Part shown: positions 1-64,000 of the stretch, in pieces | How the letters are laid out: the number at the start of each line of letters is the position of its first letter | Numbering within the stretch: the stretch's first letter is position 1 | NCBI GenBank assembly: GCA_965235115.1 | Contig: OZ249445.1 | Location: forward strand, 8,680,001 to 8,744,000 | Direction of reading: 5' to 3' | Origin: Laetmonice hystrix | Taxonomy: Eukaryota | Length of the DNA stretch: 64,000 nt | Translations under genes and position numbers: made by a program | The notes under the pieces: model-generated | Databases searched by the model: none | What the model was told of the DNA's origin: nothing | The model's input: the letters and a program-made list of their open reading frames with translations, nothing else

Positions 1-3000
1 TTACACCGATCATGAAAATGTCATTTGTGCAATCTTGGCAGACATGCTCAAACTTTTACTGCTACTCCGATACTACATTGCGCTCAGGTGAAATCCCATC
101 TACTGGATATATACATGGACTATCAATAGCAATGGTACTATACATTGTACTCATTGCTAGCCATATCAATTATTACCTAAGGTTTACCGAAAGTTTGGGG
201 AACACGCTTAACTTCCTGCTCCAAGTCACTTTCAACATGTTAATCCGGGTGTTCTCTCTTTCTGTTTGTCCTACAGTGACCAACTGAAGGATATCAGCGA
301 CCTTTACTTCGGGGTCATCTGTTACCAAGGTCAGGGAAAGTTGTGGCCAGGAGATGCCGTGTAGATAGGAGACATCCGGGGCCAGCATCTCGTGTCTCAT
401 GTGTGGAAACTGAACACTTATAATCTACCGTCATTTGGCGAACGTCTGCAGGTGAGATGACACTTTTCATGTCCCAGCTCCTTCCGTTTATTGCACAATG
501 TACTGTATGCTTTTTCTCCTCGTGCAATTGTCAGATATGTTTATGTGCAGTTACGATCGGGCCATAACACATTACGATACACTTGCGTGTATAGTGTATA
601 CCGTCATGGTTTCGATATGTTGTCCGGTATTATCCTTGACTTTCCTTGTCCCATTGTGATTACCACTAGACTCCCTCTTCTGTAATTGTATACCCTTCTA
701 AAATCTTGGATCTGCCCCTGCGTTTGTAAGTTATGGCCAAGGATTTTCATTTTCTAGTAAAGCACGAGTTTCTTCTTCAAAAGGTCGCACAGAATTCATA
801 CTAACTGTAAACCCCACGTTTCATACCTGTATGATAGCGGCGATCGCAGTTTCCACGTTCGTCCGCTAGGTGTCACACTGGGACCGGAGTTGGCGGTCGT
901 GCACAGAAAACCGAGCCAGATAATTTGTATGTACTGATGTCACGATTTGATATTTTGTGTGGGTAGCATTAGACAATCATGGACACGCCTCGTTCACAAA
1001 CACAATTATTAGTTATGGCACTGATCCGAGTACGTGTCAACTCGTACAGCGATCAGGATGATTTCACAACCAATATTTGATGATAATTCTCCTATCGTTA
1101 GGAGAGGATTTCACCTCGACTTGTGTATAGTGAGAGAATTCTCAACACGTTTCATCACTCCAGTAGCAAGTACATGTACGGGTCTATGTTTTTGTTTGAG
1201 TTTACGAGCCGTTAATCGTCCTAGAATGATTGATTATATTTACATGTGGCTTATGTGTCCGTACGTACGTACAACTCGGTGATTAACGTTAGAGTTGTGT
1301 CCAGGTGACCACACCCCATTATTACATGGTTATACGTAGAGACTACCGACTGTCGGGCAGGCTGGCGGGCGGGCGGGAGGAGGAGGAGCCAGGCTTACCT
1401 GGATCTAACACGTCACGCAGTTTTTACCCCCTCCAGCCCCGTCCGAACCCTGGAGCGACCTGCCCGAGTAGACATTTCGGCGACAGAAACTGAAGCTGCC
1501 AACGCAGCGTCTCTGTTGTCGGGGCGTCTGCCGGGACGCACGCCTTTGACGTCCCTTGTCAGCGTCTGTCTGCGACTTTATTTCAATCGGTTCTTTCTTT
1601 TACACCCCAGATGCATGCCCTTCCTCCACAGTCACGGCTGTGCTGCTTTTCAGTGGGAGACTGCCATAGTGATTCATGTATGATTTTCGTGCCAATGTTG
1701 CCTTATTTTAGAAAAGTTTCCTATTCGACATGATTACTTGATTAGTGATTGGTACATGCCCGTACATTCATTATCTAAGGTGATGGCAACCCTTCTTGTG
1801 TTATGACCATTGATATTATAATTTATATGAATGGTCACACAAGTGAGGTTTATAATAATATAAGCTTCCAATGGATGACTTGAGATGGATTTTACACTTC
1901 CTTTCCTAACTGGGCGTCATCTTACCTTTCTAAGCCATGAATCATGGGTGATCTTGACTAGAAAGCATGCCAGAAACATCAGATGGTGGCAGTCTGCCAC
2001 GCCAGCCCCTCTCTCCCTGGCTACCTCTCGGAACGGCCGCACGAGGTCGCTTTCTCATCCTAAACGTGACCCGCGTGAAAAGGACGACACTCCTGTGCCA
2101 TTCTGCTTCATTACTTCTACCCTGAAGAAACTTTGAGCAGTTGTTCCCCTCCAACTTTATATTGAAGATAGCTCCACCGTATTCAGATATATGGTATGGT
2201 TGTAGTCTAATCGTTCACATAGAACGTGACGGTATTCTCTGTGTAATCAAATCGATTAGTATAACAGTCTGTCATGGTAAGGCCTCTTCTTGAATAGATA
2301 GTATTTATGTACTGGAGTTGCGGCTAAATGCACGGTAACGCATCAATAATTCTGGTGATACAAAGTTAAAATAGAGCGGATGTTGCGATGGCTTTAGATT
2401 TAACAGTTGAACCAAGGTCAACACCGCAGCGCCGCCTACATCCGTCTGCAGGATGACCAATGGAAAAATACGGCCTAGGGGGTCAGTAGGGATTGATGAC
2501 CTAGAGGTGGTGATCCATCCGATCGATCGCGTTCACCCCAGTCATCTGTAGACTGTCCAGCCTGGCCCATTGTCTGGTGGTCAAATAAACCTGTGGAAGC
2601 TTCCCCGGGGTCATGCCCCCGACACGTATACCCTACCCTTCTCCCGAACACTTGGTATTAACCGGGCTCGCTCCTGGAGCACCAGGTTTCAGAAAGAGGC
2701 TAAGTTTTAATCCGTGAAAATCAATGTAGAAAGTGTCTGTGTCCTCGTGGGCCATCGTAGCCCTAACCATGCGCCCCGAGATTGCAGACCGGCTGGGAAA
2801 ACAGACCGCGACACCGGCACTATAAGTCAGAACTTTATATAATGATAATAATTTGTTCATGAACAGACTATCAACGCACAGTGTACTAAGTTACACCTTG
2901 GTTTATATACATGTAATTAGTTCATGGTCACTCTCTACGAATGTGAAATTCATTAGGCATAGGCGTCTTTTTTACCATTTGTATCATTTAGTACTTTGCA

Positions 3001-3687
3001 CGACACATAAGAGTAAAGACCAGTCACGGACGCAATATTGTCAATGATGTATGGCCACATCATACCTAGTCTAGAAAAAGTAGCATTCTTTTGGGGTAAA
3101 CGAAAATAGCTTCAGTGGCCAACATCATAGAAATGGGTGGCCGAATTCCATTTTGCCGACGGCGAGATCGTCAGCAGTAGAACGTATGGCCTCCGCTTTT
3201 CGGTGATAAACTGCCGAGCTGGACAGACAATATATGCGGAATGATATCATGTGATTGACCTCACTAACCGAGACCATTGACCTGGCTCGGCTTGGGTCGG
3301 ATCGCACCGACCGTCCCAGAGGGAACCCCCCCCCCCCGTGTCGGGATGGACCAATGCGGATGTCTGACGGGGACTGACGGGGACAATTACAATGGAAGAG
3401 TTTGGGCATTCAGTGGTTAATCATGTGCCACTCTCCCGCCCCCATTCCCTCACTTCCCCCTTGTGGGACCGATGCAACCATTGCGGTACCCTTGTCTTTA
3501 CCTGGGTTTGGATTATATTTGTAAATTCGGAAGCTGATTATCCTGTTGATCCCATATGTTCTGAGAAACGTCACCTCATCAGTTCCCCCAGTGTAGACCT
3601 ACACTCTCTTTTGTAGCATCTCAATATTGTCGGACAATAGATGGGACCGGTGGTCAGGGTGTGCTGTGGTGGGTGCATGGAGGGCAT

Positions 3688-3819
3688 CTCCGGTTAGCAT
3701 CTTAACTTACGCTCTGCTTAGGACCTATGATTGGCTTTCTGCTGCTCAGCTATTATCCAGCCAATGAGAGACCCTAAACAGAGCTTAACTTAAGATCTTA
3801 ATCTGTCTGAAACCGGAGC
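3688..3819. mobile_element. Older degenerate copy of MITE family A
   Basis: Shares GTTAGCAT, CTCTGCTTAG, GATTGGCT/CAGCCAAT, CTGCTGCTCAGCT and a CTGAAACCGG end with family A, but has deletions and substitutions. Confidence 0.7.
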
Positions 3820-3827
3820 CAGAGCTG

Positions 3828-3996
3828 GGCCCGGTTTCAGAAAGGTTAGCATGATCTTAATGTAAGCTCTGCTTAGCTTTTTAGGACCCCTGATTGGCTG
3901 GTTAAAGCTGAGCAGCAGAGGACCAGCCAATCAGGGGTCCTAAAAGGCTAAGCAGAGCTTAAGTTAAGATCATGCTAACCTTTCTGAAACCGGACC
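3828..3996. mobile_element. Fold-back MITE, PIF/Harbinger-like, family A (169 bp)
   Basis: Near-perfect palindrome (about 75-bp arms, 19-bp loop) starting GGCCCGGTTTCAGAAAGG. Flanked by a direct 3-bp CTG duplication (3825-3827 and 3997-3999). Nearly identical copy at 40846. Confidence 0.85.
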
Positions 3997-6900
3997 CTGG
4001 GCTCGGACTGGTCGTCAGGTGGTCAGGATCCAGGTGAATGGTGATCGATCCTCAACTTCTGTCTACCTGTGTCTGCCGGTCACTGACCTGTAGGCCCATC
4101 CATGGAAGAAATGCACTGCGTGGCCTTGAAACCTGATGGGTTATAAAGTGCCTGTATTAATATGTAACCGTAAAGGTGCCGAGGGACGATTGCTCAGTCA
4201 TAAAAAATGACGGCAATGAATTGTTTCTGCGTGTCGCATGTGCACGATGAAGTAGGTAAAAGTGTATTCAACATCAGACCTGCATAAACATCGGATACTT
4301 AGAAAGGTCTCGCTGCTTGGAACCTCTGTTTCCATTTATGTGACTTTTAGTCATTTCGTGTGCACGTCTTTCCGTCTGTACGTCGGTTAAGTGGTAAGAA
4401 TACTTATGACCCGCCCACCCACTCCTACTATTTCCCACTCCCAGGCACCGTGCCAGAAATGATCGTAGACCGACTGTTCAGTGAACATCCCTATAGGTAT
4501 ACGACCCTATAGGTAAGTACGACTGCTCGATTCGCATGATGGTCCAGGTTAGCTTGAGGTTCTTAATAATCAGGCTTGATGATGTCTAGATTAAGTTCAA
4601 TGACAAACTAGTCCATGGGCGATGTGCATGTGTGATGGAGCTGGTAATTTGGGCGGGCCAGGCTGCGTGCGGTGCAGTGACCGGACCCGGAGAGGTGGGC
4701 AGTGGGCCAAGTCTGGTCCCCCGTGTCCCGGCTCGGGTCGCTGACAGCCGGCCACCGCGCCGCCCGCTCCTGACCTGCCACGGCAATTAGTCTCCTGACA
4801 TACCGTAACATTGCCCACTCCGCCTACGCTCTTTGGGCCATTGCTTATTGCTTATATAACCAACTGAACTTCACCTCGCTTCGATTTTATTCTGTCATGC
4901 CCAGACTGCAAGCTTACGCTGTGTGTGGCATGTCATACAAAAGCAATTTTAACTGTAAAATGGTGTTCCCCCCCCAGATTGCTACAGGGAAAAATAGGCT
5001 TGCCAAGGTTACCAAGCCATTAGACAGTGGATAACAATAACAGCGATAAGTTTTTAAATAAAAAGTTCAGGGAGGGTGATGATTCATGGTGATGACATTA
5101 ACGTAAATAACGACATATACGTATTCTGTTTACACAAAGTGTGTTGACTTGGCTGGTAGATAGTATTTCTTATCAAGAGATTTTGTTATTATTATTCTTT
5201 ATAAACTGGGTAGATATATCAGCTCTGATGACAGAAGTAACTTGACGCCGAATGAAGTTTGTAGAGTCTTTCTTGTGAACTCTCAAAGATGAGTTAGAAA
5301 AGGTGAGGGTATATGAGCCATATATTTCCGACATAAAATAGCTAGATTTGCCAGTAAACCCTGCGCATATTGCGGCATTCAACGCGGGTCTCTCCTTAAC
5401 TAGACTCAGAGCCCCAAAAAGAACGAGCAAACACGAGAACTGAAAATATACTCTTCAGACATTCACTGCGGACATAGTCTGATAATCTGTTTGATTCAGT
5501 GGCACGTGATCAAGCTCAGGTATCCTTTGATGTCTCTATTAGGAAAATTATACATTCATAATGATTTTTATGTCAGTGAGAAATACATCATCGACATGCG
5601 TTATTGTCATAGCCCTTTAATTAATGAATAAACCCTCCGTCGTTCATGTCTTTGTTTCCCAGTTGGAGGGCGCGATGGCCAGTGGCCAAGTTAGAAGCTG
5701 TCAGATAGTCGTCTGTGTCTCCCAAAATGTTGACCTTTTTGGTGAATTGTTTATTGGGTTCAAAGTAGGTCACCTGGTAAGGCTGCCCCGCAGTCCCAGA
5801 GTTGGGTGGAGCTTGAAAGGGAAACTCATCTGTTGGGATGCGTTTTAAACCAAGAGGGAAGTGTATAATATAACCGTATAGTCTATATATTATACATCGG
5901 ATGTCCAGCAGATGTGGCCAGTGGCTGCCGGGGCTAGTAGACCAGTGGTTTGTTCGGTCTGACTGCTGCCTGTATACGAGACAGCCTGCATGGCCTTCTT
6001 TATGACCATGCTAGTCGGTACGTGCAACGTCTGCACTGGGAAGCACTATGGAGGTGTAGCTTATAATGTAGTCCTACCAGCAGACCTGGCCCTTACCAAG
6101 TGTGCTAACACGCATTCAAAGTTAAAGGGTCATAGGTTGAATTTCATTTTATTATAATCAAGTTTTATTTTACTCTGAAACCAACCGCATCTTCATGTTC
6201 ATGAATAAAGTTCGTAAGGTAACAAGGTACCAATGTAAAGAGTTTCAGTGCTTAATAAATAGTTCAATGCATTCTGCACACGTGTTTCACTGGAAATGGT
6301 GGCCAGCAAAGGTCTATGGATACATATGTATGGCTGTTTAACCGTCACTGTGGAGGTCCCATTATTGTGACCGACCAAGGAGTCAGCGACCGAGCGAGCC
6401 CCTGGGCGCGGTCAGGTCAGTCTGGCTGGGGAGGGATAGGACGTCCCCTCCGCGCCTCGAACTGCGGCGGGCGGGCGGGTGGGCAGGCGGGAAGGCAGGA
6501 CCGTGACGATGACAGACCGGTCACGCACCCGGCTCACCTGCGCCGGCCTCCACGCCAGCCTCGCCACCGCTCGCAGGGTCATTGATACAAACAGACGCAA
6601 CATGGACTTAAGGTTATCACGTCCACCACGTCCCGGTGGGTGTGCGTGCATGTGTGCGCGTCCCTGGTTTTAACGTCAGGCAGGAATCAATGGAAATCTG
6701 ATGGTGCAAAGTGTATAGGTGTGTTTTCTGGTCGGAGTTTTTAGACTGCGATCGAGGCCATGTGTTTGATGGGTTGGTTGGTACCCCACACATCCACCAG
6801 ACAACCGCCGTCTCGACCCTCCCCGGGCTGCCCAACCCTGAGCTGTGTGAGCTGGCCGTGCCGGGCGAGCCTGCACTGCCGTGCACCGTGGGTACATTCA

Positions 6901-9900
6901 CACACACCGACATATGTCCTATAACCGCCAGTCTCACACCGACTGACGGCTCACAAAGCCAGGTACTGACTCTAGACGCACACCGGGACGTGGGAACCAC
7001 TTCCCACGTGTTGGGCTGGTGTTGGGCTAAGCTGTCTGAAAGCAACTAATCAACAGAGAATATAGACCTTTATTGTGCTGCTAGCCGGCCGTCATGACAA
7101 CGGTATCAGTATCATCCAATGTTAGCCGACGTGTCTTGACTTCGGATTGCCTCGACCTCGGAGATTGATACAAAACCCCGATAATGTAGCCGCAAGTCTC
7201 CGCAATGTACGGTTTACCAGAAGTATATTCAACGGAAAGTATATCCCTGCACACACCATCACAGATGTTGGCCAGCGACACACCATGCAGAACAGGCAAG
7301 TTACCGTTATCACTGCTAAGTACACTGCGGTTTCCGTTTTTTCCCCCGGTGAGTTGCCATGCCCCTAACTGTCTGGTGTTATTTACCATAACTAGAACGT
7401 GGAGACCTTCGCCACGAATACCATCACCTATAATGGCACCATGAACCTATCGGCCTACGATGATTAGTACAGGTATGCGTCATGAAATTGATAGTTAAGA
7501 TAATTGATATAAGTTGTCGAACTTCACCATTTTTTGTCACGTCGTGCCGAAGCTAATAAGTTACTTACATAGGCCAGGGAATGCAGTCCATAATATCATA
7601 ACTTATATAAAGGTAATGACTGACCCGCTGTGACAGACAGTAGAAGTACTGCACTGAGTTTTACTGCTTATGCTGCAAACACGACTTAGTATATGGCGCA
7701 TCGTGTATGGCGCTTGGTGCAGTGTGACAGCAGGCTGTGGCTGTTGTGATAGAGAACTCACACGTTGTAATTATAGTGACCTAGCCGCTAGTAGGCGGTT
7801 CATGTTACGAGTATACTAGGGACGGCTGAGGACGCTGGCCTAATTTGATATCCTCAACACCGGTGGCCGCATATCATCCTTGTCAATGGGCCTTGATCAG
7901 AACGAGATACATAATGAAAACCAACACTCTTCAGGAGATTATAATAATTTTAGATTAAGACTTGTAGAGTCGTTCATACATTAGGTTCATACATATCTAC
8001 ATAATGCCGATGCATGTATTAATGCACATGCATTACGTAGTGTATACTTTTTATGGGTGCTTTAAATATTCACCATCAAGTAAAAACAAACAGCTCAAAA
8101 TGAGTTGGAAAATCGGTGCACCACAGCGAAGCATGAAGGGATGCTGAGCTGGTGTCAGAGATCAGAGTGATAATTTGACCAGAAAATGGATGGGTATATT
8201 GATGAATTAAAGGGATGCAGTACTGTATGACTGTAGTAAAACGGCAAGAAAGACAACGGAACCCACCCCCCGCCACCGCCTCACACCTGTTGTCTCATGC
8301 AGTGTCCTCACTGACCCTCCACCCCCACCCCCACCCCAGTCATGCACGGCCTGCTTCCTGACTCACCAAGGAGGTCCACCCCCTACCTACAGGATACTGT
8401 CGTGCATGTTTTGTGCAGTAAAGTGTCCAAGGACTTCTTGTTTTCTATTAAATCGGCACTGACGAACTTTCTTGACTCTGAACAGTAACTATTACCGGTG
8501 TTGCTACAGTAAACCGTTTTTAACCATGTGTAATAAAAATGTTACTACTATTCGGCAGGTAATCCGTGACGACGCTTACATTAGTGGTCTCTGTGTATTT
8601 ATGCCTCAGATCATCAAACTAATCTATTTAATCTTCTCTCATGTTTCCTTGGTCGAGCACTGCTTTGTAAACTATACGCCTCCGTGCTCCCTCAAAAAGT
8701 AAAAAACTTACAAATATAGAAGGTATCATTCAGTGATATGGACGGATTCATCAGTTACCGTGCATGGGTATATTGCATCAATCTGCCGAGTGAACTACGG
8801 TCGCTGTCAAACACTCTAGGCCACCGCAGGCCAGGGAAGATAAAAAGTGCTGGCCTGTACCGAATGACCAGCCAGGCTATGGAGGCAGACGATACACTGA
8901 GCGGGATAGGAGGGACGACCTGATTCTAACGGCGGCGGTGGCGGGACGGTGCCGGGGTCACGCCGTCTGAGATCAACTGACCAGGGTATGGCGGCAACAT
9001 AACTCATCTACACCGGCCGTGTCCTATCACCGCTACTACAGTCGTCCACAACATGGCGCCCATCATCTCAAACTACCTTGGTTTACGATACCAAACTCAA
9101 ACAACATGGGTTAGAAATCAGTGAATGCTTATCTTTGTACAGTCACTAACCAAGACAGGCAGGTGATGAAAACATTGATAATGCTGTTAGACCAGTGAGG
9201 AATTGAAAAGCAAATTCAGTCCCCACTGGGATATTTTTTCTCAACGGGTCAACCTTGTGCAAATGGCGGTGTTTTATGAGGGTGAAAAGACGTATACGTA
9301 CAGACTGTATACATTGTATACGTATGCAGATGAGACAGAGTTCCACTTTAGAGTTCGACAAAGGGTCTGGTCCTGACGAAGGAAGAAGCTGGTTTTATGT
9401 TTTACTGCAGTGCAATTCTACTCCGAAGTTAACCAACATAAAACCGTTGATTTGATGCTTTTACAGCCGGTGATTCATGGTATTTGATGGACCATAAGCC
9501 GGCACCTCGAGACTCGTGCTGCCTGACGCCCGGAATGTTCCAAAGGGTTCGTATCATGCCGGATTTAGGGCACCCTTCCTTGGAAATGTGCACATAACAA
9601 TAGCGACGCTCATCCGGCCCAAGTGTCCCGGCTGTTAATTGGCCAGCTCGCACTGACGAACCCGGATATCAGAACCGGCCTTTATTGGGGAGCCAACATG
9701 ACTGACTGATCGAGCTGATACACTCCATCTAGTTCTATATATATGTACCTAGAAATAGCAACAAACAAAGCACTGAAAATACACCAAGGAAATATATAAT
9801 CCGGTTAGGGAATTCGAAGCGGTGATGTATGAGTTTCATCCATGCTTTTCATCAAGCATCTTGGATCTTTATCGACTCAAATATAAGAACAATTGTCCAG

Positions 9901-11431
9901 GACGTGGTATTGTTTCTAACATCCTGTGTCACCCAAAGCGGCTACAGTCCGAAGTTTGGCGTTTCTAGGTGTATCTCTAATTGAAATGCAGTATTTTCAA
10001 GGCCTGCCAACCCAGTGTTAATTTGCCGTGTCATTACCACCAATGTGTTGGCAATTGATGAGAATTTTAATGAACGACAGGATAACGATGGTTGTGCCGC
10101 ATCCGTGATCTAAGTGCTGTGAGAGTTTGACGAACGGCCCGTGTTGAAGGAGTACGACCGTGTGAAGCGTCTGTCGTTAGGTTTTCAAATTGCTCGCTGT
10201 CGGTGTCAACGAAACGAGCCCTGGTCCAGCTGTTGTCTGTGTGTGAGTCGGTAAAGTCGATGTTACCTGGAAGGAAATAGCCGGTCTATACATACCTTCT
10301 GACTTACGCCAGTCCGCCCCGACCTGGCCATCAAAGTAGGTCGACACTGGAGAATTTATCCGTTCTTATAAAATAAAATTAAAAATTAAAAAACACACTC
10401 AGTAAACAAGGAAGGAAAGAAGGCAAGACGAACCTTGTAAACACTGCCTCTAAAATTAAATTATTACCCATACCGTCATATTAAGCCGTTTAACATCTTG
10501 TATTTTTTTTCTATGTGTTTTTATATAGTTTACCTTCCGCAAGCTTGCGAGCCGTTGTTTGTAAGACACCATAGAGACGTTATGACAGTGATGTAAATAT
10601 AGAGTCGTCAGTCCTGTCGGAATATTTGATTGACGGGATTATATCTGCGTGTCCATAGACACCCCAAATCCCATACAAAAGGCATAAAAAAGCGGTTTGC
10701 GGGGGCAGGGTGGGGAAGGGGGTAATTCAATATTTCCTTTATCGATTAACTTTGGTACGAGACATCGGAGTATCGCCGAGTTGAATTATGAATGACCCGA
10801 GACTTGAAGGTCGTTATTTTTTAAGAACGCGAGCGAACTCTGAACTTGACGTGTCCCACCAAGTTCTTTATTACAAAAGTCAGGACATTGCGCGATCCAT
10901 ATGACGGCTATACATATTGTTTTGATAAACTATCATGACGGATACCCACAAAAATACTCGTATAATTTTGAATGATATTGTGAAACTGCCAGTTTTCTGT
11001 AGGTTGTAAAATTTGCATCATTGATTTTATTTTTATACCAAATGAAAGTCTTTTTCACAAGAACGACTTTGGCTAGCGTGAAGATGGCACCAAAGGAGAC
11101 TAGAACACGATATGACATTACTGCTTTTACTTAGTTCTTATTCAGGCTGCATCATGCATGCAGGACCTAGCGACTGTGTACTGTCCAGGACAGACAAGAG
11201 GGAGTTGGGGGATGTCCGTAGGAGGGATCTAGGAGGCTAGAGTGGGCCTTCCTCATTGTAAAGTGTTCAGGCCTCCCTCCACCCGACGGAGTACAGAATG
11301 AACCCCCAGTCAACTGGTATTGGTTAATGTTAGGGTTTGTCTCATCGACAAGTATAGCAATGGATTCGTATTTTGTAGAAATTCTACACCCAATTTCACG
11401 TTAGTTGCGAGAGGTTACTTCAACATATTTA

Positions 11432-11610
11432 CCCCAGCCAGAACTGCATGCGTGAAAGGTTTTTTAGTCAGTTCCTTCCCGAAGGCCGGTGGTTTCCTCC
11501 GGGTACTCCGGTTTCCGCCACCGAGAAAAACTGACTTTCATCATCATCTTCGCCGCCGTGATATGACCCTGGCTGTTGCAAGGCGTAAAACCCCAAATAC
11601 CCACCTCCAA
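11432..11610 (+). mobile_element. 5'-truncated SINE with Meta/V-type central domain
   Basis: GGTGGTTTCCTCCGGGTACTCCGGTTTCC (core 11491-11516), then AAAACTGAC...GATATGACC...GGCGTAAAACCCC, the layout I recall for invertebrate MetaSINEs. No tRNA head visible. Confidence 0.65.
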
Positions 11611-12474
11611 CATATTTATTTATGCGTGGCAACGAAGCGAAATCGAGGGCATGTCTGGTATTCAAATCAAGTGATTTCGCGGCGAGATAAAACTTCAAAA
11701 ATATAATGAATTTTTAATGTGTTGCATGTGTTGTGAGGCTATTTGCAGATTCGAATCACATGGCATTCAACTGCGCCTTCACGTGTGGTTTTAAGTACCT
11801 TTCTCTGATCATAATGGACCAGGAGTTGGTGCAGAATGAGGAATCGTTTATGAGAGAAATAGATTCGGCGGATCGCACTCAGTCGACCCGATTTTGGCTG
11901 GAACCCAGTGTCTGCTCCTTTAAAACGTAAATCATTGATTTGTTTAATTACAATGTGGATGTTAGTGCAACTTATTCTGTCGCATGAGGCGTAACATGGA
12001 TTTGTTTAATTATAATTTTGATTCTAGTGCAACACTTTTGGTAAGAGACTGAATCAATGAATACGCACGAAAATTTTCTGATTCTGATGCAAATATTATT
12101 GGTTGGTCGAATTGTTTGTTTGTGAAAAAGTAACTGGTATCTGTACCGTTATAAGATACTACTCTACTGTTTTGGTGAGTTTAAGGTGAATCTCCTACAA
12201 GCCTGCCATGGAAACTCTGGGCAGTTGTGTGTGGTCTCTCTGATGGCTCCAATCCCGGCGCTCTGGGGGCAATCTCCAGCCCCCCTTCTCCGGGTTGTTC
12301 CCGCAAACTGTCGTCGAACGAGCTTCGTATAGTAATGTCTGTGAGTAGGTGACACCCTCCCTGAGGAAAACAAAGCCCAAGTTGGACTTCGCGGAAACGT
12401 CCTAATTGGTGGCCGACCCGGTATGTGGGTCATGCAGTTGTAGGCCCCATAGACGCAACCGTTCATAAGCCCTG

Positions 12475-12602
12475 GGCTCGGTTCCTAAAATATTAAGATC
12501 TTACTCAAGTTTAGGCTTAACGCTTCTGATTGGTTGGTCTAAGCAGACCAGCCAATCAGAAGCGTTAAGCCTAAATTTAAGTAAGATTTTAGGAACCGGG
12601 CC
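12475..12602. mobile_element. Fold-back MITE, PIF/Harbinger-like, family B (128 bp)
   Basis: GGCTCGGTTCCTAAAA...TTTTAGGAACCGGGCC palindrome with central CTGATTGG/CCAATCAG. CTG duplication at 12472-12474 and 12603-12605. Confidence 0.85.
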
Positions 12603-13149
12603 CTGGCTTTCTCTGGTTCTGTATCCCCTCTGTCTTCTTGTCCTATCCCAGTAACATTCTTGCTTACTTCGTTTCTAAGCTCTTGCCAACTATATACCAC
12701 CTGACTGTCTGACTATATACCACAGTATAGTCTACATTATGGTATGATATGTTTTAACATTGGTGGTATGGAGGGGGGGGGGTAGAGTAGGGGGTTCTTT
12801 TTGAAATTATTCGTAATCGAGGTCTCATCTTATTTTTTGGATGTTACACGTTGGGTCGCTTCAGTATCAGCGACAGTCGAGCCTAGGCGATTGATTTGAA
12901 CTCTTGAAGGCTGAATGTGGATGCAAAAAATACAGTTTAAGATATTGATCCACTCAACACATTAAGCCGGCGACTTGAATGGGTGGGTGCCTACTGGAGT
13001 GCCTGGCCCTGAGAGTGTAGTACCATGGTTTAAATAATTCAAGGCGGTAGAAGAGCTATATGGTTGTTATTTGAGAGATCAAAAGATCACGCTAAATCGC
13101 CTGGTAACCTAAGGTACCCCGGTCCATTCAGAGCTTCATGGATCAGTCG

Positions 13150-40845: not shown

Positions 40846-41014
40846 GGCCCGGTTTCAGAAAGGTTAGCATGATCTCAACTTAAGCTCTGCTTAGCCTTTT
40901 AGGACCCCTGATTGGCTGGTCCTCTGCTGCTCAGCTTCAACCAGCCAATCAGGGGTCCTAAAAGGCTAAGCAGAGCTTAAGTTAAGATCATGCTAACCTT
41001 TCTGAAACCGGGCC
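40846..41014. mobile_element. Fold-back MITE, PIF/Harbinger-like, family A (169 bp)
   Basis: GGCCCGGTTTCAG...CTGAAACCGGGCC flanked by a CAG duplication (40843-40845 and 41015-41017). The loop is the reverse complement of the 3828 copy's loop (1 mismatch), so the two copies are in opposite orientation. Confidence 0.9.
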
Positions 41015-42479
41015 CAGATGTGTGATCAGTTAAAAACGGGATCAAACATTCGCTATCCCATAGGTCTAATTATGTTGTAATGTCTCCTTGCCGTAAACTT
41101 GGAGTAATAATTAGTCCAAGCTCTGACCAATGGTTCTGTTACCATGTGGTAGGGTTTAGGCCAGGAGTTCTATGAATGAGATCGGGGGTCCCAAGATCAT
41201 CATGGCATTTATATGAAATTATAGATTAATAGTTACTTAACTATACATGTACAGTTGTGTACGCATGCATGCATATATTCTACATCCATAACTCCCTGTT
41301 ATATATTATGCATCGATGGATGGATACTTAAAATATACATTGTACATTATACTGAACAGATATAGTATTATAATACATAAATACATATGCCCGTATACGG
41401 ATGGTTATCATGCAGGATCTCCAGGCTGTTTGGATGACATCATACATGATCACGGCTGTCGTCGTCATCATCGCCATCATCATTTCTGCATCATTGCTCC
41501 GTCGTATCGATCCCTATGTACCCAAGCTGCAGCGGTCATCGAGGAGGTTCATATTGATCCCTAAGTAAGCCACGGCACTGAATGTGGCTTGCTTGGGGCC
41601 AAGTACACCTGTTCCGTGAACGATTGGATGGCGGTAGGGGCAGGGGGGTAGAAAGAGAGAAAGAGAAAGGAGGAGGGGGAGGGGGTGCTTTGGGTGGATC
41701 CTCTGTTGTGTACAGATCAGCGTGTACCTACTTACCTCAGCTAGGTGTGAAGGCACAGAGGTCACCAATGGCAGGTCACCGGTGGCAGGTCACGGTAGTA
41801 GCGGCGGTGCCTCGTTAGCACGACCCGACACTGCACCGGGTCCATGTCACGTCAGGCTTTTATTGCATGTATATGTCATAGTTTTGAGACAGTTTGGTGA
41901 CAGGCCATGGCCAGTACTAAGAGCACTACGCCTGATGCCGGAGAGTTTTCCTTTCTGCAAAACTGGGGGATTGTTTGTGCGGGCCGTTATCAGTGTGCAG
42001 TTGTTTGTCAGATGTGACATTCGTGGGGTTTTTTTGGTTAGTTTGGTTGATTCATGTGTATATGTGGGTGTACGTACTTGTGTTTATGGACGTGTACGTT
42101 TAGACATACATATGTTTGTATATTAATACAAGTATTTATAAACCCAAGGTGTGTACGTATGGATGAGTTCTCGTTATGAAAGACATGGCTTGTATTCTTG
42201 ACATGCCTATATTAGCATACCCGTAACTATTACGTCATCTCTATAAATGATGCTCATATTGATGCGAGGTAGTCCGAATAGTGATCCAATGACGCGTACA
42301 AGCCGTGGCCCTCAGAAACAGTGGTCTCACGTATAGGTCCTATACGTACGGTACGACCTTAATAAGTACCAGGATAGAGTTACTTTGATCAAATCGGATT
42401 CCTGGAAAATGTTCACATTCATGTATTACCCACTACTCGGCCACCGACATAGAGTACACCGGCCTGACCCCAGTCCGTC

Positions 42480-42790
42480 CCGGCTGTTCACCTGCGGTTT
42501 TTAAGGCGCGCCATGGCGGTTTGTGTTGCCGTCGCCGGGCGGTTGGCCCGCGGTGAGCCGCCTTGATCGGGATTGACTAAGTAGTCACATGTTAGTATTC
42601 ACTGGTTGACCCTACATTAAAACCAATCGAACGCGCACGTGAGACATGCATGCACGCAAGGTGAGCCACAGCAAGGAGAGTCCCGCCTTGCTGTGGTCTG
42701 ACCCCCCCCCCCCGCCCCCACTCCCTCGCTTGCCGTGCGGTGTAGGCCGGTAAGGGCATGACCCGGGGGCGGGGCATGGCCAACTCCTTA
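42480..42790 (+). promoter_or_regulatory. Candidate promoter and non-coding first exon of the 43444 gene
   Basis: CpG-rich patch with CGCCATGGCG, CCAAT (42623-42627), CACGTG (42636-42641), a GC box (GGGGCGGGGC near 42766-42776), and consensus donors AAG|GTGAGC (42661) and CCG|GTAAGG (42750). Confidence 0.4.
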
Positions 42791-43342
42791 CCTCCGGATT
42801 ATACTGGGCAACCGAATGATCCCATTAATCAATGGTCTAACACATCACTCTGTCCTTGGCAGTGAGGTCAGGTCAAAACACCCGCATCAAAATATTAGAA
42901 ATCTTAAAGATACACAATAATGTTGTATAGTGCCTATAATCGTTGGTATATAAAACTTATGGTTCTACTTTTATAAATGCCTTAATAGTTTCCTGACAAT
43001 GTCCTTGCACCTGTTACTCGTGTTTACAAGCATCGCACATCAAATTTGGTGCAGTAATGTCACAGCCAGCCATCTCAATATAAACCACACTTGTCAAGGA
43101 CAGTGATATGCCATTCTAAAGCTTCATTGGCAGAACAAACTAAGTATATATGACTAGGCTTAAGTTGGTGTCCCTGGGGCACTTGCTGCATCTGTGTAGA
43201 GATGTACTAAGCACAAATGTTGTTAGCCTTGTGAACTTTGAGGTTTGGTATATAGCTAGGGACCCTACCGGTGAAAAGTAACCGACACATCATGTTTATT
43301 CTGGTTTTACTGTCTGCATATTTCCCTTTCTTGTGCTACCTT

Positions 43343-43376
43343 CTCACACGTTGTGTTATTTTTTGTCTTTCTCTAG
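43343..43376 (+). promoter_or_regulatory. 3' splice acceptor (branch point, polypyrimidine tract, TAG) feeding the large coding exon
   Basis: CTCAC branch-like site at 43343-43347, then ttattttttgtctttctctag; the exon would start at 43377. Confidence 0.7.
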
Positions 43377-43443
43377 GTGAGGTGACGGCGTTCACCCTAT
43401 CTGCATACCACGTGCCCCCTGCCCATGCGTGTGAAGTCCTAGC

Positions 43444-46400
43444 ATGCCCGACGTGTTCGAGGCGCCTCTAGCGGCAGCCCCCCTTGACGAAGGCCTGTTG
43501 ACTGTGTCCCCAGCGAGACTCTTGCCGCCCTCGGCCCTCTACCGCCCCCACAGCCGGCAGCGCCGAGCCCTTCTTCCTATGTCGGCCGGGGTCGAGATCA
43601 CGGCCCGTGGAGGCCTCCGTTTGAACCACCATTACCCATCTGACGAACGTCACCATATGCACCATCACCATCACCACCACCTTGATCCCCACAGCCACCA
43701 CCGCCGGCGTCCGGCCGCTGCAGCCGTGCGCTGCCTGGCGGACATTGACCGCACGATGAGGGCTAACGAGAGGTGGGTGCTCCTTAATAAGGAGACCTTC
43801 CAGGAGATCTTTGACGCCACCTTACATGAGATGACCCGCACCCCTGAAGAGCTGCTCGATGAGGCGGGGGACCCCGGCAAAAAACGAGGCCGCTCGCCGG
43901 CCGTCAGCGACACCGCCTCGGACGGTGATAGCAGCAACAACAATAATATCATCAGCAACAACAACAAAACGCACGGTTATCGCCGCAACTGTAGTTCGAG
44001 TGAATGTAGCAGTGGGGCGTACAGTGAACCTGAACAAGACGTCACTCCCTCGTCTGTGACGTCACCAAGCGCGTGCCGGTCGGGTCCGGCTCTAACGGCC
44101 ACAGCGCCGACCGAGTCCGCCAAGTTGACGGTCGCTCTCTCTGACATCACCAATGACGGTCAGGGTCAGCAACGCTATCAGAACGTCGCCGTGACGTCAC
44201 AAACGGCGAGCGGCGACAGCTCCGTACCGTCTCCAGTGTCTGCGTCGCAACAGGTGGGACCTGACCGTGAGAACGAACCATTAGATCTCTCTATGAACCG
44301 CTCCCCTTCGGTGGAGGTGGTGGCCAGTCCGGGCAGTGATCGCGCTGAGACACTGGCCTCTACAAGTAGTAGCAGCTCTACAACCGAAGTCAGCGCTACC
44401 AGCCAAAAACAAGCCATGGCCTGCGTCACATCAGCCACTACTTCAAATGTAATGTCAGTGTCGTCCATGTCTAACGTCATATCGCGCCCCGGTCGGGTTA
44501 GCCCTGGTCGAGCATCTGGTAACGGTGGTAGCGACGAACCCCACCACCAGCGCCACCGGCACCGCCACCACCAGAACCACCACCACCACCACAATACACC
44601 ATCACACAGCAGTGCTGTGCCAATGCCGCTGGCAGCCAGTGGTGCTGGCGGTAGTTCGGGTGCACCGTGCGACCTGAAGGCGGCCAGCCCACGTGGTAGT
44701 GGAAGCAGCGGCGGCAGTGTCTGCCTGGTCGGGCCGTCAGCCAACAAGATACCGGCCCGGCGGGGCTCCCTGCCAGCTGCGGCGGGCGGTGGTGGCAGCA
44801 GCGGTAGTGGCAGGAGCGCCAGCCCCAGAGACCGTCCGACCAGTGAAGTAGCAGCAGCAACATTATCGCCAGCATCACGGGCCATGACCACTTCATCCCC
44901 GCTTCTCTCGTCCCGACCGGCCGCTACGCTCGCCAACATGAAAGCGCGTGGGGAGAACTGGGTGCCGTTTAACAAAGACGCTGTCTACGGCATTGTAGAG
45001 GACGTTATACACCAACTGGAGGATCAGAAAGGATCTGACATCAAGGCACAATCAACGGGAAGGTCCGCAGACACTGTCCTGAAATCAAAGATGCCATCCT
45101 CACCAAACAGTTATAGCAGTGCGCCTAGCAAATCTCATCATAGACTGGATAAGCGTGGCATGAATGATTTTAGTGGGAAACCTTCACGACGGGCAAGTCC
45201 CGTGGACTCTGAGTCGTGCTCAGGTTCAGAGGAGTGTGTGAGCGGAGATGATTCCAATGGATCTAACTCACGCCTTCACAAACCGCGTCCGGCGCGGGGT
45301 CACCCAGGATCATCTATTGGAGTATATGATACGCATGTTGGTAAGCAAAACTCATTGGTGCCAATGTGCAACTTTCATTCTCGACGTGTCAGTGGCGCGA
45401 GCAGTGCAGTGGTAGGTGGGGGGCAGACTAGTCAGGAAGGTGGCATCCCCATTATGGACACAGCAGCGGAAGGTGACCACGCCCTCCCCACTCCTCTCAC
45501 TGACCGCCACTTAGTCTCAGGTGTTATAAGCGCCAGTGGCGCCAGTACCCAGTCAGGTAGCGCCAACAGTAGTCCCACATCCAAGGTCAAGCAGTGCTGG
45601 GTGGCGCTTGATAAAATGTTTGTCTTTGACATTGTCGATTCAGCAATGCGTAAAGCGGACGACACGAAAGGCGATTCTGACGATGGTTCCAGTGACGGGC
45701 GTCACGCTCAGGCCAAGGATCCGGCCGAGTGTGCTCCCAACACCAAGGTAGATAGCAAAGCTAGTGAGACGAGTGCGAGCGGCGCGGGGAAGGGCCCACC
45801 AGGGGGCGCAGTGAAGGAAGGACCTGGGGGCGGCGGCGGGAGGTGTCTGAAAAGACGAAATGAGGGAGCGAATGATAAAGTGTGTGTGTCCAAAAAACGT
45901 CGGGAGGGGGGCGGACAGGACAGCGGCGTCACGTCGCCCCTCCCAGCTCCCACAGCCCCACATAGTCCCAACAATGCCTTGTGCAGCAGCGGACATGGTC
46001 GTACTGTTAACAGTGCCTCCTCACAGTGCCATACAGTGGGAAAAGGTTGCAGTCCCCACCTCAGCTGTCTAGAAGATTTGCTGGCCGAATCAAACAGTCA
46101 AAAGGTGGGCACCAAGACGTGCGGTGACCGTTCCACCCCCCATTCACCGCAAGTCTCGCAGCGTAATTCGCCTGTGGCGAGAGAACTCGGTAACATGCAC
46201 TTGGGTGTCAGCCAAGGGACCGGCATCGATCAAGCCAGCAGCGAAAAAGTTGCCACGGCAAAACAAGAAAATATAAAAGGAGCGCACGCACTGACTCCGG
46301 TTATTAGAACTCTGTGTTCAATGTCTGAAAATAATCAGTGCGCACCGAGTGACACGAAGGAAAGCGATGGTGGCACGCATGCACGAGGCGGCGGGGGAAG

Positions 46401-47118
46401 GCGAGAGGCCGTGGACGTCGGCAATGACGTCGGTAACTCCACTAAACATGGCCTAGTCCCTCTCTCTGCGTCTTCGACTAAAGATGCTCGGAGTAGCCCT
46501 CGACTCGGTTGGATCGCTGTCTCAAAAATTGAGGTCCATAACATATTTGATTCCGTCGTGGACAGCATGATTGCGGATGACGTTGCGGATGACGTTGTGA
46601 CGTCATCGCCGGTACGTAGCGATATCGCCACGGCTCAGTCCCCAGTGCCTTCTTCGTCTGCCTCGACCTCGTCCTCGGCCGGCCGCCAGGGGTCGCCAGC
46701 GTCCTCTCCACTTCCGGCGCGTGACGCCGACTCCTCGACGGCTGCGTCTCCTCCCCCTCCTCCGTCCTCGGCTGGATCCAGCAGTGACAAGCAGCAAACA
46801 GTCGACCGAACCCAAAGTCCCCTCGGGGTCGACAGCCGTGAGAGCGGCGCCCAGTCGCCCCTACCGGCGTCGCCCCAGTCGCCGCGATCTCCAGGCGAGG
46901 CCCACGATCGGAACAGCGATCTGAGGTCGACAAAAGCTTTCAAATGGAAGTCGAGTCTTCTGATGCGCGTCAACGAGGAGAACAAACCCGACGTGGCGCA
47001 ACTTCCGGCTCCCGCCAACACTGCGCATGCGCGGGGAAGTAGTAGCAAACAGAAGAATGACAGTAAAAGTGTAAGGTGTGGTAGAAGGGCAGGAACAACG
47101 AGGAAACATACTAAGTAG
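43444..47118 (+). CDS. Uncharacterised 1,224-aa, largely disordered nuclear protein (putative transcriptional co-regulator scaffold) encoded in one large exon
   Basis: By far the longest ORF in the window (next longest is 265 aa and lies antisense inside it). GC-rich. ATG is preceded by an in-frame TGA at 43432 and a strong acceptor at 43375-43376. Four internal copies of a Trp-anchored 20-aa motif, PLDLS (44278-44292), LEDLL (46069-46083), KKRGR (43879-43893) and bipartite KRR-x11-KKRR (45850-45903). The true 3' end may be spliced at 47071. Confidence 0.85.
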   Translation: MPDVFEAPLAAAPLDEGLLTVSPARLLPPSALYRPHSRQRRALLPMSAGVEITARGGLRLNHHYPSDERHHMHHHHHHHLDPHSHHRRRPAAAAVRCLADIDRTMRANERWVLLNKETFQEIFDATLHEMTRTPEELLDEAGDPGKKRGRSPAVSDTASDGDSSNNNNIISNNNKTHGYRRNCSSSECSSGAYSEPEQDVTPSSVTSPSACRSGPALTATAPTESAKLTVALSDITNDGQGQQRYQNVAVTSQTASGDSSVPSPVSASQQVGPDRENEPLDLSMNRSPSVEVVASPGSDRAETLASTSSSSSTTEVSATSQKQAMACVTSATTSNVMSVSSMSNVISRPGRVSPGRASGNGGSDEPHHQRHRHRHHQNHHHHHNTPSHSSAVPMPLAASGAGGSSGAPCDLKAASPRGSGSSGGSVCLVGPSANKIPARRGSLPAAAGGGGSSGSGRSASPRDRPTSEVAAATLSPASRAMTTSSPLLSSRPAATLANMKARGENWVPFNKDAVYGIVEDVIHQLEDQKGSDIKAQSTGRSADTVLKSKMPSSPNSYSSAPSKSHHRLDKRGMNDFSGKPSRRASPVDSESCSGSEECVSGDDSNGSNSRLHKPRPARGHPGSSIGVYDTHVGKQNSLVPMCNFHSRRVSGASSAVVGGGQTSQEGGIPIMDTAAEGDHALPTPLTDRHLVSGVISASGASTQSGSANSSPTSKVKQCWVALDKMFVFDIVDSAMRKADDTKGDSDDGSSDGRHAQAKDPAECAPNTKVDSKASETSASGAGKGPPGGAVKEGPGGGGGRCLKRRNEGANDKVCVSKKRREGGGQDSGVTSPLPAPTAPHSPNNALCSSGHGRTVNSASSQCHTVGKGCSPHLSCLEDLLAESNSQKVGTKTCGDRSTPHSPQVSQRNSPVARELGNMHLGVSQGTGIDQASSEKVATAKQENIKGAHALTPVIRTLCSMSENNQCAPSDTKESDGGTHARGGGGRREAVDVGNDVGNSTKHGLVPLSASSTKDARSSPRLGWIAVSKIEVHNIFDSVVDSMIADDVADDVVTSSPVRSDIATAQSPVPSSSASTSSSAGRQGSPASSPLPARDADSSTAASPPPPPSSAGSSSDKQQTVDRTQSPLGVDSRESGAQSPLPASPQSPRSPGEAHDRNSDLRSTKAFKWKSSLLMRVNEENKPDVAQLPAPANTAHARGSSSKQKNDSKSVRCGRRAGTTRKHTK

Positions 47119-47363
47119 ACCTTCTTCGTATGGGCTACATAGCATGCGTTATGTGCAGTCTGGACACTTAAGATACCAAATTGGTGCAGTTTAGCATTCT
47201 AATTATAATTGGACACACGCCAGATGCCTTTCACACTGATGTAATCCAGTGCAAAAACAGGGGAAATCGAACTCATCATTACTGGGTTCAAGATGAGGAG
47301 ATAGATACACATCTCTGTACTGTAGCATTTAGCCAAGCGTTGTTTGGATCAGAACCAGGTATA

Positions 47364-47376
47364 CGCCCTCTAGTGG
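47364..47376 (-). promoter_or_regulatory. CTCF-like motif just 3' of the large ORF
   Basis: Minus strand reads CCACTAGAGGGCG. Confidence 0.45.
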
Positions 47377-47817
47377 CAGAAGTGTGTCATCATGACCATG
47401 TTTGAGTTTTAATTATGTAACACACCTGAGCCACGGTACGCTAACATCGCACAGGTAGAGTTTTCGTGAACGTCCAAGACGTCAGTAACTCTATATAAAG
47501 GCTCACATTTCCTTCTCCCGGTAAAAAGACGCCAAAAGATTATTTTTCAAAACTCGCTTTTTCAGGTTGCATATAGGATAGTGGTCCCCCCATCTGAAAC
47601 ATGTAGGGTTGGCAGTGACTAATATATTAAACTGGTGTCGCGAACCAGAGAAAGGTGGTTAGGATGCCCATTCTGTATACAAATGGTGCCACAGGCGGAA
47701 AAGTTATGTCTGTCACCAGAATATTATTGACGAGGAAACATATCGAAAACAGAAGAGGGTGAAACCAGGTGGTCGAGGGTCGACGATGTAGGTGTAAACT
47801 AACTTACGTATCTGTCA

Positions 47818-47874
47818 ATGTGCAAGGACAGTGAAGATGTGCAAGGACAGTGAATATGTGCAAAGACAGTGAAG
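47818..47874. repeat. 19-bp tandem repeat x3
   Basis: ATGTGCAA(G/A)GACAGTGAA(G/T)-type unit three times. Confidence 0.9.
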
Positions 47875-50800
47875 AGGTGGCTTTAGAGGAGCGACTCAGC
47901 GAATAATATGTACGTACATCTGTGTGCATGCGTGCATGTATTCATGCATGCGTGAATGCATGCTTGTATGTATGCATGATGTCAGCCCGGGCGCACACGC
48001 ACACTAACTATAGGTCTACATACAGCTAGTCCTACACAGGTGCAAACATAACGTACAGACAGAGTATCCCATCATATAGACATTTACCTTTTAAAGGGAA
48101 GAAATGTGCAAAGAGTGATGTCATCTAATGAACGTGTGAATATGTGAGAGGTTATTGAGAACTAAGCCGATCTCCAATTTGAGGCGACGTCAGCTGCCAT
48201 AAAATGGCGGGAAACTTAGCGCCTTACAGGCGGGCCGTCACTGGCCGCGCATGTCGATTGGCGCGGGTATGACGTGAACTCAACATTTCCCTTCTCATGA
48301 CGTATACAAGTTCACATGATTTCACCGTACACACACGAGGGTAGTTGGTCATATATTGCAAGGTTCTATTTTTGTAATTGGAGAGAGAATATCAACGTTT
48401 ATCAGCCGTCAGGATTAACGTCTGTCTAACAGACTCCGTGCAGGCGGTCCCGGCATTTACTAGGTCCGGTCCATACATATAGGAGGTTTGGCTGACCGAC
48501 ACTTTTAGGTGTTTATATCATTTAGGTGACGGCTTTCATTCACACTATCGCAGTGTTGTAAATGCCAAACCTTTCCAAGTCGCTGATATCAGTGTTTTTA
48601 ATAATGACACGAAAGATATGATAATAGACACAAAGTTATCATTTCCTAGAATCTATCCAATGTTATTAAAAAATGAAGTGATACGCACCAGAACATCTGT
48701 GCAATTAAGACTATTAATTGTAAAAGCCTCCTTGTTTTCCTCTTTGGTTGTGCCATATGGATTGTTTCAATATTTCAGGTTTTTCTCTGATAAAATTATT
48801 CGGTCATTGTCTGTGTGATACGTATATACGTGTGTGTATATACAAGTGTATATACATGTATATTTGTAAAGTTGACTGTTAGATAGCCGTACCATTGCGT
48901 GACACAAATCTAGCAGTCAGGTTGCAGTGCACTGGTCACTATTGTGAAGGATTTGTATGACTATAGGATATGACCTTGAGGAGACCCCGCGACTCTCCAC
49001 CTTCTCCACCGGTGAGCTCCACATGGTAGATAGTTCTCAGCCGGAAGTCGGACCCAGCCCATGCGTATTGTCCACTTCCGGTTTGTGGATCAGGTGGACC
49101 ATAGAAGCCTTTCAGTGAGAGCTGAACGGAGAGCTGTCGCTTTCAGCATACATTCCTCCAAATGTCCCTCCACAGTCTTTTCATGAGAAGAAAACTTTGT
49201 GAAAACCTATGATATGTGTATATATCATATCAAAACTAGTAGGTACTATTATAATGTATGCCTCTATAAGTAAGGTGTGTGTCAAGAGATGATCTCTTAT
49301 TTCAGTTCCACGATGTATCCTAAAACATTTAACAGAAACTATACCAGGTCTTGCCTTTACAATCGCAACGTCAGGTGCACAATACTCTTCGTAGTGTTTA
49401 CACTGAATACTCGGTATATCTTGGTGTTACCATTTTAGGGTTTGTAACCATCCCAACATCTGTGATAGAGAAAGCCACTCTGTAGATGTATACCGATGTT
49501 AAAATCCTCTTAAAAGACCAGAAGCCAGAAATGAGTTTTACCTTTTTCTACTAATCGAATTCCTAGATCCTACCCGTTAGGGTTTTTCTAGTAGTCAGAC
49601 ATCGGCAGCGTAGATCTATACATAGAAATCATTGGTGCATATATAAGGGCTTATAAAGACCAAAAATATCATACATATGGCTGGCTGTCCAACTGAAATT
49701 ATAAGACTATTATGTGATGTAGTTAGATTATGGTGAATTTAAGCAAAGAGTGGGTTTCCTTCAGTCAACAGACACTGAATGTGTCACCGTTCCACACGCC
49801 TACTTTCTCCAGGATTAGTCAGATTTCAGAACCGATTTGGATCATGTACATGTACCTGAAGACTTCTTGACCGTTTAGAGGAAGTGGACTTCATACATGT
49901 ACGCCCCGTTTCAATATGGCAAGGTTAAGTCCCTGTAGCAGACAGTCAGTCCCCCAAGCGGCCTTCCGGTGCGTGTGTCCCGAATAATAGCCGTATCGGA
50001 GGAATAATGTGGAGGAGGTACGGCTGACATAACCAGCACTGCCCGCCCGGCAAAATATACCCTCCACATTGACGCCGAGGCGCATGCTGGGGGCCCGTCT
50101 GGGACGGCGAGACGGACTGGCCTTGCACAAATAACATGGTCCACCCCTACGGTGCAACATCCGTGCCAACTGAGCAAAAAACTAACAGATAACTTATCTA
50201 ACTTCAAACACATTCAGCTCAGACTGTGAGAATCAGCCGCCGCACAGGGGAAGCCACCAACTTCAATTTTTATCCATGCTGCCTTGCAAGTGAGTTTAAC
50301 TCATTATAATGGAACAAAAGAAAAAGAACTCGGGATGTGATAGTGAGAAGGGGGTGCAACCATATTTCAAACAATATAATTGTGAGATCTATTTAAGGCT
50401 TCCTCTTTGGGATGCTTATTTTGTCAGATGACAGAACATTGGTTCCTATGCTCTCCTCCTGTACTTAACTGTTTGGCAGACCTGGCAGATGTGTGTCGCT
50501 ATTTTAAACTAATTGTTACCACAAAATGAATACACGTGCTCGATATAAAACAACTTTGTAATGCATTTCCCTAATAATGTACGACTGCTAAGTGTTCTAC
50601 ACTCTAATGATCGTTACAAAGCCGCATAATTATGGTTGCCGTTTATGATGAATACGTCGAGCATGTTATTGTTATCACTGTCGTGCGTGTCAATCTGTGG
50701 GCATGCGCACCAATGATATGCGTCTTGTATAGTATACAAGTATTTTCTGGTGTTGATCTATATACAATTGCAGCCACAGATGGAACTCTTAGTAGCGTCC

Positions 50801-52494
50801 AGCAGTGTCTTTGTCTGAACTTGTCATCTTCCAGGGGAGTCGTAGACTCCCATCGTTGACGTACATCCATTTATGTGTATAAGATGTGTACATGATCATG
50901 AATGTTAACATGAAAAAAGGTGATGGACTCCGCCTACCCACAGTGCATTTCACCATGTTACCGTCTCTCCAATCAGTGGCAAGCAAGGTTAACAATATGT
51001 GACTGTCGACATCAACATGTGAGAAATAATGAAATATCGGACGATAAAATTATACTTTTCTACCCGACTCAAGTTTGATTTTATACAACTCCGACTGATG
51101 CCTTCTCGATGGACTATAAAACTACGTCAAAATGCATCTATGAGTGTGACGTACAAGAAGAATCTAGCTTGTTTGTGACAGCTATACACTGATTGGCTTT
51201 GAAGGAGAGAAGAAATACAACAAACGGAACTAAATGGTGTGCAGCTGTTATCATAGACGAGCAGTGAACGTTTTATACTTTGATGTGTACAGTTGTATAT
51301 TTGTATAGTGAGTTAGTTCGCATTTTCCACTGGCCTCACCTATACACTTCAGGCTAGTCAGGTAAATGAAGTCACCATAGTAACCACTTGTTTGTTCATC
51401 GCAACCAACAGCTGCCGCATCTAAACAACGGAACACACGCAAAAAAAGACTCGTCATATATTCATATAGACAATCGATGATGCACTGCCACAACATTAAG
51501 TCTCTGTATACAACTTTCAATTTCGAACTAACAGATCGGTATGTACATGTATGCGTGCGAAAGTTAAACAAAAAAAGGCGTTTTGCGAAGATTCCTGAAA
51601 TCTAAATTTGTCATTGTCAGGTGAAGTGTTGGGTTAACAAGCGTGCACTCACTGAGTGGAATCATGGCATGATCTGATGACATCAGGGGATTATGTGAAG
51701 TCAGCTGATCTATTCCTATATTCAAACATCATTGTGATACAAGTACAAGTTGTGATGAGCTTACGTATCCCCGAAACAGGCCTTGAATTGAGTGTACTTG
51801 ATGGATGTGTGACCGTGTCAATGCATGGAAGAAGTTGGTGTCGCCTTTGTATGCATCCGAACTGCAAATGGCAACGTAGGATGGATTTGTGCGAGCTTAC
51901 CAGTAACGCTGCATACGCCTCTTTACTATAATTTCGCTTGGTGACGCTGTAAGTGCCCTCCATTCTCCTAAGAAGTCTGACAACAAAAATTCCTGTGCAT
52001 TTGATGAATGTCAGACAGTCTGCTGCTTCCAAGATACCCGGAAACATAATATTTGTAAACGTGCATAAATACTTGCGGAATGCAAGTCCTTTGTTTATTC
52101 AAAATAACTTCACGCATGAAAGCGGTGTTGTTTGGCCGACTGGGTTACTAGCAGATGGCTATGAAAATACACGAATTTTGATATACACTTATTCTCCAGA
52201 GTTGAAATGGCTGTCTTCAAATAAGCTTAGTATTTTAAAGAATATTATAGATAAAAGCATTCTTAACTGCTTTGGTTGAGGTCTGCCTAGTGGTTGAGTA
52301 ACTCCGTAAGCCTGGGATGTATATGGAAACGGTGGAAGGGTGGGCGGTTACTGGAGAGGTGGTTCTCAAGCAGCATACAGGAGATTTAGCATCCACTGTC
52401 TCCAAGCAGAGAGGATATGTGAGGCGACTTTGATGGTGGTGGTATCGGCCTTCTAATACACTGACCCTCTCCACTGGGGACTGTCAATGTAAGA

Positions 52495-52550
52495 AAGGTC
52501 AGTCCAAGATAGTCAGGAACGTAAGGTCAGTCCAAGATAGTCGGGAACGT
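52495..52550. repeat. 28-bp tandem duplication
   Basis: AAGGTCAGTCCAAGATAGTC(A/G)GGAACGT twice, 1 mismatch. Confidence 0.9.
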
Positions 52551-55500
52551 CCTTCATCGGACAGTACCTGGAGGAAACATGTTACTACTTGCTATACTAA
52601 CATAGATCATCTTGAATGTGACAGACAGTCCCTCTTTCCTCTCGTGTCGAACTGTGTTGTAAACCCATCCCTCTATGCCGAATACGTCGGAAAGCTGCAT
52701 TGTACCTGAAGTCCTGGTTTTCAGGGGGAAACTTTGCACACAATGCTCATCGAGACGTGAATTCTGTGCATATGCATGTAATATTGGGTTTGCGCTTCAT
52801 GCTTAGCCGACTGGAAATCCACCTCCTCCCCCTACCAACTCCTCCTTGCTGGATCTCCCAGCCAACCCGCTTTGTTACCGACCCTCTCTGACATTAGCAG
52901 CACGGTACAAACTGTTTGACGGCTTGCATAAATCTAGGCGTTGGGCTTATGTATACTTTGCATAGCTGCTTCCTTTGTTTTTCATTCGTTGTTACAGAGA
53001 AAAAGATAAATCATAAAAATATTGTAAAGGAGAAGGATTTGAGTAGCACTGGAGCTAGTGAGGGTGGTGGATGGGTCTGAGCAAGGACAGCGTTTACGTG
53101 AGCCATCGGTGTGTTTAACATGTGTAGTCAGCCGAAACGTTCATGGGGGCCTGCTATACCAGTCAGGTTTTCATCCTGGTTAGACATTGGACCCAACACC
53201 ACAGTCGCTTAACCAAGTGGTAGAGGACGGTTCTACCGTTATTTTGTAAGCAGCCTGCTTCGTAGGTCTGTGTGGTTAATGTTTAAACGATGGTTACGGT
53301 GCAAATCTATCGTAGTTTTTCTGTGATGCAAGGGTGGGCGTCGCACGCTCCATTGTTACAGTTGATTTAGTCGTTTGCTTCTGCCAGTTTAAAAAACGTA
53401 TTCAGAGAAAATATAGGGTCTATATTCCTTGATTTTGGGTTCTGTAGTGACGCACATGAGTTGTCGGTAGGGTCATTATTATAGCGGAGCTAGTTGAAAT
53501 GCTTCCATGGCTTTTAGGCTGATGTTCGCGAATTGCACGCCGTGCCATCTGCATCTTCCATAGCGGTGAAGACACAAACAACTTTTCCCGCGCCAAAACA
53601 ACTGACAATGTCAACATGGTTAGTGGGTGGCTCGTCACTCGAGTTGTTTTCGAAAGGAGACTTTGTAAAAGCACGATCCGATATCCACATTCACTGTGTA
53701 TACCGTTAGGGATTCCTGCATAAATTCCTGTGCAATATTCCTAAGAGTAAACACCATAGTGTGGTGGTCGTCTGCATACGGAATTTGTCAGGACGACGTT
53801 TTCTTACATGAGAGATAGTGTCGTTGTCGGATGGTTGTTGTGATTTCACCACCCAAATCGTCTGCTTTCTTTCACATTATCTAGAGGATTGTATATCAAA
53901 GTGGCATCATCACATGGAAACCGGCATTTTCATGTCAAACACTTAACGAGGACACACGAAAGTTATCCTGCGTCACAAAAAAAGTTGTAATGTAAGCGGC
54001 CAACTCAAGCATCGGATTTCTCTGTCTCCTTGACTAGAAACTTGCACGTTATTATTATTAAGACGACATACCACGTGCTTCGTAATTTCAGTTCCATCCG
54101 TATTGTAGTGGTGCCTGATCTGTTCAGAATCCTTGGAGGACGAGGCATAGCTGGGGGAGGGGCGCTTTTCTAACCATAACGTTGGTCAAGAGCAACCTTA
54201 CCGCCTTTGGCGCGAGCTAACAATTTGCATGTCGTTGTGTGTAGTCGGTTGCCGTTTGACGTATGCAGGGAATAACTGCCGTGCACGATAAACAGTGTAT
54301 GTAATGCATCAGAGATTATCATTATTACTACTATTACAATGATGATATATGATAAACTGAAGATATGTATGTTTGTGCTGTAAAAAAAGGAAAAAAGAAA
54401 AAAGACAAGAACGTTCACCAAAGAAACAGACAGTTATGTTGACAATATATCTATATCATGGCACCGTCATTCGTGGAATTGCACAGATAACCCCAACTCC
54501 TTATATACGTTGAGGGAAACATACGCCCAGTAGAACTGGCTCCGGTAATACATTCCACAATGTGTAAATTTATAATTTATTTATTTGTTATTTATTCAAC
54601 TTCGAACAAATGGACCAAGTGCTGTTTTAAGTGCTTTGGCACGGGCCAGACCAGCTTGGGGACATTTGGGTCGCCGTAGGAACTTGTTTGTGTAAATGGT
54701 ATATATACATACAGTCAATTAATTCATTTCACCACGTGTTTGATTTCACATGTTATCATGATGACGGATTACATGGAGATACCTTTGTTCTTGATTACTC
54801 TACTTGTAATGCAAAGACAAGCCAAGCTTGTAGGTTCATGAGAAGAATAAAATCTCCGACTGTTTGTGGCAAGTTTGTGTTTGTGTTCTCTGTGTGAATG
54901 TCACTTTCTTTTAACAAAATGATGGCGATGATGATGGTGTAAATATAAGCACCCATCATAAAGGTATAATAAGGTCTGCAGTTCAGTGATGTAAATATTA
55001 CATTATTTTTATAAAAATATCTACAGTACTATTATAGCCTTTAAAGGTTATAACATAATAGACATGCAGTCAGGGTACCATGATGTCAAAATTTCCCAAT
55101 ATCTGTTTAAATCCTAGAGAAGCTGACAGATTTGTAGTAATAGAATTATATTGAGCAATCTGTAGACGCAATTTTCATCTTTGAGATTTGGACTGTGGGC
55201 TGAAGCCGCCTCCCACCTGTCGGCCGGGGAGGGGGGCGACCCGGTTAGTACACACGTTTGACGCGCTGCATTAAGTCTTGCCGCCATGTTGCTCGGTAAA
55301 AGCGTCCATGTTTATTATAGCCGACATTTACACAGCGTGTTCCACCCAACCTCTGCCTCCCTCCGCCCCTTCCTGCCCATCTACTTGTAATAACTGAACG
55401 GAACACCTGTCCATGGACGTTTCCTTCCAAGGTCACGTCAAGGGTCAGAGAACAAAGGTTACGTCATTGACTTACTTCCCTCCACGTATAGAGGCTGACG

Positions 55501-58500
55501 TCCAAATAGACCATTACATGTATGGCTCAGGTACAGAACCGAGTCGGCGCCTATTTCAACCGCAGGCATGTACACATACAGTACATGCAGAAGTGCCCCA
55601 AAATAACAGATTTATTTCAAAGTCTTATCCCTGATGACCTCAGCCAGCAGTTATTGCACGAAACTATAAAATAGGAGGTACGAAGGTTGGAAAAGTACGC
55701 ATGTTTTCGATGGACAAGGAATGCCTGATTCTATAACCACTGGTAATTGGTCCAGTCCCAGGCAAGGATTCGGACTTTGTTTTCTGCCGCCCTTATCACA
55801 GTCTGGCTGACGTTGTTACAGAATGACACAATTTTCTTATTTTTCCATATGTAGATAACTCATAAATATATCAGCATTACATTGATATGATATAGTTTAA
55901 AACTATAAAAAGTACCCCCATGTATAGTTTAGTGTATATTAAGATAGTGTAATGTATATTGGGGCCAGCCCGAGCTTACACAAACATTTATAACTGTGTG
56001 TGACTGACATTGATTTGTGTTTCGGACTCTAAAGTTGTTTGCCTGTCGCCAAGAGAGCCTAATGATACGTTAATTTAGAGACCCGTGGTAATTCTTACAT
56101 TACCTCCTTTATAATACACCAAACTTTGACCTGTGCTATTCATGTTGTCTCTGCACATATTGGAAGCATTGTAAAAACTATGTCTCGGCTGCCATCGGAG
56201 ATAAACAACAGTGCATGTGCTGACGATTACCTTGTTCTACGTGCATCTAGTGTTGTTGATCCATATGACAGCCATGTGTTAGGGCATGGTGACGTAATGC
56301 CATCATGTACTGAACCTCTGCATCAAACCAGTTGGGATATGACCTCAACTTAAATGTTAAATGTAATAATAGCGTAGCGTGTAATCAGAGAGCCTATAAA
56401 GTCCCTAATTTTAAGGCCTTCCTTATAGGGGCAGCGGTGACGTAGTTGGTTTGGGTGCGATACCGAAAGCTACTGGGCCGCTTCACAAATTTTTGCCTTG
56501 GAATATTCTAAAACTGAATTAGGCCGCATGACGCGTGCCTGGTCGAGATAGCGTCCTTATATCTACCCTTGATAAAAAAAAACATACAGAGACACATAAT
56601 ATATGCACGTCTACATACAAAAGGCCCACGTACACACACACGTGTGTATGTACACCCACCCCGACGTGCACACATAGCAAGGGGGCAGACCCCCCCCCCC
56701 CCCCGACCTCCGTGGTGGCCGCCGACGCTGCCGCCACCCACCCGGGCCCACATCGTCACGACCCGAGGCCCTGCCAGGTCACATCAACCCACGTACTCGA
56801 GATGCTATTTGGCAATCATCAGATCAAATTATTCATCCAGGGAAACTTGGAGCACGTGACTAGGCCTACTGGCCGTCCTTGAACTTACTCGCCTGGTACA
56901 CCATTATCGCAACCTGCTCAGTTTCAGTAAAGTGAAAAAAAATACAGGCAAGGTTCAGCAAGTGCAGCAAGTAAAAGCCAACCAGACACCGGGTATCGGG
57001 AGGATTGGAGGTCCCTGACATTGCTCACTTGCGAGTCCTGTTTAACTTCGCAAACTGTTTCTTCTTATCCAGTATCAGCGCGCCGCTGCTGCTGCCCATG
57101 GGTAGGGTATATAAAAAATAAGGAGAATGGCAGCAGTTCTGTAAAAAACAAACCTTAAGGCCGAAATTCTTTCATGGACGAATGTGGATACTGCTTCCTG
57201 GAAGGAGACGGTTCCTGGTTACATGGCTCCCGCTAACTCCCAAATCAAAGTGTACATGTAGTTCAGATAAGACCTTAATGAAAATTGGTTAGCGTCCCAA
57301 CTCGACTACTACCAAAAATTCTCCTGTCCCAAATTTTGTTTAAGATTATTTTCATATTTATATTTAAAGCGCCTAGCTATACGAGGATCTCTTCAATGTT
57401 GGATGATCTGAGAACTGATGACTTCGATTGGTGAGATTACATGTACAAAACATGTATTTTGTCCTGCTCTCCGAACCATTGTTTTGATAGATGCACTATG
57501 TAGCCCCTACTTATAAAAAAAAGTGCGTTGTTTTAAAGTGAGAATTTGCTCGGTTATCGCTGGGAGGCCGAGAAATGCGTTGCAGACACTGGAGCTCGGT
57601 TTCCATGGCGGATGAGTTAATGCGTCTGTGAGGTCTGGGAAGGCACACTCGGTGTCGATCTGTGAGGGAATAAACCCGACACCACAAGTCGACCTCGCTG
57701 CACCTGGATCTTCCCCATCCTCATATCATGTTGAACATGGACGGTGTTATAGCATGGAGGGGCCACTTGCACACGACTGGCGATATTCACAGCGCTTGAG
57801 GCGGCCGTGACGCCAGCACGTGCACACCAAGTACTTGAGTTGAAAAACAAATCTCTCCGCCACAGCAGCCTCCGTGCGGAATCCTCCAGCCGACCCCTGG
57901 CTCCCTCTATCGCCGCTAAACGAAAACGCAGCCCGCATTATGACGTATTTTGACGTGCAGGTTAAACGCAGTCGGTTTTTGCCGTCACTACCCCCATCCC
58001 CTTCAAATCCTATACAGTGCGTGTCTATGATGATGATGTAGTCCGTGATGTTTAAGCGTTGAAGTTTCAAAAGCAACATTTAACGGAGCAGAAATGGACA
58101 AGGTTACATTTTTCATATACATGCATTATTGTCAATCGAGTGTTTGCATGTTTTCCGCCTACTAAACGAGTCTTATTACGTCAGTGTATAGTGTCTCCAT
58201 TGTTCGCCGATACAACGCGGACGGCTGTGTTTATATAAGTATTTTTTTCCATCTCTAGCTCCCTCTATTGCTCAGCTGACTCCATAGGTTATGCAGTCCG
58301 CTCAAGTTAATCTAAACATTTATGTGAACAGAACTTTTTCAGAGTTGCTCTACAGATATGGGGTTTGCATTGAGAGCATACACAATAATGATGAAATGGT
58401 CAATCGTAGCCTCCTTCAAATGTCGTTCCTGATGTTGCTGTAACCTTAACATTGTTCGTAATGTCCTTAACGTGTGATTTAAAGACGTGCAAGTTTCAGT

Positions 58501-60274
58501 AACGGGACTCCAGGCATCGAGGTACGGTGGGTTTAGGTGCAGACATTTGGGTAAAAAGTCGTAGGGCGCGTGGTTCTAGTAACTTGCAGAGGTCGCTCCC
58601 ATCTCTCGAACTGCTCGGGACATGTACCTATCACAAGGCCTTACTCGGCTCGCCCAGACCCAGCCATATCAGGAGGATGTTATGTTAGTTGGCTCCTCTC
58701 CCACCGGCAGCTCCATATCGACCTAAATATGACCAGACCTATTCTGATGGTATCAAATGAACTGCTATCGCTCTACTTCAGCTCAGACCGCTCTATTTAT
58801 ATGTACCAGAAAAGGCGATAGCAGTGATATCTACACATTACCAGCGAAACTTGATATTCAAGGCCGAACACAAGAGGTCGGTGCAATGTCTTCCTGGTCG
58901 AGATATAGGCGTCCGTTCAAGTACGTGTACCATGATGTATGAACAACCGTTACGCTGGGTTACTTCGAGAGCTTCTCAACCCTGCTCGATCATACCATGT
59001 TTAGTTCTATGGGACGATTTATTGATTCTCTGACCGGAAGGAGATGGTATCCATAACTGTCAGAGACAATTGGCAAATAATAAATAGACCTATACACTTG
59101 GTGGAATATCAGCTTCTGCAATCACACTTGGTGATGACTTTGATGACTGATATGCCTCCTGTCGTCGACTTACAATGTCCACGTCTTTCAGTTTCGTTCT
59201 GCAGGGATGTCGCAACCGGTCTGGCCAGTTTGGCCACGACCAGACCAATCTTTGTCCAGTTGATATACAATGTAATGACTCTGCACCTCAAATCTTTGGA
59301 GTTGGATATTGTGATGTTTCTCTGCATGATCCCTGCTTGATTTGTTATCATTTTTACCATTCTTGAAATGGAAGCACCACTCCTGCCTCAGAGCACATCT
59401 ATAAACACTAATTTACAGGATCCGCCCCAGCCCGAGCCCCACCCCACACAAACTGGCCGAACCGAAATATTATCGTCCTGGTGACAACTGATCAGCTCGC
59501 CAGAGGGCTATCCATTAATATGGGAGAACCAATGTGAGCTGTACTCGTATCACAAGCTGTTCTTGTTGCAATCCCCCATTGCTCCCGAGCCAACAGTCAT
59601 CATATACCCGGCTAGGTTTAAATATTTCAAGGTTCTGCAGCCGTCCAACATTTTTAATCTAATGTGCCCTATACAACCGCCACCAATCAGCTGAGGATTG
59701 GCTTCGCACTCAGTGACCCTTGTTCCATGTTGACCCGCCCATAAAGGGCGCGTATGTGCCGATCTCGACCCGGCTGCCTGCCCACATATCATGGCCATAG
59801 GGATCGATGGAGGCAGGGGGACGCGCCGTCCGAGTGGTACGGAGCCTGAAATCGGCTGAAATGTTGACTGGGGTCGCGTTGTTTGTAAACAGGCGGGTAC
59901 AGGAGGTAGGGTGATAGGCCAGTCCATGGTCGTTAATTAACTAGAGCAGTGCTACCAACCGCCAGCAACATTTTCCTATGTGGTCGCTCGGTGCGATGGG
60001 GTAATCTGGGATTTCACGGATCGAGGTTGGCTCATACCATGGGGAAAGCACGCTTGACGTCGGAAGGAATTCTTTGAAGTTCACGACAGGACCTGTTATA
60101 TTGTCTGAACATAATTTATGGCATGTCGATATCTTATTTGCGTTTTTAGTATCGATAATATCAGTGGTTGTTTAATCAATATAATGATATTATCTTATTT
60201 CGTGCCGGCGGGGTCATTTATTCTTCCCAGAAATGACCTCATCGGTCCGCAAAATCAGATCATGGCTTGACTTG

Positions 60275-60408
60275 NNNNNNNNNNNNNNNNNNNNNNNNNN
60301 NNNNNNNNNNNNNNNNNNNNNNNNNNNNNNNNNNNNNNNNNNNNNNNNNNNNNNNNNNNNNNNNNNNNNNNNNNNNNNNNNNNNNNNNNNNNNNNNNNNN
60401 NNNNNNNN
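60275..60408. other. Assembly gap (134 N)
   Basis: Run of N. Confidence 1.
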
Positions 60409-61857
60409 CAACCTATTGAAACGACCGAGCTCAATACATCACGTGAGTTCACTCAGGATGTGTTCCTTGCGACAAGCGCGTGTACATTTCTGGGACGCGG
60501 ACGTGCGTCATTTCCGGTGGTGACCAGTTAGTTTGAGCGGTTTGAGGTTTTATGGTGACCGCCGTACACAGGAGGGCGTTTACCGTAACATTCTAAGGTA
60601 ACACACGTTCGTAGAAATGGTCACGCCGTCCATATTGTCACCATGCTCTTTAATTACCCCCTGACCAGGAGCTGCGAGTCGTTACTGCGAGCCGGTTTTT
60701 TACCCCTTCCATAGGCCGTTTAAAGTTTGGCTTTGTCAAGTGTCAGTTGTTCAGTTGTTATGTTTAGACTAACTGCACCCAGAACCGATATTTCCTCCTT
60801 CATGAAGTTGCAATAACTGGTACATTCGGTTTGATGATATCTAGATAATATTGTGGTTGCCCACAGGACCTTTTTTATACACTTGTCAATTATCAAAATT
60901 CGTTAATTGAGGCTAGCCTACTTTTGGTGTTTGCTTGCGGTGCATTGCGAGGAAGGTCTGGTATAGCTCGCAATTTGCTTTTGTAACAGTATTTTATCCC
61001 GACCACAGCTCATCTGGCGTAGTTGTGGTATTGTGACTTCTGTTCCACTTTTCACGTTGTATATCCGGCGTGACTTCAGAGGTTGTTTGAATTGCAATCG
61101 GACGGTATAACGACTGCTAAGATTGCACGATGGGTAGTGTATGCATGAGTGTGCTCTTTGGTTCTTGCACGTCCAATACGCACAGGTACATGTACATGGA
61201 TCCTATGCATCACATCTGATATTTGCAGAAAGTTATGGAGCCGTTTGCTAATAAGTTCCCGTTTCTCTTGGCCTTTTTTCACACACTGAATGTCCTTCCA
61301 TTGATCTCTGCTGAAGAGCCGTAATTTATGGATCAATACCTGATGAGCCCTTTTTTTCAATTTCAGACCTGATAAGCACTATTTTCGATTTTCGACTTCA
61401 GATTTGTGAGGGAAACCCCCCTTCAATTTTAGGTGTGGCAGTCTCTCACGAATAAAGGCAAGAAAACGTGACTGAATGGTGCCGTTAAACTGTCATTCGT
61501 TTCCTTCCCTGTTACCGGTTCGGTGTTTATAAATAGAGAGCTCCTGATAACGTCAAGGACGTAGTACGGTGTTTGACTGAGCCGCATGCGTGGGGGTAGT
61601 AGAGTCAGACGGTCCCAAGTGTTGGTCTGGGTCCATGACGTCGGGCCGACAACATGTCCTGCGGTCCCACTCACTCACATCAGGGCGCCAAAACCCGAGT
61701 CATGCACAGATACTATCAGCCTTGGCCGACTGCTGATAATGGTCTCGTTCAGAGCCAGACCAAGAAAAGCTGATGGCGGATGCACGCGGGAAGGAGAGGG
61801 GAATGCATGGTTAGCTACCGTTAGGAGTATTGTCCCCCGTGTTAAAGTGGATATCAG

Positions 61858-61920
61858 GGCCCGGTTCCTAAAATCTTGAGATCTTACTTAAGTTCAGGCT
61901 TAACGCTTCGGATTGGCTGG
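61858..61920. mobile_element. Half copy (left arm only) of MITE family B
   Basis: CAG followed by GGCCCGGTTCCTAAAATCTTGAGATCTTACTTAAGTTCAGGCTTAACGCTTCGGATTGGCTGG matches the 12475 arm and stops at the hairpin centre. Confidence 0.75.
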
Positions 61921-62335
61921 CATAATGATGCAACCACTTGAGAAAACAATTATGGTTTAGAAATAACCTTTCGTTTGTTTGAACTAATTACGATTAGCTT
62001 AGGCCACAGAATGCACATCCGGTTTGAGCTAGATTTATTTGCCCACAGGGGTTGAGAAATTATCGCAAGGACCGTGAAGACTAATAATGGTAGTGCCACT
62101 TGGGATTCTTCGTTATCCAGCAACACCTTAACACCTTAACACCAACAACTGTAACGCCTTCAGTCTAAGTTTGTGCAAGGCGATTTGTGCAAGACATGAT
62201 TTATAATAAGTGTTCAGGAGATATATGGGTAAAATTTCCTTGTGATAAGGTCAGATTTTTCAGTTAAATGGTCACACATTTACCATGCCACGATAATTTC
62301 AGAATAGTTTCTGTGATCTCAGTTAAAAGGACAGA

Positions 62336-62417
62336 GCTCCAAACAGGGTTGCGCTTGCTTGCTCCAAACAGGGCTGCGCTTGCTTGCTCCAAACAGGGAT
62401 GAGCTTGCTTGCTCCAA
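62336..62417. repeat. 25-bp tandem repeat x3.3
   Basis: GCTCCAAACAGGGNTG(C/A)GCTTGCTT three times plus a partial unit. Confidence 0.9.
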
Positions 62418-64000
62418 TGAGCTTTCTTGCTCGCGGTCTACTAGCGGTCAACAAGTGTGCTGCCGATCTCTGTCCCGGCCAGCCAACCACAGTGACGTTA
62501 TAACAGTGCCATCTTGGTGCAGCAAACGGATGTCTGCCTCGGTCTCAGGACCCAACACTATGGGCTAAATATAGTCTCATTTAGTCAGCCCAATACCGAA
62601 ATCTCATCCGGGGTACAAAGCTATTTATCATTCTCTATTTCAAGTAAAAACCCGGAGCTTGTCGCTATTTTCCCTATACAGGGACCGTCAAGAATCACGC
62701 GGATTTCAACCGGGCCTGACTCAAACCAGCGAATTCTTGCCGAGGGGTGGCCACTTTTTGCCTGACCACACGCATTGCCTTATGACACCAAGAGAGCGTC
62801 AAGATGACTTTTGACTTTTTATTGGTTATCTCTGTAAATGTTTTCAACGTCCGTGTTCCTTTGGGAAATACTTATTAAAGGTCAGGTCAATCGGGTACCC
62901 TAACAGGACAACTACAACGTCTGCCTTTTCAAATCAGTCTTCGCCTTTTTTAGATAAAAGTCATAATGGAATAGGCATTCAGGGGCTAATTCACAAAGAA
63001 TTTCCAATTTAGAGAAACATTTTCTGAAAATCTGTATGACTTGGAAGCAGAAATGCATATGGGTTATGATTTCCCCATAGTGATATTTGTATATTATTAC
63101 TCTCCATTTCAAGTAAAACGGGCAAAGGTATTTTTGTTGCGCAAGAAGCTTTTGTGTTTAAGAATATTTTAATGGGAGATTTTCACCGCTTTAATCAAAT
63201 ATTCACTTCGAATAAATTGTCGGCTTAGTAACTGCCCTCTTGATGGATAAATTATGTTGCCTTGGTTCTTTCGCTTATTTTCTATAATTATGACAGACAT
63301 AAAAACTTTTTTAACTAAGAAAAGAATGACAAAGAGACTGGAAGAAGCTGATATGAAAGTTTATTTATAGTCAAGTGAGTGACATATATATACTGAATGG
63401 ACCTTTAAAAGATATCAAGACAATGCACCCCGTGGCTTTCTTGCTGCAAAAACTTCAGTGTTTCTTTCCTTACTATAACCGCCCTGTATATGTCAGGGGT
63501 TGAAGTGTGAACTGGAGTGTCGTTTTAAAGCCTTGCCAAGTCGTTTGCAGGTTGTGTTTTTTGATAATCATCTTTAATTTGAGAGGGGACCCCTCCTCCC
63601 GCGACAGCGCCGCAGACAGCCATGAAAAGCGCAAGGTGCGGGTGGAAGTGACCTCCATGTTTGGTGACATCAGTTTGAGGTCGAAGGTCAGCTGGTATCG
63701 GCTGATGAACTGACATCCGCGTTCATTGGCAATGTTTGAAGTCTGACAGATGGCCCCCGCTCACATCATGTCACGCTTCCCTTCCTACCCTTCTATATTT
63801 GATCGCATTCGTTGTTCGCATCAGCCACCCTACTTTTGTTTGGGGGGGGGGGTCTCATCATACAGCCAGTTCTTTGTATTAATGATCCTAACTCCTGAAG
63901 GAACTGTTAGCCTTACATATCTAAGAAACCTTTCTTCATATAAGTTTGTTTTAAACGGGCTGATATATACATTTTGGCCCATACCAAAGTGTGATCTCTA

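What the first reader, a model, noticed from the sequence alone, without database searches (positions are those of the whole stretch)
43774..46569. Four copies of an unrecognised Trp-anchored 20-aa helical motif spaced through a 1,224-aa disordered protein
Seen: WVLLNKETFQEIFDATLHEM (43774-43833, W at aa111), WVPFNKDAVYGIVEDVIHQL (44959-45018, aa506), WVALDKMFVFDIVDSAMRKA (45598-45657, aa719) and WIAVSKIEVHNIFDSVVDSM (46510-46569, aa1023). W1, K6 and I12 are invariant, position 14 is D/E, and hydrophobic residues recur at positions 2, 4, 9, 13 and 17. The protein has only five Trp, and four are these anchors. Copies 1 and 2 are preceded by M[RK]A..E, and copies 3 and 4 by SSP, suggesting two duplication pairs. 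The DNA has diverged while the residue pattern is kept, which points to selection on the peptide. Knowledge: the hydrophobic-xx-hydrophobic-hydrophobic-xxx-hydrophobic pattern is the amphipathic-helix pattern of nuclear-receptor CoRNR boxes and of helices that dock on RII/DPY30 D/D domains. Inference: a multivalent docking module, separated by 200-400 aa linkers, for an unknown partner.
Basis: partly seen in the sequence, partly recalled or inferred. Interest (0 to 1): 0.78.

Follow-up and report, generated by a model that had tools for sequence, protein, structure and literature searches.

The report
Repeated docking helix in worm protein
A marine worm gene encodes a long, mostly floppy protein whose few conserved parts include four versions of a short tryptophan-capped helix not described before; these are most likely docking sites linking partner proteins to a gene-silencing factor.

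Summary
ORF 43444-47118 (+) encodes 1,224 aa. The four 20-aa motifs sit at aa 111, 506, 719 and 1023, and four of the five Trp are their anchors.

The motifs are not chance. A profile built from them finds 23 proteins among 1.84 billion representatives, most carrying 3-4 copies in the same order. The only named one is a Ridgeia piscesae (annelid) hypothetical protein. Pfam, PDB sequences and the worm's own genome hold nothing else like it.

Across orthologues only seven islands are conserved:
- the four motifs;
- ALSDITND;
- ENEPLDLS, a CtBP-type PxDLS motif;
- a C-terminal KAFKWKSSLLMRV box.

AlphaFold2 predicts disorder everywhere except isolated helices that start exactly at Lys6 of each copy, plus a helix in the C-terminal box.

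Each copy keeps its own orthologous identity, so this is not simple equal-copy multivalency. The suggested "two duplication pairs" is not supported.

Best reading: an uncharacterised, single-exon, nuclear CtBP-recruiting scaffold with four docking helices. The partner is unknown. A co-fold of copy 1 with a nuclear-receptor ligand-binding domain from the same genome gave weak support only (0.60; best control 0.03). No RNA data were available.

First readers noted this same stretch twice; one read it as RIP140-like.

The parts
43444..47118 (+). Complete single-exon coding sequence, 1,224 aa plus stop. The start ATG lies 3 codons after an in-frame stop, and the 'MP[DV]' start is shared by most family members.
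   Evidence: N-termini
43774..43833 (+). Motif copy 1, WVLLNKETFQEIFDATLHEM (aa 111-130). The helix is predicted from K116 to M130.
   Evidence: AF2 pLDDT 73-88
44959..45018 (+). Motif copy 2, WVPFNKDAVYGIVEDVIHQL (aa 506-525). The helix is predicted at aa 511-529.
   Evidence: AF2 pLDDT 73-76
45598..45657 (+). Motif copy 3, WVALDKMFVFDIVDSAMRKA (aa 719-738), preceded by a conserved KQC. The helix is predicted at aa 724-740.
   Evidence: AF2 pLDDT 73-86 with the 20-sequence alignment
46510..46569 (+). Motif copy 4, WIAVSKIEVHNIFDSVVDSM (aa 1023-1042), preceded by an invariant DARSSPRLG. The helix is predicted at aa 1028-1051.
   Evidence: AF2 pLDDT 79-86
44134..44157 (+). Conserved island ALSDITND (aa 231-238). 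It is present only in the nearer orthologues; function unknown.
44269..44292 (+). Conserved island ENEPLDLS (aa 276-283), a PxDLS-type CtBP-binding motif.
   Evidence: Invariant E-N-E-P-L-D-L in 7 orthologues. A P[LIVM][DN]L[ST] match is present in 16 of 27 family proteins (two more carry VLDLS), against 1.7% of shuffles.
45850..45903 (+). Bipartite-NLS-like basic cluster KRRNEGANDKVCVSKKRR (aa 803-820).
   Evidence: basic clusters at the equivalent place in orthologues (consensus)
46069..46083 (+). Single LxxLL box, LEDLL (aa 876-880), kept only in the two nearest orthologues.
46933..46980 (+). C-terminal box KAFKWKSSLLMRVNEE (aa 1164-1179). It holds the fifth Trp, is conserved family-wide, and has a predicted short helix at aa 1168-1179.
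   Evidence: AF2 pLDDT 69-75
43642..43701 (+). His-rich tract 1 (aa 67-86).
44533..44592 (+). His-rich tract 2 (aa 364-383). Public contigs break here.

Best explanation
The ORF is a real, single-exon gene of an uncharacterised protein family known so far from annelids. It encodes an intrinsically disordered, probably nuclear scaffold.

Its functional parts are short conserved islands. The four Trp-anchored motifs are non-equivalent docking helices. Each has an extended W-hydrophobic-x-hydrophobic-[S/N] cap followed by a 15-24-residue amphipathic helix that starts at the near-invariant Lys6. Basic residues are enriched before it and acidic residues after it. The helices are expected to fold onto hydrophobic grooves of one or more partner proteins.

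The conserved PLDLS motif recruits the co-repressor CtBP, so the protein would bridge its partner(s) to CtBP in the manner of RIP140/LCoR-type co-repressors.

Shown: the motifs, their family-wide conservation and order, the helix and disorder prediction, the conservation of PxDLS, and purifying selection. Inferred: nuclear location, CtBP binding, the docking function and the partner.

The best named partner candidate is the co-regulator groove of a nuclear-receptor ligand-binding domain. I put that sub-claim at about 0.2.
For: - Motif reality and statistics.
- Family: the motif profile finds 23 proteins with E<=1e-3 (16 with E<=1e-10) among 1.84 billion representatives. Most have 3-4 matched stretches in the same order, plus the FKWK box.
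- Own genome: only these four sites match the profile (E 1e-10 to 1e-13; next best E>5).
- Conservation: seven islands only; motifs 0.58-0.80 against 0.28 for the rest.
- Family logo from 85 instances: W 78, K6 84, S/N5 80. K/R make up 22.6% of the 8 upstream residues and D/E 24.5% of the 12 downstream residues, against 12% overall.
- Selection: across the 80 motif codons compared with four orthologues, 28-33 differ only synonymously, third-position identity is 0.33-0.44, and 52-62 residues are kept. Of 7 allelic SNPs in the CDS, 6 are synonymous.
- Structure: AF2 gives mean pLDDT 37 and 51, with isolated helices starting at K6 of every copy (pLDDT 73-88) and no strands or packing.
- CtBP link: ENEPLDLS is invariant in 7 orthologues. 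A P[LIVM][DN]L[ST] match is present in 16 of 27 family proteins at drifting positions, against 1.7% of shuffles.
- NLS-like cluster.
- Language-model neighbours are NRIP1 (0.82), LCoRL (0.77) and E1A, all CtBP-binding co-regulators; these are weak leads only.
- Co-fold of copy 1 (aa 98-140) with a single-exon NR LBD of the same genome: ipSAE 0.60 (runs 0.65/0.60/0.40), best of 3 controls 0.03, partner pLDDT at least 59, runs agreeing in at least 37% of contacts. The tool's verdict was 'weak support'. Its mark was reached by 51 of 78 solved complexes and 2 of 108 mismatched pairs, but only 5 of those 78 solved complexes scored 0.60 or under, as did all 4 mismatches that passed (of 180).
Against: - No RNA evidence. 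The three public runs that hold the stretch are DNA.
- No partner is identified.
- The co-fold pass is weak. Peptides are outside the test's calibration, NR-peptide complexes are abundant among solved structures (so the pass may be memory), and the receptor was chosen for convenience.
- The strict CoRNR consensus fits 0 of 85 instances, and only one poorly conserved LxxLL is present.
- PxDLS is a 5-residue motif and is missing from several family members, some of them truncated gene calls.
- Nuclear location rests only on basic clusters.
- There is no sequence homology to NRIP1 or any Pfam family.
Confidence: 0.55

Rival explanations
1. Activation-domain-type motifs. The four helices, with their acidic tails, are generic hydrophobic-xx-hydrophobic-hydrophobic transactivation-like motifs. 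They bind co-activator domains (CBP/p300 KIX/TAZ, Mediator) or other helix-binding modules such as Sin3 PAH. The protein would then be an E1A-like hub that touches both co-activators and CtBP.
For: The hydrophobic-xx-hydrophobic-hydrophobic core is followed by an acidic stretch (D/E 24.5% against 12%). The helices are isolated in a disordered chain. Adenovirus E1A is among the language-model neighbours.
Against: W1, S/N5 and K6 are near-invariant, each copy has strictly conserved own residues, and basic residues are enriched upstream. That is more specific than fuzzy acidic activators usually are.
Confidence: 0.1
2. TEAD-type docking. The short extended segment (W-hydrophobic-x-hydrophobic) followed by a helix with hydrophobic-xx-hydrophobic-hydrophobic-xx-hydrophobic-hydrophobic mimics the strand-plus-helix interface of YAP/Yorkie (LxxLF helix) and Vestigial/Vgll (VxxHF helix) on TEAD/Scalloped. 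The protein would be a multi-site TEAD co-repressor that brings in CtBP.
For: From my own knowledge of the YAP-TEAD and Vgll-TEAD structures: strand, short turn, then a helix with the same hydrophobic register. Copy 4 (VHNIFDSVV) resembles the helix motifs of Yorkie and Vgll. AF2 shows the helix starting one residue after the hydrophobic cap.
Against: No Pfam Vg_Tdu hit. The cap lies about 3 residues closer to the helix core than in YAP or Vgll, and there is no omega-loop.
Confidence: 0.07
3. Self-assembly. The four amphipathic helices, perhaps with the FKWK helix, pack on each other within one chain or between chains. They would form a helical bundle that compacts or oligomerises the scaffold, so they are not partner-docking sites.
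For: There are four non-equivalent copies, each with its own conserved identity and fixed order, as expected for elements with fixed places in one assembly.
Against: Two AF2 runs (7 and 20 sequences) give isolated helices, no packing, and pTM 0.25-0.31. The linkers are 190-380 aa and unconserved. The alignments are shallow, so this is not excluded.
Confidence: 0.07
4. AKAP-like helices. The motifs dock on the dimerisation/docking domain of PKA regulatory subunits or of DPY30-type proteins.
For: The hydrophobic register is i, i+3, i+4, i+7, i+8, i+11, and copy 2 (VYGIVEDVIHQL) fits the published RII-binding consensus. The genome encodes RII and RI subunits.
Against: Only 11 of 85 family instances fit the RII consensus. 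Aromatic and Met residues are frequent at core positions. The PxDLS motif and NLS-like cluster point to a nuclear co-repressor context. Not co-folded.
Confidence: 0.05
5. Extended LIR motifs. W-x-x-[LIV] followed by a helix binds ATG8/GABARAP, as in the giant-ankyrin type of LIR.
For: The core [WFY]xx[LIV] is present in 77 of 85 instances, and a helix follows directly.
Against: The residues upstream are basic, not acidic (K/R 22.6%, D/E 9.7%), and Lys6 is near-invariant right after the core. Both are atypical for LIRs. Not tested by co-fold.
Confidence: 0.03

Closest known systems
RIP140 / NRIP1 (vertebrate ligand-dependent nuclear-receptor co-repressor)
   Same: About 1,200 aa and mostly disordered. 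The whole coding sequence is in one exon. Short helical docking motifs are scattered along the chain, with PxDLS-type CtBP motif(s) and basic NLS-like clusters. It is the nearest language-model neighbour (0.82, weak).
   Different: No sequence homology: none of the four Pfam NRIP1 repression-domain models hits. There is one weakly conserved LxxLL rather than nine (number from my own knowledge). The repeated motif is a Trp-capped 20-mer with beta-branched and aromatic core residues, not LxxLL.
CoRNR boxes of N-CoR / SMRT
   Same: A helix of three or more turns with a hydrophobic-xx-hydrophobic-hydrophobic-xxx-hydrophobic face (75 of 85 instances). It sits in a disordered co-repressor. Weak co-fold pass on an NR LBD.
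   Different: The strict consensus [LI]xx[IV]Ixxx[LIF] fits 0 of 85. The invariant Trp cap, S/N5-K6 and acidic position 14 have no counterpart. There are no SANT or deacetylase-activating domains.
LCoR / LCoRL and adenovirus E1A (CtBP-binding hubs)
   Same: PLDL[ST] motif in a disordered regulator; both are language-model neighbours (0.75-0.77).
   Different: No HTH-psq domain, no DUF4553, no E1A conserved regions, and no Pfam hit at all.
AKAP amphipathic helices (RII / DPY30 D/D docking)
   Same: Same heptad-like hydrophobic register. Copy 2 fits the RII consensus.
   Different: The consensus fits only 11 of 85 instances. The Trp cap and Lys6 are not AKAP features.
YAP/Yorkie and Vestigial (Tondu) TEAD-binding motifs
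   Same: An extended hydrophobic segment, a short turn, then a helix with a hydrophobic-xx-hydrophobic-F/V core. Vgll4/Tgi also carries the motif more than once (own knowledge).
   Different: No Vg_Tdu Pfam hit, different spacing, and no omega-loop. Untested.

Membership tests
Any described protein family (Pfam-A, PDB sequences) | Significant profile or sequence match | tested here: not met
   Pfam: no hit above noise for the window protein at E<=10, nor for 10 family members at E<=0.1. PDB: only His-tag noise with the protein, and 0 hits with the motif profile at E<=10.
NRIP1 / RIP140 | Homology to the NRIP1 repression domains (PF15687-PF15690) | tested here: not met
   No hit at E<=10.
NRIP1 / RIP140 | Multiple LxxLL nuclear-receptor boxes | tested here: not met
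   One LEDLL at aa 876. An equivalent LE[DG]LL is kept only in P0001 and P0002.
NRIP1 / RIP140 | PxDLS CtBP-binding motif(s) and a single coding exon | tested here: met
   ENEPLDLS is invariant in 7 orthologues. A P[LIVM][DN]L[ST] match is present in 16 of 27 family proteins. The ORF is uninterrupted with a conserved MP[DV] start.
NRIP1 / RIP140 | Binds nuclear-receptor ligand-binding domains | tested here: inconclusive
   Co-fold of copy 1 with an own-genome LBD: 0.60 against a best control of 0.03, verdict 'weak support'. Peptides are uncalibrated and memory of solved complexes is possible.
CoRNR box (N-CoR/SMRT) | Consensus [LI]xx[IV]Ixxx[LIF] | tested here: not met
   0 of 85 instances strict; 75 of 85 fit only the relaxed hydrophobic pattern.
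AKAP (RII-binding helix) | [AVLISE]xx[AVLIF][AVLI]xx[AVLI][AVLIF]xx[AVLISE] | tested here: not met
   11 of 85 instances; in the window only copy 2.
AKAP (RII-binding helix) | Docks on the RII/RI D/D dimer | not tested
Vestigial/Tondu or YAP TEAD-binding motif | Vg_Tdu profile match; binding to the TEAD YAP-binding domain | tested here: not met
   No Vg_Tdu hit in Pfam. Binding was not testable here.
LIR / AIM (ATG8-interacting motif) | [WFY]xx[LIV] core with acidic residues upstream | tested here: inconclusive
   The core is present in 77 of 85 instances, but the 8 upstream residues are basic-rich (K/R 22.6%, D/E 9.7%) and K6 follows the core.

The most novel reading that the evidence does not exclude
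The family is a functional counterpart of RIP140/LCoR that arose independently in annelids, and perhaps more widely in lophotrochozoans. It would be a CtBP-recruiting nuclear-receptor co-repressor whose receptor-binding elements are a new class of NR box: a Trp-capped, CoRNR-like 20-mer. The four differentiated copies might each prefer different receptors.
Probability: 0.2. Interest if true: 0.65.

Novelty: new variant of a known kind. Interest (0 to 1): 0.5.

Why it matters
The finding defines a previously undescribed protein family and a new, sharply defined short helical motif: W-hydrophobic-x-hydrophobic-[SN]-K-xx-hydrophobic-xx-[IL]-hydrophobic-[DE]-x-hydrophobic-hydrophobic-xx-M. The family keeps four ordered, individually conserved copies of it in an otherwise fast-evolving disordered chain.

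It is a clean natural example of function residing only in short islands. About 10% of the residues carry nearly all the conservation.

If the CtBP link and a transcription-factor partner are confirmed, annelids would have their own RIP140/LCoR-like co-repressor with a new docking motif. That would be useful for work on nuclear-receptor or TEAD signalling in lophotrochozoans and for motif catalogues such as ELM.

It is not a discovery of a new kind of mechanism, and the partner remains unknown.

Tried and rejected
- Word-indexed homologue searches. The first gave six orthologues. The profile search and a search restricted to the copy-4 region added nothing new, because low-complexity words swamp the candidate list.
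- Cluster look-ups. The only informative name found was the Ridgeia piscesae hypothetical protein KAK2192728.1. The taxa of most hits stay unknown, since they come from unlabelled assemblies or metagenomes with prokaryote-style gene calls. Paper searches for the assembly accessions found nothing.
- RNA evidence. The three runs that hold the stretch are DNA: contigs up to 160 kb cover the flanks evenly. Expression is therefore untested.
- DNA of the nearest orthologue P0001 could not be fetched, so there is no whole-gene dN/dS. Two near-identical copies of P0025 differ at only 5 codons, all non-synonymous and in linkers, which is uninformative.
- Intramolecular sheet or bundle of the four strand+helix units: not seen in two AF2 runs.
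- ESM Atlas searches with the motif regions alone gave no usable hit.
- Literature search for invertebrate RIP140 orthologues found nothing relevant.
- 'Two duplication pairs': rejected on core similarity and on non-conserved flanks.
- AKAP and strict CoRNR consensus membership: rejected by counts.
- The antisense ORFs at 44178-44975 and 46478-46933 overlap the long conserved sense ORF within this G+C-rich, low-complexity stretch. I take them to be by-products, but I did not test them.


Full report
**1. Observation**

The window holds one outstanding ORF, 43444..47118 on the + strand. It is 1,224 aa and is the only ORF above 265 aa in 64 kb. An in-frame stop lies three codons before its ATG.

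The protein has five Trp in all; the fifth is at aa 1168.

The protein is rich in Ser, Ala, Gly and Pro. The pattern W[VI]x3Kx5Ix[DE] occurs four times. In 20,000 shuffles of the protein, a single occurrence appeared only once.

Between copies the DNA is 27-35 of 60 nt identical, and third positions agree at 6-11 of 20. The peptides score 30-38 in BLOSUM62, which puts them in the top ~0.1% of random 20-mer pairs from the same protein. The only stronger internal similarities are two His-rich tracts and Ser/Pro-rich low complexity.

**2. The motif belongs to a family, not to one gene**

A first homologue search gave six proteins of 1,074-1,370 aa, and all of them keep the copies.

I aligned 27 motif instances of 32 aa each (alignment A2) and searched 1.84 billion representative proteins exhaustively. 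This found 23 proteins at E<=1e-3, of which 16 were at E<=1e-10, and most had three or four matched stretches.

Reading those sequences shows one architecture:
- copy 1: NERW-LxK-TFQEIF-ATL-MT;
- usually a PxDLS motif;
- copy 2: NW...[NS]K.T.Y.LVEE;
- copy 3: KQCWVALNK.VVFD[IM]VE.A;
- copy 4: SP[RK]LGW[VI]AVSK..VH.I[VF]DSV;
- a C-terminal box: [AG]FKWKS.LL.R..EE.

Many members also start with MP[DV]. This supports the ATG at 43444 as the true start and the single-exon structure. Most hits were called as uninterrupted ORFs by prokaryote-style gene callers on assemblies and metagenomes.

The only informative name found is 'hypothetical protein NP493_24g07002' of the siboglinid annelid Ridgeia piscesae. 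Earlier notes of this scan describe the window's genome as that of a marine worm.

In the window's own 627-Mb genome the profile finds only these four sites (E 1e-10 to 1e-13; next best E>5). There is therefore no paralogue.

Neither the window protein nor ten family members match Pfam. PDB sequences give nothing either with the protein or with the motif profile.

**3. Selection**

In a seven-orthologue alignment, conservation is confined to seven islands:
- the four motifs (mean pair identity 0.58-0.80);
- ALSDITND;
- ENEPLDLS;
- KAFKWKSSLLMRV.

The rest averages 0.28.

I compared the 80 motif codons with four orthologues whose DNA I could fetch. Between 28 and 33 codons differ only synonymously, and third-position identity is 0.33-0.44, which is near saturation. 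Yet 52-62 of the 80 residues are unchanged.

Three public DNA runs of one sample show seven allelic differences in the CDS. Six are synonymous and one is S1209N; none lies in a motif.

**4. Anatomy of the motif**

The family logo comes from 85 instances in 27 proteins:

| Position | Residues (count of 85) |
|---|---|
| 1 | W 78, Y 6 |
| 2 | V/I/A |
| 4 | L/V |
| 5 | S 41, N 39 |
| 6 | K 84 |
| 9 | V/F |
| 12 | I 54, L 24 |
| 13 | V/F |
| 14 | D 43, E 28, N 12 |
| 16-17 | hydrophobic |
| 20 | M 47 |

Basic residues are enriched in the 8 upstream residues (22.6%) and acidic residues in the 12 downstream residues (24.5%), against about 12% overall.

I ran AlphaFold2 on aa 100-1224 with 7 sequences, and on aa 704-1224 with 20 family sequences. 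It predicts disorder almost everywhere (mean pLDDT 37 and 51). The exceptions are isolated helices:

| Element | Helix (aa) | pLDDT |
|---|---|---|
| copy 1 | 116-130 | 73-88 |
| copy 2 | 511-529 | 73-76 |
| copy 3 | 724-740 | 73-86 |
| copy 4 | 1028-1051 | 79-86 |
| C-terminal box | 1168-1179 | 69-75 |

Each motif helix begins exactly at Lys6. There are no strands and no packing between the helices.

The motif is therefore a non-helical W-hydrophobic-x-hydrophobic-[S/N] cap followed by an amphipathic helix. This is the classic picture of an element that folds on binding.

Each copy has its own conserved residues and flanks across the family: R, N, C or G at -1; KQC before copy 3; DARSSPRLG before copy 4. 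The four are thus distinct, ordered sites and not interchangeable repeats.

The proposed 1+2 / 3+4 duplication pairs are not supported by core similarity (1-2 = 38, 1-4 = 37, 3-4 = 37). The 'SSP' before copy 3 is not conserved.

**5. Context**

ENEPLDLS is invariant in the seven orthologues. A match to P[LIVM][DN]L[ST] occurs in 16 of 27 family proteins at drifting positions, and two more carry VLDLS. Only 1.7% of shuffles of this protein have such a match.

From established knowledge, PxDLS is the CtBP-binding motif of E1A, RIP140, LCoR, ZEB and others.

A bipartite-NLS-like cluster, KRR-x12-KKRR, lies at aa 803-820.

A protein-language-model search lists NRIP1 (0.82), LCoRL (0.77), NEXMIF and adenovirus E1A as nearest clusters. 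All scores are below the level the tool calls reliable, so these are leads only.

Another first-reader note on the same stretch (s1-317270) proposed a RIP140-like architecture. I tested that reading:
- Single exon and CtBP motif: met.
- NRIP1 Pfam domains: not met.
- Multiple LxxLL boxes: not met. There is one LEDLL, kept only in the two nearest orthologues.

So the resemblance is one of organisation, not of descent.

**6. Partner**

The helix face (positions 9, 12, 13, 16, 17, 20) fits many helix-in-groove systems. Counts on the 85 instances:

| Pattern | Instances |
|---|---|
| relaxed CoRNR-like | 75 |
| strict CoRNR | 0 |
| RII-binding AKAP consensus | 11 |
| LIR core | 77 |

The LIR core comes with basic rather than acidic upstream residues.

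The genome offers testable partners that each lie in a single exon: PKA RII and RI docking domains and three complete nuclear-receptor LBDs. With one complex job available, I chose the candidate with the best prior. I co-folded the LBD of locus L022 (aa 50-292 of its open frame) with copy 1 (aa 98-140).

Result:
- ipSAE 0.60 (runs 0.65, 0.60, 0.40), against a best control of 0.03.
- Partner pLDDT at least 59, and runs agreeing in at least 37% of contacts.
- Verdict: 'weak support'.
- The mark was reached by 51 of 78 solved complexes and 2 of 108 mismatched pairs. At 0.60 or under it was reached by only 5 of those 78 solved complexes and by all 4 mismatches that passed (of 180).

Peptides are outside the tool's calibration, and NR-peptide complexes are common among solved structures, so the pass may reflect likeness only. 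I raise the nuclear-receptor reading to about 0.2 and no further.

From memory, the strand-turn-helix layout and the 'IFDSVV' core also recall the TEAD-binding helices of YAP/Yorkie and Vgll. That remains an untested lead.

**7. Verdict**

The most likely function is a disordered nuclear scaffold whose four differentiated docking helices tie one or more partners to CtBP. That is a known kind of system (RIP140, LCoR, E1A) in a new, unrelated form.

Expression, localisation, CtBP binding and the partner are all still inferred.

Noticed in passing
window 43642-43701 and 44533-44592: Two His-rich tracts (aa 67-86 and 364-383) are the strongest internal similarity in the protein. The second tract has a counterpart in the nearest orthologue (P0001); P0001 begins downstream of where the first would lie. 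Public contigs of the same sample break or mis-join at 43660-43680 and 44565-44594, so the tract length may be polymorphic or hard to assemble.
   Followed up: partly
window 46933-46980: The C-terminal box K-A-F-K-W-K-S-S-L-L-M-R-V-N-E-E holds the fifth Trp. It is as conserved family-wide as the four motifs and is predicted as a short helix.
   Followed up: partly
L020:1480-2574 (G000:C1, near 8464634): A complete PKA type-II regulatory subunit (364 aa) lies in one uninterrupted ORF. It has the D/D domain, an RRHSV inhibitor site, and C-terminal sequence that looks like two cyclic-nucleotide-binding domains (read by eye, not scanned). It may be an intronless or retro-copied gene. A second RII first exon lies at L016.
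   Followed up: no
L022, L023, L026 (G000:C5 near 6018329 and 6284238; C19 near 616109): Three nuclear-receptor ligand-binding domains are each encoded whole in a single exon and end in a similar AF-2 helix (PLMQEVLDL, PLIIEIFDL, PIMLEILDL). Two of them lie about 270 kb apart on one contig, which suggests a lineage-specific receptor expansion.
   Followed up: no
window 26129-26325 and 60275-60408: Two runs of N (197 and 134 bases).
   Followed up: no
window 42541-47953: Public DNA contigs of one sample differ from the window at 19 single-base places plus a few small insertions and deletions across 6 kb. Inside the CDS, 6 of 7 differences are synonymous.
   Followed up: yes
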